A DNA stretch of 64,000 bases from Naegleria gruberi (taxonomy: Eukaryota). The translations under genes were made by a program, and so were the position numbers. The first letter of the stretch is position 1; every line of letters starts with the position of its first letter. Below the pieces are notes generated by a model. That model was not told the DNA's origin, did no database searches, and saw nothing but the letters and a program-made list of their open reading frames with translations. Positions 1-64,000 of the stretch are shown here, piece by piece. The DNA is taken from NCBI GenBank assembly GCA_000004985.1, contig GG738848.1. The stretch is one strand, 5' to 3'.

Positions 1-2344
1 CTACACCCAGTACTTTAGTAATTATGAAGCAGCATTGAATAGTATTAGGGAGGCAGATAAAAATCCAAAAAACAAACGATTTTCTGAATGGTTGAAAAAG
101 ACTGATGATCGTGCTAAGGAACAGGGTCAACAAACTTTTAAACAATTATTGATTCAACCTGTTCAACGTATTCCAGTATGTTTTTTATTATATTCATTTC
201 AGTTTTTAATAACTAACTCATACTCATTTAAATATATATTTAATTGTAAATCATATTCATTTAAATATTTGCATACATGTAAATGATTTGATTTGCCACA
301 TTGTAACTTGTTAATAATTCTATCAAATGCAACTCTGTGAAATGTTGATATATCTATTCGAATGTATTAAATACAGCGTTACAATTTACTTTTATCGGAA
401 GTTTTGAAGAATACACCAAAAACTCATGTCGATTATGAAAATTTGAGAAGTGCATCAGATAAGATGAAAGAAGTTGCAGATCACTTGAATAGACAAATTA
501 CAGAAATTGAAAATAGAAACAAACTAATCAAATTGAAAGAAATTTTCGTTTTGAATAACACAGGCAAAGGTGTCATGACTAATATCGTTGAACCTCATCG
601 TAAATATGTATTTGAAGGAGAGTTACATGTTTTGAGTGAAACTTCATCTATTAACAAGCAGAAGCATTACTTTTTCTTATTTAGTGATATTATGGTTTGT
701 TGTAAGGAAGTTCCAGAAGAATTAAAGAGGAAATTAATTGAAGAAAAAAAGGCAGCTCAACAAAGTCAAGCTAATTCGAAAAAACTTGGAGGTCTCAAAA
801 TATTTTCACGTAAATCGGATGCTGGTAACTCAGATACTGACCATAATCAATTTGGTGCATTTGATGATGATGAAAACGAAATTCCAGATCATTTCTATAC
901 TATAACATTTACAATCAAATTTACTGATAAAATTGGAACGGGTAATACACCTGTCAGTTCACCAATGATGGCTGCCTCCACTCCAACAAGTCCTTCAATG
1001 GAAAGCTCAACCAACGTTGAAGAAATATGGGTCCGTGACTTTTCATTCATGGAAGGACGAAATTTCCAATTCCCAAATATTTTCCAATTGATAACAGGAA
1101 CTGAAACTTATACATTTGAATCAACTGATGCCAAGTCACGTGAGAAATGGGTTAACCATTTGAATAATACTTTGGATGAATTGAAAAAGAAGAAGAAAGA
1201 CACAACCAAAGATCGTGCAAAGGCAAAAGGTTTTCCAGTTGTTATGGTCAACTCGGCAGCTCTTGTTATTCAAGCTCTTGCTCGTGGTAAATTAACAAGA
1301 GGCAAGAAGGGAGACGTTGAAAATAGATTCAAACCTAGAAAGAAGACCACTAAGTTGAACACTAATCCATTAGGTGCTACTTCTCCATCTTCACCTACAG
1401 CTGATTCTATACCTACTGGACCTGTCACAATTGACCATACTGATGTTAATGTGACTGCTCCACCAGAAAAATCACCTAGACCAGTTGAAGAACCAATTGC
1501 AAAAGTTGAAGAACCAGTCACCAAACCAATTACACCACGTGTCATTGATGAAAATCCATCTCAAGAACCAACTAGTGTTATTGATGCTGCCACTATTCCA
1601 CCACAAACAAATGTCGTAGAAGAACCACAAGAAACATCAAAACCAGTAGAAGAACCAAAGCAAGTTGAAGTTGAAAAGCCAGTGGAAGAACCAATTGTGG
1701 AGAAACCAACAGAACCAGTTACAGAGCCATACGAGGACAATACTTCTACCACAACAACAGAAGAGGAACCAAAACCTGTTGAACCTGAAGTTGTGGATTC
1801 AGCAACAGTCGAAGAACCAAAGGTCAAGCAACCTGAAATTGAGGAACCAAAGCAACAAGTTGATCCAGGTATTACAACAACAATTGAAGAACCTGAAGAT
1901 GAAGAACCTGCCACACAGACAACTCCTGAATCAACCAATAATGATGCCATTAAGAAATCTCCTCGTGAATCCATCTCTGACGGTCTGAGATCACCTCTCT
2001 CCAGTCCAAGACTTTACAGAAAGGACAGTAATGAGGAATTCAAATCACCAACCAAAGAAGAAGATGAAGAAGTATACTTTGATGAGGAAGGAAATGTCTT
2101 ACCACCTTGGAAGGTTGAACTCATGAAGAAATTCAAAAAGTCAGGCAAATTCAATGCCATTCTTGCTCAACAAAATGATAACAAGAAGGTTGAAAAGAAG
2201 ATTGACATGCCAAATAAGAAGTTGCAATTAAATGCAATTCGTTCCATGTTTGAGGAGAAGGATAAACTTGCCAAAGAAGAAATGCACACTTTACGAAAGG
2301 CAAAGGAAAGTCCACAAAATACTTCATCTTCCTCTTTGAAATAA
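1..2344 (+). CDS. RhoGEF (DH-PH) protein, 5' end outside window. Exons 1..175 (partial) and 377..2344, intron 176..376 (GTATGT..AG). C-terminal PVEEP/PEVK-like low-complexity tail.
   Basis: Splicing exon 1 to exon 2 yields LLIQPVQRIP|RYNLLLSEVLKNT, the conserved end of a DH domain. It is followed by a PH-like segment (RKYVFEGELHVL...HYFFLFSDIMVCC). Frame continuity was checked across the junction. Confidence 0.7.
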
Positions 2345-2449
2345 ATGTTTATTACAATTTTAAAATAATTCAATGTAATATATTCTAATATTAGTCTTTG
2401 ATGATTCAAGAACCAATACTATTTGTAATAGTGTTCATTGAATTTACAA

Positions 2450-5400
2450 TTATTGTCTCTTGTATTTGATGATATATTCAGGATAGCACTGATATCTATC
2501 ATAGACAATCAATTCTCTATATGAATTACTTGTAGTATTTGATTGGCCAATCACACTATCAAAGACTCTTCTATTCTTTCCAACAATTTCTGGAGGTCTT
2601 CTTTGATTGGTCATTCCTTGGGGTGTGAAATAGACTTGTCTTCCCAAAACAACTCTACACAGGAATATAGTATATTCCTTATTAAGGTCTGGAGTGCAAT
2701 ATTGGTCACTCTTTGAACAATACTCAGCAAAATAAACTCCAGCTCCAAATAAACCACCCAAACTTGCAACTCTTTCATCAAATCCATGTTCTGAAATGGT
2801 TGAAACAAATTCAGGTTTTGTTCCGTGCCATAAGTACTTTTCATTCATTCCACTATTCAATCCAACTGTTTTCATCCATTCGTAGGATTTGCTTGTTTTT
2901 GGCAATAGTTCTGTTTGAACTTGGATTGTCTTGATAGGATCTTGATAAGATGTCAAATGATTCATTCTTGATTTGTATGAAGTGAAAAGTGTTGCATTTT
3001 CAATTCTTGAAACACTTGAAACAATTAATTTGGAATAATTCATTTTCACTTGTTGATCTCTACCAGTTCCAAGTGTTGCAGAATTACATGAAACATTGAC
3101 AATATCTTGAATGGTATTTTTCAAATATTTTGTAACATCCACAATGTAAAATCTTTTAGAATAGGATGTGAATGTATTTCTCTTCCAATAACTTGGCAAG
3201 ACAATATTCAATTGTCTAGATTTGGATTCTTCCAATTCCTTTTCCATGTCTTGTAATTTCTTTTCCTTACTTTTCAATCTGCTAATTTGATTTGTAATTT
3301 CTTCTCTTTCCTTAACACTTTGATTGGTGAATTCCTTTGTTTTCTGTTCAAGTTTCTTGATTTCTTGTGTGAGATTGGATTTATCTTGTTTGAGATTGAA
3401 TTTAACTTGATTCAATTGTTTTTCATATTCCTTCAATTGTTTTGATTGATTTGAAATGGATTTGACTTGTTCTTGAACTTTGATTTCATCCAAGAGAGTA
3501 TCCTTCAAAAAGAATTCACAAACAAGAGCATCTGATGCAAATGGTCTGTCATTTGGATCATTAGTCATACATTGTTGAACTAGAGTATTCAATGATGAGT
3601 AAGTATTCAATTCTTGAGCAGTCATACAATTCTTGATGGTTTTTCCAAATGCAAACATATCTGATTTGAATGTTGCTGATTGACCATTCATTAATTCAGG
3701 TGATAGATAGTCATATGTTCCAGAAACAGAAGTTCTAGTGTACAAATTCATTGTTCTACTTTGAACATCCAAACTAACATCAAAATCTCCCAAAATAATT
3801 GGATATAGACCATTGTTACATTCTCCAACAAATATATTCTCAGGTTTGATATCACAATGAATGACACCTCTGGAATGAATATGTTGAATGGCAATTAATA
3901 CTTGTCTCCATGTTCTTTCCCAAAAAAGTACTTCTAATTTGGTGGATTTTCTTTGTTTTTCAAGAAATTCCTTCAAATTACCATTCGAATAATATGGCAT
4001 TACAATATAAACATTGTTGGTGGAATGGCTATTATCATTAGACATGTAAAATCCTTCAATTTCAATAATATTGTTATGTTTCAACTTTTTTGTAATCTTG
4101 AGTTCTTTTTGTAAACTTTCCAATTTTTTGTTATCCTTGATTGAATATTGTTTAATGATATGTTTCTTATCGTTAATATCAGTTCCAATAAACAAGTGAT
4201 GATTTCCATTCCAATCTTGAATTGGCTTAATTTCTTTGAATAAATCGGCTGACATTTCTTCAATATTCATTGTGGATGCAATACTTGATGACAGGATTGA
4301 CTCAACATTGAATCCAATAGTTTTCAATTGGAGGAACTTCAACTTGATTTCATTTGTCTGTTCAATACATTCCTTGAGTACTTTCTTTTTTTCTTGTAAG
4401 GTTGTTTCCTTTTCTTTAATTTCATCCTCAATTTGCATGGATTCAGTCTTGTTTGTAACATGTACTAATTCATCTCTCAATCCATCAATGTCAAGTTTAA
4501 TAATGGTCAATTCTCTTGTTACTCTTGCTTTCTTTCTTTGTAAAGCAGAATATTGTTCTGTCAATTGCTTGTAATCATTCATAATGTTTACAATATTTTG
4601 CAATTGTTCATGTTGTTCAATAATGAATGGAATGGTTTCTTGAATGAGCTTGTTTCCATTATTAAATTGATTTTGATAATCACAATAAATTTGATAAATT
4701 CCAATTTGAACTAGTTCAGGAAGCAAATTTTTAGTATTAGAAATTGCTTTTTGTAATTCCAATTCCTCCTTTGAAAGCATTTCCATTGCAATCTCTAAAT
4801 TATTTGCAATTCCATTCAAATTAACACTTGTGGCATTATTAATGGATGATGCAATATTTTGTAATTGAGTTGAAATATTTTGTAAAACATTTTTGGATTT
4901 TCCTTCATAATTTGAATCTGTAGTTGAACCATTTAAACTTTTAAGTGTTTTTTGAATTTTTTCAATTGTTAATTCCTTATTTAGGTTATCATTAGCATTG
5001 TAATATTGTAATTGATCTTGATTCAAGTAATTTTGAACAAATTCATCAAATATTTGTAATTTTTCATCTAATGCTTGAATATAGCTATTCAATTGAATTA
5101 AATAATTTTCTGAATTAATTCTTTCTACTATATTTGTAATATTTAACATGTCATTATTAATTAAAGCCACATGTTCAACATTTTCAATATCACACTTATT
5201 ATTCATCAATCTATCATTAATAGTTGAACAACATTCGGATAAAACTCCATTAATTTTCGAATAAACTTGTTGTAGCTCAGTATCAAATGATAATTGATCT
5301 GAAAGTGGAATTACCGAATTCAATTGAGAAGTTACTTGTTTTCTATATTGAGAAACTTTCTCATTCAATGAACACAACTCTGTGAAAACTTGAAATACTG

Positions 5401-6571
5401 AAAGGAAAGTTTGTTTCTTTTCCTTTTCAATTCTTTCCTGTTCAAGTCTTTCGTTTTCAATTCTTTCTTGTTCGAATCTTATTTGATCAGCACGTTCCTT
5501 TTCAAGTCTCTTCTTTTCCAACATTTCTTTTGTAATTCTTTCCTTTTCAATTCTTTCCTTTTCGAGTTTGTCGACTTCTTGTTTAATTATGGAAATTGAT
5601 TTTCCATTAATTTTTAAATTGTTATCAACAACGATATTTGGGGAAGCAAGTAGCAATTTGACAATTTCTAAATTTCCTTTTTGGCAAGCAATAAACAAAG
5701 GAGTGAACTATATATGGTAATATAACTAAATTAATAAATTAAATTTACTTACATTCTAATAAAAATTAGTAAAAAATTTAAATAATAATTGATTGCTTAC
5801 ATTCTATAATGATACATTGAGTATTGAAATATTTCAAATAAATTTTTACTTACATACTAAAATTAATTAATTAAAAAAAATTAATAAAAAATTTTTACTT
5901 ACTCGCTATTTAAATTTTAAATAAAATTAAAAAATAATTAAATACTCACATCCTAATAAACAATATTAAAAAATCAATTAAATTTTACTTACAAACTAAA
6001 TAATATTAACATGTAAATAATAAAATATTATTACTTACAAACTATTATTTTAAAAATTATAAATTTTAAAAATTAAAGCACTTACTCTCTAATAATTATT
6101 TAATACATTTAAAATTAAGTATATTAAGTAATACCTACTTCCTATATAAATATTAAATAAAAAATCGACCATGTAAAATACTTACATACTAAAAATGGAA
6201 TTAAATAAAAAAATAAAATTTTTAACTTACAGTCTATTAAAAATTAAATAAACATTTAAATATAAAACACTCACACCCTACCATCATTAATATATCCAAT
6301 ACATTCACTTCATAACTACTTACACACTAAAAATGTCAACTGTCAACACAATAAATCAAATACTCACACCCTTGTTCACATTAATTTCTGCATAATTCAA
6401 CAATAATTTAACAATTTCCACGCGTCCATTTTCACAAGCATTATACAACATTGTCTTTCCTATTTTTCCATTAGAATATTCATTGATATCTGCTTTTTTA
6501 AACCATTGTTTAAATTCCTTGACATTTCCTGTGGAGGCAGCATCAAGTGCGTTCTCAAAGTTTTTGGACAT
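2450..6571 (-). CDS. Ankyrin-repeat / coiled-coil / protein-kinase-like / tankyrase-like PARP catalytic domain protein. Exons 6571..6368 and 5707..2450, about 1153 aa.
   Basis: Exon 1 reads MSKNF...VEIVKLLLNYAEINVNKG. Exon 2 reads FTPLFIACQKGNLEIVKLLL..., and the junction completes a 33-aa ankyrin repeat. The kinase region has HCDIKPEN, DFD and SPE motifs but a degenerate glycine loop. The C-terminus is WHGTKPEF..GFDERVASLGGLFGAGVYFAEYCSKSDQYC...YRELIVYD...YPEYIIKYK, a PARP fold closest to tankyrase with the catalytic Glu retained. Confidence 0.75.
5708..6367 (-). repeat. Intronic tandem array of 13 units, each about 47 nt (43–54). On the minus strand every unit is AT-rich spacer, then TAG, three nucleotides, then GTAAGT or GTGAGT. 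This is a chain of mini-introns separated by 3-nt microexon-like triplets.
   Basis: Read directly on the plus strand as ACTTAC/ACTCAC + NNN + CTA at 5747, 5798, 5847, 5896, 5944, 5988, 6033, 6081, 6135, 6180, 6227, 6270 and 6319. The true exon-1 donor at 6363 has the same form. All 13 have exactly 3 nt between AG and GT. Confidence 0.8.
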
Positions 6572-6807
6572 TTTTTTGATCTTGTTGAGCACTCATTCGA
6601 GTAGTAAAGATTATACACAAGATAACACTTCGTTTACTACTGTCAGATCACGTTTCGAGTTGATGGTTGATGGAATGGTTTCTAGAAAAGGAAGATCATG
6701 CCATAATACTTGGAAAAATCTAAATTGTTTTTTACAATGTAAATATTCTTCAAAATAATGTTCGAGTGGAATAGCTGATAAAGAGAATTCAATAAATAAT
6801 TATTTAT

Positions 6808-8349
6808 TCAATGTCCAAAATATTCAATATCCAGCAAGAAGAGAGAAGACATTATAAGTGTTCTCTCAAAGGGAGTGGTTTCCATTAGGAAATTCACCTT
6901 AATATAATCAGGAGTGTAACCTTTCAATTCATAATCTGAATTGAATTTATGAGTGATTGTTGCTACATTCTCTCCCTCAATATTTCTCACTTGAAATTGA
7001 TCTAAAACATGCTTTTCACTTGGTTCTTCCTTTTTTCCATTTGATTTATGTTTTGTAATGATAAATAAGGTTGCATATTTGTACTTGTCATGACTGGATA
7101 AATTACCATTCGCTTGCTTTTTCACACCTTCAACAGTTTGAATCAAATATTGAGTTCTGAGAGAGTAGCTCTTTTTCATAACTCTTCCCAAATCTCTTCC
7201 ACTCTTTGGTTCAATAATTTCCAATTCTGTGGAGAATAAATGATAGGGATGAATCAAATCAATGACACGATAGCTTTGTACTGAGGGTTTGTGAAGTCCA
7301 TGCAATTGATCGAGGAAGGAAAGTTTATCCTCTCTCAAAAGTGGACTTGGATCCATCATGGATTGATTCTCTAGTCTGTCCATTTCATTTTGAGTATAAT
7401 ACATGGACGCTTTAAATTGACGCTTGTGTCCATAGGTTTCAAATTCTTGAGCTGTAGAAGTTTCGAACGCTTCACATTTGAGCCCATTATTCAATTTAAC
7501 AATATACTCATTTCCAAACTCTTCTTTTGGACTTGTCATTGTTTGAGTATGCATCATGGTTGTGTTGGCTGTTGTCATTGAACGATTGTTATGTGTTGGA
7601 TTTCTTCTCTTCTTTCTGTATAATCTAATTTTTGTAACATTATTGAGAATGGCATAGAAAATATCCCTTCTCTCCCTCAAGATTGAATCCAATAGAATGA
7701 TATTCTCTCTTGTAGTGCCTCTCTTCTTCTTACTTGTCATATTTTCAATGAGTCCTGATTCTATGGTATGTGATTGTTGATTCAATTTGTTTATAGCTGA
7801 TGATCCAATTGAAAGATTGGTGCTGCTTGTACTAATTGTTGATGGAGAGGAGCTGACTGAAGAACAAGCTGAAGTTGCATTTGATGCTGCAGCAGAATGG
7901 GAGGAAACTTTCATGATTGAGAAGTGGTTATTCTCTACCGGTGGTATCTGAACATTAAGATTCTTCTTTTTGTTTTCAATGTTTGTTATTGAAGCGCTCT
8001 TTGGAGGTATTTGAAGAGGTGGTCTATTGTTTTGAGGATCTTGTACATTAGTTGAGTTTCCAATATTTGGAATTGTTGTATTTGGAGCAATTAAGAGTTG
8101 TTGAGAATCTTCAGTTGGTGGAGTCTTAACAAAACTCAAATGTTTGGAAAGTTTTCTTGTATGGAGGAGTGGATTGGGATTTCCTTCTCTTGTTGCATTG
8201 TTTATAATTGTTACGTCTCCTCTATTGTCCAACAATGAATTCCCAAATATAGTGCTCGGTTGAGTTGTAGTCAATTGACCACATCCAAGCATAAGTGAAT
8301 GTGGTGTTTGATTTAAATTAGGTTGTCTGTAGATTTGGAGTGGTTCCAT
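6808..8349 (-). CDS. Hypothetical Ser/Thr/Asn-rich protein with a basic stretch, 513 aa.
   Basis: Long ORF with an A-rich Kozak context (aaaATGG). No recognisable domain. Confidence 0.5.
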   Translation of the reverse strand: MEPLQIYRQPNLNQTPHSLMLGCGQLTTTQPSTIFGNSLLDNRGDVTIINNATREGNPNPLLHTRKLSKHLSFVKTPPTEDSQQLLIAPNTTIPNIGNSTNVQDPQNNRPPLQIPPKSASITNIENKKKNLNVQIPPVENNHFSIMKVSSHSAAASNATSACSSVSSSPSTISTSSTNLSIGSSAINKLNQQSHTIESGLIENMTSKKKRGTTRENIILLDSILRERRDIFYAILNNVTKIRLYRKKRRNPTHNNRSMTTANTTMMHTQTMTSPKEEFGNEYIVKLNNGLKCEAFETSTAQEFETYGHKRQFKASMYYTQNEMDRLENQSMMDPSPLLREDKLSFLDQLHGLHKPSVQSYRVIDLIHPYHLFSTELEIIEPKSGRDLGRVMKKSYSLRTQYLIQTVEGVKKQANGNLSSHDKYKYATLFIITKHKSNGKKEEPSEKHVLDQFQVRNIEGENVATITHKFNSDYELKGYTPDYIKVNFLMETTPFERTLIMSSLFLLDIEYFGH

Positions 8350-8525
8350 TTTGTTTAACTGGTAAATAGTCGTTTAAATGAATTGTTCATTCTTGTATTA
8401 ATCAAAATGATTCTCTGTGATCTAGACTTTATTCAAGCTAAACCGTGTTCTACAATAATTTTCCTCTAAATTGAAGTAGTATAAATAAGTACAAAATCCA
8501 AAAATGTTTTAAAATTTTAACAATG

Positions 8526-9755
8526 TTAAAAGAGACCAAATCTTGTCAATTTTTTGGCCTTCTTTACACTATCAATACCTTTGTCAATATGGTTGTTGGC
8601 TGTTTCTACATTTTCTAGCATTGAATCCAATGTTTCTTGGTTCTCAATAATTATACTGTGCATGTCTTGATACATTCCGTGGAGTTCTGTGTAATCTGTT
8701 TCGAGTCTCTTTAAATCTTCGTGGGTTTCTTTGGCTATGGCTGTTTCTACATCTATAGTGTTCTTGTCCCATTGACTGAGGACAAACTTTTCCTTTTGTT
8801 GTTGTACTTGAACTTGTTGTTGTTGACCTCCATCAACTTCAAAGTTGTCATTCAAATCTGAGCTTGTTGATGGTTTCTTCTTTTCATAAATATCTTTAGT
8901 ATTCTCGCTAATAATCTTCTTATATGAGGCATTATTCAAAATTTTGGTAAATTTAGGTTTCTCTTCATTGTATTGTCTCAAAATTTTATCTGTTATAGAA
9001 TTCTTGGTAACTGTCTTGAAATAGGAATCCAACATTTTTTGGAGATCTTTCAGACGCTTGGTATGTTTGAGAATATCGTTTGTCATACGTTGTTGTGAAC
9101 TTGCTTTCTTTCCAAAATTATCCAATAATTTTTGTGTATTCATTGTGACTTTGATAAATTCCTCAATGGCAACTACAGCATCCTCATAAGAGTTGACAGA
9201 GTCTAATTCTTTGTTATCGTCATCATCCTCTTCATCAACATTTGGTGATTCATTGGAAACATATTCCAAATCATTATCTAATGAAGATTCATTAACAGCC
9301 AATCCATTAATTGTCAACTTCTTTTTTGTTTTAGCAGTCTTTGAACCAATCGATTTCAATCCTTGTTTAAATGTTTTCTTTTGAGTAATAGAGTTGAGAA
9401 TATCCTCAAGTTCTACTTGAGACATTCCTGTTTCCTTCTTTGCAATCACCATAACCATTGGTAATAAATAACTTTCTAATTTAGTCCAATCGGAGAGAAT
9501 TTCTGACCAATCATCAGACTCTGCAACTATAATTTTCTTCCCACTAAATGTTGACCTTTGGTCTAGGAAGGCTTCAGTCTTTATCAATATAACTCTATAA
9601 TTCAATCCACTTGGTTTTGAAAACAATCCTCTCTTAGCCTGTTGCAGAATCATAAAATCATTTTCATAACGAACCGTTTTTCCAAGAGCTGAAACAGCCT
9701 CTACCGTTGAAAAACTACTATTTGTTGAAATTTGTGGTGGGCAATATATGACCAT
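8526..9755 (-). CDS. Syntaxin-like t-SNARE protein. The C-terminal coiled-coil SNARE motif is followed by a hydrophobic tail.
   Basis: C-terminus is ...IDVETAIAKETHEDLKRLETDYTELHGMYQDMHSIIIENQETLDSMLENVETANNHIDKGIDSVKKAKKL, a heptad pattern with a central Q. ATG lies in an A-rich context. Confidence 0.55.
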   Translation of the reverse strand: MVIYCPPQISTNSSFSTVEAVSALGKTVRYENDFMILQQAKRGLFSKPSGLNYRVILIKTEAFLDQRSTFSGKKIIVAESDDWSEILSDWTKLESYLLPMVMVIAKKETGMSQVELEDILNSITQKKTFKQGLKSIGSKTAKTKKKLTINGLAVNESSLDNDLEYVSNESPNVDEEDDDDNKELDSVNSYEDAVVAIEEFIKVTMNTQKLLDNFGKKASSQQRMTNDILKHTKRLKDLQKMLDSYFKTVTKNSITDKILRQYNEEKPKFTKILNNASYKKIISENTKDIYEKKKPSTSSDLNDNFEVDGGQQQQVQVQQQKEKFVLSQWDKNTIDVETAIAKETHEDLKRLETDYTELHGMYQDMHSIIIENQETLDSMLENVETANNHIDKGIDSVKKAKKLTRFGLF

Positions 9756-10507
9756 TTTCTTTTCTGTACAAAATTGTTATATTATAATACTATATTAAAT
9801 ATTATTATTATTAATTATTAGTTATATTTGATGATGAACGTTTGTTCTAACAACTCTCCGGGTTCAAAGTCTTGGAAAAAAATCTAGGAAAAAATTTGTG
9901 ATGACGGAGTTGAGAGTTTTTTTTATGTGATGTGTAATCTTTCGATCCAGATGAGAATTCGTTAGTAACAAACGACTAGTCTTGATTTATTTGGAATTAT
10001 GATTTAAGGAGTTCTATTTGGGTTGAATTTTGTTGAATTATGTGAATTTTTTTGTAAGCTATTTAGTTTTAATAACAAATAAGATCTGAAAATGATTTAA
10101 CCCAACTCAAATATGAAAGAGTTTTGATTTTTTGAATCATTAAGATTTTACGAGAGACGTTTGATTTTCAAGTTGTTATCACAAAGACGATTTAAATCGT
10201 CCAGTATCGTTTCTTTTTTTATAAGGAAGTTTAACATTAGTTTTTGTGTTAGGCTTAAAACGTTAAAATATCTTAAGCTTGTCAACCTCAAGAAGTATTC
10301 AAGTATCAATCATTAGTTACATAATCTTCAACTATTTAATCTTCTGCCATATAATCAAAGTAGATACATTTTCGTATTCCCAGGTACCACTTCATTGCTC
10401 AAGCATATTCCACTCTTTTAGAAATGAAACCAAGAATCCAGATCTTTCAATCCAAATCTTCAGTAATTGAAACTATTAGTATTTAAACCTCTACAGTAAA
10501 TTTAGCA

Positions 10508-12382
10508 TTATTTCAAACCATCTAAACACAATTTTAAATCATTTTTAGAACAGGGCTTTAAGAGAATTTTGTCGAAAATTTCTCTACTTTGTTCTTCCTC
10601 TGCCGTCAGAACATTTCCTGTGATTAAAATTAGTTTGAAACTATTTCCGTATAATCTCCTTAATTCTTTTCCTGCTTCCAATCCGTTCATATTGGGCATA
10701 TTCTATTTACGCATAGTATTATATATTAATATCAATTAAATATTGGTAATGAAACAAACCATATCTGTAAATACAATTTTGTGATTTTTGTAATTGTCTA
10801 AAAGCTCGCGTCCATCTGAAACTGAATCTGCAGCATATCCCAAGGTACTGAGCATTTTTAAAAGGATTTTTCTATTAACTGGATTATCTTCTGCGAGTAT
10901 GATTTCATTTTCTGATTGTTTGGAACTGGAAGCAGCTGATGAAAGTCTTAAATGTTCCTCATGAATTGTCAATTGTGACTCTACAATCCGTTCCACTGTT
11001 ACTGATTCATTATCAACAAAGTCAGCAAGTTCAAATGGTATTGTAACAGCAAAGTCACTTCCAACTCCAACTGTTGAGTCAACATTAATGGTTCCTTTCA
11101 TATGATTTAATAATATGGAAACAGTTGTTAATCCTAATCCCGAACTTGGTACCTTTGATTCATTATTATTATCCAGTTGGACAAATGGCTCAAATATTTT
11201 GGAAATCAATTCTTTAGGAATTCCCTTTCCCTTGTCTGATATTTTAAATTCAATTTTGGCTGATTTTTCATTCTTTTCCAAGATAGTAGCAGTTAGAGTT
11301 ACATTTGATTTAGGCTTGGATGCCTTGATAGAGTTAGTTAATAAATTAGAGAGTATTTGATAAATGTAAGATCTGTTGCTTTTCACTATCGTATGTGAGA
11401 GTGAATCACAAATAAAATTTAGGTTGATTTCGAATTGCTTTGCATATCCTGAAATAATATTTTGAAGATCAAAGAGACATTTTTCCAGTTCAAAACTTTC
11501 CTTCTTAATTTCATGATCAATTTTTTCTTGGTTAGTTTCATTCTCAATTCTAATTATTTGCAAAATATCCTCAATTAATAGAAGTAAAACATTGTTCGAG
11601 GAAAGGGCCATATCCACTAATTCTGTTTGTGATGAATTTAATTTAGTTTCCTTCAGTAATTCTAAGCATCCTCTGCTTGACATTATAGGACATCTAAATT
11701 CATGTGAGACATGACTCAGAAATGTATTCCTGACCGTTAAAGCTTCCTCCAATTTGGCCCTAGTTTGCTCCAACTTTTCAACCTTCATTGATAGGTATCC
11801 AGTTACGTTGACCAAACTATAAGTTAAAATCCAAAACGAGGCAGCCAATCCAAATGATTCACACAATGAAGTAATCATGTCTACCGTTAATCCGTTAGCA
11901 ATATAGTCCACTATCCCAGTATAAATTCCACATGAAACAAACAGTGTAGTAAAATATAGAGTTGGTATCAGTCCCAGAACTGTTGATTGTAAATACCACT
12001 TATTCTCAAATAGTAACCATATTATCACAGCAGGAATGAACAAAATCTTATTCGATTTGAACAAGAAATACCGTATAGTTGCCGAAACAACCCTTCCCAG
12101 CAGAATATGCCAATCCATTGTCTTGGTTGTATCCTCATTATTTAAAATATTGGCAAGACTCGATCTATTAGAAACAAACAAAAACAAGGCTATTGAAATA
12201 TTCAACAAATTCCCTATCCAATCCAAAGAAACCAATCCATATACTATTGCCAATACATTACAAATCATTAAACTCAAAACAACTCCTTTAGGTGATGAAA
12301 TCATCCTTAACAATTTCAATTCCCATTCACTTCCTTTCCTAGCTGCCACAAAATCATATACTTTAAATTCTTTCCTATTCAT
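10508..12382 (-). CDS. Hybrid histidine kinase (multi-pass N-terminal membrane region, HisKA, HATPase_c, receiver domain). Exons 12382..10760 and 10702..10508, with a 57-nt intron that uses a GTTTGT donor.
   Basis: H-box is SHEFRCP. The ATPase region contains NLLTNSIKAS...GLGLTTV. The receiver domain starts ILAEDNPVNRKILLKMLSTLGYAADSVSDG. Splicing rebuilds ...IVFTDM|NMPNMNGLEAG, which matches the DxxMPxMxG consensus. Confidence 0.8.
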
Positions 12383-12862
12383 CCACGATGGTTTTTCCCT
12401 CCGTCTTGTATTATTAATATGTATGCAATGATTATCATCAATAATATTTCTTTACATATTTCCGATCTAAATAATTAAAAAACATACTCCAAATTTACAA
12501 CAGGTCGATAATTATCTTGCTGCAGCTGCTCTGATGATGTACCGTTTGCGTTTGTTGAAGAATTTTCACCACTGCTAACATGATTAGTAGAAGTTGGACT
12601 TTGGTGCGTGGGCATTTTTTTGTTATTATTATTCAATTTAAACAAGTTTGGAATTTTTACAGCGCACAATGCAAAAATGAACTACAAACAAGAATGGTAC
12701 AAAAATCTCCATAGATGAATAGATTCCACAAATGCGGAGATGCTCCTAAGTAGGAGAACTAGCATAGTTACGCAGACTTCCTTAGTTTTCCTAAAGTTAA
12801 AAACTTGGCGGAGACATGCTGTGATGGATACAAATATTACACAATTTTTATTATTGACAATT

Positions 12863-13949
12863 TTAATCAAGGAAACCTTGAACTTTCTTTGAAGTGTAGG
12901 CACTTTGTAAGTATTCAACTTCTTCCTTGGTCAACTCAATTTCACAAGCAGCAACACTCAATTCTACATTTGCTTCCTTAGTTGCTCCAATGATTGGACT
13001 TGCAACTCCTGGCTTTGCTAATAACCAAGCGATGGCAATTTGAGCGGGAGTGTAGTTTCTCTTTTTAGCAATTTCTGAAACTCTTCTCATTGTTTCTTTG
13101 TCGCCTTCTGTCAATTGCTCAATCATTTGTTTTTGGAAGAAATCAGAGGTTGATCTTTTGGATTCTCCTTCAATTCGTTCAGTTTCGACAAAGTCATGAG
13201 CTCTAGCTAACATTCCATTAGAGAGAGGACCCCAAGGAGTGAGAGAAACCTTTTGATCGACACAGAGTGGTACCATTTCTCTTTCCTCTTCTCTGTAGAG
13301 TAAATTATACAGATTTTGCATGGAAATAAACTTGGTTAAACCTTTAGTTTCAGCATAATGTTGAGCTTTAGCAAATTGCCAAGCAAACATTGTAGAAGCG
13401 CCAATGTATCTGACCTTTCCTGACTTAACAAGTTCATGAAGAGTTTGCATGGTTTCTTCAATTGGAGTATCCTTATCCCAACGATGAATAATATACAAAT
13501 CAATATCTGAAACCATTAGTTTAGAATAAAACAAAGCAGAATAACTTACAATCAGTTCCCAATCTTTCCAAAGAGTCCTCAACAGCTTGCAAAATATGCT
13601 TTCTTGAAAGACCATGAGAATTAGGTTTCTTTTCCTTGCTAAGCAAAAGTATTTTTTGTTCACCTGATTTGTCAACTGGACCAAAAACTTTGGTAGCAAT
13701 CACAACTTGTTCTCTTGGAATGTTGTTTTCCTTAATAAATTTACCCAAGATTCTTTCACTATCTCCATTGCTATAGATATTGGCAGTATCAAAGAAGTTG
13801 ATTCCCAAGTCCCAAGCTTTCTTAAGAATTGGCATTGAGGCACTTTCGTCCAATACCCAATCTGCAAATTTTGGAGAACCGAAACTCATACAACCCAAGC
13901 TGAGTTGAGAAACCTTCAAACCAGAATTACCCAAGTTAACGTATTTCAT
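12863..13949 (-). CDS. Aldo-keto reductase (aryl-alcohol dehydrogenase / Kv-beta-like). Exons about 13949..13550 and about 13506..12863, with a 43-nt intron (GTAAGT..CAG, phase 1).
   Basis: Exon 1 ends ...GINFFDTANIYSNG...LERLGTD. Exon 2 begins YIDLYIIHRWDKDTP. Two overlapping track ORFs in different frames are joined by this intron. Coordinates here may be off by 1. Confidence 0.8.
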
Positions 13950-14350
13950 ATTGATTATTTTATCAGATTGATCGCTTGATATTTTTACAAGTTTAGATAA
14001 ACAAAACGAATGTATTAATTATTTTGTTTTTTTGTGTTTTGAAATTGATTTTTGGTTTTGAATCGTTTGGAATTAAAGGTGAAAATTTGTGCTATGAATT
14101 TGTACGCGCATGATTAAGGATTTGCAACTTGTTGTTTCATATGGTTGCGAACAATGTTAGTGCGTACAAATTTAATGGACCTCGTAATAAATATATCGAA
14201 ATGTTTTACATTCTCCACATGCTCTGTATTCATAATGTTCCTGATCTGAATTTAAAATTAACAAAGAAATGCCAGTTAATATTGTAAAGTATTTAAGTTT
14301 GAAATTTACACACAAAACCTTGTCAATGTTCAATTGGCAATCAGAATAAA

Positions 14351-14920
14351 ATGTCTCTATCATACTCTCCTTCTGCCGCTGGTCTAAACCACAAACGCTT
14401 CACTCCCGATAATCCACTCATCATTGTTAGGAGGGTCAGAGCACCAACTGATGATCGGCCCAATATCAATGCTCAATTGGCTCCAATATTTGGACCTCTA
14501 GGAGTTTCTCCAAGAAGGGTAGGAGATCAATTGGCAAAATTTGTAAAATCTTTGAATTGGACAGCCAAGCACATCCGTGTTCGATTCATAATTAAAACAT
14601 TTTCACAATTAGATTTGGAATTGGCAGAACATTCACCACTGACGATTATTTCGAATTTAGCAGAGCCTCAACAAGTAGCTTTGGGAACTTATGCAATTCA
14701 TGATGGAAATTTAACGTTTGATCAAGTGATTCAAATTGCACAGAGTAAAAAACCAAGTAAGACTGCAAGAAATTTGACAGCAAAAGTGAAGGAAGTTTTG
14801 GGAACTTGTGTGAGTATTGGATGTACAGTGAATGGAGAGGAGCCACGAATGGTCTTGATGCAAATCAATAATGGAAGTACTGCCTATCAAATTCCAGAAA
14901 GTAATAGCTCAGATAAATGA
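14351..14920 (+). CDS. Highly divergent uL11 / RPL12-family ribosomal protein paralog.
   Basis: LAPIFGPLGVSPRRVGDQLAK, NLTFDQVIQIAQ and KEVLGTCVSIGCTVNG align with eukaryotic RPL12 blocks GPLGLSPKKVGDDIAK, NITFDEIVNIAR and KEILGTAQSVGCNVDG. By eye the identity is only about 35%. Confidence 0.65.
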   Translation: MSLSYSPSAAGLNHKRFTPDNPLIIVRRVRAPTDDRPNINAQLAPIFGPLGVSPRRVGDQLAKFVKSLNWTAKHIRVRFIIKTFSQLDLELAEHSPLTIISNLAEPQQVALGTYAIHDGNLTFDQVIQIAQSKKPSKTARNLTAKVKEVLGTCVSIGCTVNGEEPRMVLMQINNGSTAYQIPESNSSDK

Positions 14921-15123
14921 GAAAATCAAAATACTACAACTTTAATTGAGCTTTCGAATTTTTAAACATAAGAATTGATAATTCCTAAATTATTTACTAA
15001 CTAACGCCAGTACCCAGAAATATCTCAGTAGTTACTATTAGAATTCTTAGTGTTCTTTATTTTTGAAAAATTTTTATCAAGATGAACTTGGGAAAACAAG
15101 TTCAAAAATACTAAGAGAAAAAA

Positions 15124-16113
15124 ATGGCGCAACATCATTTGGTGGTTCTTATTCATGGATTGCAAGGTAATACAGGCCATATGAAGTTTATGGAGGATCG
15201 GTTCAAAAAATTGAATCAAGAGGAAGAGTATCGGGAGGAAAATTATATAGTTTTTAATATGAAAGCAAATGACGATAAGGATACTTGGTCAAATAATTGG
15301 AGTAAAACAGGTGATGGTATTCAGAATGGAGGGGATCGATTGATTTCCGAATTAAAGGAAAGAATTGAGGGAAAGGTGGATGAGTTTGATGAAAAAGTTG
15401 AACACAAGATTTCATTTGTTGGTTCTTCTTTGGGAGGATTGTACTGTAGATATGTAATGGGTTCATTGTTTGATAATGAAAAAGAAAAGATTGTTGTTCA
15501 GCTAAAGGAGAAGTGTTTTATTTTCCAATTGGAAAATTATGTAGCCATGGCATCTCCTCTCATTTCTGTCAGATGCCTTGTGAGCACATTCTTTCACTAT
15601 GGAATGAAAGCATTTTTTTATAAGGGAACGGGAAATGAAATGCTGTTGGATGATTCTAATCAATCAGAGGAAGCAATGATTTGTAAATTAGCCTCCCCAA
15701 AACTCAATTATTATCAGGCATTGAAATCATGTAAGAGGAGAATTGCTCTCTGCAGTTGTAAAAAGGATGAAACGAAAGTGGCCTATCAGTCTTCTGCCAT
15801 AGCCCCATACAGAGATATTTCAGATAATCAGACAGATAAGAGTAAGCCTCTACCTCATTTAAAATCCAAACTAGTTAAAAGTGTATGTTATGATGAAGAA
15901 GGAGCTTTCATTGAGGATTTAAAAAACGTAGACAAGTCACGATTCTATTTCAATGGCGATTCAAAGGCAACATGGATTGCGAAACTGATTTCAAACTTAA
16001 GACAAATGAGCTGGATGAGAGCAGATGTAGATTTGTATCATGCACAAGCAGCTATCGTGAATGAAAACAGATCAGAAATAGCAGATCTTGTCCTTAAATT
16101 ATGGACTTTATAG
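15124..16113 (+). CDS. DUF676-type putative serine esterase/lipase.
   Basis: HLVVLIHGLQGNTGHM and ISFVGSSLGGLYCRY, a GxSxG nucleophile elbow. Confidence 0.65.
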   Translation: MAQHHLVVLIHGLQGNTGHMKFMEDRFKKLNQEEEYREENYIVFNMKANDDKDTWSNNWSKTGDGIQNGGDRLISELKERIEGKVDEFDEKVEHKISFVGSSLGGLYCRYVMGSLFDNEKEKIVVQLKEKCFIFQLENYVAMASPLISVRCLVSTFFHYGMKAFFYKGTGNEMLLDDSNQSEEAMICKLASPKLNYYQALKSCKRRIALCSCKKDETKVAYQSSAIAPYRDISDNQTDKSKPLPHLKSKLVKSVCYDEEGAFIEDLKNVDKSRFYFNGDSKATWIAKLISNLRQMSWMRADVDLYHAQAAIVNENRSEIADLVLKLWTL

Positions 16114-16225
16114 CATCACTGAATACAGCCTGAGAACATATTCCAAAATCTCAATTTCATTGCTTTTAAATTTGACATGATTGTCCTCTTATTCCTTCTA
16201 TTTTCGTGCAGAAAAGGGCAAAAGT

Positions 16226-16298
16226 TGGGGTCTGTGAGGATCGAACTCACGACCTTAGGATTATGAGACCTACGCGCTACCGACTGCGCCAAGACCCC
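16226..16298 (-). tRNA. tRNA-Met (elongator, anticodon CAU).
   Basis: Cloverleaf GGGGTCT..AGACCCC, anticodon loop CTCATAA, T-loop TTCGATC, 73 nt. Confidence 0.85.
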
Positions 16299-16447
16299 GA
16301 CACATTATATACCTATTACAGTTTCTTCATTAACCTTAACTGAGTTCCTAGGTTTACCTAATAGGAACAGTTTTATGAATATTGACAATTAATGTATGAA
16401 TTGGGTTGATATTTCAATAATGTGATATGATTTATAATAAACTTTTG

Positions 16448-17272
16448 TTAAACAATTAATCCACACATGGCAACAATTGCAATTACAATCAAAGACAATG
16501 AAAATGAACCAGTTGTTGAATTTTGTCTTCCAGTGGATGTAGAACCAGCTCCAATACTAACACTTCCACCACCAATGACTTCAGTATCCAAGTATTTACC
16601 TTTTACAAAAATATATACTGAACTCTTGCTTGTTTGAGAGTTGAGTGATAATCCAGAGAATGTAACCTTTCCATCAGTCAATTGTCTAGTACTAACTCCA
16701 TTCAATGTAACACTAGAATCATCTAAACTCAAAGTGACTGGCATTGAATAATTCACATTCGAAAAGGTAACATCAAGTGAGAACACTTCTCCAGAATTAA
16801 ACGAAACCTTTGGCAATTTGGCAGTCAAATAGTGATCTGGTGAGCAACTCTGAGTAATTGCATATCTTGCCATACAACCTCCATCAGTTCCACAAGAGAT
16901 CACCAAAAACAACTTATTATATGGAGAAATACTTGCAGACTTGGCATCTAATCCTGAACAAGCCACTGGAAACATGGTTGAGTAAACAGAAGAAGCACTC
17001 TTACCAGAGACATACTTGTTATATTCAACTTCAGAGTAGGTATCATAGTAGAATGAGCTGTTTTGTTGTGGAGAATCGATGTATAAATTTAATCTTTCAA
17101 AGTGACTTCCTGCACTACATGTCAAATTTCTGACATGAGCTTGATATTGTTTTAATGGAACTGGACATTGAGAGTTGCCAGAGCAAAGACATTTATCACA
17201 GCTGCAGGCGTTAGAGTTGTGGATAGTAAAAAGGAGAGCAATGAGAGCAAGTAAAAGAATGACAGCTTTCAT
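16448..17272 (-). CDS. Secreted or GPI-anchored Ser/Thr-rich cell-surface protein with a Cys-rich N-terminus.
   Basis: Signal peptide MKAVILLLALIALLF from aaaaaaaatATG, a Ser/Thr-rich body, and a C-terminal hydrophobic tail SLSLIVIAIVAMCGLIV. Confidence 0.5.
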   Translation of the reverse strand: MKAVILLLALIALLFTIHNSNACSCDKCLCSGNSQCPVPLKQYQAHVRNLTCSAGSHFERLNLYIDSPQQNSSFYYDTYSEVEYNKYVSGKSASSVYSTMFPVACSGLDAKSASISPYNKLFLVISCGTDGGCMARYAITQSCSPDHYLTAKLPKVSFNSGEVFSLDVTFSNVNYSMPVTLSLDDSSVTLNGVSTRQLTDGKVTFSGLSLNSQTSKSSVYIFVKGKYLDTEVIGGGSVSIGAGSTSTGRQNSTTGSFSLSLIVIAIVAMCGLIV

Positions 17273-17761
17273 ATTTTTTTTGAATGAATTAAATGTCAAA
17301 ATGCCTGAGAGTCACATTTCAATATGATGCAATTATTCTTGAAAAGGTAAACGCTCTTTTTTGAGTATTTGCAAAGAATTTTGTGAATGAATCTCATTTG
17401 TAAACTTTGTATCTACAGTTTCGAATAAAAATAATATGACCTGGTTCCTATTAGAACATTAACTTGCTTTCGTTTTGAACTTTCTTCATCAATTCAAAGC
17501 TTCTTGATGTTTACATCTTCTATCGAATAAAAATAAAAACTCTTCTGAAATTCAACACAATATTTTTCTTTACAATTAGAAATAATTGATAAGAATCGGG
17601 AAGGAATGTTATTATTTTGAAATTGATTGCATTGGAAACAATTAAATCACCGCACTGAATAATGAAATATTTAAACGGACTATTTTTAAAATAAATTTTT
17701 AAAATTAAAAAAAATAGATAACACCCAACACTTTTGATAACTGACACATTTTTACATCATC

Positions 17762-19381
17762 ATGATGAAATTACACCGAAGACATAATTCTTCCACCATC
17801 AACCTAGAACAACTAAGTCAAACTTACGAATTTCCATTTGAAGCTATTTTTGATGTTCCGGAAGCTAAAGAGGAATTTAGATTATATCTCAAAAAAGAAC
17901 ACAATGAAGAACCATTTATGTTTTTTGAAGATGTTGAAGAATTTAAAAGATTGAAATTTGAAGAAAACAAAACTAAAAAGGCAATCACAATTTTAAAAAC
18001 CTACATTTTACCAAATAGTCAACACGAAATTAATATTTCAAGTCAACAAAGACAATCAATTATTGAAGAATTTGAGAAGGTTTCACAATTGTTGAATGAT
18101 AAGCATTTATTGGTTAATGAAGGTATTTATGATGAGGTTCAAACAAGTGTATTCTATAGTTTGAAGAATGACAATTATCCAAGATTTACCTCATCGACAC
18201 ATTTCAAGAATTTCATCAAGCACAAGGATGCTGCATTTATTTCATCAATTGCAGTTAAAAAATCAACCAAATATATGGAATATATTCCTAAATTTGATGG
18301 ATTAGTTACAGATAGAGATATTACATTCTTTTCATTTATGAGTTTCAATTTTGATATGGATGTTTGGGATGAAGTTAATATTGGTATGTTTTATGAACGA
18401 ATTATTATGATTGAAATTATTAAAATGTGATAATTAGCAAAGGGTGGTAAGAGAGCTTGTTACATGTCTAAAAAGGAATTCCATTTCAATGATAAATCAA
18501 TTGAATCATTGACTGAACATAATCATTTCCAAAAAGAGAATGGAAAGTTGTTAAAGCAAGTATTTATTTTGCCATGTACTAAGGAAGAAGCCTTTACAGT
18601 GTTTTCACATACCCATCTAAGAAAGGAAATTATGGGACTTGAAGGCATTAATCAAATAGATTTTATACCAATTTCACCTCAAAACAAGTATGCCCATTCG
18701 ATTACTCATTTACAAATTAATATGAAAGGATTTTCATGGATTTTAAAACCTAGAGATGCTGTCGTTGCCTTGACATCTGTTGTTGATACAAAGAGAGGTT
18801 GCTATTCCCTCATGTTGAAATCAACGGAATCAACCCAAATGCCTGAAAAGAAAACTCATGTAAGAGCTCAAATGTTGACCAGTGGATTTTTTACAGATTG
18901 TTCTCCAACGGATGAAATCATCTCATACAAGGAACAAAAGAAGAGATTAAGGTCTCCTCAAGCTGAATCATCCCAGAAAAATAATGCTAGCTCTTCATCA
19001 CTTTCTAGACATAGCTCTTCATCACTCTCTAGACATAGCTCAACATCAGAAGAAGACGAAACCGAAAGTGAAGAATCATTTGGAAATGTTGAACATGCAT
19101 GCAAATTGATTTTGGTTTCTTATATTGATCTCAAAACTTTACAATCAGATTTTATTAGAAAGAAAGTTATTAGTGCTAAAAACAAACATTGCTATACCAA
19201 TTTCCTCTCAGCAATTCAAGAACAACGCCAATATGGGTTTAAGAGACCTAAATTCTCTGAGGGTCTACTAGAAACTCTTGATGCATTTAAATCGACTTAC
19301 TTGATAGATACACATGCTGAAATAACTTGGAATATGGAAGAAGAAGATGCTGAATCTTCTATGCACGAATTGATACACTGA
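17762..19381 (+). CDS. RGS-domain protein with a C-terminal START/Bet v1-like lipid-binding-like domain. Exons 17762..18383 and 18438..19381, with a 54-nt GTATGT..TAG intron.
   Basis: RGS region: FEAIFDVPEAKEEFRLYLKKEHNEEPFMFFEDVEEFKRL...YPRFTSS. The second ORF contains SWILKPRDAVVALTSVVDTKRGCYSLMLKS...VRAQMLTSGFF. The intron joins the frames as ...DEVNI|AKGGKRACYMSKKEF. Confidence 0.55.
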
Positions 19382-19540
19382 GATGGCTCTTGTTAAAAAT
19401 AAATAGTAAAAGAATACATTCCTTTATTAAGTTTACAGTAGAGGTTCATGATTGAAATATCACAAGTACACCGTTGTTGTTTCAAGGTTAATTTCGATAT
19501 TAAGGTTAATGGAGAAACTGGAAAAGGTATATAATGTGTC

Positions 19541-19613
19541 GGGGTCTTGGCGCAGTCGGTAGCGCGTAGGTCTCATAATCCTAAGGTCGTGAGTTCGATC
19601 CTCACAGACCCCA
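19541..19613 (+). tRNA. tRNA-Met (elongator, CAU), inverted copy of the gene at 16226..16298.
   Basis: Same sequence as the 16226 gene. About 45 bp of 5' flank is also conserved in inverted orientation. Confidence 0.85.
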
Positions 19614-19937
19614 TCTTTTTTGCATCCTTTAATTTCCAACAATGAGTGGACAATAAGTCCATAATTACACAACTTTCAGGATAATCCTTAAAACATCAAC
19701 TTCAATCAGTGAAATATGTTAATAACCCTTAGGTCAACCTTGATGTATTTCTAAAACTGTCACTTCACTTTAGCATAGTACTTTTTAATGTATTTTGCGT
19801 TAAAATGAGGCGCAAGTGCAGATAGGAACACTATCTCAATCCCTCTTTCAACTCTTCTGCAAAATGAAATCTTGGGTTTAGTGATTTTCCAAAAACAAAT
19901 AGACGGATATGTCAGAAATTTGTTATTAATAATGTTA

Positions 19938-20009
19938 GGGACCATGGTCTAGTGGTATGATTTTTGCTTTGGGTGCGAGAGGCCGTGGGTTCGATTCCCA
20001 CTGGTCCCC
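19938..20009 (+). tRNA. tRNA-Pro (UGG).
   Basis: GGGACCA..TGGTCCC acceptor and anticodon loop CTTTGGGT. Matches the canonical eukaryotic tRNA-Pro. Confidence 0.85.
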
Positions 20010-20102
20010 TTATCTTTTGTTTTAAAAGAAATCATTAAGGTACAGTTTTGCAAACCTCAGTAATATTTTTAGAACATTTCAATTCCAAAATTGTAAAATG
20101 TC

Positions 20103-20174
20103 TAGCAAATCTAGGTTTCGATCCTAGGACCTATGGGTTATGAGCCCATCGCGCTTCCGCTGCGCCAATTTGCT
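20103..20174 (-). tRNA. Initiator tRNA-Met (CAU).
   Basis: AGCAAAT..ATTTGCT acceptor, GGCGCAGCGGAAGCGC D-arm, GGGCTCATAACCC anticodon arm, and the initiator-type T-loop GATCGAAACC. Confidence 0.85.
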
Positions 20175-20332
20175 TTGCATTTCTTTTCTTAAAGTTTTTA
20201 TTCTAATTGATATTGGCCAAGTGATGAAAGTGAATTGAGGCAACATTAGCTTTTCACTTTGCAAAGATAAAATTTATTCAAGATTGGAAGAGAAATTTGT
20301 GGAATTATTCTATGAAGGAATTACAGTATTAT

Positions 20333-20971
20333 TTATTGTTGTCCTGAAACAGCTTTCCATGAAGGTCTTGATGAAATCTTTTCCCACCAAGCTTTAACAA
20401 GTGGACGATCCAACAATAAATTACCCAATCCAATAGCGAACAACAAGTTTCCATATGGTAAGTGATACAAATCGGCTAAGGTGAATTGATTTCCACCAAT
20501 GAATTCTTGTTTAGCCAACACTTTTTCATAGGCATCCAAATTGAGTGCTAACTTTTCACTCAATTGTTTGACACGAGCTTCATCAGCAGCTCCATATCCC
20601 ATCATTCCCTTAAATAACTTTTCGAAAACTAAACCAGAAGCATTTGAATCAAAGTAAGCAGTTTCAATGGAAGCACCTTGTTCGAATAGACCCAAAGCTT
20701 TGAGCTCAGTTGGAATGAGTTCAGTTCCTTGGCTCTTATGTTTGGCTTCCAAGTAACGACAGATAGCACGAGATTCATAAATCAAGAACCCATCATCTTC
20801 CAAGACTGGAATGACACCAAATGGATGCTTTTCCAAGTAGGATGGTGACTTGTGTTCTCCCTTCATTAAATCAACAGGAACAAGTTCATATTCTAAACCT
20901 TTCTCCTTGATTGTGGTCAAAACACGTTGAACGCAAGTTGATTGAGCAGCACCATAAATTTTGTAGACCAT
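20333..20971 (-). CDS. Glutathione S-transferase (Ser-type, phi/theta-like), copy A.
   Basis: MVYKIYGAAQSTCVQRVLTTIKEKGLEYELVPVDL...HPFGVIPVLEDDGFLIYESRAICRYL, a thioredoxin-like GST N-domain. ATG lies in an acaaaATGg context. Confidence 0.8.
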   Translation of the reverse strand: MVYKIYGAAQSTCVQRVLTTIKEKGLEYELVPVDLMKGEHKSPSYLEKHPFGVIPVLEDDGFLIYESRAICRYLEAKHKSQGTELIPTELKALGLFEQGASIETAYFDSNASGLVFEKLFKGMMGYGAADEARVKQLSEKLALNLDAYEKVLAKQEFIGGNQFTLADLYHLPYGNLLFAIGLGNLLLDRPLVKAWWEKISSRPSWKAVSGQQ

Positions 20972-21307
20972 TTTGTTATTTGTTATTTGTAATAATACAG
21001 TAAAGTTGTTTTTTTGTGATTGAAAATGCATAATCATTAGTGTGAATGCCATTTATGGTGGATTCTGTATCCGAAACCAAAGCGCTGTCGTGAGCACTAA
21101 TTATTGATCTGTGGAATTTGCGCAAGAAATGAGTGCCATTTCATCCTCTTGGATACTTCAAAATCATGTGAGAGAATGATATTTGTACAATTTTAAATAT
21201 TAAGAATACGAATCAACGGATTGAGTAATAGCATACACCCATTTCCTTAAATTCTAAAACATGTACTGGAATAAATGATTTATCTTACTTATTTCAAAGC
21301 AGTTGAT

Positions 21308-21425
21308 GGCTACGGCCATATCACGATGAATGCACCTCATCCCGTCCGATTTGAGAAGTTAAGCATCGTCGAGCCACATCAGTACTGAGGTTGGAGACAA
21401 CTTGGGAACCTGTGGTGCTGTAGTC
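21308..21425 (+). rRNA. 5S rRNA gene, intact.
   Basis: GGCTACGGCCATATCACG...CATCCCGTCCGATTTGAGAAGTTAAGC...GGTTGGAGACAACTTGGGAACCTGTGGTGCTGTAGTC followed by a T-run terminator. Helix I pairing was checked. Confidence 0.85.
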
Positions 21426-21707
21426 TTTTGTCACTTATTTGTTTTATTCATTAGTTTAAAGTTGCCACCTTAATTGAAAGTCTAGTTTGCTTCTCACATT
21501 CTTTCCAATATTCCAAACACCTTCTTTGGATTCAATCATTGACTGAACTGCTCCATCATAAAAATGATTTATTAAGATTCGCTACATGTTCAATATCAAT
21601 AGTTGAACAAGGCATTAAAATTTATTAAAATACCACAAACATTTTGTCATTCTTCACTCCACAACCAACAGAATAAATACTGTGTGCCTTATGCAATTCT
21701 CAAAACC

Positions 21708-21896
21708 ATCTTTCTCGGCCAATTGGCTTTGATCGAGTGTAGTATCTGTTCTTTTCAGTTTAATAGCTGAAAGCAGCTCACGGGTTGCATCTACTATTAA
21801 CTCAATTTTTTGTAGGGATCAGGGTTTGAGCTTAATTGCTCACTTTGATTTGGTTTCAATCAGACATTGCACAAACCGTCAGATTAGGAGCCACCT
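21708..21896 (+). ncRNA. U2 spliceosomal snRNA.
   Basis: ATCTTTCTCGGCCAATTGGCTTTGATCGAGTGTAGTATCTGTTCTTTTCAGTTTAATAGCTGA..., the canonical U2 5' end. It has the GUAGUA branch-site-recognition element and an Sm site AATTTTTTG. Confidence 0.85.
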
Positions 21897-22290
21897 AACT
21901 CTTTTAATTAATTGAAAATCATTGTTCAAATACAATCTCAATGAGTTTTTCCGAGCATGTATGATGATAAATTAAACATGATGAGAGAGACTCACAACAG
22001 TCCATCAACCACTTAAGCAAGATGAAGTTTAGGAAGTCCAACACAAGAAATTGATGTTTTGGGTTTGTGTGAAAATAAACTACTATATATTATAGTTGTA
22101 AATTGCCAAGCCGTTTCAGCAATTTTTTAAAAAGGTAACACGTGGTTCTCATCATCATTTTTAATATTCTTGATGAATACTCAATATTATTGGACAATCT
22201 TTTCAGAATAGATAATAGACATGTTGGAGAGGATAATGATATAAAATAAGTAACATGGCATAAAAAGTTGAGTGATAAAGAAGCAAAAGT

Positions 22291-22371
22291 TGCAGAAGGT
22301 GGGATTTGAACCCACGAAGCTTGCGCAGTAGAACTTGAGTCTACCCCCTTTGACCACTCGGGAACCCCTGC
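22291..22371 (-). tRNA. tRNA-Leu (CAA), type II with a long variable arm.
   Basis: T-arm GTGGGTTCAAATCCCAC, anticodon stem-loop GTAGA-CTCAAGT-TCTAC, and an acceptor stem with two G-U pairs. Confidence 0.75.
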
Positions 22372-22955
22372 TTCATGTCATTGAACTAAATGTTGGTAAT
22401 ATATAATACTACCATCATTACTGAGCTCGTTCGTATTGTTTTGGAGTTAGATTTCTCTAGACCTTGTTATGACTTTTTCAGCCCTCTAATGACCTAATAA
22501 TACACTAAATCCAGAACGGAATCTATTCGGATAATGAATCTTTCTTTTGATTCAATCGCAAATACAGACAATTTCACATCTAATGCAATAATTTTGCTCC
22601 TTTATCATGAATGAATAGTGCAAGAATTCTTCATCTGTTCTAACAATAACTCCACTCAAAATAAAATTCTCAAAATTTAAACACATTACGACGGATCATT
22701 TACATTAAATTCTTGTTGATTAATACTACTTGAATTGTGGTTACTACTACTTGGAAGTACAAACAATTTCATTGACTTTCAAATTGGATTTGTTTTGCAT
22801 TTTTTTGAACCAGAAAATTATCAACAAAATATTAACAACGATATCTCCTTGTTAATGAAAGATTTTTAACATCTTTCCAAATAATAAGAATAATAATTTA
22901 ATAATTTTTTTGAATTTATTGTGGTGCACCCATACCGTATGGTAGAGTGAAACAT

Positions 22956-23384
22956 TTATCTGTATGACTTTTGGAAACGAGCTCTAGCCTTACGACCACC
23001 GAACTTCTTTGGTTCTCTTCTTCTTGGATCAGCAACGAGGAGGGATCTATCGAATTCCAACAAAGCTTGCTTGATTTCTCTCTTTTGAGCTTCATCAACA
23101 TACTTTTGATAGTAAGAGACGAGACCCTTGCAGATAGCTTGTCTGATAGCATAGACTTGAGAAACCTTACCACCACCTCTGGTTCTGATTCTGATGTCAA
23201 CACCCTTGAATTTATCCTTACCCAACAAGAGAACAGGTTCGAAAAGCTTGAATCTCAAGATTTCTGGTTGGATGTGTTCGAGTGGAGTACCGTTAACTTT
23301 GATGAGACCTTGACCCTTTCTACATTGGGCAACGGCAATAGCAGTCTTCTTCTTACCGAAGGTTTGAACGAGTTCAGCAGACAT
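22956..23384 (-). CDS. rps16: 40S ribosomal protein S16 (uS9).
   Basis: ...[27 protein letters not shown]...[46 protein letters not shown]...[24 protein letters not shown]. Confidence 0.9.
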
Positions 23385-23677
23385 GGCGTTTAGTTATTTT
23401 TTTTCAACAAAATTTCCAAATTTTTGCGGTTTACCACTCACTGGTTGGTATTACAATAAAAATTTTGTACCTGCAAAAGCACCTTGTCCAGCTGCGACGA
23501 ACAATAATAAAAAGGCAACACGCTTGCCCTTTACCATCATAATTATTTAAAATTTAATGAATATGTTATCTTACTAACAACATTGTTATGCTCTGAAGGC
23601 TTATTCTTAATAGCTTCCAATATCCTTCTCATCAGTCGATATAGTGTCATCTAAATGTTTTTAATTAATTTAATTCT

Positions 23678-25405
23678 TTAATAATTAAAATCAAAGGGAG
23701 GAACATCATCAAGATGATGACGAGGATTATCAGTCGAACAACAAATAATAGGAAGGAGAGCTTCAAATAGGCTTTCATCTTCATGCATCCAAGCTGGTAA
23801 TAACATTGAATCATCAACCTTCCTATCTTCCTCTTCTTCATCAAATAGGGAAATATTATGGTGTTTCAAGTAATCTTCAAACACCTGACAATCATCCAAA
23901 TGTTCATAAGGTTCCCAAGTCTCATCTGGATAACCCAACCATTGAATATGATACAAGTAGGATTTTCTAGATTGATCACTTCCCTTGAATACTTTTTCAT
24001 GGTCAACAATAACCTTGATGGTATATTCCTCTGTGGTTGGTTTGGGTTCATACTGTTGATATTCCTCTTCATCACTTTCCTCTTGTTTATCATCACCACA
24101 TTCATTGAAGAGGGCATAATTTCTCTTGATAGGTTTTCTCTTCTCTGTGAGGATTAAACTCTGGTCAAGGCAATCATCACCAAGCTTCTTCTTCATTCTC
24201 TGGCTTTGATAGTAGGGATGGTCAGCTTTGAAAGCATTGAGTGCTTGCCTTTGTCCCATTCCACAATAGACCTTGCTGTGTTTGAAATGTGAACGATGAG
24301 CAAAAAAGATGAAGGAAAATCTCTTCTGTTCATAATCATTGGAAGGCTCTTTGGATGATTGAACTGGGTTGTCTCCATCAGTGGGTTCTTGCTTTGGACA
24401 AGTATTGATAAGAGTTGGAGTATTATCATCAGCTTGAGGATTATTCAATGTTGGAGAAGAATTTTCACAAATTTTCACATCATCAACTTCAGTTTGGGAA
24501 GAATTGGCAAGTGGAAAACTTTGAGGACGAGTTGGAGAAACAGCATGACGATACTTGTTAGCTCTCAGCAAGACAACATCACCTGCTTGAATGTGGACAA
24601 GTGTTTTTGGAGTATGTTCATTCACTCGAATCAATTGAAGGGATCCACCTCCAAATTTTCCCATATAGAACATGGCAGAGATTCCCATATCATTTCTGTC
24701 ACGATGATTTGTCTTTGGACGATTGACTTTATCTGTAGACTTATATGAGCCTTGGAATTTCTCCTTGACTGATTCATTTCTTGTTGGAATCATGTTGAAA
24801 CATACAACTGGAGTTTGACCTCTTTCTGTCAATTTGGATAATTTAGCAAATAGTTTGGGATTTGCCAATTCCAAAATATGTTGAAAGGTATCATGTAAGA
24901 GAGCTTGTATCTGTTTCACTTTGGTATCAACTAGCTCAAATCGAAAGCTATCAGCACATTTGTATCCCATTGGCATATTCATTGTCCACCATCCAGAAAA
25001 GAAACTTCCCTTATCAATATCCTTTTCAGTAGCTAACCATTCACTCATCTCCCTACAAAGTTGAGTGCATTCTTCCAATAGACTTGGAGGCAATACTGAT
25101 TTCAACAAGGCCATTTCAACCATTCCTTCTTTTGTGACGATAATAGTATTTGAGGAGATTTCTTTTGGAATGGTATCATTTACACCATATACTGATAGAA
25201 TGGGTTCATTGGATTGAATATTATTTCCTTTAAGGAATTCCCATTCTTTTATCATTTTGTAAACTCTAGTTTTACCAGATTCATCTATGCTTTTCTCATT
25301 TTCCCAACACACTCTTGTTAAGGCTTGAGCTTTCAAAAATTGTTTCTTTCGTCTTCTGTGTTTGGGTTTCTTCTTGTCGTGCTGAGATACATGCAGTGGA
25401 CCCAT
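23678..25405 (-). CDS. AlkB-family 2OG-Fe(II) dioxygenase fused to a C-terminal chromodomain.
   Basis: HRDRNDMGISAMFYMGKFGGGSLQL...IQAGDVVLLRANKYRHAVSP...RFSFIFFAHR gives the HxD...H...RxS dioxygenase pattern. The C-terminus has YTIKVIVDHEKVFKGSDQSRKSYLYHIQWLGYPDETWEPYEHLDDCQVFEDYLK, a chromo fold. Confidence 0.65.
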   Translation of the reverse strand: MGPLHVSQHDKKKPKHRRRKKQFLKAQALTRVCWENEKSIDESGKTRVYKMIKEWEFLKGNNIQSNEPILSVYGVNDTIPKEISSNTIIVTKEGMVEMALLKSVLPPSLLEECTQLCREMSEWLATEKDIDKGSFFSGWWTMNMPMGYKCADSFRFELVDTKVKQIQALLHDTFQHILELANPKLFAKLSKLTERGQTPVVCFNMIPTRNESVKEKFQGSYKSTDKVNRPKTNHRDRNDMGISAMFYMGKFGGGSLQLIRVNEHTPKTLVHIQAGDVVLLRANKYRHAVSPTRPQSFPLANSSQTEVDDVKICENSSPTLNNPQADDNTPTLINTCPKQEPTDGDNPVQSSKEPSNDYEQKRFSFIFFAHRSHFKHSKVYCGMGQRQALNAFKADHPYYQSQRMKKKLGDDCLDQSLILTEKRKPIKRNYALFNECGDDKQEESDEEEYQQYEPKPTTEEYTIKVIVDHEKVFKGSDQSRKSYLYHIQWLGYPDETWEPYEHLDDCQVFEDYLKHHNISLFDEEEEDRKVDDSMLLPAWMHEDESLFEALLPIICCSTDNPRHHLDDVPPFDFNY

Positions 25406-25619
25406 TTTTTGTGAGAAATTATTAAAACAACCATAAATCGTTTGAATTTATTACAATCTAATGTGAAAATCTGAGGATTCTCTTTGATTCTGAAATGAAA
25501 GAGTTGATGACGGTGAGCCGCGACTTGCAGTTGTCCTCAAATTTTTTGAATTGTTTATTTAAATAAATTAATTTTATGGAATAGTTAAGAAATTAAATAT
25601 TTAATTGTTTATAATAAAA

Positions 25620-26693
25620 TTATTGAACAGGAGTGGCAATATTTGTTGGATCCAATAAAGGAGCAGCACCAGGTATGGAGAAGAGTGGCTTGGCATAACT
25701 AAATGTAAGGAAGAAGAATAATGGGATTTGGAGAATTGCCACAATGAAAATGAAATAATTTCTTTTGGCTGTATTAGTATCCAACCTTAATCTCATACTA
25801 TTGTCTGAGGAGTGAACACTAGATCTTCTCAAAGATTTAATCATGAAAGTAACCATCATAATTCCAAGGATTAATAAAGAAGGATAATAGGCATAATTTC
25901 CAAATAATAATGACAATACTAGAGTGATGATAATGCCAATATACTTGTAGCCAGAGAATGCAGCAACATCAAGTACACCCAAGCTGCTTTGAACACCCAA
26001 GGCATAAAATCCAAATTTCACAATGGCAATTTCCAAAAGTGATGTTATAAATCCTTTCATTCCGATACTGTACAACAATTCAGGTTTAAATTCCTTGTGT
26101 GCTCCCATAATAAAACAAACCAATAATACATAGGTAATATATCCCATCAATGGAATATACAAATCAGGGTCACTTAAATGACGTTCTTGAGTTTGATTTT
26201 GGTTATTATTATTGTATTCATAGCTTGTATCAAACTTTTTAAATGGGAATAAAACAAGGAGTAATTTTCTGCTCACATAACTATTAGTAACATTAAAATA
26301 ACATTTAAGTCCATCAAACCATTGCCAATATCTACTAGTCACTTCATTAGTCTTTTCTCCTACACTTCCATATAATTGATTCACTCCCATGTTGATCATA
26401 AAATCAGCTGTTGGATTTTGAAAAAGATTAGCACCAGCTGATGTATTATTACCGAAAAATCCTCCAAATAAACCACCAAAACCTGGAGCATTCATTCCTT
26501 GATTATTCATCGAACCATCCATTGCTCCCGAAGAATTATCCATCATTTGTGGGGATGAAGCTCCTCCTATACTTCTCGAACTAAATCCAGAGTCAAAGAA
26601 ATCAAGAGATTGTTGTGGTGTTGGTGAGGTTGGATCGAAAGAGCTTGGAAAGCTTCCAACATCATCGAAAAGGGCACTTCTACGATCGTTCAT
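25620..26693 (-). CDS. YIF1-family (Yip1-interacting factor) Golgi membrane protein.
   Basis: YWQWFDGLKCYFNVTNSYVSRKLLLVLFPF plus multiple C-terminal transmembrane segments. The N-terminus is Gly/Phe-rich. Confidence 0.7.
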   Translation of the reverse strand: MNDRRSALFDDVGSFPSSFDPTSPTPQQSLDFFDSGFSSRSIGGASSPQMMDNSSGAMDGSMNNQGMNAPGFGGLFGGFFGNNTSAGANLFQNPTADFMINMGVNQLYGSVGEKTNEVTSRYWQWFDGLKCYFNVTNSYVSRKLLLVLFPFKKFDTSYEYNNNNQNQTQERHLSDPDLYIPLMGYITYVLLVCFIMGAHKEFKPELLYSIGMKGFITSLLEIAIVKFGFYALGVQSSLGVLDVAAFSGYKYIGIIITLVLSLLFGNYAYYPSLLILGIMMVTFMIKSLRRSSVHSSDNSMRLRLDTNTAKRNYFIFIVAILQIPLFFFLTFSYAKPLFSIPGAAPLLDPTNIATPVQ

Positions 26694-26875
26694 TTTTTTT
26701 AATTATTTAATTCTTATTGACACGTATTTGCTGTATCATCTCATTAACAAATAGAAAAAGAGTAAATAATGACAACGCTTTTGGTGCATTCTAACGAAAG
26801 CGATTTTGGAAAACGATGATTATAGATAATATAAAATGATTGAATATTGTTTATTCATTAATAAAATAAACACAA

Positions 26876-26948
26876 GCAGCGATAGATCAGTTGGTTAGAT
26901 CGTAAGCCTAACACGCTTAAGGTCGCGGGTTCAAGCCCCGCTCGCTGT
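26876..26948 (+). tRNA. tRNA-Val (AAC).
   Basis: D-arm GATCAGTTGGTTAGATC, anticodon loop CTAACAC, T-arm GCGGGTTCAAGCCCCGC. Confidence 0.8.
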
Positions 26949-27075
26949 ATCCTTTTACTATTAAATGACATCATTGATCTTTTTAGAGTGAGAAAAAGAC
27001 TTAGATGCTATAGATGTGAAATAAGATCCATGCCATCTTTTAAGAATTGAACCTTTTGAGGTACAAGGATATAAT

Positions 27076-28215
27076 TTATTGGTATGAAAGTAAACCAAAT
27101 CTTTCGTTGTTGGTACTTGCATTTGAGCTTGCAAACATTTTGATAACCAAAGGAGGGATCAATAAAACTAGTGGAATAGACAGAGTACGGAAAAGATAAC
27201 CATTCAAGAATCCATTATTTACAGTCATATCCTTCAAACTATCACTACATTCTTCATGGAGAGTGGTTGCAACACAATCCTTAACACTTGAATATTTCTT
27301 TACAAATCCTGGTTGACCATTAACTTGTAATTTTCTAGAGACTGTATCAAATGGATACAGTAAGAAATAGATTAAACTCTTAAAGAGATAACTTCTGGCA
27401 ATAAACATGAGTTTACCCTTCAAGAATTCCTTTGGTTTACCAAGAGTTTCTGTCAATTGAGAGTAGAAATTCTTCATGCCTTGTTTTGTGACATCCTTCC
27501 AAGAACCAAAGAGTTTGCCCTTTTCTTGGACAACATTTTCCACATAGGCATTCAATAAATGAGTTGGTGTTGATACAAATACAGTTCTAAATAAGAAACC
27601 TCTATAGAAAGCATGTGAAATAATTGAAAAGAAACTTGCTTGTTCACCAGAGTTTTCCAATTCTTCCTTACTATCACTATACATTTGACGAATACAATCC
27701 AATAACCCTTTGAATTGGAATGTTTGTCCACCAATAAATTTACCATCCTCTGATCTATCAGCCATATAAACAATTTCAATTAAATCCAAAGGATACATGA
27801 CAATATCTGTCAAGATTGAACTGATAGCAATCTTTAAATTATCATTTGAAACTCTTGTCAAGACATGTTTTTGCAAAATGTGTTGAACGGCAAGAGATGG
27901 AATATTCTTCACCAATGTATAAACCAAAGTCTTCCACAATGAAAACAATCCATCATCGGCAGCAATCAATGTTGGTGCACTAAACTTTTCATGGAAATAA
28001 TTCAATTTATCGTGTTCGGGAATTTTAGAACATGATTGAGTTTGCAGAATAATTTGTGTTCGATAAAGTGGATGGATCATGAGTTGTGTTGCTGCTTTAG
28101 CACTCCATGATGGAAGCAGAGCATTCCTGGCAAAGAATAAAACTCGATCACCGTATGATGATGATGGCGGAGATGGAATGATTGAATTTCCGCTTAGAAT
28201 ATCAGCCAGTGCCAT
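27076..28215 (-). CDS. Divergent mitochondrial-carrier (SLC25-like) family protein.
   Basis: Three carrier-like signature segments: HPLYRTQIILQ, YPLDLIEIVYMADRSEDGKF and YPFDTVSRKLQVNGQPG. ATG lies in an aaaaaaaaATGG context. Confidence 0.5.
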   Translation of the reverse strand: MALADILSGNSIIPSPPSSSYGDRVLFFARNALLPSWSAKAATQLMIHPLYRTQIILQTQSCSKIPEHDKLNYFHEKFSAPTLIAADDGLFSLWKTLVYTLVKNIPSLAVQHILQKHVLTRVSNDNLKIAISSILTDIVMYPLDLIEIVYMADRSEDGKFIGGQTFQFKGLLDCIRQMYSDSKEELENSGEQASFFSIISHAFYRGFLFRTVFVSTPTHLLNAYVENVVQEKGKLFGSWKDVTKQGMKNFYSQLTETLGKPKEFLKGKLMFIARSYLFKSLIYFLLYPFDTVSRKLQVNGQPGFVKKYSSVKDCVATTLHEECSDSLKDMTVNNGFLNGYLFRTLSIPLVLLIPPLVIKMFASSNASTNNERFGLLSYQ

Positions 28216-28353
28216 TTTTTTTGATTGTTTTTTAATTTTAGAAAGCAATTTGAAATTGGTTTTTAAATGCAATGATTCAATTTTGATTGGGTTTTAGTGA
28301 GCTGTTGAGAGGAGTGATTGATACATTTTCAAATTAATCAATTTATGGATGGA

Positions 28354-29412
28354 TTATTGAAGATAGGGTTTGATTATTTCATTGGTGATGGAAATGAATT
28401 CGTTTTGGAGTTGTTTGTTGAATGTGAGTGAGCTTGGTTGTGCAATATGACAATCGTGGAAGTATTGGCCAGATATTCCATTCACACTCGAGGAGCAGGC
28501 AAGGTGGAGAGTGTTTTGAGATCCTTGTTCTACATTTTTGAAGAATAACAATTCAATGAGAGAAAATACAATCTTGAAGACAAGTGGCATTTGATTTGAT
28601 GACATCAAGCCAGTTCTTATCGCACCTGGATGGCAACAATTGATTGTAATATTGGCATGTTTTGATTTGCTAATTCTTTCTTCATGAAAATGGAAAGTTT
28701 GATAAATATTGCACAGCTTAGAGAGACCGTACTGCTTGTTAACCTCAAATGAAGAAAGAAGTTTTGGAAGGAAGTTAATTCTTGGTTTTCCGTTTACATA
28801 TTGCTTCATTGAATGGGTTTTTGTGGAGGATTGATAAAAATCATTCTCACTCACAAATTGATGAGCGTTGGAGGCAACAACGACAATTCTAGATCCATTT
28901 GGATTGTTTTCCATATTGCTCCACAACAGTTCAATTAACAAATGGTGAGCAATAGCATTCGAGAATACCATCTCCTCACATTCATATTTTGAATTGTATT
29001 TAATGTCACCAGAGAGGGATCCAGCATTATTAATTAAAACATCAACATGATCAACTTTTTTCAAAATTTCCACAGAGCAATCCTTAACACTTTCCAAATC
29101 ATCCAAATTCAACTTGACAAACTCAAGAGTTCCACAATTTTTAACATTTTTGCATTCGTTGAGAATGTCTCTAATCATTTGTTTGGTCTTTTCCTCGTTT
29201 CTACAGGCCAAAATTACGCGAGCTTGTTTTTTAAATAATTCTATTGCTGTAAATCGTCCAATACCATTAGAGGCACCTGTTATTACAATATTCTTGTTTT
29301 TCAAATTTTGAGGAAGAAATTCCGAAGGTGTTCTTGGTCCATTCACTACATAAATTCGGAGTAAAATATAACCAACAATAATGATGGCACCAACAAGGAG
29401 CAGTGTAAGCAT
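28354..29412 (-). CDS. Short-chain dehydrogenase/reductase (retinol-dehydrogenase/WWOX-like) with an N-terminal membrane anchor.
   Basis: NIVITGASNGIGRFTA is the Rossmann TGxxxGxG motif. Also VDVLINNAG and a YxxxK region. Confidence 0.75.
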   Translation of the reverse strand: MLTLLLVGAIIIVGYILLRIYVVNGPRTPSEFLPQNLKNKNIVITGASNGIGRFTAIELFKKQARVILACRNEEKTKQMIRDILNECKNVKNCGTLEFVKLNLDDLESVKDCSVEILKKVDHVDVLINNAGSLSGDIKYNSKYECEEMVFSNAIAHHLLIELLWSNMENNPNGSRIVVVASNAHQFVSENDFYQSSTKTHSMKQYVNGKPRINFLPKLLSSFEVNKQYGLSKLCNIYQTFHFHEERISKSKHANITINCCHPGAIRTGLMSSNQMPLVFKIVFSLIELLFFKNVEQGSQNTLHLACSSSVNGISGQYFHDCHIAQPSSLTFNKQLQNEFISITNEIIKPYLQ

Positions 29413-29460
29413 TTTTTTAGATTAATTGTAAAGTTGTCAACCAAGATGTTAATGTGAAAA

Positions 29461-30341
29461 TTATTGTTGATGACTTCCGAAGAGAGATTGTGCTCTGGTG
29501 AGTGTCTTGCTCCAAAATAAATTTCTTAATAAACTTCCTTGATTGTCTGATGAAGTGGAAGATGAATCACTTGTCTTGACTGTTGAATTTTTGTCTACAT
29601 TATGATTAGATGCAGTATCAGAAGGAGTTGCAGTAGATTCAGAAGGAGTGACATATTCTTGGCTACTTTCATATTTTGAAAGAATTTTCAATAATTGTTG
29701 AGTTGATTTTGGAGAAATCTTATTTGGAAATTGAATATTGAAATAAATGACCAAATCCCCAAATGTTTCATCCTCTGTTGGCATTCCTTCTCCTTTAACA
29801 CTTTTCAAATGAATTAGAATATTCCTTCATATGAAATCTCTTAAACTTACACATGAAAATAATCTGGAGTAATTAAATTTTGACTATTATCAATTCTAAC
29901 ATCCAACTTTTTCACACCAAATAAATCAATTTGAAAAGAAACCAATTCACTTGTCAATGCTTCTTTCAGAGTAAGAGTATGAACATATTTCAAATGCTCC
30001 TGATCAGGTCCAACTCTCTCCAATTTTAAATCCTTTTCCTTCACTGGTTCCACAATTACAACCAAATCACCAGTTGATGAATTTCTATCCTTTACCTGAT
30101 CATCAAATTCACCTTCTCCTTCAAAAACAATTCTTTTCCGATATTTAAATCCTCTGGGAATTTGTATTTCCCTCTCCACCAACATGGACATGGATTGTCC
30201 TTGAATTCTAACCTTCCGAATGAAGGTAATTAATTTGTTACAACCAAAATATAATTCCCTGAGAGTACATGGGAGAGAAACATAGATATCCAACACAGAA
30301 TTGGTTCGGAATATTGGTGATTCTTCTATTTTAAAATTCAT
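29461..30341 (-). CDS. DnaJ/Hsp40 C-terminal (substrate-binding plus dimerisation) domain protein lacking a J-domain. Exons 30341..29851 and 29800..29461, with a 50-nt GTAAGT..AAG intron.
   Basis: ...LTLKEALTSELVSFQIDLFGVKKLDVRIDNSQNLITPDYFH|VVKGEGMPTEDETFGDLVIYFNIQFP parallels the DNAJB CTD (REAL...G.G.P...GDL..F.V.FP). Confidence 0.6.
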
Positions 30342-30550
30342 AATATTGAATCTTTCTAAAAACAAGTATTTAATGTTTTGGCAATTTTTTTCAATTTTAA
30401 TAATTAATTTTAATAATTTAATCAATTATAATATCAATTAAGAAGTTCTTGAAGGGTTTATCGCGGATATCTAAAAACTCTATTACTGAATCTAATCTCA
30501 ATCATTTTCCATCAACCACTTTAACAAGGTTTCCAAAACCTGAACGTATA

Positions 30551-31177
30551 TCAGAAACTTACCTTAAATGGGTCAATCCAGCTTTCCTTTCTAGAAATAG
30601 TACAATAAAACAATTTCATTGACCTTTCCAATTCTGGGTTGTTAAAACGATCTCCCAAGTTCTCCTCAATTTCCAATACTTTCTCTAAATTTCCAACTTG
30701 TCCATCCTTTAATTTATCGCAATGAGTTCCTAAGATAACTATTGGAACATTTTTCACTTGCTCAATTTCCATAATTTCTTTTAAGGTTTCCTTTGCTTCC
30801 TCAAACCTATTTGTGTCTGCACAATCAACACAATAAACAATTCCACTCAAAACATTTGAATGCAAATCAGTAAGGTTATTTTTCCATTCTTTTTTTCCAC
30901 AGGTATATCCACCATAATCATAAAGATGCTTAATTCGGACATGTTCAGTTTCGATCTGTGCTTGTTCTGCATTAATCATTTTCAATAAATTTGTTTTATC
31001 ATATTCGGAATCAATTAACAATTAATTATAGAAAATTTAAGAAACTCTACCATAAACAATAGTTGGAGGATGGACAGAAATTCTGTTATTGAGCAGATAG
31101 CCAAAGATTGTTGATTTTCCTGAATTCGTTGGTCCGAGGAGGATAACATGATCGAGAAAGGAATGAGAGAGACCCAT
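30551..31177 (-). CDS. Arf/Arl-like small GTPase with degenerate G-motifs. It is two exons; the intron junction near 31010–31060 is uncertain.
   Basis: MGLSHSFLDHVILLGPTNSGKSTIF matches an Arf P-loop. In place of WDVGGQ and NKxD it has YDYGGY and GTHCDK. The C-terminus is an Arf-like helix. Confidence 0.5.
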
Positions 31178-31398
31178 TTTTTTTAATGTTGTAAATAAGG
31201 TCCAACTGTTTACAATATATGATGTATTGAGATAGAGCTTATTCTCTAAAAGTATTCTTAGTGGTTTTTTGAATCGCCTGTTTGAACCAGATTTGTTTCT
31301 TCGTACAGGTAAGTATGAAGGACAAGTTGAAGGAGTGGCTATGAGGAAGGGCCTCAACCAGTTGTATTGTCCTAACAGTTAGAGATATTCATTTCAAA

Positions 31399-32517
31399 TT
31401 AATGAATAAAATCAAGAATAATGTCATCTAATCGTCTCATTTGTAAAGCTCCATGTAAATTATGTTTAAAATCATTATTTGGAATTACAAAAAGAGGTAA
31501 ATCAAACCTGTGAGTAATAAAACACTTTCTAGGTGAATTAGCTCCTATGGCTAAACAATTCAGTAATTCCTTCATATCAGAATCATGGGATGTATTCACA
31601 ATATGATATTCATATGTTCTATTTGGATAGCTGTTGTCTTGGTTATTTATCATTACTTTCAATGTCTCTGTAATGAGAGAATTGATGATTAGTGCACAGT
31701 CTTTCTTTAATCTATTCAATTCTTTACGAATATTTGGATCTGTATTTCCTTGATATTTAACACCCAATTTTATCCTTTCCTGGAAAACATCCGGGTGAGT
31801 AAATATCAAAATTATTCTATAGCAAGTAAATTTAGAAAGTCTTTTACATTCATTGAAATAGGTATTCAAATATTGAAGATTATCATAATCAGATAACGAA
31901 AATGAGACTGCAACCACATCAGCCCAAGTGTCACAAGAAAAACAATTTGCAAAAAGCTCAAAACTCAATTGATTGGTTTTGTAAGGATAATTGCTAGTTT
32001 TTGTGGAATAAGCACATGTAAGATATCTTTGATTTGTGAACACAGGCTCAAAAAAACAAGTTCTCTTCACATTAAATTGACTTCCTCTTTCCAGATATGA
32101 ACACAATGTTGGTAATACCAAATATGGATCCAATTTAAATCGATTTTCAAAATATTCCTCTCTAAAATTTGGTTGACTCCACAATTCCACTAATAATTCC
32201 GCCAAACTCATTCTCTCCATTTGATGTTCATGAAAATAATGAGGCAAATGTTTGCACAAATGATCACAAATAAATAATAATTCTTCACGTAACAATTTTT
32301 CATCCGATTGTTTGTATTTGTTGTAGGTTTCGTTGGTAGTAGTGCAAAATTCTGATAGATCTCCTCGATGAAGAGACATTATTTGATCAGCCAAGCCTTG
32401 AAAAATCACAACAGAAGGTCCTCCTGCAATTAGAAAATATTGGTGGTGGTATTCATTTGTGTTGGAGTGATGTCCTGAATTGATATGCTTGGTTGGAAGA
32501 GAATTGTTTGCACCCAT
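31399..32517 (-). CDS. Divergent G-protein alpha-subunit-like protein with an N-myristoylation motif and degenerate GTP-binding motifs.
   Basis: Start is MGANNS from tacaaaaaaATGG. DVVAVSFSLSDYDNLQYL matches Gα (A)IIFCVALSDYDQVL, and RIILIFTHPDVFQERI matches SIILFLNKKDLFEEKI. The P-loop is reduced to LIAGGPSVV. Confidence 0.55.
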   Translation of the reverse strand: MGANNSLPTKHINSGHHSNTNEYHHQYFLIAGGPSVVIFQGLADQIMSLHRGDLSEFCTTTNETYNKYKQSDEKLLREELLFICDHLCKHLPHYFHEHQMERMSLAELLVELWSQPNFREEYFENRFKLDPYLVLPTLCSYLERGSQFNVKRTCFFEPVFTNQRYLTCAYSTKTSNYPYKTNQLSFELFANCFSCDTWADVVAVSFSLSDYDNLQYLNTYFNECKRLSKFTCYRIILIFTHPDVFQERIKLGVKYQGNTDPNIRKELNRLKKDCALIINSLITETLKVMINNQDNSYPNRTYEYHIVNTSHDSDMKELLNCLAIGANSPRKCFITHRFDLPLFVIPNNDFKHNLHGALQMRRLDDIILDFIH

Positions 32518-33480
32518 TTTTTTGTAATAGATCAGCAATTACAACAGCACTACACATCATACCACCAAACAGCAATGCAAAGGTACTCACTGACAGTGAA
32601 ATAGCGGTCAAAATAATTAACAACACAAATTACAAAGGTCAATTTAAGCAAATCAAAGATGAAATTACCAACCTCATCAGCACTAAAAAACTTCAAGCAT
32701 CCATCGAATGGACAAAAGCTCATACAGGAATAACAGATGGAAATAACTACGCTGATAAGAAAGCCAAACAAGCCTCACGAATAGGACATCGAATTGCACC
32801 CCAACATCTACTAACTCAAGGGCAATTAATTATCACCAATTCGAAAAAAGTTTGGAAAAGTAGAATCAAAGGAGTACTTAGGGAAAAGCTCTACGATCAA
32901 GGAACATCCGAACTCATCAACAGAACAAATCTCAATTACCTCAAAGAACATACCACCCCAACTCACAAATACTCAATCTGGAGGCTCATGATAAATGGAC
33001 ACTTAAGAAGCCTCATAGTAGACAACCCACAATGCCCAACATGTAACAAAAACCTTGACACAGAACACCTCTTCATAGAATGCCCAGAAATGAATTCAGC
33101 AAGAAACTGGATGATTGAAGAAATCAAAAAAAATCAATCTCGAACCAGTACTAAGCACAGAGAGGACAGAAATATTAACACCAAACTCATTCCAACTGAA
33201 TATCTTTGGTATTCTGACAAAACCTATTCAAGGTATTATCAAAGAACAATGGCCCAAGATACAAGGAGGCCTCTCACTTTTTGGAGGAAGAGTACAAAAA
33301 CAATACAACAAAATCTTAAAAATTCAATAAGACGTTCCAAATGGACGAACCCGTCGGGTTCATTCGATTAATAAACGTTTAAATTTTTTTGTAATAGAAA
33401 CTGGAATTTTATGTACTAATAAAATTAAAAAATAAATAGTTAAATATTAAACAAACGCGTCACCACCAAATCATTTGGTG
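32500..33480 (+). mobile_element. 5'-truncated non-LTR (LINE) retrotransposon fragment carrying the ORF2 RNase H tail plus a Cys-rich C-terminal motif and a 3' UTR. It sits tRNA-proximal, as TRE3-like elements do.
   Basis: VLTDSEIAVKIINN...ASIEWTKAHTGITDGNNYADKKAKQAS is the RNase H DxxE...H...D tail. CPTCNKNLDTEHLFIECPEMNSARNWM is the zinc motif. The element ends about 40 bp from the 3' end of the tRNA-Arg on the opposite strand. Confidence 0.7.
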
Positions 33481-33520
33481 AGATGATAAAAAACAATCTT
33501 GCTTTGAGTTAAAAATCAGA

Positions 33521-33594
33521 TACCGACAATGGGGCTCGAACCCACGACCCCAGGATTAGAAGTCCTGTGCTCTATCCAACTGAGCTATGACGGC
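33521..33594 (-). tRNA. tRNA-Arg (UCU). The acceptor stem has one U•U mismatch.
   Basis: GCCGTCATAGCTCAGTTGGATAGAGC..CTTCTAA..GGGTTCGAGCCCCAT..TGTCGGTA. Confidence 0.7.
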
Positions 33595-33859
33595 TTACAT
33601 TCTCAATGAAATTTATCTTCAAATGTGGCTCTATTCGGTCTGGGAAAGGTTACTTTGGTTGCAACACTGCTTTAAATTTTCTATTGAAGTGAAACCTTTC
33701 TTAAATAAAACAACGCTCCCAACTTTATAATAAACACAACGAAAGTGGACACTAACGTAACATAATCTTTGCTTTCTTTCTCATGTGCTTAAATGCTAAC
33801 AAATTTCATCTATTCCACTGAAATTAATTGGTGATGTAGAAAGCAAACTAGATAAATTT

Positions 33860-34741
33860 TTATTCCTTTGTGGCTATAACAATAGTAACTTCATTACCCA
33901 TTGGATTATTACTTTGATAAATTTCATCAGCGTAGGTTTCCATCTTGGTTTTGAATTGTTGAACTTGTTCTTCAGAGACAGTTTGGAGAAGATTTCTGAT
34001 ATCTGGAGTTCCTACATTGAGTTCAGTGAATTCCTTTGCATTGAGAGCATGGAATGGTTGGAATTGATACCAAGAAAGACAAGTTTTGAATCCTCTAGAT
34101 AAGACACGTTCTCTCAATTGATCTCTATTGTGCAGATGGAATGGACTTCTGACAGGTGGCTTGTTATCAACCATTCCCCATTCCTTCTTGCATTCCATAA
34201 TAACTTTTGGAACAACAGTAAATTGTGGAGAGTTTGCTGGTCTTCCCCAAACTGAAAAACAGGCACGTCCTGACTTTTTCAAAACTCTTGACACCTCGGA
34301 AAGTACCTTATCAGGATTTGGAACAAGATGCAAACAATAATTAGAAAAGACAGCATCAAAAGTTTCATCTTCGAAAGGCAATTCCTCAGCAGAAGCATCC
34401 ACATAATCAATCTTTCTATTAAATGGTGCTTGAGTAAGAACTTGACATTTTTCTTCTGTTAATTTAATCATTTCCTTTGATAAATCTAAAGAAGTCAAAT
34501 GACCATCCTTGTGCATTGATGAAGCGATCAAATACGAGCCACCTCCGCCTCCACATCCTAAATCTAAAATTCTTAAAACTTTATCATTTTGCTCTCTGAT
34601 GCCCAACAAGGACACTAAAGAGTAGGCAGTAATGTTGGTGGATGGTTCTAACAATTCTTGAAATATTTTGGAAAATTCGTCCCACTTTTTCTTTAATTCC
34701 TCTGTTCCGAGAATGATTGGTTCTGTTGATTGTTGTTGCAT
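33860..34741 (-). CDS. Class I SAM-dependent methyltransferase.
   Basis: VLRILDLGCGGGGGS is motif I. Also DAVFSNYCLHLVPNPDKVLSEVSRVLKKSG. Confidence 0.75.
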   Translation of the reverse strand: MQQQSTEPIILGTEELKKKWDEFSKIFQELLEPSTNITAYSLVSLLGIREQNDKVLRILDLGCGGGGGSYLIASSMHKDGHLTSLDLSKEMIKLTEEKCQVLTQAPFNRKIDYVDASAEELPFEDETFDAVFSNYCLHLVPNPDKVLSEVSRVLKKSGRACFSVWGRPANSPQFTVVPKVIMECKKEWGMVDNKPPVRSPFHLHNRDQLRERVLSRGFKTCLSWYQFQPFHALNAKEFTELNVGTPDIRNLLQTVSEEQVQQFKTKMETYADEIYQSNNPMGNEVTIVIATKE

Positions 34742-35038
34742 TTTTTTTGTAATTGGTCTTCAGGTTTGTATCAATACAAGAGATAAATAAACTTACACCT
34801 TTTGTTTTTTTGTAATGGAAAAGAATTAATCCATGCGTAGCGGTCAATTCATTGAAACATGCCATTTTGATTGAGAATAAGTCATGGTGTTATTGCTTTT
34901 GGATATGGATTTTCAGTAGATCTATTTTGTCCGCAGGCTGTTGTTGTGAAAAAAGATAATTCGAAAATGAATGCATAGGCAGTTTTCCAAATTGTCAGAG
35001 ATTCCATCCCACCAACTTCAGGATAAACAACATCTTCA

Positions 35039-35990
35039 TCAGTACATGATTTTACACTCCTTTTCAAAGTCCAAATAGGAAATAATGTACTTGCACCACC
35101 TAGAGTTTCCTTTCAGTTTGTGCAACAAATTGTTCATTAGAAATCTTTCCATTTCTTCCACTTCCATTTTATAATAAGAAGGGTAACTTAAACTTCTCAT
35201 ATCCAAAGCAACAGCTTTGTCTAATAAATCCTCTTTGATATGGTCTGTGAAATCGGGTTTGTTGGCAAGAATTCCACATTCAATTGATTTCAATACTAGA
35301 TCCCTATCATCTTGTAATTCGGCTGATGCAAAAAACCATGCTAATCTATTGTGTTCTATTGCCAACAACATTTTTTCCTTGTTTGTGTTAATGTGAGGAA
35401 ATTCCTGGATCAGTTGAGGATAAGTGGTTATTGCAGAAAAAAATAATTCCTCATCCTTAAATTTCCCATCAATAAAATACCATATTCTCCCATTAAGCTT
35501 AAGAGCTTCCCTAATAAATTCCTTGTCAACCACAAATTTGGAACTCAATAAAACTTTTGTGTTCACTTTAGCCGTGCTTAAAATAAAATCTCTATCATTC
35601 CATAATTCTTCTAAATTCTTCTGAAAGTAATGCAATGGGTTTGTTGCTCATTTGAAGAGCAGCCAGTAAGATATCCTTATCAGTAATGAATTCTCTACGA
35701 ATGTATTTAACTGCCTTCTTATTGGCCTTAATAGCTAAAAGCATAAATTTCTTCCATTATCAAACTGTCTGGTAAATATTTTAACATGAATTTGGGCATT
35801 ACCCTCTCACGAGCAGCTTTCATTAGTGATTTTTTGTCTTTCTTCAGTCCTGGATATTTCCAAGTAGTAACAATCAAAATGCTCCTTTACTTCCTTCTTC
35901 ATCATCAATTCAAGGATTGTTGCATAATAGTATCAATTCGAACATTAATGCATTGAATAATAATGTATCACAAACAACATTAGGTGGGAT
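35039..35990 (-). CDS. DUF4116-repeat protein. The main exon is 35039..35635. The 5' part is split over 2–3 short exons or frames up to a candidate ATGATG at about 35936, and its structure is uncertain.
   Basis: Repeating units of about 26 aa, such as LKKDKKSLMKAA and ITDKDILLAALQMSNKPIALLSEE..LWNDRDFILSTAKVN. Three frame changes upstream of 35635 can be bridged by candidate introns of 50, 75 and about 91 nt. Confidence 0.4.
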
Positions 35991-36604
35991 CAGTTAATTG
36001 TTGAATCCAACTACTGTTAATTTCAATCAACAAACAAGTCATCATTTTTAGCCAATTTACTTGGTTGACTCGATGACTCCTCACATTTTCTTTTCAACAT
36101 TTTTTTGTTATTAAAAATTAATTATTATTGTAATTATTAGTTAAAATATTACAAAATGTTCAACATCAAATCAATTTCCAATAAAGTAAAAGTCTATAAT
36201 TAGTCTTTGTATTGGCTCAACCAAATATTTGAGATTAATAATCTTTAACCACAATCCAATTCTTTTTTCCCTCTCAATCCGATCTACAACCTCACCATCA
36301 TCATGTATTGTTGGTTAAGTCGTAGCGAAAACTTAAACAAAAAACCCTTAAAAAAATTAGAAAAAGGGCCACCCGATAAAAACATCATAAAAAATGTGGG
36401 TGGTATACTGCGGCTTAACTTTTTAGCTTCAGACATGATCAGGTGGACTTTGTCTTTTATTAGCATTCATATTATGATGATAAATTTGAGACTAGAAAGT
36501 TAAATTGAAAGTGGGAAAGGAAACACTTTAAAATAATTTTATTGAATAATAGTATTCGGAATGGGAGTTTCGGATTACAGTTTTGGATCTTTTTCGTTAA
36601 AAAA

Positions 36605-37537
36605 ATGATTTCACTTGGAAAGGGAGCATTGCTTTCACTCTCATTGCTTATTCTTGTTGCTGTTCAACTTGCAACTTGTCAATATGTTACTTTTACATAC
36701 AATACTGGAAATGTGGCAAACAACAATACTGTAATGGAAATTAATTTAAAGGATGGCTCTACTATTAGAAAATCTAAATTGTCAAATGCAGAAATGTACT
36801 TTCAAATTACTGGATATGCCACAAATTATAATGAAATGAAAATGTACATGCTCTTTGGTGATAGTAATGAATTGTGGACTTTTGATGCTAAAACCTTGGC
36901 AATGGAAAAGAATATTTTGGGAATTGATGCCAGTGCAATTACTGATATTCAATTTGACCAAAAAACATCAACTCTTTATGCCATTGTTCAAAACGAGAGA
37001 AATTACATTCAATCCTATAATTTCAAAACTCAACAATTGGAAATTGTCATGACTTTCAACGATACTATGGCCACTATTTTGGGTGCTTCTACCTATGACT
37101 CTAAGAATGGAATTTACTATGTTGGTGGTGCTTTTGGAAAGAATAATGCTATTGTTGGATGTGATGTTAGAAATAGAAAGATTGTTTCTCAAATTCTCTT
37201 TTTAGATGGTGACGAATTCAATGGATTGAGCTATGATGGCCACACCAACAAGTTGCATGGATTGTATACTAAGGGAAATTGTACCACCGACTGTACCTCA
37301 ATGATTAGCATTGATGGATTGACTGGAAAGAGAGAATTCTGGCAACCAAAGAATCTTCCAATTGGTATCCTTGGTCTCTATTCAAACTCTGCTTATGAAG
37401 GTTTCTACTTTTATCAAGTTATCAATAATGGACTCTACAACTTTGGAATGATCAATTTGGCCACCAAGCAAGTAGTTAGAAATTACAGAATTTATGACAA
37501 TTTCATTTATGGTGCCTTCTTTAAGGACTTGATTTAA
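36605..37537 (+). CDS. Hypothetical secreted protein.
   Basis: Signal peptide MISLGKGALLSLSLLILVAVQLATCQ from aaaaaaATG. No known domain. Confidence 0.5.
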   Translation: MISLGKGALLSLSLLILVAVQLATCQYVTFTYNTGNVANNNTVMEINLKDGSTIRKSKLSNAEMYFQITGYATNYNEMKMYMLFGDSNELWTFDAKTLAMEKNILGIDASAITDIQFDQKTSTLYAIVQNERNYIQSYNFKTQQLEIVMTFNDTMATILGASTYDSKNGIYYVGGAFGKNNAIVGCDVRNRKIVSQILFLDGDEFNGLSYDGHTNKLHGLYTKGNCTTDCTSMISIDGLTGKREFWQPKNLPIGILGLYSNSAYEGFYFYQVINNGLYNFGMINLATKQVVRNYRIYDNFIYGAFFKDLI

Positions 37538-37989
37538 ACTCATTCTAAATAATTTTACTGTTATGAATGGACTTTAATGAATTTTAACATGTTTTGGAAA
37601 TAAGGAAAACGATTCTTATTGATATTAATGTGTTTACCGTTGTATAGTTCAATTTCAATCCTGATGTTACATGTTTTTGGATTACTGTAACCTTTTCGAC
37701 ATTGTTCTCAAAAGATCCCTGCCATCTTCAAGATTCGGATGGCCTTTTCACTCTTTTGCACAGTAATTTAGTCTGTTTGTAATGGATCTTTGTGTGTCAG
37801 CAAGCCTAACCGAATCCATAATTATAAAAACAAGTCCATTCAAGAAAGTCATATTTCATCTATCCCTCAACAAATTAATGAAAATTGACAGGAATGGATT
37901 GCGTAGAGTAAGATAATAACATATTTAACGCTCTCTAATCCTTCCATTACACAAAACCATCACAAGAAAAAAAACTGTCAACAACACGA

Positions 37990-40900
37990 ATGTCAAAAAT
38001 CACATCCTGTCTTTTTGCCATTCTCTTGTTGTTTATTGTAGAAGGCATTAGAGCACAATGTCCACATGCTCAGTCAGGACTTTCACTCTTCTCCTCCCTT
38101 CCACAATGGAATGTACAAGGAGCAGACCTCGTAATTTCAACACCGGTCAAGGTTGACCAAACAGCAAGCGCCGTGCTTCGTTCTATCACAATCGCTAATG
38201 GTGGTTCACTCATATTTGATGATGCTATTTTGAATTTAAATGTTGAATTTATCAAGGTTGAAAAGGGAGGTAAATTCATTGCTGGTAGCGCTGATTGTCC
38301 AATTACAAAAAAGATTACAGTTACATGCTATGGTACTAGAACTTTAGAAAATATTATTGGTAGTGATCCATATGATAATACAGCAACTGGTTATAAGGGT
38401 ATTATTGCTATGAGTGGAGCTACTCTTCAATTACATGGTGCTGTTAATCGTCCAACTTGGACTAATCTTGCCGAAACTGTTGTTAAAGGTTCTAATCGTA
38501 TCAAGACTATTGATGCTACTCAATGGAAAGTAGGTGATAAGATTGTTTTGGCTTCCACTGACTTTAGTGAAGTTGTCCAATCAAGTGCCAAACTTCCATC
38601 ATGGATGACTGGTGGTTACAAATTCCCAGACCAAAATGAAGAACGTACTATTGCATCTGTTATTGATTCTCGTACATTTACTGTTGATTTACCATTCAAC
38701 TACACTCACTGGGGTGCAGGTTATCAAAGAGCTGAAGTTGGTATCTTGAATAGAAATATTGTTTTCAGAGGTGATAATTCAAGCGCTTCTCAAGCAGGTT
38801 ATGGTGGACATTTTATGATTCGTTTGTTGGATCATTGTGAAATTAGTGGTATTGAAGTTACTGGATTTGGTCAAAAGGGTGTTATGGGAAGGTTTGTAAT
38901 TCTTGAAAGTTTTTACAATTTTAACAATTTTTTTTTACAATTTTTGTAACATATTTTTGAATAATTGATAGATATTCTGTTCACTTCCACTTGTTGGCTT
39001 ATCACTCTGAAAAGATTGGTAAGCAATTCTTTATCAAAGATTCCTCAATCCATCACTCATTCCAAAGATGTATTGTTGTCCACGATACTAATGGTTTACT
39101 TGTCAAGAATAATGTTTGTTTTGATTCATTTGGACATCAATACTTCCTGGAAGATGGGCCTGAAAATGGTAATCAATTTATTGGAAATCTCGGAATTAGA
39201 GCTCGTCCTGTTGTCAGTGGAGATCCACAACAATTAATTCCTTCAGATCATGATGTTTCTATCTTTTGGATTACTAATCCAAATAACACATATATTGGAA
39301 ATGCTGCAGTCCAAGCAAAGTTTGGCTTTTGGTACACAATGCCTGTAAATGTAAGTATTCTAAATTTGTGAAATTTTAATTATTTTAAATTTTATAAAAA
39401 TTAAATAGCCAACTGGTTTGAGTGCTTCCACTTATGGAACTACTGTCACTCCAAGAAGACTTCCATTGGGTGCTTTTATCAATAATACAGCTCACTCTTT
39501 ATTTACTGGTCTCATGGTTGATGACATGGAAAAACCTGACGGTACTACTGAATTGGCTTCTTATTCCCCACCAGTTGAAACTTGGTTCGAAGGTTTGATT
39601 GCTTACAAGAATCGTGATCGTGGTTGTTGGGCAAGAGGAGGTCCACTTGGTTTCAATAATTTCATCTTGATGGATAACAGACTTGGCTTCCTTACACCTC
39701 CAGGTCCTAATATCTTGACAAACTCATTATTTGTTGGTGAAAGTGACAATGTTGGTGAGGTTGCTAGACCTACTATTGATCTTGGTGGTCGTTCTAGACC
39801 TGGTCTTTATTCTGCTGGTGACATTATTAAGGGTCATGACACTTATGATAATGGTGGTCCTCAATACATTAAGAATGTAACCTTCCTTAATTATGTAACT
39901 AATCAATATAGAAAGGCTGGTTCCCTGGGTCAACTTATGAATGCACCATTTAAGCATCAAAGTATGAATAGATATGTAGATTTAAAGTTTGATGATGCTA
40001 CTAACAGAGTTTACATTCATGACCAATTTAATGATGCCAATAGAGGTACCACCATTTTGGATATTGATGGTTCCGTAACTGGTAGATCTCCAGGTGGTTG
40101 GATTGTTGCTAATGACACTTTATTGACTAGAAAGGGTTGCACACCAGTTCCTCTCTGGCAAGGACATAATTGTCCAGTTGCTTTGGAAGGTTATTCTCAA
40201 TTCGCTGTTGTCAACCTTAATGGAGAATTTTCTACTGAAAGTGACACTGGTTCCTATCCTGATTTGAATGTAAAGGGAAAGACAGTTGCAAGAATGTACA
40301 CTCATGATTTGACTAGAGGACTTTCTAGCTCAGTAGTTGGTGCCTTCTCATCTGATGGTTTCTTTTATTTCCACTCCAATGTACTTGTCCGTAATTTCTA
40401 TGCTGTTCGTTGGGCATTTAACATTCCTACTCCACCAGCTCTCAAATTCTCATTGGGTTCAAGTGCTAACAATGAATGGATTGTTTTCAATATTCAATAT
40501 CCAAGAACAGCCGTTTTGGATATCACTTGGTCTTCTTACAGTCAATCAGTCAGACAACCAATGAAGAAAGCCAATAATTTACAACAAATTTTGGACGATC
40601 CAACTTATTACTATTACGATTCTGCATCTGAAAATCTTTTCATCCATTTGAAGAATAGAGCTGGTAGAACAGCATTCTCTGAAAGATTCAATTTAGTTGC
40701 TTATAGTTTTGATGGTTTCAATGTTGTTGTCAATGCCACATGTGCCAATAACAAGTGTGATGTTGATGATTACAGTTTACCAAAGGATGCTGAAAAGTTT
40801 ATTAAAAAGTACAATAGAGAAGATAGATTTGCTGGTGTCATGCAACCTTGTCAAATTGCATCATCTATGACAGCTGTTAAGGGAAGTGGTATTGTTTTTG

Positions 40901-42042
40901 CTGTTTTACTTCCAAATAGAAGAACTCTTGATGTTACTGTTCACCATGATCTTTCATTGATTGCTTCAAAGATGTCTATTGGTGTTGGTGAACCTGGAAG
41001 TGAAGAAAAGTTCATTTCTCAAGTTGGTGTCAAATATTCTCCATATTCCATGTCTAGATTCTCAGTTGACTTGTCCTATGATGAAATTGCTGCATTGTTG
41101 AAGGGTAAAATCTTTATCAAACTTCACACTTTTGATTATCCAGATGGTCATTTGAGAGGTCAATTACATTGTAACCATGGTGTTAGACCAAATGGTCATG
41201 CTGCTTGTCAAGTTCCACTCAGTATTTCAGCTGCCAAGCCATGTGATCCAGTTTCTAATTCTTTCGTTTTCTACACTGATGTTGAACAATCTATCAAATC
41301 AAGTTATTCCATTTATGGTTGGTCTGATACTGTTATTGATAGAAACTTTACTGCTGCTCCAATTTGTGGTACTTCATCAATTAAAACTTCCTTATGGAAG
41401 GGTGGATTCCAAGTTTCAAAGAGTTTCAAGGCTGGAGGTCCATACAATGTGGTTGATTTGAGTGTTTACAAATATTTCGAATTCTTTGTTAGAGGACTTT
41501 CCCAAGGACAAACAACTTTGAATATTTACTTTACTGAAATTGTTAATGATGCTGCCAAAGATATTTCAAGCATGTACATTGATCCAAAGTATATTCAACA
41601 TTTCAAGATTGATGATTCCAGAACTACCAGAGTTAGAATTCCAGTTGCTGATTATCCATTCACAAACAAGACTTCACTCAATGCTGTTCAAAGAGTTGGT
41701 TTCGTTTTGAATAATCAAGCTCAAGGTACAAGAGAATTGATCTTTGATAATTTGAGATTTGTTACTGGTGAAAATGACCAGTTGGAGGATTCTGCATTCG
41801 ACACTGCTCAAATTATTTCATTTGATAAGAAGTGGGGTATTTGTAATGCTGCCAATGTTGAAAATCCAGATCTTGATCCATTGAACGTTAGATTGACTGG
41901 TTTGGAAGTTGCCGAAGCTTCTGCCATTATTCCATCCAATTCATCTGCCCCAAGAACAAGTAACGCCACTCGTGGAGGTGTTAGTTCAATGATGGTCAAT
42001 CTTCTTATTGTTTTGATGATGCTCATTACTTTCAATCTTTAA
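37990..42042 (+). CDS. G8-domain / PbH1 beta-helix protein (CEMIP/TMEM2-like), secreted with a C-terminal hydrophobic anchor. Exons 37990..38891, 38972..39350 and 39409..42042. Intron 1 uses a GTTTGT donor. Intron 2 is 58 nt and uses GTAAGT.
   Basis: Signal peptide, then the G8 region (GGSLIFDDAILNLNVEFIKVEKGGKFIAGSADCPI...). The junction ...KGVMGR|YSVHFHLLAYHSE restores the conserved motif. The sequence continues ...TMPVN|PTGLSAS.... About 1304 aa. Confidence 0.75.
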
Positions 42043-42408
42043 ATTGTTCCAAAACATGAAATGATTTGAATAAAAATTGTTGAAATCTGTTAAGCTCTGT
42101 CTTTGCACTTTTTGGATGTTTTTATAAGATGATAATAAGGACTTGATGTTATTTGAGGGTTAAGATTTCCTAAAGAATTTTCATTTCATCCTGGTACATT
42201 TAATATCGATGTGCACAAAACTATTAAATAAATCAATTTTGTTATTGTAAGCATTTTTTCCTTTAAATCTCTTCTTTGTCTGAAACTTTAAAGCTCCCTA
42301 AAGGTCAACAATGAAAAGAGAAGGAAAGAAATAAGATTCCTTTCTGATTTAATCTTATTCATAGTTTTAGTAGAAAATGAAATTGATCAATTATTGGTTG
42401 GATCTGGT

Positions 42409-43434
42409 TTAAATTCCACAAACAATGAGCATATCCACATATGGATAAATAAAGCTTTTGAACAAATGGTACCCATTATTAATTTCTTGATATGATACAG
42501 TTACTAGATCCAATTCATTCTTGAAGAAACACAAATACTTTTTCTTTTCATATTTGAAAAATTCCATTCTAAAGGTATACTGATTAAAGAGAAGACACCT
42601 CTCCTCGCAACAAATTAAATTTCCCTCCTCCTCAATACTTGAATCACTGAAAACATTACTCAGAGAAACGAGTAAATAATTAGATGTTGTAAAACCTCCA
42701 CTAATAGCAAGACTCAAATTTAACCAGTCCAATAGGAGATAAATTCTTCCTTCATCGTCCTGAGTCATGGCTAACACTCGATTAACTACACAATTATAAT
42801 AACCATTCCTTAATGCATTTTCCAAATTAAAGTTCTTCTTCTTTCCTCTTCCTGAAACTACTGAAATACCTTTCGGATAAGCAATGATTAATTCTTCTGC
42901 ATTCTTTCTACTCCTTTGAACAATCATTCCATCTGAAGTCTGAAACATCAAATCATCTGTTCCAATCTTTCCATCACTCACATGCACAACACCGAGACTG
43001 CAAGTCCTATTAGACGAGCATTCATTACTCGAATAATAAATCAAATCCTTCTCCCTAAATAACGAAAGCTTTCCTGGAAGATCCCCAAAACTACGAATCC
43101 ACATCACTTCACACGTTTTCTTTTTAAAATTCAACAAAAGTTTACACATCCCAGAAGCACAAAAAACAACCACTTGATCTCCATCATCATTACATAATTC
43201 CATCGCCGTTGGACGAACCAAATTCGAGACAGTTATCCGACACTTCTCCCTCAGTGTTGATAATCCATAAATTACTATGGCATTATTCTTGATGGTGAGT
43301 ATTTCTTGTTTTTTGTGGTGAATGGCAATGATCGGAAGTGCTGATAGAAGAGGTGCTGATCGTGATTGGCCCTTCGAAAGAATGGCACCTTGACGTGTTT
43401 GGAAGGGTAAGGGTCTGTGATAGAGTTGATTCAT
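42409..43434 (-). CDS. Hypothetical protein.
   Basis: 341-aa ORF with an aaaaaaATG context. No recognisable domain. Confidence 0.4.
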   Translation of the reverse strand: MNQLYHRPLPFQTRQGAILSKGQSRSAPLLSALPIIAIHHKKQEILTIKNNAIVIYGLSTLREKCRITVSNLVRPTAMELCNDDGDQVVVFCASGMCKLLLNFKKKTCEVMWIRSFGDLPGKLSLFREKDLIYYSSNECSSNRTCSLGVVHVSDGKIGTDDLMFQTSDGMIVQRSRKNAEELIIAYPKGISVVSGRGKKKNFNLENALRNGYYNCVVNRVLAMTQDDEGRIYLLLDWLNLSLAISGGFTTSNYLLVSLSNVFSDSSIEEEGNLICCEERCLLFNQYTFRMEFFKYEKKKYLCFFKNELDLVTVSYQEINNGYHLFKSFIYPYVDMLIVCGI

Positions 43435-44661
43435 TTTTTTTAATTAATTATTGGAATTTTATTTGTGGATTATTTCATATCTGTTGTAATTGTTTGGTCA
43501 ATTCATGGACAGACAGATCAGCATTTGAAATAGGCTAATAAATCTAAATTTTAATTACAAATTAAAAAATATAAATTATTAAAATTAGGTGAGTTACTGT
43601 TTTTGTATCATTACCGGAATGAAAATAACAAATTAGCAACATAGATGAATAGTAAGGTCGTTGGCAATGTTTGATTTGGTCAACTACTGTAAATTGGGTA
43701 AATCAATTATTATGAATGCAACACTTATTTCGATACAATGGTTGCATGGTTGACTGTAACACTTTCAATCCGCTTATAAACTCCTTCGGATTAGGAAGTA
43801 CAAAAATCTTGTACGATTGTCTTATACGACTTTTTAACCAATTCATCTATTCTACATTTTTGATTGAATTCAACTAATGAGACCATTTAAATTATTATCA
43901 ACTACTGTAGTTGCTGCACTTTACAGTTCGAATCGAATAGAAACAATTTCCTTGAAATTGATCGAAAATGAATGTAATAGTCATTGTATTTGATTTTCAA
44001 TGATTTGTGATCAAGCCAACTCCACTAAACACATAATTCCTTTCAATATTCCAATTCAAATCACCAAATAGAAGCCACCAATTTCAGATGAATTAATCAA
44101 ATGTTTATGGCAATGAAGGAACTTGGTAATCATCTCTCACTCGTTGGTTTTTTGAAAAACTTTTCATCGGCTAAGAGATGACAATTTTTCAACGATACCA
44201 TTTCAACTACTACCTATTCCTTACTCAATTATAAAATCTTATTCAATACATCTTCATTAATTCCGATAGCTAATACAAAGTTTTGATTGCAATGGACTTT
44301 TTCCTCTTCATCACGTTCGAACAGCGAGCTTGACTGGTGAGGAATGAAAAGGCGGATGCGACTGAAGCGCGGAGAAGTAAAAAACTTGAGGCGTTCTTTT
44401 TGTTTTTTACGAAGAGCGACTTGCTAGAAACCATTTAAAGAATCATCAAAAAGCAAACCTTTAAAAAAAAGAAACACAACAATTATCATAGCAAGCAACG
44501 ACTCTTAACGTGCTGCTCCTGTAATACTATCACCTACTAACCTAACGAATACTTGAAACAAACCGTGACGAGGCAACACGAATTTTTTTACATCAGAATT
44601 CTCTAGTGTTTGCATCCCTATCATCATATTAATAGTAATTCATCATATTTTCAATAAGAAA

Positions 44662-45201
44662 ATGGGACAAAATTCATCTTCTCACGATCGACACGAAAGT
44701 AAGAGGAAGAAACAAGCTAAAGTTGTCATGATTGGATTGGACTTTGCTGGAAAGTCATCAATAATGTACAAGATGAAGCAAAAGAAGAATCTTCCATCGA
44801 CAGTGCCTACTCTTGGGTTTAATGTTGAAGTGTTAAAGTATAAGAGAGTTGTGTTCACATTGTTTGATATTGGTGGATTATTCCTCAAGACCAAACAGTT
44901 GGCACAACATTATTTCGAGAAGAATCAAGCTGTGATTTTTGTGATTGACTCAACTGATAAGGCCAGAATGAATGATGCCAAACAAACTTTGCATTTGATC
45001 ATGGATGATCAATTGGTTTCTAATTGTAAATTATTGGTATTGGCTAACAAGCAAGATCTACCAGATGCTATGAGTGTAGATGATGTTTCGAGAGAATTAA
45101 ACTTGATGGATATCAAGCAAACTTGGTCGATTCAAGGTTCGAGTGCCAAGACAGGTATTGGATTATTGGAAGGACTTGACTGGTTATCAAAGAATGTGTA
45201 A
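44662..45201 (+). CDS. ADP-ribosylation-factor-like (ARL) small GTPase.
   Basis: MGQ.. start, VVMIGLDFAGKSSIMYK, PTLGFNVEVLKYKRVVFTLFDIGG, LANKQDLPDAMS and SAKTGIGLLEGLDWLSKNV. Confidence 0.85.
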   Translation: MGQNSSSHDRHESKRKKQAKVVMIGLDFAGKSSIMYKMKQKKNLPSTVPTLGFNVEVLKYKRVVFTLFDIGGLFLKTKQLAQHYFEKNQAVIFVIDSTDKARMNDAKQTLHLIMDDQLVSNCKLLVLANKQDLPDAMSVDDVSRELNLMDIKQTWSIQGSSAKTGIGLLEGLDWLSKNV

Positions 45202-45522
45202 TTCTCTTAACAACACTCAGGTTTGATTCCTACCTGACATGCTAATTGATATTTTGAAGAAACACTTGGATGATTGTAGAGCAATATGGCTCGAAATATA
45301 TTGAAATTACTACATGTTTCTCAAGGAGCTTGGAGTTCTCTTGTGAATCACAAGTGTAGTGTATGAGTGATTAATAAAATCTAACAAAACCCAAACACTT
45401 TATTTTGCTCTTTACATTAGTAACTTCCAAAAGAGTAAGTAACTCAATTTTTGTAACAATTTAAAAGTCTTAATTTTGTAAAGACTTTACTGGTTTTATG
45501 TAAATTGGTATGAATAAATTTA

Positions 45523-46569
45523 TTATTGAAAATCAAAGATTGCACCACAATCGATTGCATCTGGATTTTCCACCTCTTGTTGGGTTTGTTGTATTGAGTT
45601 CGAATTTGGAACCCCAAGAGGCACGAAAACACTCTGCATCAACTGGACATATTGCACATAAGAAAGGGAATTCTGTAATTGTTTTGCAATGTGTTGGAAG
45701 ATCTTTGCTTGCTCTTCTTTGCTAATTCTATCTATTATTTCCATAATAATCTCTTGTTCTGAGTTGAATTCAATTGTAATTTCTTCTGACACTGACACTT
45801 TCAAATCTAATTCATTTTGTAAGGGATCTTCTCTGTCAAAAAGAGTTGGTCTTCCTGTATCTTGTATTTCATTTATATCGAAGAAGGATACACCTTTGCT
45901 CTTGGCATAATTAGAATCCGAATAATCCTTGTAACTTCCCTTTTTGAGTCTCACTGTGTTGCTGGCTTTCTCAGTCATTACATGAATGTCAAAAGTGCCA
46001 TCATCATAGGAAATCTTCCAAGCAAAGGTGGATGGTGAATTTTGTGCATTCTCCAAATCCAACATTGATGAGTAGTATTCCTTGCGAGATACTGGTTTAC
46101 AATCTTTCTTGATTACTGATTTGCCAAGAGGTGAGTAAATTAGTTGGTAAAGTGACACCTCATTCACATTTCCAAAAGTAGCAATCGCAGGTTTGTATCT
46201 GATGTTAAATATTAAAGATGGTTCGTCATTACTTTCATCTACAAAAAGACCTAACGAACAATATTGAATAAAGTCTTGTCCATGAGTCTCTGTAATATCT
46301 ATCAATTGTTTGACATCTTGTTTGGATTGACTGCACTCGAATTGAAGTGACTTCATTACAACTGGCCAAAAGATCTTCCTCTTATTCTTTTGAGTAGGGG
46401 TAGTGGAAGAACCTTCACCTTTATCTGTTGATGATCCTGTTTTGACCTTCTTGATCTCTTCCGGTTCTTCAAAGCCTATTTTCTTCTCAATAATAGAGTC
46501 ACAATCCTCTTCCTCCTTTTTAACCTTTTTGTTGCTGCGACTGGTGGTTGTTTGCTTTCTCTTTGGCAT
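45523..46569 (-). CDS. Hypothetical nuclear protein with an N-terminal basic NLS-like region.
   Basis: MPKRKQTTTSRSNKKVKKEEE... . No confident domain call; I rejected PCNA-like for lack of evidence. Confidence 0.4.
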   Translation of the reverse strand: MPKRKQTTTSRSNKKVKKEEEDCDSIIEKKIGFEEPEEIKKVKTGSSTDKGEGSSTTPTQKNKRKIFWPVVMKSLQFECSQSKQDVKQLIDITETHGQDFIQYCSLGLFVDESNDEPSLIFNIRYKPAIATFGNVNEVSLYQLIYSPLGKSVIKKDCKPVSRKEYYSSMLDLENAQNSPSTFAWKISYDDGTFDIHVMTEKASNTVRLKKGSYKDYSDSNYAKSKGVSFFDINEIQDTGRPTLFDREDPLQNELDLKVSVSEEITIEFNSEQEIIMEIIDRISKEEQAKIFQHIAKQLQNSLSYVQYVQLMQSVFVPLGVPNSNSIQQTQQEVENPDAIDCGAIFDFQ

Positions 46570-47111
46570 GTTATTGGGTATTTTTTTTGATGTTATTTGC
46601 GTGATGACGGCTAATCATTATGAACCCAACACAAACAAATTTGCTCACAATATTTTTTGTTGGTTCAAATTTGTGGCAAGGTTACTATGGAAGCGCAGCA
46701 ACAATTTCTGTGTTTTGGTGGGCTATTTCTGATTTTGTGTTGTTGGTTGTTTTACAAAAAGGAGATTGTTATGCATGACATAATTTGGTGGAAGTGGACT
46801 ATTTCTTCTAAAAAAGATAGGTGTTATGCCACCTATCCTCCACCAGAACCTTATGGAACGAACTGAGGTATTCAAAGAATTACAAATTAAGGTGGATTCT
46901 TCACATACTGTCACTTTTATAAAAATTCTTATTATTTTTCAAATTTTTTGCATGCCCTCAAAAATGGTTCCAAACCTGAAGTTATTTTCTCTATCAATAT
47001 AATAGATAAGGAAATGATTTTTGAAGGAATGATAGTCTTATATGTCTGGATTATGTGGTTAAAATCATACAGTCAAATACCTGATATTAAGGGTAAAATT
47101 GAATATTGAGT

Positions 47112-47182
47112 TGCGTCGACCGGGAATTGAACCCGGGTCACGGCGATGGCAACGCCGTATTCTACCACTAAACCATCGACGC
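47112..47182 (-). tRNA. tRNA-Gly (GCC).
   Basis: GCGTCGATGGTTTAGTGGTAGAAT..TTGCCAT..CCGGGTTCAATTCCCGG..TCGACGCA. Confidence 0.85.
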
Positions 47183-47315
47183 CTCTTGTTAAGGTATTAA
47201 GGATGCTATTATTGAACATATTTTTCAAGCGTGATAAGCCTGGAAATTATGTTTTTGTTGTCATAATTTTGATCGATTTTCGAAGCAAACCAATTCTTCC
47301 TTCACTTTAAAAAAA

Positions 47316-48707
47316 ATGAGAATACACGAAATTACATTCACAGAGCAAGGTTTGATGCACGCAGGCCTTGCCGACTGCAAACCATTCGAAAATTCAGCCA
47401 CTCTTTTCAACAATGGAATGGAAACAGCCATTCTAATATTTTCTGTTTTGGACGAAACTGCCTCTGATCAACCAAAATATATTAATCACATTTCCACCGA
47501 ATTTACACAAATTGGATTACTTCCTCCTTCAATGCTTGCTAACAAATTCATTCATGACATTCCGAATATTTCATCACGTCAACCAAGAGTTGAATATTTA
47601 CGAAGTGATGGAAAATTCAACGATGCGAAACATTTGTTTATTGCCTTCTTTTCCAAATCGTATTTTGATCAAACTAAACCGAATGATGATTTTGTAAAGA
47701 GGTTGTTTTCAAGAATTTACTGTGATATTGAACAATATCAAATTAAACATTTGATTATGGAACAATTGGTTTTACCAGATACCGAGGCACATTTTGAATG
47801 GAATAAGGTATTGAGAAATTGTGAAATGTGGAAGAGTTCACTCATGAATTACTTTTCAGAGCTTGATAATTGTTTGATTATGTGTCCAAAAGAATGTGTG
47901 TGGAATCATTATTTGAATGAGTGTAAAACTGTTTCAACTGTTATGAGTTATAATGTATTGGCCCAAAGTTATACATCCACACATTATAATTATTGTAAAC
48001 CTTATATTGGATTTGGTGTGAGAACTCCAAAAATTGTTTCATTGGTGGATTCAATTCAAGCTGATATTCAAATGTATCAGGAAATGGAAAAGGACATGCT
48101 TCAACAGTTGACTAAACCTCACCATCACGTCTTATTCAAACCAAAGGAAGGAAGAAAGGAAGGACTTGCCATCATTATTGACAAACGAGTGTGGGACATC
48201 ACAAAGGAAGGCAGTAACAAGTTGGCTCTAAACCATCCTCAAGATATGATTTTCGTAGCATGTCGACACAAGTTCACTAAGAAAACACTTCTGGTTGTGT
48301 GTACTCACTTACTTGGTGATCCAAAGCAATTAGATATCCAAACAGAACAAGCCAAAGTCCTAGCCAATCGTTCAGATATGACCAAACTAGAATGTGCATG
48401 TGAAAATGTCATTATCGGTGGTGATTTCAATGCCTCACAAGAATCTCAAGCTTATCAAGTTGTTGAGCAAGCTGGTTTCAAGAGTGCAATCAAGGAAATT
48501 CATGGAAAGGAACCTACCATCACATTCAATACTGATGCCATTCACCGATCCATTGATTACTTGTGGTACAATTGCTCTACTATCATGCCTTCAACCTGCA
48601 CAATTTTCAATCAGAAACAAATTGAAATCAAGAAGGAAGAAGCTCTTCCAAATCATCAATATGGCTCGGACCACATTCCAATATTTGCCAAATTTGTGTT
48701 GAATTAA
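47316..48707 (+). CDS. Endonuclease/exonuclease/phosphatase-family protein of the CCR4/nocturnin/angel deadenylase type, with an N-terminal extension.
   Basis: VMSYNVLAQSYT, IIGGDFNAS and GSDHIPIFAKF catalytic motifs. Confidence 0.7.
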   Translation: MRIHEITFTEQGLMHAGLADCKPFENSATLFNNGMETAILIFSVLDETASDQPKYINHISTEFTQIGLLPPSMLANKFIHDIPNISSRQPRVEYLRSDGKFNDAKHLFIAFFSKSYFDQTKPNDDFVKRLFSRIYCDIEQYQIKHLIMEQLVLPDTEAHFEWNKVLRNCEMWKSSLMNYFSELDNCLIMCPKECVWNHYLNECKTVSTVMSYNVLAQSYTSTHYNYCKPYIGFGVRTPKIVSLVDSIQADIQMYQEMEKDMLQQLTKPHHHVLFKPKEGRKEGLAIIIDKRVWDITKEGSNKLALNHPQDMIFVACRHKFTKKTLLVVCTHLLGDPKQLDIQTEQAKVLANRSDMTKLECACENVIIGGDFNASQESQAYQVVEQAGFKSAIKEIHGKEPTITFNTDAIHRSIDYLWYNCSTIMPSTCTIFNQKQIEIKKEEALPNHQYGSDHIPIFAKFVLN

Positions 48708-48887
48708 ATCCTTTGTTTATTATTAAATATATAATTAATTGTATAATAATTAAAGTATTTAATAGTAATTAAGATAAAATTGAAAACATTTACGCCATCA
48801 CCAGCCGTTATATATTTTTTTAAAAAAATAAAAACAAAAAAACATCAACTTCATCAAATAGTAATAATTCAAATATTTTTATTCTTC

Positions 48888-50057
48888 CTATTGATAGGTA
48901 ATCAAATATTCAGGATAGGCTTGCTTATTATCATAGACAATAATTTCCTGTCCTCCCCATCCAGTAACACTATCAAATCCCTGCGGAGCAATCTTAATCG
49001 TCTGCATCATATTCATATTAGCATCATATGAATGACCAACAAGTACTCTCACAATGAACATTCTTCCATTATTACTATTACCAGCATATCCGAGAGAGTA
49101 GGAAGCATTGGGACTAAAGTAAATTCCATTTCCAAATTTCCCACTATTACTCACTCTTGCATCGAAACCTTCCTTGGCAATTAAATCAGCAAATTGTTGT
49201 TGAGTTCCGTGGAAGAGTTGTTTCTCATTGTGGTTGGCTTTCATGTTCTGCTTTTGAAGACTGTACCAATTCCATCGAATGTAATTTTCAATTCGTTCAA
49301 TTTTGAGAATGGTTTTACCTGTGGAGGTTGAGGAAAAGAGCTGAGAACAATGTTGAAACTCTTTGGAGGAGGTGGAAAGTGTTACTATTCGAAAGTGTGG
49401 TTTCATGAGAGGGTTTTTGGAGAGTTTGGGAGGATTTTCCCATTCCTTTGGCCATGAAGAGATGCAATTCACTTGTGTGTTGCTGGTTGAATTGGTTGCC
49501 TTGCTTTCATGTATAAATGAATAGCAATGTGAAATATCTCCAGATAGATACTTTTGACAGGAAGTAGCATCTTGGCATGTATGGAAATAGTGAAGGCAAT
49601 GCTCTTTCTGTTGGAGTTTAGTACACTTTGAATCGTATTTGCATGGATGGACGAATCTGGATCTGTGAACAGAATCAGTAATCATGGAACAGTTTGCTCC
49701 CTTCTTACATGGATGATAATACTTTTCACCATGATCAACATGATCCCTATAGTTTGTTTTGGTACATTTATCCCAATGTTTACAAGGCACCTTGTCTTTT
49801 AATTCATTAACTTTGGTTGAAGTTGATGATTTCGTTGTTTTGCTGCAGCTTGGTGATGAGGAATGGCTGGTTGTTGGTGTTGTACTTGTGGATTGGATTG
49901 TGGATTGTTGTGGTTTGACGTAATTGACAGGAAGAAATTGTGGATTAGCTCCTGTTGTCATGTATCCAACAATTTGTGGCACCGTTCCTTGAGGGATATT
50001 TTGTGGAGGTTGGGATGAAACACTTGGTGTGGGCAATGTTGGATTGTTTTGCTTCAT
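48888..50057 (-). CDS. PARP catalytic-domain protein with three PBZ-type (C2H2 poly-ADP-ribose-binding) zinc fingers and a Pro/Gln/Thr-rich N-terminus.
   Basis: Fingers: CKHWDKCTKTNYRDHVDHGEKYYH, CKKGANCSMITDSVHRSRFVH and CKYDSKCTKLQQKEHCLHYFH. Catalytic region: LFHGTQQQF...GFDARVSNSGKFGNGIYFSP...GQEIIVYDNKQAYPEYLITYQ. Confidence 0.75.
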   Translation of the reverse strand: MKQNNPTLPTPSVSSQPPQNIPQGTVPQIVGYMTTGANPQFLPVNYVKPQQSTIQSTSTTPTTSHSSSPSCSKTTKSSTSTKVNELKDKVPCKHWDKCTKTNYRDHVDHGEKYYHPCKKGANCSMITDSVHRSRFVHPCKYDSKCTKLQQKEHCLHYFHTCQDATSCQKYLSGDISHCYSFIHESKATNSTSNTQVNCISSWPKEWENPPKLSKNPLMKPHFRIVTLSTSSKEFQHCSQLFSSTSTGKTILKIERIENYIRWNWYSLQKQNMKANHNEKQLFHGTQQQFADLIAKEGFDARVSNSGKFGNGIYFSPNASYSLGYAGNSNNGRMFIVRVLVGHSYDANMNMMQTIKIAPQGFDSVTGWGGQEIIVYDNKQAYPEYLITYQ

Positions 50058-50143
50058 TTTTTTGATAGTGTGAATTGAGAATTTTCCATGTCAGCCTTTT
50101 CTGACAAGCGCAAAGATTAAAAAAAATATTAACAACTGACACG

Positions 50144-51310
50144 ATGCATCAGCCAAACAATCCGAATGGCACAAATAATAATAATTGGCAACAGTTTCCG
50201 CAACAGCAAATCTATTTGCATCAGCAACCACAAGGTCAAGTATTTCCGCACCAACAATTACCAATGTATTGTCAACCGTACCAAATTATTCAAATTCCTA
50301 ATGAAATGATTCAACCATCAACACAACAAGTTTCATCTCAACAAACAATGCTACCAAACGTGATGCTCAGTTCCACTTCAACTTGTCCACAAGATTTTCA
50401 CAATCAAGTACCAGAAAGAGAGGATTTTTGCACTGATTGGAGATTATGTTCTGAAACAAAAGATCAGAAACACAGATGCACCAAAAGACATTTATGTACC
50501 ATCAAGAATTGCTCCAAAACTAGTGATAAGGTTCATGTTGGCAGATTCTTGCATTATTGTAAATATGGTGAAAAGTGTCGTCACATAGATGATGATAATC
50601 ATAATCATAACTTTATTCATCCATGCAAGTATAAGGGAGATTGTAAAAAGCTTGGAGACATTATGCACAGAATTTTCTTTACCCATCCAACAATAGCTGA
50701 CAATGGCTTGTATCCAAGATCTTGGGGAAAGGTGTTGGACGATCATTGTAAATGTGTTAAGCTTTCACATAGCTCTTCAGAATTCAAAGAGGTAGAGAAA
50801 ACATTTATTCAAAGAATTAATCACAGCCATCCAACTGCTCAAGTAATCGACATTGAAAGAGTGGAAAATGCCAAGTTATGGAGAGCTTTCTCAATTAAGA
50901 AATCAGAAACCATTCACAAGAATCAAAATATCAAAGCTGAAAATCAAGTGAAAACACTCTACCATGGAGCTGAAGAAACAGCAGTCGATGCCATCACCAA
51001 AACAGGATTTGATTATAGACGATGCCAAGTTGGACATTATGGACATGGAAATTATTTTGCAGTCAATGCTAGTTATAGTCATGGTTATGCCAAGCCATCA
51101 ACTTCTGATGGTAGTAGAAGGATAATTGTTTGTAAGGTAGTTGTTGGAGAATCTCTCAGAGTAGCACAGAAGGATAATACTCTGAGAAGACCTCAGGATA
51201 AGACAACAGGTAAAATGTATGATTCAGTACAGGGAGGACCAACAGGAACTGAATATGTAGTATTCGATAACGAATCTCCATATCCTGGATATATTGTAAT
51301 TTACAAATAA
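50144..51310 (+). CDS. Paralogous PBZ zinc-finger PARP protein, divergently transcribed from the gene at 48888..50057.
   Basis: Fingers: CTKRHLCTIKNCSKTSDKVHVGRFLH, CKYGEKCRHIDDDNHNHNFIH and CKYKGDCKKLGDIMHRIFFTH. Catalytic region: LYHGAEETAV...GHYGHGNYFAVNASYSHGYA...GTEYVVFDNESPYPGYIVIYK. The two start codons are 86 bp apart. Confidence 0.75.
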   Translation: MHQPNNPNGTNNNNWQQFPQQQIYLHQQPQGQVFPHQQLPMYCQPYQIIQIPNEMIQPSTQQVSSQQTMLPNVMLSSTSTCPQDFHNQVPEREDFCTDWRLCSETKDQKHRCTKRHLCTIKNCSKTSDKVHVGRFLHYCKYGEKCRHIDDDNHNHNFIHPCKYKGDCKKLGDIMHRIFFTHPTIADNGLYPRSWGKVLDDHCKCVKLSHSSSEFKEVEKTFIQRINHSHPTAQVIDIERVENAKLWRAFSIKKSETIHKNQNIKAENQVKTLYHGAEETAVDAITKTGFDYRRCQVGHYGHGNYFAVNASYSHGYAKPSTSDGSRRIIVCKVVVGESLRVAQKDNTLRRPQDKTTGKMYDSVQGGPTGTEYVVFDNESPYPGYIVIYK

Positions 51311-51533
51311 TATATACTGTCGTTGATTTTCACACAAACGCAAAACATCAATTTCTTGTCCTCCACTTGCTTAAGTACTTTCAATTAATCGAACAATTTC
51401 AGTGGAACGATTTCAACGAGTCTCTCTCATCATGCTTTTTTAATTTAATTCTCAAGTAGGAATTTTCAAAAACTCAATTTTACTGATTGAGATTGTATTT
51501 GTGCAATGAATTTTCAATTAATTAAAAGAGTTA

Positions 51534-51721
51534 GGCGGCTCCTAATCTGACGGTTTGTGCAATGTCTGATCGAAACCAAATCAAAGTGAGCAATTAAGCT
51601 CAAACCCTGATCCCTACAAAAAATTGAGTTAATAGTAGATGCAACACGTGGGCTGCTTTCAGCTATTAAACTGAAAAGAACAGATACTACACTCGATCAA
51701 AGCCAATTGGCCGAGAAAGAT
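51534..51721 (-). ncRNA. U2 snRNA, copy B (right arm of the inverted repeat).
   Basis: Reverse complement of the 21708..21896 copy, with a few substitutions. Confidence 0.8.
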
Positions 51722-52012
51722 GGTTTTGAGAATTGCATAAGGCACACAGTATTTATTCTGTTTGTTGGGGAGTAAAGAATGACAAAATGTTTGTGGTATT
51801 TTAATAAATTTTAATGCCTTGTTCAACTATTGATATTGAACATGTAGCGAATCTTAATTAATCATTTTTATGATGAGCAGTTCAGTCAATAATTGACTCC
51901 AAAGAAGCTGTTTGGAATATTGGAAAGAATGTGAGAAGCACCAGGTTAGATTGCCAATTAAAGTGGCCAAAATTGATAAGTAAACTTGAACTAGTGCAAA
52001 AAACAAAAAGAC

Positions 52013-52055
52013 TACAGGGATGAGGTGCATTCATCGTGATATGGCCGTAGCCATT
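52013..52055 (-). pseudogene. 5S rRNA pseudogene. It carries an internal deletion of about 75 nt.
   Basis: The reverse complement reads GGCTACGGCCATATCACGATGAATGCACCTCATCCC|TGTAGTC. The middle of the gene is missing relative to the 21308 copy. Confidence 0.75.
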
Positions 52056-52555
52056 CATTAATGTAAACTAAGGTTTTTCAAAATGTTCAAAAATTGCAAG
52101 TTAATTCACTTTAAGAGGATTGTTAGCGATCAACTACTTTGAAATAATTAAGATAAATCATTTATTCCAATACCATTTCCAACACAATGCACCATCTGCA
52201 ATTATTGCCCTCATGGAATCCCTATTTTCAGTTTCGAATCATCAAAATCTCTTTCTCCAGCTCGACGTTATAGAATTTAAGGGAATGGGTGTAAGCTATT
52301 ACTCAATCCGTTGATTCGTATTCTTAATATTTAAAATTGTACAAATATCATTCTCTCACATGATTTTGAAGTTTCCAAGAGGATGAAATGGCACTCATTT
52401 CTTGCGCAAATTCCACAGATCAATAATTAGTGCTCACGACAGCGCTTTGGTTTCGGGTACAGAATCCACCATAAATGGCATTCACACTAACCATTATGCA
52501 TTTTCAATCACAAAAAAACAACTTTACTGTATTATTACAAATAACAAATAACAAA

Positions 52556-53194
52556 ATGGTCTACAAAATTTATGGTGCTGCTCAATCTACTTGCGTTCAA
52601 CGTGTTTTGACAACAATCAAGGAGAAAGGTTTAGAATATGAACTTGTTCCTGTTGATTTAATGAAGGGAGAACACAAGTCACCATCCTACTTGGAAAAGC
52701 ATCCATTTGGTGTCATTCCAGTCTTGGAAGATGATGGTTTCTTGATTTATGAATCTCGTGCTATCTGTCGTTATTTGGAAGCCAAGCATAAGAGCCAAGG
52801 AACTGAACTCATTCCAACAGAGCTCAAAGCTTTGGGTTTATTTGAACAAGGTGCTTCCATTGAAACTGCTTACTTTGATTCAAATGCTTCTGGTTTAGTT
52901 TTCGAAAAGTTATTTAAGGGAATGATGGGATATGGAGCTGCAGATGAAGCTCGTGTCAAACAATTGAGTGAAAAGTTAGCACTCAATTTGGATGCCTATG
53001 AAAAAGTGTTGGCTAAACAAGAATTCATTGGTGGAAATCAATTTACCTTAGCCGATTTGTATCACTTACCATATGGAAACTTGTTGTTCGCTATTGGATT
53101 GGGCAATTTATTGTTGGATCGTCCACTTGTTAAAGCTTGGTGGGAAAAGATTTCAGCAAGACCTTCATGGAAAGCTGTCACAGGACAACAATAA
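52556..53194 (+). CDS. Glutathione S-transferase, copy B. It differs from copy A at 3 amino-acid positions.
   Basis: Same ORF as 20333..20971, on the inverted-repeat arm. Confidence 0.8.
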   Translation: MVYKIYGAAQSTCVQRVLTTIKEKGLEYELVPVDLMKGEHKSPSYLEKHPFGVIPVLEDDGFLIYESRAICRYLEAKHKSQGTELIPTELKALGLFEQGASIETAYFDSNASGLVFEKLFKGMMGYGAADEARVKQLSEKLALNLDAYEKVLAKQEFIGGNQFTLADLYHLPYGNLLFAIGLGNLLLDRPLVKAWWEKISARPSWKAVTGQQ

Positions 53195-53365
53195 ATAATA
53201 CTGTAATTCCTTCATAGAATAAATTCCACAAATGTCTCCAATCTTGAATATCAATTTTTTTATCGTTGCTCAGCAAAGTGAAAAGCTGTATTTAATTTGC
53301 CTCAATTCACTTTCATCACTTGGCCAATAGCAATTAGAATACAAACTTTAAGAAAAGAAATGCAA

Positions 53366-53437
53366 AGCAAATTGGCGCAGCGGAAGCGCGATGGGCTCAT
53401 AACCCATAGGTCCTAGGATCGAAACCTAGATTTGCTA
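53366..53437 (+). tRNA. Initiator tRNA-Met (CAU), copy B.
   Basis: Identical to the 20103..20174 gene. Confidence 0.85.
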
Positions 53438-53532
53438 TTCATTTTACAATTTTGGAATTGAAATGTTCTAAAAATATTACTAAGGTTTGTAAAACATGCA
53501 CCCTTAATGTTTACATCTAAAACTAAAGATAA

Positions 53533-53604
53533 GGGGACCAGTGGGAATCGAACCCACGGCCTCTCGCACCCAAAGCGAGAATCATACCACTAGACCATGG
53601 TCCC
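53533..53604 (-). tRNA. tRNA-Pro (UGG), copy B.
   Basis: Canonical TCTCGCTTTGGGTGCGAGA anticodon arm. Copy A has two C-to-T changes that convert pairs to G•U in that stem. Confidence 0.85.
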
Positions 53605-54018
53605 TTTCATTTAAATTTGAATTTTTGTTGCTATCCGTAGTTTGTGGTGTAACAGATTAATTCTTCTTACTATAGTATAATAGAAAGGAATGTTTCTTCC
53701 TCTAGCCATGATCTCTGACATTAACTGTCTTTCAGATCATAAGAGATGTTTTGTTGACTTGATTTTCTTGTTTTCATTATGAGTTTTTAAAGAAAAATTA
53801 CATTTTCAAATTGAATGGACAATTATTACAATAACACAACTGTAGATACTTCATTACTTAAACAGATCTGCCTGTTACCGAGGACATTAAAGTGCAACAT
53901 TTTCCTGCAAATACTGTGCGTTGTAAACTTTTCAAATTAATACGCACGGATCTTGTCCAACACTTATAAAAGGCAGTCTCAAATTCAATCTGTTTCATCC
54001 AACAATTAAACTCAAAAA

Positions 54019-55221
54019 ATGTCTCAACAAAACAATACTGAATCATCTGCTGCTACCACTGCTGCTACTCAACCAAGCGTTCCTGCCTATAATTTGTTAG
54101 GAAGTTCTGGATTGAGAGTATTCCCATTATGTTTGGGAACCATGGGTTTCGGCCAAAATCCAATTACCAAGACTTTTGTAAGTTTGAAGAGTTTCGAATA
54201 TTTTATTAACTTGAGCTTTGTAGGGTATTGGTGGAAGTGATGAAGAAAGTGAAAAGATTCTTCTCAAGTATTTGGAAATTGGAGGAAACTTTATTGATAC
54301 GTAAGTTGAACATTTTCTATTCGAAACTCATTGAAACATAGTGCCAACTTCTATGCTATCGGAAAGAGTGAAGAATTGATTGGTAATCTCATTAAGAAAC
54401 ACAATCTCAATCGTGATGAATTGATCATTGCCACCAAATTCTCACTTCCAATGACTCAACATGCCAACGGTGGTGGAAATCACAAGAAGAATTTAATTCA
54501 ATCACTCGATGCCTCCCTCAAGAGATTGCAATTGGATTATGTTGATTTATTCTATGTCCACTTTTGGGATTTCACCGTTGATGCCAAGCAATTAATCATT
54601 TGGTTAGACGAAATTGTTAAAAGTGGTAAAGTTTTGCATGTTGCTGTTAGTGATATGCCTGCTTATCAAGTTGCCATTGCTAATACATATGCTGAAGATC
54701 ATGGATTGACTAAATTTGTTGCCTATCAAGGAAGATATTCATTGGTTGATAGAGCTTTGGAACAGGAGATTATTCCAATGACTAAATCTTTGGATCTTGG
54801 AACTGTTCCTTGGGGAGTACTTGGTGCTGGTAAATTGACTGGAAAGAAATTGAGAAATCAAGAAGAAAAATCCGAAACTGAAAGAAAGTTTGTTGAAATG
54901 AGTCAAACAGATTATGATATTCAAGATGTTGTCATTGAAATTGCAAAGGAATTGAATAGAACTCCATCACAAGTTGCCATTAATTGGATGATTTCTCAAG
55001 GAGTGTCAAGTGTCTTGATTGGACCAAGAACTTTGGAACAATTTGAAGATAACATTAAGAGTTTGGAATTTAGATTAAATCAAGAACAATTGAAGAGATT
55101 GAATCAAGTTAGTGCAAACTCTCCTTCATTGATTTTCCCTTACAATTTCATTGGACAAGATACTCAATCGGCTAGTATGTTATACTTTAATGGAAACAAG
55201 TTCTCTATCAATAAAAAATAA
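54019..55221 (+). CDS. Aldo-keto reductase (paralogous family to the 12863 gene). Exons 54019..54177, 54224..54300 and 54342..55221, with introns of 46 and 41 nt.
   Basis: Spliced product: ...LCLGTMGFGQNPITKTF|GIGGSDEESEKILLKYLEIGGNFIDT|ANFYAIGKSEELIGN.... Both donors are GTAAGT, and the acceptors are TAG. Confidence 0.8.
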
Positions 55222-55669
55222 GGTGGATTCAATAATTTTATAACAAAGAGGCCATAAAATACAAATTTGTCACTTTCCTCTTCTAGATATGAAGATTTTT
55301 GTGTTTCGATTTTTTTGCATTTTCAAAAATGTGGATAACACAGATGCAGAGAAAGTTGTTTAACATTATGTTGAACAATGTTGATTTGTAATGATTTGTT
55401 ATCTGAATCTTATTATTTGGAGAATGGTTTTCTTTATTGGAATGTTATCTGATGAACAATTTGGGACGAAACATTATCTCTTCACAACTTGAAGAGTTTC
55501 CAACAACAAGTTTAAGAGAAAACCATTCCCATTAGATTCGACACTATCTACTCTTGGGTAATGAGTGTGTTTTTCATTGTTATTTTCATTATCTCTTGCG
55601 GTGTTTTACGTTTCGAATAAATAGTGGAATGAAAAGTGTGAATGTTTGAATCAATAACAAAAAAACAAA

Positions 55670-56855
55670 ATGAATAACAATTCAAACAAATCATTTTCTA
55701 CTAGAAGAAACTCTTCTACTTCTGTTCTCAGTTGTATTGTCTGTTTGGTATTATTCACCTTCATGATGACAATGGTTACTCCAGTTGAACTTTCCAAAGG
55801 AAACAATAAGAAACCAATGCCACCAAAGCACAATAACACTCATCCTGTTCATCCAACTCATCCAATTGCTAATCACACTCATGCCAACACTCCTGTCAAT
55901 GACAAATCTTTGATTGATAGAATTAATTCCAATCATACTCATGGATGGAAGGCAACTGAATACTCTAGATTTGATAACATGACCATTTCACAACTTAGAG
56001 ATAATCTATTTGGTCTTTCATTGATGAGCTCTGATGAAGACACTCCAAGAATGGCAAATATTGAAACAAGAGTTGATATACCAATGAATTTCGATGCAAG
56101 AACTCAATGGAAAGGATGCGTTCCAGCAATTAGAGACCAACAAACATGTGGTGCTTGTTGGGCTTTGTAAGTTTTACAATTTGATTTATTTCAACTTACA
56201 TTTTCATTTTTGTAATATTTATGATTTTAGCTCTGCAAATTATGTATTGGCTCATAGATTGTGCATTGCCACCAATGGTCAAACAAATGTTGTCCTCTCA
56301 CCAGAATATCAAGTTCAATGCGATACAATGAATAAGGCCTGTCAAGGAGGTTATTTGAAATATTCTTGGACATTTTTGGAAAATACTGGAACACCACTCG
56401 ATACTTGTATTCCGTATGCTAGTGGTGGAGGAACCTTCTCCTCTGGTACTTGCCCAACTCAATGCAAGATTGCATCCATGTCCATGAGCAAGTATAAGGC
56501 CAAAAACACTGTTTATATTTCAGGTATCAATAATATCAAGACTGCAATCATGACATATGGCAGCGTGCAAGCTGGTTTCACAGTCTACAGAGATCTCACA
56601 GGGTAAGTTGAATTTGTTTCATATATACTAATTTGTTTTTCTAGTTACAAGTCAGGTGTCTATAAACACCTTGTAAGCACAGTTCTTGGTGGACATGCTG
56701 TTGCCTTAATTGGATTTGGAGTTGAGGGAGGTTCTAATTATTGGTTAGCTGCCAATTCATGGGGTCCAAATTGGGGAATGTCTGGATATTTCAAAATTGC
56801 TCAAGGAGAAGGTGGAATTGAGAATCAAGTTTATGCTGGAGAACCTGTCTATTAA
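55670..56855 (+). CDS. Cathepsin B-like papain-family cysteine protease. Exons 55670..56166, 56231..56602 and 56645..56855, with introns of 64 and 42 nt.
   Basis: [26 protein letters not shown]|[16 protein letters not shown]..., then an occluding-loop region, then ...FTVYRDLTG|[10 protein letters not shown]...[37 protein letters not shown]. The catalytic Cys, His and Asn are all present. Confidence 0.85.
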
Positions 56856-56991
56856 TTTGAACAGTTCAAAACTCCAAACATTTGACAGATCTATCGATCT
56901 TTCAGAAACAGTTTATTCTAACAAAATTATGTTGGAATTGTAAATAACAAAATAAACATTTCCATTTTGTATTCCAAAGGAGCAAAATGTC

Positions 56992-57056
56992 TAGCAAATC
57001 TAGGTTTCGATCCTAGGACCTATGAGCCCATCGCGCTTCCGCTGCGCCAATTTGCT
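56992..57056 (-). pseudogene. Initiator tRNA-Met pseudogene: a third copy with a 7-nt deletion that removes the 3' half of the anticodon arm.
   Basis: Intact ...GACCTATGGGTTATGAGCCCATC... versus GACCTATGAGCCCATC here. About 10–15 bp of flank on each side is conserved with the other two copies. Confidence 0.7.
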
Positions 57057-57194
57057 TTGCATTTCTTAGACGCTTCTCTTCCTTAAGAAGTATATGTAGA
57101 AATTTACAATGCCAAAAAATTGTTATGAAAGACTATTACATGTTGTTAAAATTAATGCATTAAAATACTGTTTTGAAACCAATGAAATTCACTA

Positions 57195-57994
57195 CAAATT
57201 TGCACGGGTGGCCGACGCATATCCCTTTTGGCCTGAAATCAGCACTGGGAAAACGTGGGCCAAGTTGACTTCCAGAGAAATACATAGGTACATGATACCA
57301 TATTTTCACAGTATGAGTTATCATGCTAAAAAATAATTTTGGAAAACTTTTATTAATTTTTGTATTGTTTTTGACGAGTTATAAATAAATTCCCATTTTT
57401 AGAATTTTTTAAAATTTATTAATATGGTATTATCATAATGAATACAGAAATTCATCAAATAATATGAATCAATAATATAAATTGTGTATTAATGTACTTA
57501 AATTTCAATTTTCATTAATTCATTCCAACAAATAAAAGACTAGTTATAAAATAATAATAGGTGTCAATTGACAATCGCATTAATAGATCATACTTTATTT
57601 TAAATTGATGATATTTTAACATCACCTTATAGACATGGTATGTATAATATTTTATCATTTTAGTTGGTTGATATCAGATTATCAACAAGATAGAGCTCAA
57701 CAAAACATTTTCTCCAAAATATGTTAGTGTTTTCATAAGTAAATTAAAAAAACTGACGACAAAGGTTGCTAAATAGTGTTTAGAGAATTTTCACGTATAC
57801 GAACATGTATAACGTATTGTAATAAAAAACTAGATAGGGAAAAACATTTAATTCTAAGCTAAAATTTGAAAATACTTTTATTGACCAATATTTTTCATTT
57901 TCTAAAAATAATCAGCTTGTTTGCACAGTAATTTGGGTGGCCTGAAGGAGACTTCTAAAAAAAATCGCTGGAGTCGGCCACCCGTGCAAATTTG
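57195..57994. repeat. Perfect 22-bp inverted repeat pair (CAAATTTGCACGGGTGGCCGAC at 57195–57216 and GTCGGCCACCCGTGCAAATTTG at 57973–57994) bounding a 756-bp AT-rich non-coding segment. It is a candidate MITE-like element or TIR relic.
   Basis: Exact reverse-complement match with a GC-rich core, set in AT-rich DNA. The right copy lies about 60 bp from the 3' end of tRNA-His. The left copy lies about 140 bp from the iMet pseudogene. Confidence 0.5.
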
Positions 57995-58054
57995 AATCAT
58001 TAAGAAACATAAAATTGCATAGAACAGTATTTCTTTCAACAATCCAAAAAGATG

Positions 58055-58125
58055 TAGGAAGACAGGGAATCGAACCCTGATCTTAGGAACCACAATCCCA
58101 TGTTCTACCACTGAACTATCTCCCT
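58055..58125 (-). tRNA. tRNA-His (GUG).
   Basis: AGGGAGATAGTTCAGTGGTAGAAC..TTGTGGT..AGGGTTCGATTCCCTGT..CTTCCTA. The track ORF 57902..58111 overlaps this gene and is spurious. Confidence 0.8.
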
Positions 58126-58628
58126 TCTTGTTGATTTATATAAATTAATAATATTTCAAAATAGATTGTCGGTGAAGATGGTTAATTAAAAAAATAAAAA
58201 TTAATAAAAAAAATATGTAACGGCTAGTTCTTTTGTCCAATCGAACTCTACCAAGCGCTCGAATATTTTTTCACCAGCAAAATAACGCTCAACAAAAATG
58301 AAGAGAATCCCCTGCAGCTTATTTTTAAATTCTTTCGCAGCTGCCAAAAATCCAGTAAGTTCAAGAAGAAAAAAACAAGAAAATTGAAACTCTAAAGATT
58401 GGCTCAATTACATTACCAAGAAATTGTTTGCGTGCGAATAAGAGTTGGAAAAGGGTTGTAGAATTGAATCCGAGAGTGAATTATTCAATTTTACATCATC
58501 ACGAATTTTCATCTATTAATTGTCAAGAAATTAATAAGAAGAATAACATCATCGTTGGCATTAACAATCAACAAAGAGATTTTCATAGCACATCCACATC
58601 GTCATCATCATCAACTAATAACAACAAG

Positions 58629-59465
58629 ATGGAACAATCATCACATAATAGTTTACAAGCTGCCAATAGATTGGTTTGCTTTGTTGAGGGAAATATTGGA
58701 AGTGGTAAGAGTACAACTGTCAAGGAGTTACAACTCTTCAATGATAATAGTGTTTCTGAGCAACAGAAAACAGAAGAGTGGACTCTCCTCAGCAAGTACT
58801 ATGAAGGTGGTATGAAGAATGACCTCACTTTAAATTATGAACTTCAAAAACAAATTGCAAACACTTACTTTAAACATTATTTCAAGTATAGCTTCCTTCC
58901 TCATGGTGGTGTTGGTATTGGTGACTTGTTTGATGACAAGACATTACAATCCATGATGAAAAAACATGAAAAATACTTGAGAATTCACCCAAATACCAAG
59001 TTACCTGAAACCATCTCACTTCCTTCAACTAGCTCACAACCTACTCAACCATCTTCTAGTAATGTATATAATATCTTCTTTGAAGGCATCCTTTCCTCTA
59101 GTGGCGTATTTACTGTCATGGAATATAACAAGGGAATGATTAGAGAAGAAGATTATGTGGACTTGTGTAAAAATTATGATGCCCTTCAAAAAGGAGTAAC
59201 TGGTCATATGGCCTTTTATTTGAAACCAACCAATAATGTTGATGTTTGTTTGGAGAGAATCAAGGTCAGAAGAAGAGAATTCGAGAGTGTAATTGAAAAA
59301 CCATATTTGAAAACAATTGAAGAACATTATGACTGCTTTATGGACAAAGTGGCCACTAAGATTCCAGTATTTGTCATTGACAATTCAACGATGGATGCTA
59401 AGGAAACTGCTGCACTAATTTTGGATGTACTCAGTGCTGTCAGAAAAGATATTAAATACATGTAA
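58629..59465 (+). CDS. Deoxynucleoside kinase family (dCK/dGK/TK2-like) protein.
   Basis: The P-loop VEGNIGSGKST is of dNK type. An ERS-like motif and a LID region follow. The first ATG is at 58629, and the upstream part of the track ORF begins with TTG. Confidence 0.65.
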   Translation: MEQSSHNSLQAANRLVCFVEGNIGSGKSTTVKELQLFNDNSVSEQQKTEEWTLLSKYYEGGMKNDLTLNYELQKQIANTYFKHYFKYSFLPHGGVGIGDLFDDKTLQSMMKKHEKYLRIHPNTKLPETISLPSTSSQPTQPSSSNVYNIFFEGILSSSGVFTVMEYNKGMIREEDYVDLCKNYDALQKGVTGHMAFYLKPTNNVDVCLERIKVRRREFESVIEKPYLKTIEEHYDCFMDKVATKIPVFVIDNSTMDAKETAALILDVLSAVRKDIKYM

Positions 59466-59576
59466 ATATTCTAACAATAATAAACTTATTTATTAAAATT
59501 CACTTAGTTGACTGGTTTAAACAAGAAGAAAATAATATCAATTCTTAATAAATAAAAAAGTTTAGTTAGGTTGATA

Positions 59577-61858
59577 CTACGAAGATAATCTGGCTATCAG
59601 CTCTGGTTTTATCTTGTTAACTTTGTTCTTGAATTCTTTGGTTTCACCATCCCTCAAAACGAAAATAATGTCCAATCCTCCATCAACGGTTTCTTCTGCT
59701 GTAATCAGGAATTTCACATCCTTCTTAGCATGCATACATCTCAAAACAAGGAATGGTTGGAGAAGAAGTGGTGAAGCATCAGTACTCAAAGCTTGAGTTG
59801 TTGACTTTTTGACACCTGTATCGATGGAAAGTTGAGGTTTCTTGGATGGTCTTGCTAAGCTGATATCTAAATTTGAGCAACTAGCAGAAGGTTTCAAAGG
59901 TTGGGTAGCTCTTGTTGGTTTGACATCTACTTTGCTTTCATCATCACTCTTGGCAGAAAGATCAGAATCAGATGACATTTCTCTTGACATTTCTTTTGAC
60001 ATTTCTCTAGACATTTCACTAACTGTAGCATTACCTGGATTAAATAATTGACTACTACTTGTAGGAAGTTTAATATCCTTCTTCTTGGATTCTACCTTGA
60101 AATGACAATCATACTGCTTGAGAATGTCAACAAGGATTCTTCCAATGATTTTGTGTAAGTTAGTAATGTGTCTATTCTTCTCGAAAAATTTATCCATTGT
60201 TAATCTATCCACCATTAATTGAGGTTGATATTGTGGACCCTTAGTCCATCTGTGTTCTCTAATTTGTTTCAAATTTGCTCTAGTCTTTGGATTTGGTTGA
60301 AGCATACCAAATATCAGTTCTTGGCATTCCATGGAAACTTCAACATCGTCTGGGTAGGTGTATCTCGAATTTTTAACGTCATCAAACATGCTATTCACAT
60401 CTGATGAACAGAATGGTAATTTGGAAGTAACGAAACAATAGAGAATAATACCAGCACTCCAAATATCAATCTTTTCACCTGAATAGACTTTTCCTTCAAT
60501 TTGTTCAGGAGAAAGATGATATAAACTACCAACTAGCTGAGTTGAAAAGAGATCCCAACCCTTTTTGAAAATTCTTGCTTGTCCAAAATCTGTAATCTTT
60601 AAATGGCCTTCATTGTCAAGTAACAAGTTTTCTAAACGTAAATCTCTGTGACAAACTCCCATTTGGTGACAATAACTTAAACCATCAATCAATTGATCAA
60701 AGTAATATCTTGCAAGATTTTCATCAAATGGTTTGTCCTTAAGGTGTTCATAAAGAGATCCACCTCCACAAAGTTCAATAACAAGATAAACATAATCATC
60801 GTCTTCTAAAACTTCGTAGAGTTGGACAACATTCTTGTGTTTGAGCATTTGCATTGATTGGATTTCTACATCCAATCTTGACATGTCACTGACATTACCC
60901 TTCTTGATGATCTTAATAGCTCTCTTGTTGTTGTAATCGTCAACGTGGTGAGCATATCTTACTACACCATAACCTCCACGTCCAAGAACGTGTGTCATTT
61001 TCCAATCACCAATAATTTTGGCATCAGTGTTTTCAAGTCTCAAAGCTTCGTATTTTGTGATAATGATTTCTCCTAGTTTGGTGAATTCGTGTTGATTTAA
61101 ATAACCATGTCCTTCAATATCATACTCTTCCATTATTCTATCCACCAATTTCTTTAATTTTTGTGCTTCATCATGTGACTCAGTGGTTGGAGAGAGTACA
61201 TCAGCAGGATGTTCTTCATCACTATCAGTATCAAATAAAAGACATTCAAGGTCAATGCCATCCTTTTGAACAGCTCTAAGAATAACCTCTAATTCTTTTC
61301 TAGATATTCTTCCACTTAGAGTGCTGTCAGACTATTGGGAGCAATAAAACAATATAATAACAAAGTAAAGCAATAATATAGATTGGAAGAGTATTAACAA
61401 GATAAATAACAAGCTATAAAACATACCAACTTGAAAAGCCAATCCAAAAATCTCTTTCTTCCTTCTTTACAGAACATTTCCTTGTGGAGAGCTGGTAATA
61501 ATTCAAAGGTAACACGATCCTTTACAAGGTCTGACATGGTATCGTGAACTCTCTTACATGAAGCTGAAGTTGGAGATTTGGCTGGAGAAGAGAAAAACTT
61601 TACAGAAAACTTCTCAGCAGATGTTGGAGAGACACTACCAGAAGCGAGTGATGAAAGGGAATGTTGGGAATCAATGGAACGATGATGAGACTCGTGAGTG
61701 TCAAGTCCTTCAGAATGACTGTTTGATCTACCAAAGAGCTTGCTAATGATGGAAGCAACATCACTTGTTGCAGAGTGGTGAGCATCTTGATGATGTTTTT
61801 CCTTGTCTTCAGTTTCCTTTTCTACTTGTTGTTTGATACGTTGCACAAACTTGTCCAT
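59577..61858 (-). CDS. EF-hand-containing Ser/Thr protein kinase (CaMK/AMPK-related) with a C-terminal regulatory tail. Exons 61858..61427 and 61331..59577, with a 95-nt GTATGT..TAG intron. The N-terminus may extend through a further upstream exon.
   Basis: Exon 1 runs ...MDKFVQRIKQQ...KEGRKRFLDWLFKL. Exon 2 continues SDSTLSGRISRKELEVILRAVQKDGIDLE...DIEGHGYLNQHEF (EF-hand loops). The kinase region has GRGGYGVV, HRDLRLEN, DFG and SPE. An in-frame EF-loop-like FDLGKEGKLNYKEF precedes the first ATG, immediately after an AG. Confidence 0.7.
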
Positions 61859-63603
61859 TTCTGCAAATTCCTTGTAATTCAATTTTCCTTCCTTTCCCAA
61901 GTCAAACTATTATTAATATTATTATAAATACAAATATTATTATTATGATAACATACATGATAAAGAGTAGTAAGAGAGGAGAATGGAGAAGTGATCTCAT
62001 CATTGGTGAGAAGCAACTCGGTCAAGCTTACTTTCCCAGATTTATCTAAATATTCCGAATATAATGATGATGATGATGAACTTATGAAATATGAAACATA
62101 CCCTTATCTAATTGTTCAAAAATCTTTTTTGCGTTACTATTGCCCATTCTCAATCTATTTAACTACTATAAATTGGTGGTTTTAATAATGTTTTTGATGA
62201 TGTTGTTAATTGCTAAAATTCTATTTTCTTCTTGCTCGTAATGATGACCATGCAATTATTAATATATAATTTAAATGGTACGGGCAAAAGTAATGATTAT
62301 TGCTTGTACTACTACTATTGTTGTTGATGTTCTTGCAAGAACCTAAAAAACTAAATATGATGCAGAGCAGCAGTATTTGCAAGTGTTGTAGTTGAGTGAT
62401 TCTTCTGTTGAATTAAAATACAGACAGACAACAGAGAGAATATAAATTCTGAAGATGATGATATAACAGCAAGCTGCTAATACCGCAATTGTGCCTTCTC
62501 TTCGTTCAAAAAGAAACGAGGTGAGAGTATGGTTAATTTTTTGCAGTCGAAAAATTGTCGCTGCTGAGAACCTTCTTTCATACAAGCTGTTGCCTTGAAG
62601 AGAGAATCTGCCAAATATCGTGAAAAGATGCTTCTTGGCTTGCGACTGTGCACTAGAGTTGGCAAATGTTATTATTAATAATATTGCAGTATCAACCCCT
62701 CAATAATGTATTTGTTGCTTTTGTACACCCTCTTCCGCACCTTCTGATCTAAATGGAAATGGTGTTGTTGCTGATGGATGTATTATTTCAAGTGTTATTA
62801 ATAAGAGGTCTTGTATTGTTTGGTAGTGTTGTGTTTGAACTCTGGATGTAATAGATGATAATAATAACAATGGAAGAGTGAATTATTCGATATCGAAATC
62901 AATTATTAGGTGACGACTGAGTAGGTGATGGGTTACTCAAAGGCTCGAATAGTTGAAATAACCAAGATTAATTATTACAATGAGAGAATGTGAACTGATT
63001 TTAAACTGATCAATTGTATATTTCGTAAATGTGATGCATTGAAATATATTATCAAATATCTTAATAATATCCTCAACAGTTGCTAGTAGAGAAGATATTT
63101 GAAGAGGAATATCTTGGATGTTTTTATTCCAATTAACTTATCAAAATCTCTCAAATTTTCGGTGATCAAAATCCAATTTTTATTACTGATTCTTATCGCC
63201 CGCTAAATTGTTTCTGTTAACGTCAGCTTGAGTCTTAACGTGGAGCCATTAATAATAAATAATGAAAATTTAATGCATTAATTGACTTCGAATGATTAAC
63301 GAGGCATCATTAAAAATCATTAACAAGAAATTAATGCCAGTCTCATGACTTGTAATTTTTTTGCATTTTTGATGGCGTACTAACATTTTCACATGATGAG
63401 AAGGTTTCCCATCAAGATCAGTATTCAAAATACCAAAACGGTAGAATATGAGCCGATTCAATGAACACAAGCAGATGACACTAAAATTGAAATATAAATG
63501 AAAGAAACTAATTGGGATTTAAGAAAATTAGCACAGCCTAAGGGAGAAAAATCAAAAGCAATAAATCTCAATCTAAATGAACAAACTCTTGTTAATATTT
63601 ATT

Positions 63604-64000
63604 TTAGAGATATTGAAAAGTGTTCTTGTGTACAGTTGTATAGATTTCCTTCTTTGGAAGTGATAGTTGTACACAAGGAAGGTATTTATCAATGTCCTTC
63701 CTTTCTACCACTAATAAAGTATCTGATTTTACACTTTTTAAAGTGATTGTGTTGTAATCTTCAGAGAAAGAGTCAATCTGAAACACTCTGCCCGATTTTA
63801 TGTTGGTAATAAAATCTCTTTTTTTGGAAATAACATAATTTCCAAATATGCACTGTCCTTTGCTAAGATCTTCTCCTAAATCCAAAATATCACAAAGTTG
63901 GCACATATCAAAGTACATGATTGAATACCTTGCAGAGTTTGAGCATACGTAGGTTTTGGAAAGAGTGAAATTAAGCCCTTCACCAATGAATGCTGAATTG
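63604..64000 (-). CDS. 3' part of a gene whose 5' end lies beyond the window. It may include a cyclic-nucleotide-binding-like segment.
   Basis: Open frame to the window edge (...SAFIGEGLNFTLSK...IFGNYVISKKRDFITNIKSGRVFQID...). The domain call is weak. Confidence 0.3.
   Translation of the reverse strand, partial: NSAFIGEGLNFTLSKTYVCSNSARYSIMYFDMCQLCDILDLGEDLSKGQCIFGNYVISKKRDFITNIKSGRVFQIDSFSEDYNTITLKSVKSDTLLVVERKDIDKYLPCVQLSLPKKEIYTTVHKNTFQYL

Follow-up and report, generated by a model that had tools for sequence, protein, structure and literature searches.

An exact 22-bp inverted repeat in a tRNA-rich gap of the Naegleria gruberi genome: probable ends of a small non-autonomous DNA transposon

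Introduction

What is the flawless inverted repeat that brackets a block of AT-rich DNA among the tRNA genes of a gene-dense protist genome? The repeat lies in a 64-kb stretch of Naegleria gruberi DNA, which was analysed as a whole and is called the window throughout. An earlier note on this DNA read the locus as a non-autonomous DNA transposon or MITE, or else as the site of a large hairpin or cruciform. DNA transposons are known from N. gruberi, for example as a full-length MuDRF element (PMC3164196), and so are DIRS-like relics (PMC3266345); our literature search brought up no specific work on MITEs or TIR families of Naegleria.

Here, we ask how far the repeat departs from chance, how its ends and interior are built, where an insertion boundary could lie and whether copies, empty sites or a transposase can be found. 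The anatomy of the locus is on balance best explained by a single non-autonomous cut-and-paste DNA transposon (MITE-like, 792-800 bp) that inserted at an AAATTT site, a reading that we hold to be probable.

Results

The inverted repeat and its chance expectation

An inverted-repeat search recovered the left arm, CAAATTTGCACGGGTGGCCGAC (57195..57216, + strand; 22 nt, 59% GC), and the right arm, GTCGGCCACCCGTGCAAATTTG (57973..57994, - strand), which is the exact reverse complement of the left. The arms pair over 22 of 22 nt without a mismatch and are separated by a spacer of 756 nt. This bears out the perfect 22-nt inverted repeat around a 756-bp AT-rich block that the earlier note had reported at 57195-57216 and 57973-57994.

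The same note had judged a chance origin of the pair unlikely, and our controls agree. When up to three mismatches were allowed, the 22-mer had only two sites in the 64-kb window, namely the two arms, and none of 100 dinucleotide shuffles contained two matches to it. Simulated sequences (n = 60, first-order Markov) were all shorter in their longest perfect inverted repeat within 3 kb, which reached 14-21 nt vs. the 22 nt observed. If pairs of tRNA genes are set aside, no other perfect inverted repeat of 16 nt or longer (within 4 kb) includes bases besides A and T. Composition makes chance less plausible still, since the arms reach 59% GC and the window as a whole about 33%. Thus, the 22-nt TIR is far beyond chance.

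Architecture of the ends

Both ends of the element are GC-rich (51% at 57195-57280 and 47% at 57918-57994), in contrast to a core (57300-57900) of 21.5% GC. The left terminus carries TTTGCAC at 57199 and GGGTGGCC at 57206, and the right terminus carries the same two motifs in inverted form, TTTGCAC at 57984 and GGGTGGCC at 57976. A motif search revealed a third, internal copy of this TIR core (57920..57942, + strand), in which TTTGCAC (57920) and GGGTGGCC (57935) are parted by an 8-nt insert, AGTAATTT; it has the orientation of the left end and is inverted relative to the right terminus. TTTGCAC is present with all three core copies, and of the four GGGTGGCC/GGCCACCC sites that the 64-kb window contains, three fall inside the element.

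The motif search also found a sub-terminal motif, TGGCCTGAA, on the left (57229..57237, + strand) and, in direct orientation, on the right (57938..57946, + strand), where it overlaps the internal TIR-core copy. This 9-mer has two sites in the whole window, one per element end. When the two ends were aligned, their inverted similarity stopped past 22 nt. TIRs with repeated sub-terminal motifs, GC-rich ends and AT-rich filler are the standard ends of cut-and-paste transposons, and the sub-terminal repeats seen here are arranged as is typical of transposase-binding ends.

The same motifs might instead be fixed, non-mobile protein-binding sites, for instance for a boundary, insulator or replication factor near Pol III genes, or the locus might form a hairpin or cruciform. 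The motifs are indeed highly specific to this locus, which lies among Pol III genes, and at the right end the internal and terminal copies produce a local hairpin modestly more stable than those of shuffled sequences (z of about -2.4 to -2.5). At the left end, however, no local structure emerged (z = 0.07), and extruding a cruciform from a stem of 22 bp across 756 nt of spacer is very unfavourable. The motif is also missing next to the window's 11 further tRNA genes, its 5S gene and its two U2 genes. Moreover, identical arms next to unrelated neighbouring sequence have the look of transposon ends and are unusual for regulatory sites. We consider a fixed binding site or structural role unlikely.

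Composition, coding capacity and RNA structure of the interior

The interior (57217..57972) consists of 756 bp of non-coding DNA with 25.7% GC, which resembles the flanking intergenic DNA (24-30% GC); it contains neither an Rfam family nor RNA structure in excess of shuffles. No reading frame runs for more than 72 codons without a stop. A chimeric query that joined all stop-free stretches from the six frames found no protein homologue among 5.8 billion proteins, and the largest overlapping ORF had no match in Pfam, in keeping with the earlier note's view that the small ORFs overlapping the repeats are spurious. Depending on where its boundary is placed, the element measures 792-800 bp, and it has no capacity to code for a transposase.

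Could the locus encode a structured non-coding RNA of some length, or a hairpin precursor of small RNAs, whose ends pair through the 22-nt arms? A 22-bp terminal helix is possible in principle, and the window is dense in non-coding RNA genes. Inside the element, however, an Rfam search (E up to 10) gave noise only, with best scores of 16-21 bits vs. gathering cut-offs of 65-73, and the interior folded no better than its shuffles on either strand (z = +0.6 and -0.3). A core of 21% GC is also atypical for structured RNA. An RNA gene or precursor is in our view very improbable. Together with the 756-nt spacer, the same fold values leave the hairpin or cruciform half of the earlier interpretation weak.

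Genomic setting and neighbouring duplications

The window is gene-dense and eukaryotic, and its introns are short and of the GT..AG type. The element occupies a gap that runs from the end of a cathepsin-B-like gene (~56855) to the start of a deoxynucleoside kinase (dNK) gene (~58629). The dNK protein beside the element is 100% identical to an NCBI Naegleria gruberi entry, and an adjacent EF-hand kinase is 78% identical to its counterpart in N. lovaniensis.

Within this gap, a tRNA-His(GTG) gene (58054-58125, - strand) lies to the right of the element, whose end is 60 bp away from the 3' end of the tRNA. On the other side, 139 bp from the left end, lies a disabled copy of an initiator-type tRNA-Met (56992-57056, - strand), which scores 45.5 bits with the Rfam tRNA model, receives no ARAGORN call and is without 7 nt (AACCCAT) of the anticodon arm. 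It was copied from the initiator-type tRNA-Met genes at 20103-20174 / 53366-53437, along with ~25 nt of 3' and 12 nt of 5' flank. The earlier note had placed the repeat between a tRNA pseudogene and tRNA-His, and these are the two genes in question.

Measuring 1755 bp, the host non-coding gap ranks second in length among the window's 44 (median 307 bp); without the element, about 955 bp would be left. Such an enlarged gap points indirectly towards an insertion. That the element lies close to tRNA genes more likely reflects how little free intergenic space there is.

Several duplications lie elsewhere in the window. An inverted segmental duplication of ~2 kb (20045-22104 / 51298-53495) has arms that lie ~30 kb apart and match at 97-98% identity in blocks of 956, 366 and 199 nt; it includes genes for initiator-type tRNA-Met, tRNA-Pro and U2 snRNA. 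A 5S rRNA gene (21308-21426) is intact in the first arm of this duplication only; its counterpart in the second arm (~52017-52173) is 86-92% similar in pieces and yields no Rfam 5S match at E <= 0.01. Finally, a pair of elongator-type tRNA-Met(CAT) genes (16220-16339 / 19500-19619) forms a 120-nt inverted repeat at 97% identity across 3.2 kb, with a perfect core of 89 nt that reaches past the tRNA.

In a neighbourhood with this history (a tRNA-Met copied with its flanks, a 2-kb inverted segmental duplication), the repeat may be the by-product of a local rearrangement, in which template switching or break repair created an inverted duplication of ~22 nt and a partial third copy that have neither mobility nor function. 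This origin agrees with the single-copy status of the element in all sequence searched (see below) and with an interior that has the GC content of the flanking intergenic DNA (25.7% vs. 24-30%). It does not readily account for the GC-rich end blocks, which span ~70-85 bp and are unlike each other outside the motifs, whereas simple copying would give otherwise, nor for the three core copies and the TGGCCTGAA pair, which amount to an organised end structure. The arms are also flawless, while the window's other duplications have 86-98% identity. A rearrangement by-product thus strikes us as a rather improbable source of the repeat.

Junctions, boundaries and target site

The earlier note had suggested a search for a target-site duplication (TSD) of 2-10 bp flanking 57195 and 57994. 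None is present, as no direct repeat lies outside the arms (ACTA vs. AATC; the left arm is preceded by ..CACTA and the right arm followed by AATCA..). The junctions themselves carry a palindromic octamer, CAAATTTG, at 57195..57202 on the left and again at 57987..57994 on the right, which may be the host target or TSD (8, 6, 4 or 2 bp) or a part of the TIR. Because the outer 8 nt are palindromic, a TSD of 8, 6, 4, 2 or 0 bp would fit, hidden inside the repeat.

These boundary choices differ in the ends that they assign to the element. An 8-bp TSD would leave a 14-bp TIR that starts with CACGGG.. (hAT-like); the TSD could also be 6 bp (AAATTT), 4 bp (AATT) or 2 bp (AT, ISL2EU-like); and with no TSD, an 18-bp TIR starting with TTTGCAC.. 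would have been inserted exactly between AAA and TTT (Spy-like). The AAATTT palindrome is present at both junctions, and a precise AAA|TTT insertion would give an element from 57199 to 57990. All boundary choices predict the same empty site, ..TTCACTACAAATTTGAATCATT...

The internal core copy helps to choose between them. This copy, at 57920, starts with TTTGCAC, which suggests that TTTG belongs to the element and not to the host. From base composition, we estimate the coincidence needed by the 8-bp reading at ~0.006, whereas the 0-2 bp readings need little or none. The shared TTTG and the low coincidence required by a 0-2 bp duplication together favour a boundary at or near 57199/57990. The element most probably starts at or near TTTGCAC, which would imply a duplication of 0-2 bp at an AAA|TTT-type target in preference to an 8-bp duplication of the hAT type.

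Further copies, empty sites and transposase genes

No second copy was found in the 64-kb window, whether we searched with the 22-mer (up to three mismatches), with a 14-mer (up to two mismatches) or with the whole unit (BLASTN, word size 7), and none in ~73 kb of loci from N. lovaniensis, N. fowleri and Willaertia magna. Larger collections, all essentially without N. gruberi, gave chance matches only: the JGI metagenomes had 0 matches to the 22-mer and 96 to a 17-mer, IMG/VR had 70 to a 15-mer and the GTDB genomes had 14 to an 18-mer. We read these as chance because they are single, lie in bacterial contexts of 41-69% GC and show no similarity that extends past the seed.

The dNK loci of N. 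lovaniensis, N. fowleri, Willaertia magna and one further relative offered no empty site; they lack tRNA genes and have other neighbours, and the N. lovaniensis kinase locus is not syntenic with the window. A metagenome contig, L001 (ENA ERZ929261, k127_114650), starts at window position 58139, 14 nt past the 5' end of tRNA-His, and narrowly misses the element. The dNK and kinase proteins of this contig are identical to those of the window and its intergenic DNA is only ~95% identical, with indels (vs. window 58139-58630), so that it must derive from a second N. gruberi-like strain. An exact look-up with two cathepsin exon ORFs, aimed at the left flank in that strain, returned no match. The flanks of the paralogous tRNA-Met genes stop 12-25 nt past the tRNA and do not reach the element.

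Among 29 ORFs of the window compared with Pfam (all 27 of at least 250 aa and two shorter ones), none contained a transposase domain, those of the hAT type (BED / DDE / hATC) included, so any enzyme that moved the element would act in trans from elsewhere. The loci of sister species include a piggyBac-type transposase fragment (PF13843 DDE_Tnp_1_7) in N. fowleri (L005, 10190-11008), two genes downstream of dNK, and a short gene with a weak Phage_integrase match near the kinase of N. lovaniensis (L002, 5745-6191); mobile-element genes thus occur in these neighbourhoods in sister species.

Other ORFs of the window were noted in passing. An RNase H-domain ORF (32493-33371, + strand) ends ~150 bp from a tRNA-Arg gene (33521-33594), and a 575-aa ORF (23678-25405, - strand) has a chromo domain only; both could be cellular genes or retroelement remnants. 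PARP catalytic domains are present in three ORFs (2450-5698, - strand; 48888-50057, - strand; 50144-51310, + strand), one of them fused to a protein kinase domain.

The gene content of the window also bears on whether the repeat could mark an invertible segment, with the two arms as target sites of a recombinase that performs site-specific inversion. Identical inverted sites around a segment are the geometry of an invertase system, and elements with tyrosine recombinases occur in Naegleria (DIRS-like relics, PMC3266345; the weak Phage_integrase match of N. lovaniensis L002). However, there is no recombinase gene in or near the element or among the 29 scanned ORFs of the window, and the segment has no gene or promoter whose orientation could matter. 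We know of no such inversion system in this group, and we regard this explanation as extremely improbable.

Discussion

The MITE reading put forward in the earlier note is the better part of that interpretation and gives the best fit to the anatomy of the locus, namely perfect TIRs, GC-rich ends with motifs, an AT-rich non-coding interior, a long gap and AAATTT at the junctions. We propose that the TIRs (14-22 bp), the three copies of TTTGCAC..GGGTGGCC and the two copies of TGGCCTGAA are putative binding and cleavage sites of a transposase, which would be encoded elsewhere in the genome and act in trans. This enzyme would have cut the element out and reinserted it at a palindromic AT-rich site, ..CTACAAATTTGAATC.., within tRNA-rich intergenic DNA, where an extra 800 bp may be harmless even in a gene-dense genome. 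Such an element would presumably be mobile and belong to a multi-copy set, and AAATTT would be its target.

The element is most probably a small, MITE-like passenger DNA transposon, and transposons of this sort are ordinary. If confirmed, it would add one small family to the sparsely described mobile elements of Naegleria, and it would identify tRNA-rich gaps as places where a gene-dense protist genome tolerates insertions. If it is a transposon, its flawless ends would imply recent activity and, with it, a live transposase somewhere in N. gruberi. A bolder version of the transposon reading holds that the element represents a recently mobile, undescribed Naegleria family with AAA|TTT-precise or 2-bp AT insertion; this would extend Spy- or ISL2EU-like chemistry beyond animals, and, as the terminal bases differ, the transposase lineage might be a distinct one. 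We regard this bolder version as unlikely. The locus would be of wider interest only if a Spy-like mode (TSD-free, AAA|TTT-specific, non-animal) proved true, and would otherwise be a matter of routine repeat annotation.

How does the element compare with known transposons? It shares with MITEs and other non-autonomous class II elements its short and perfect TIRs, the sub-terminal repeats in its GC-rich ends, an interior that is AT-rich and non-coding, and its intergenic site, and its 792-800 bp fall at the upper edge of the MITE range. It differs from MITEs, which have dispersed copies, a readable TSD and an autonomous partner, in that only a single copy is seen here.

Several classes were considered and set aside. 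A Tc1/mariner element is contradicted by the lack of a TA on the right side, a MuDR element by the impossibility of a 9-bp TSD and a Helitron by the lack of TC...CTRR ends. A foldback element or cruciform palindrome needs long arms and a short spacer, in contrast to the 22-nt arms and 756-nt spacer of this locus. The retrotransposons that target tRNA genes in dictyostelids and yeasts find no counterpart here in direct terminal repeats, an A-tail or a coding remnant. For CACTA/CMC elements, the TIR could start with CAC, but no TSD of 2-4 bp fits that boundary. The left flank, just before and overlapping the start of the repeat (57189-57196), reads CACTACAA, which is the canonical CACTA/En-Spm terminus; it has no inverted partner on the right, and we judge it to be a coincidence.

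A hAT-type element is formally possible, with an 8-bp duplication of CAAATTTG and a 14-bp TIR that begins with CA (CACGGGTGGCCGAC), and hAT ends typically carry short sub-terminal repeats that contain GC. This assignment differs in that it needs a perfectly palindromic 8-bp TSD and a chance TTTG match to the internal copy. Transposons of the Ac/hobo/Hermes type prefer the TSD nTnnnnAn, which the octamer CAAATTTG does not fit.

The PHIS superfamily provides the nearest parallels for the 0-2 bp boundaries. Spy elements insert at AAA|TTT without a TSD, share the termini 5'-GGANNNNG-3' and have been reported from invertebrate animals only (PMC4122938). The junctions described here, ..CAAA|TTTGCAC...GTGCAAA|TTTG..., are compatible with such a precise insertion without duplication, but the element would start with TTTGCACG and not with the Spy consensus GGANNNNG. 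Naegleria is not known to have a Spy transposase. ISL2EU elements, also of this superfamily, generate an AT TSD and have TIRs that usually begin with GG (PMC4482050). A 2-bp AT duplication in an AT-rich palindromic context would likewise agree with the junctions under one choice of boundary (CAA[AT]TTGCAC...GTGCAA[AT]TTG), but the TIR would then begin with TTG and not with GG. In a screen of 836 genomes for PHIS transposases, N. gruberi is named, in the parts of that study available to us, only in the supplementary genome list (PMC4482050), which weakly disfavours a PHIS transposase as partner of the element. The presence of AAATTT at both junctions, on the other hand, matches the AT-rich symmetric type of target used by PHIS transposases, and we count this match in favour of a transposon.
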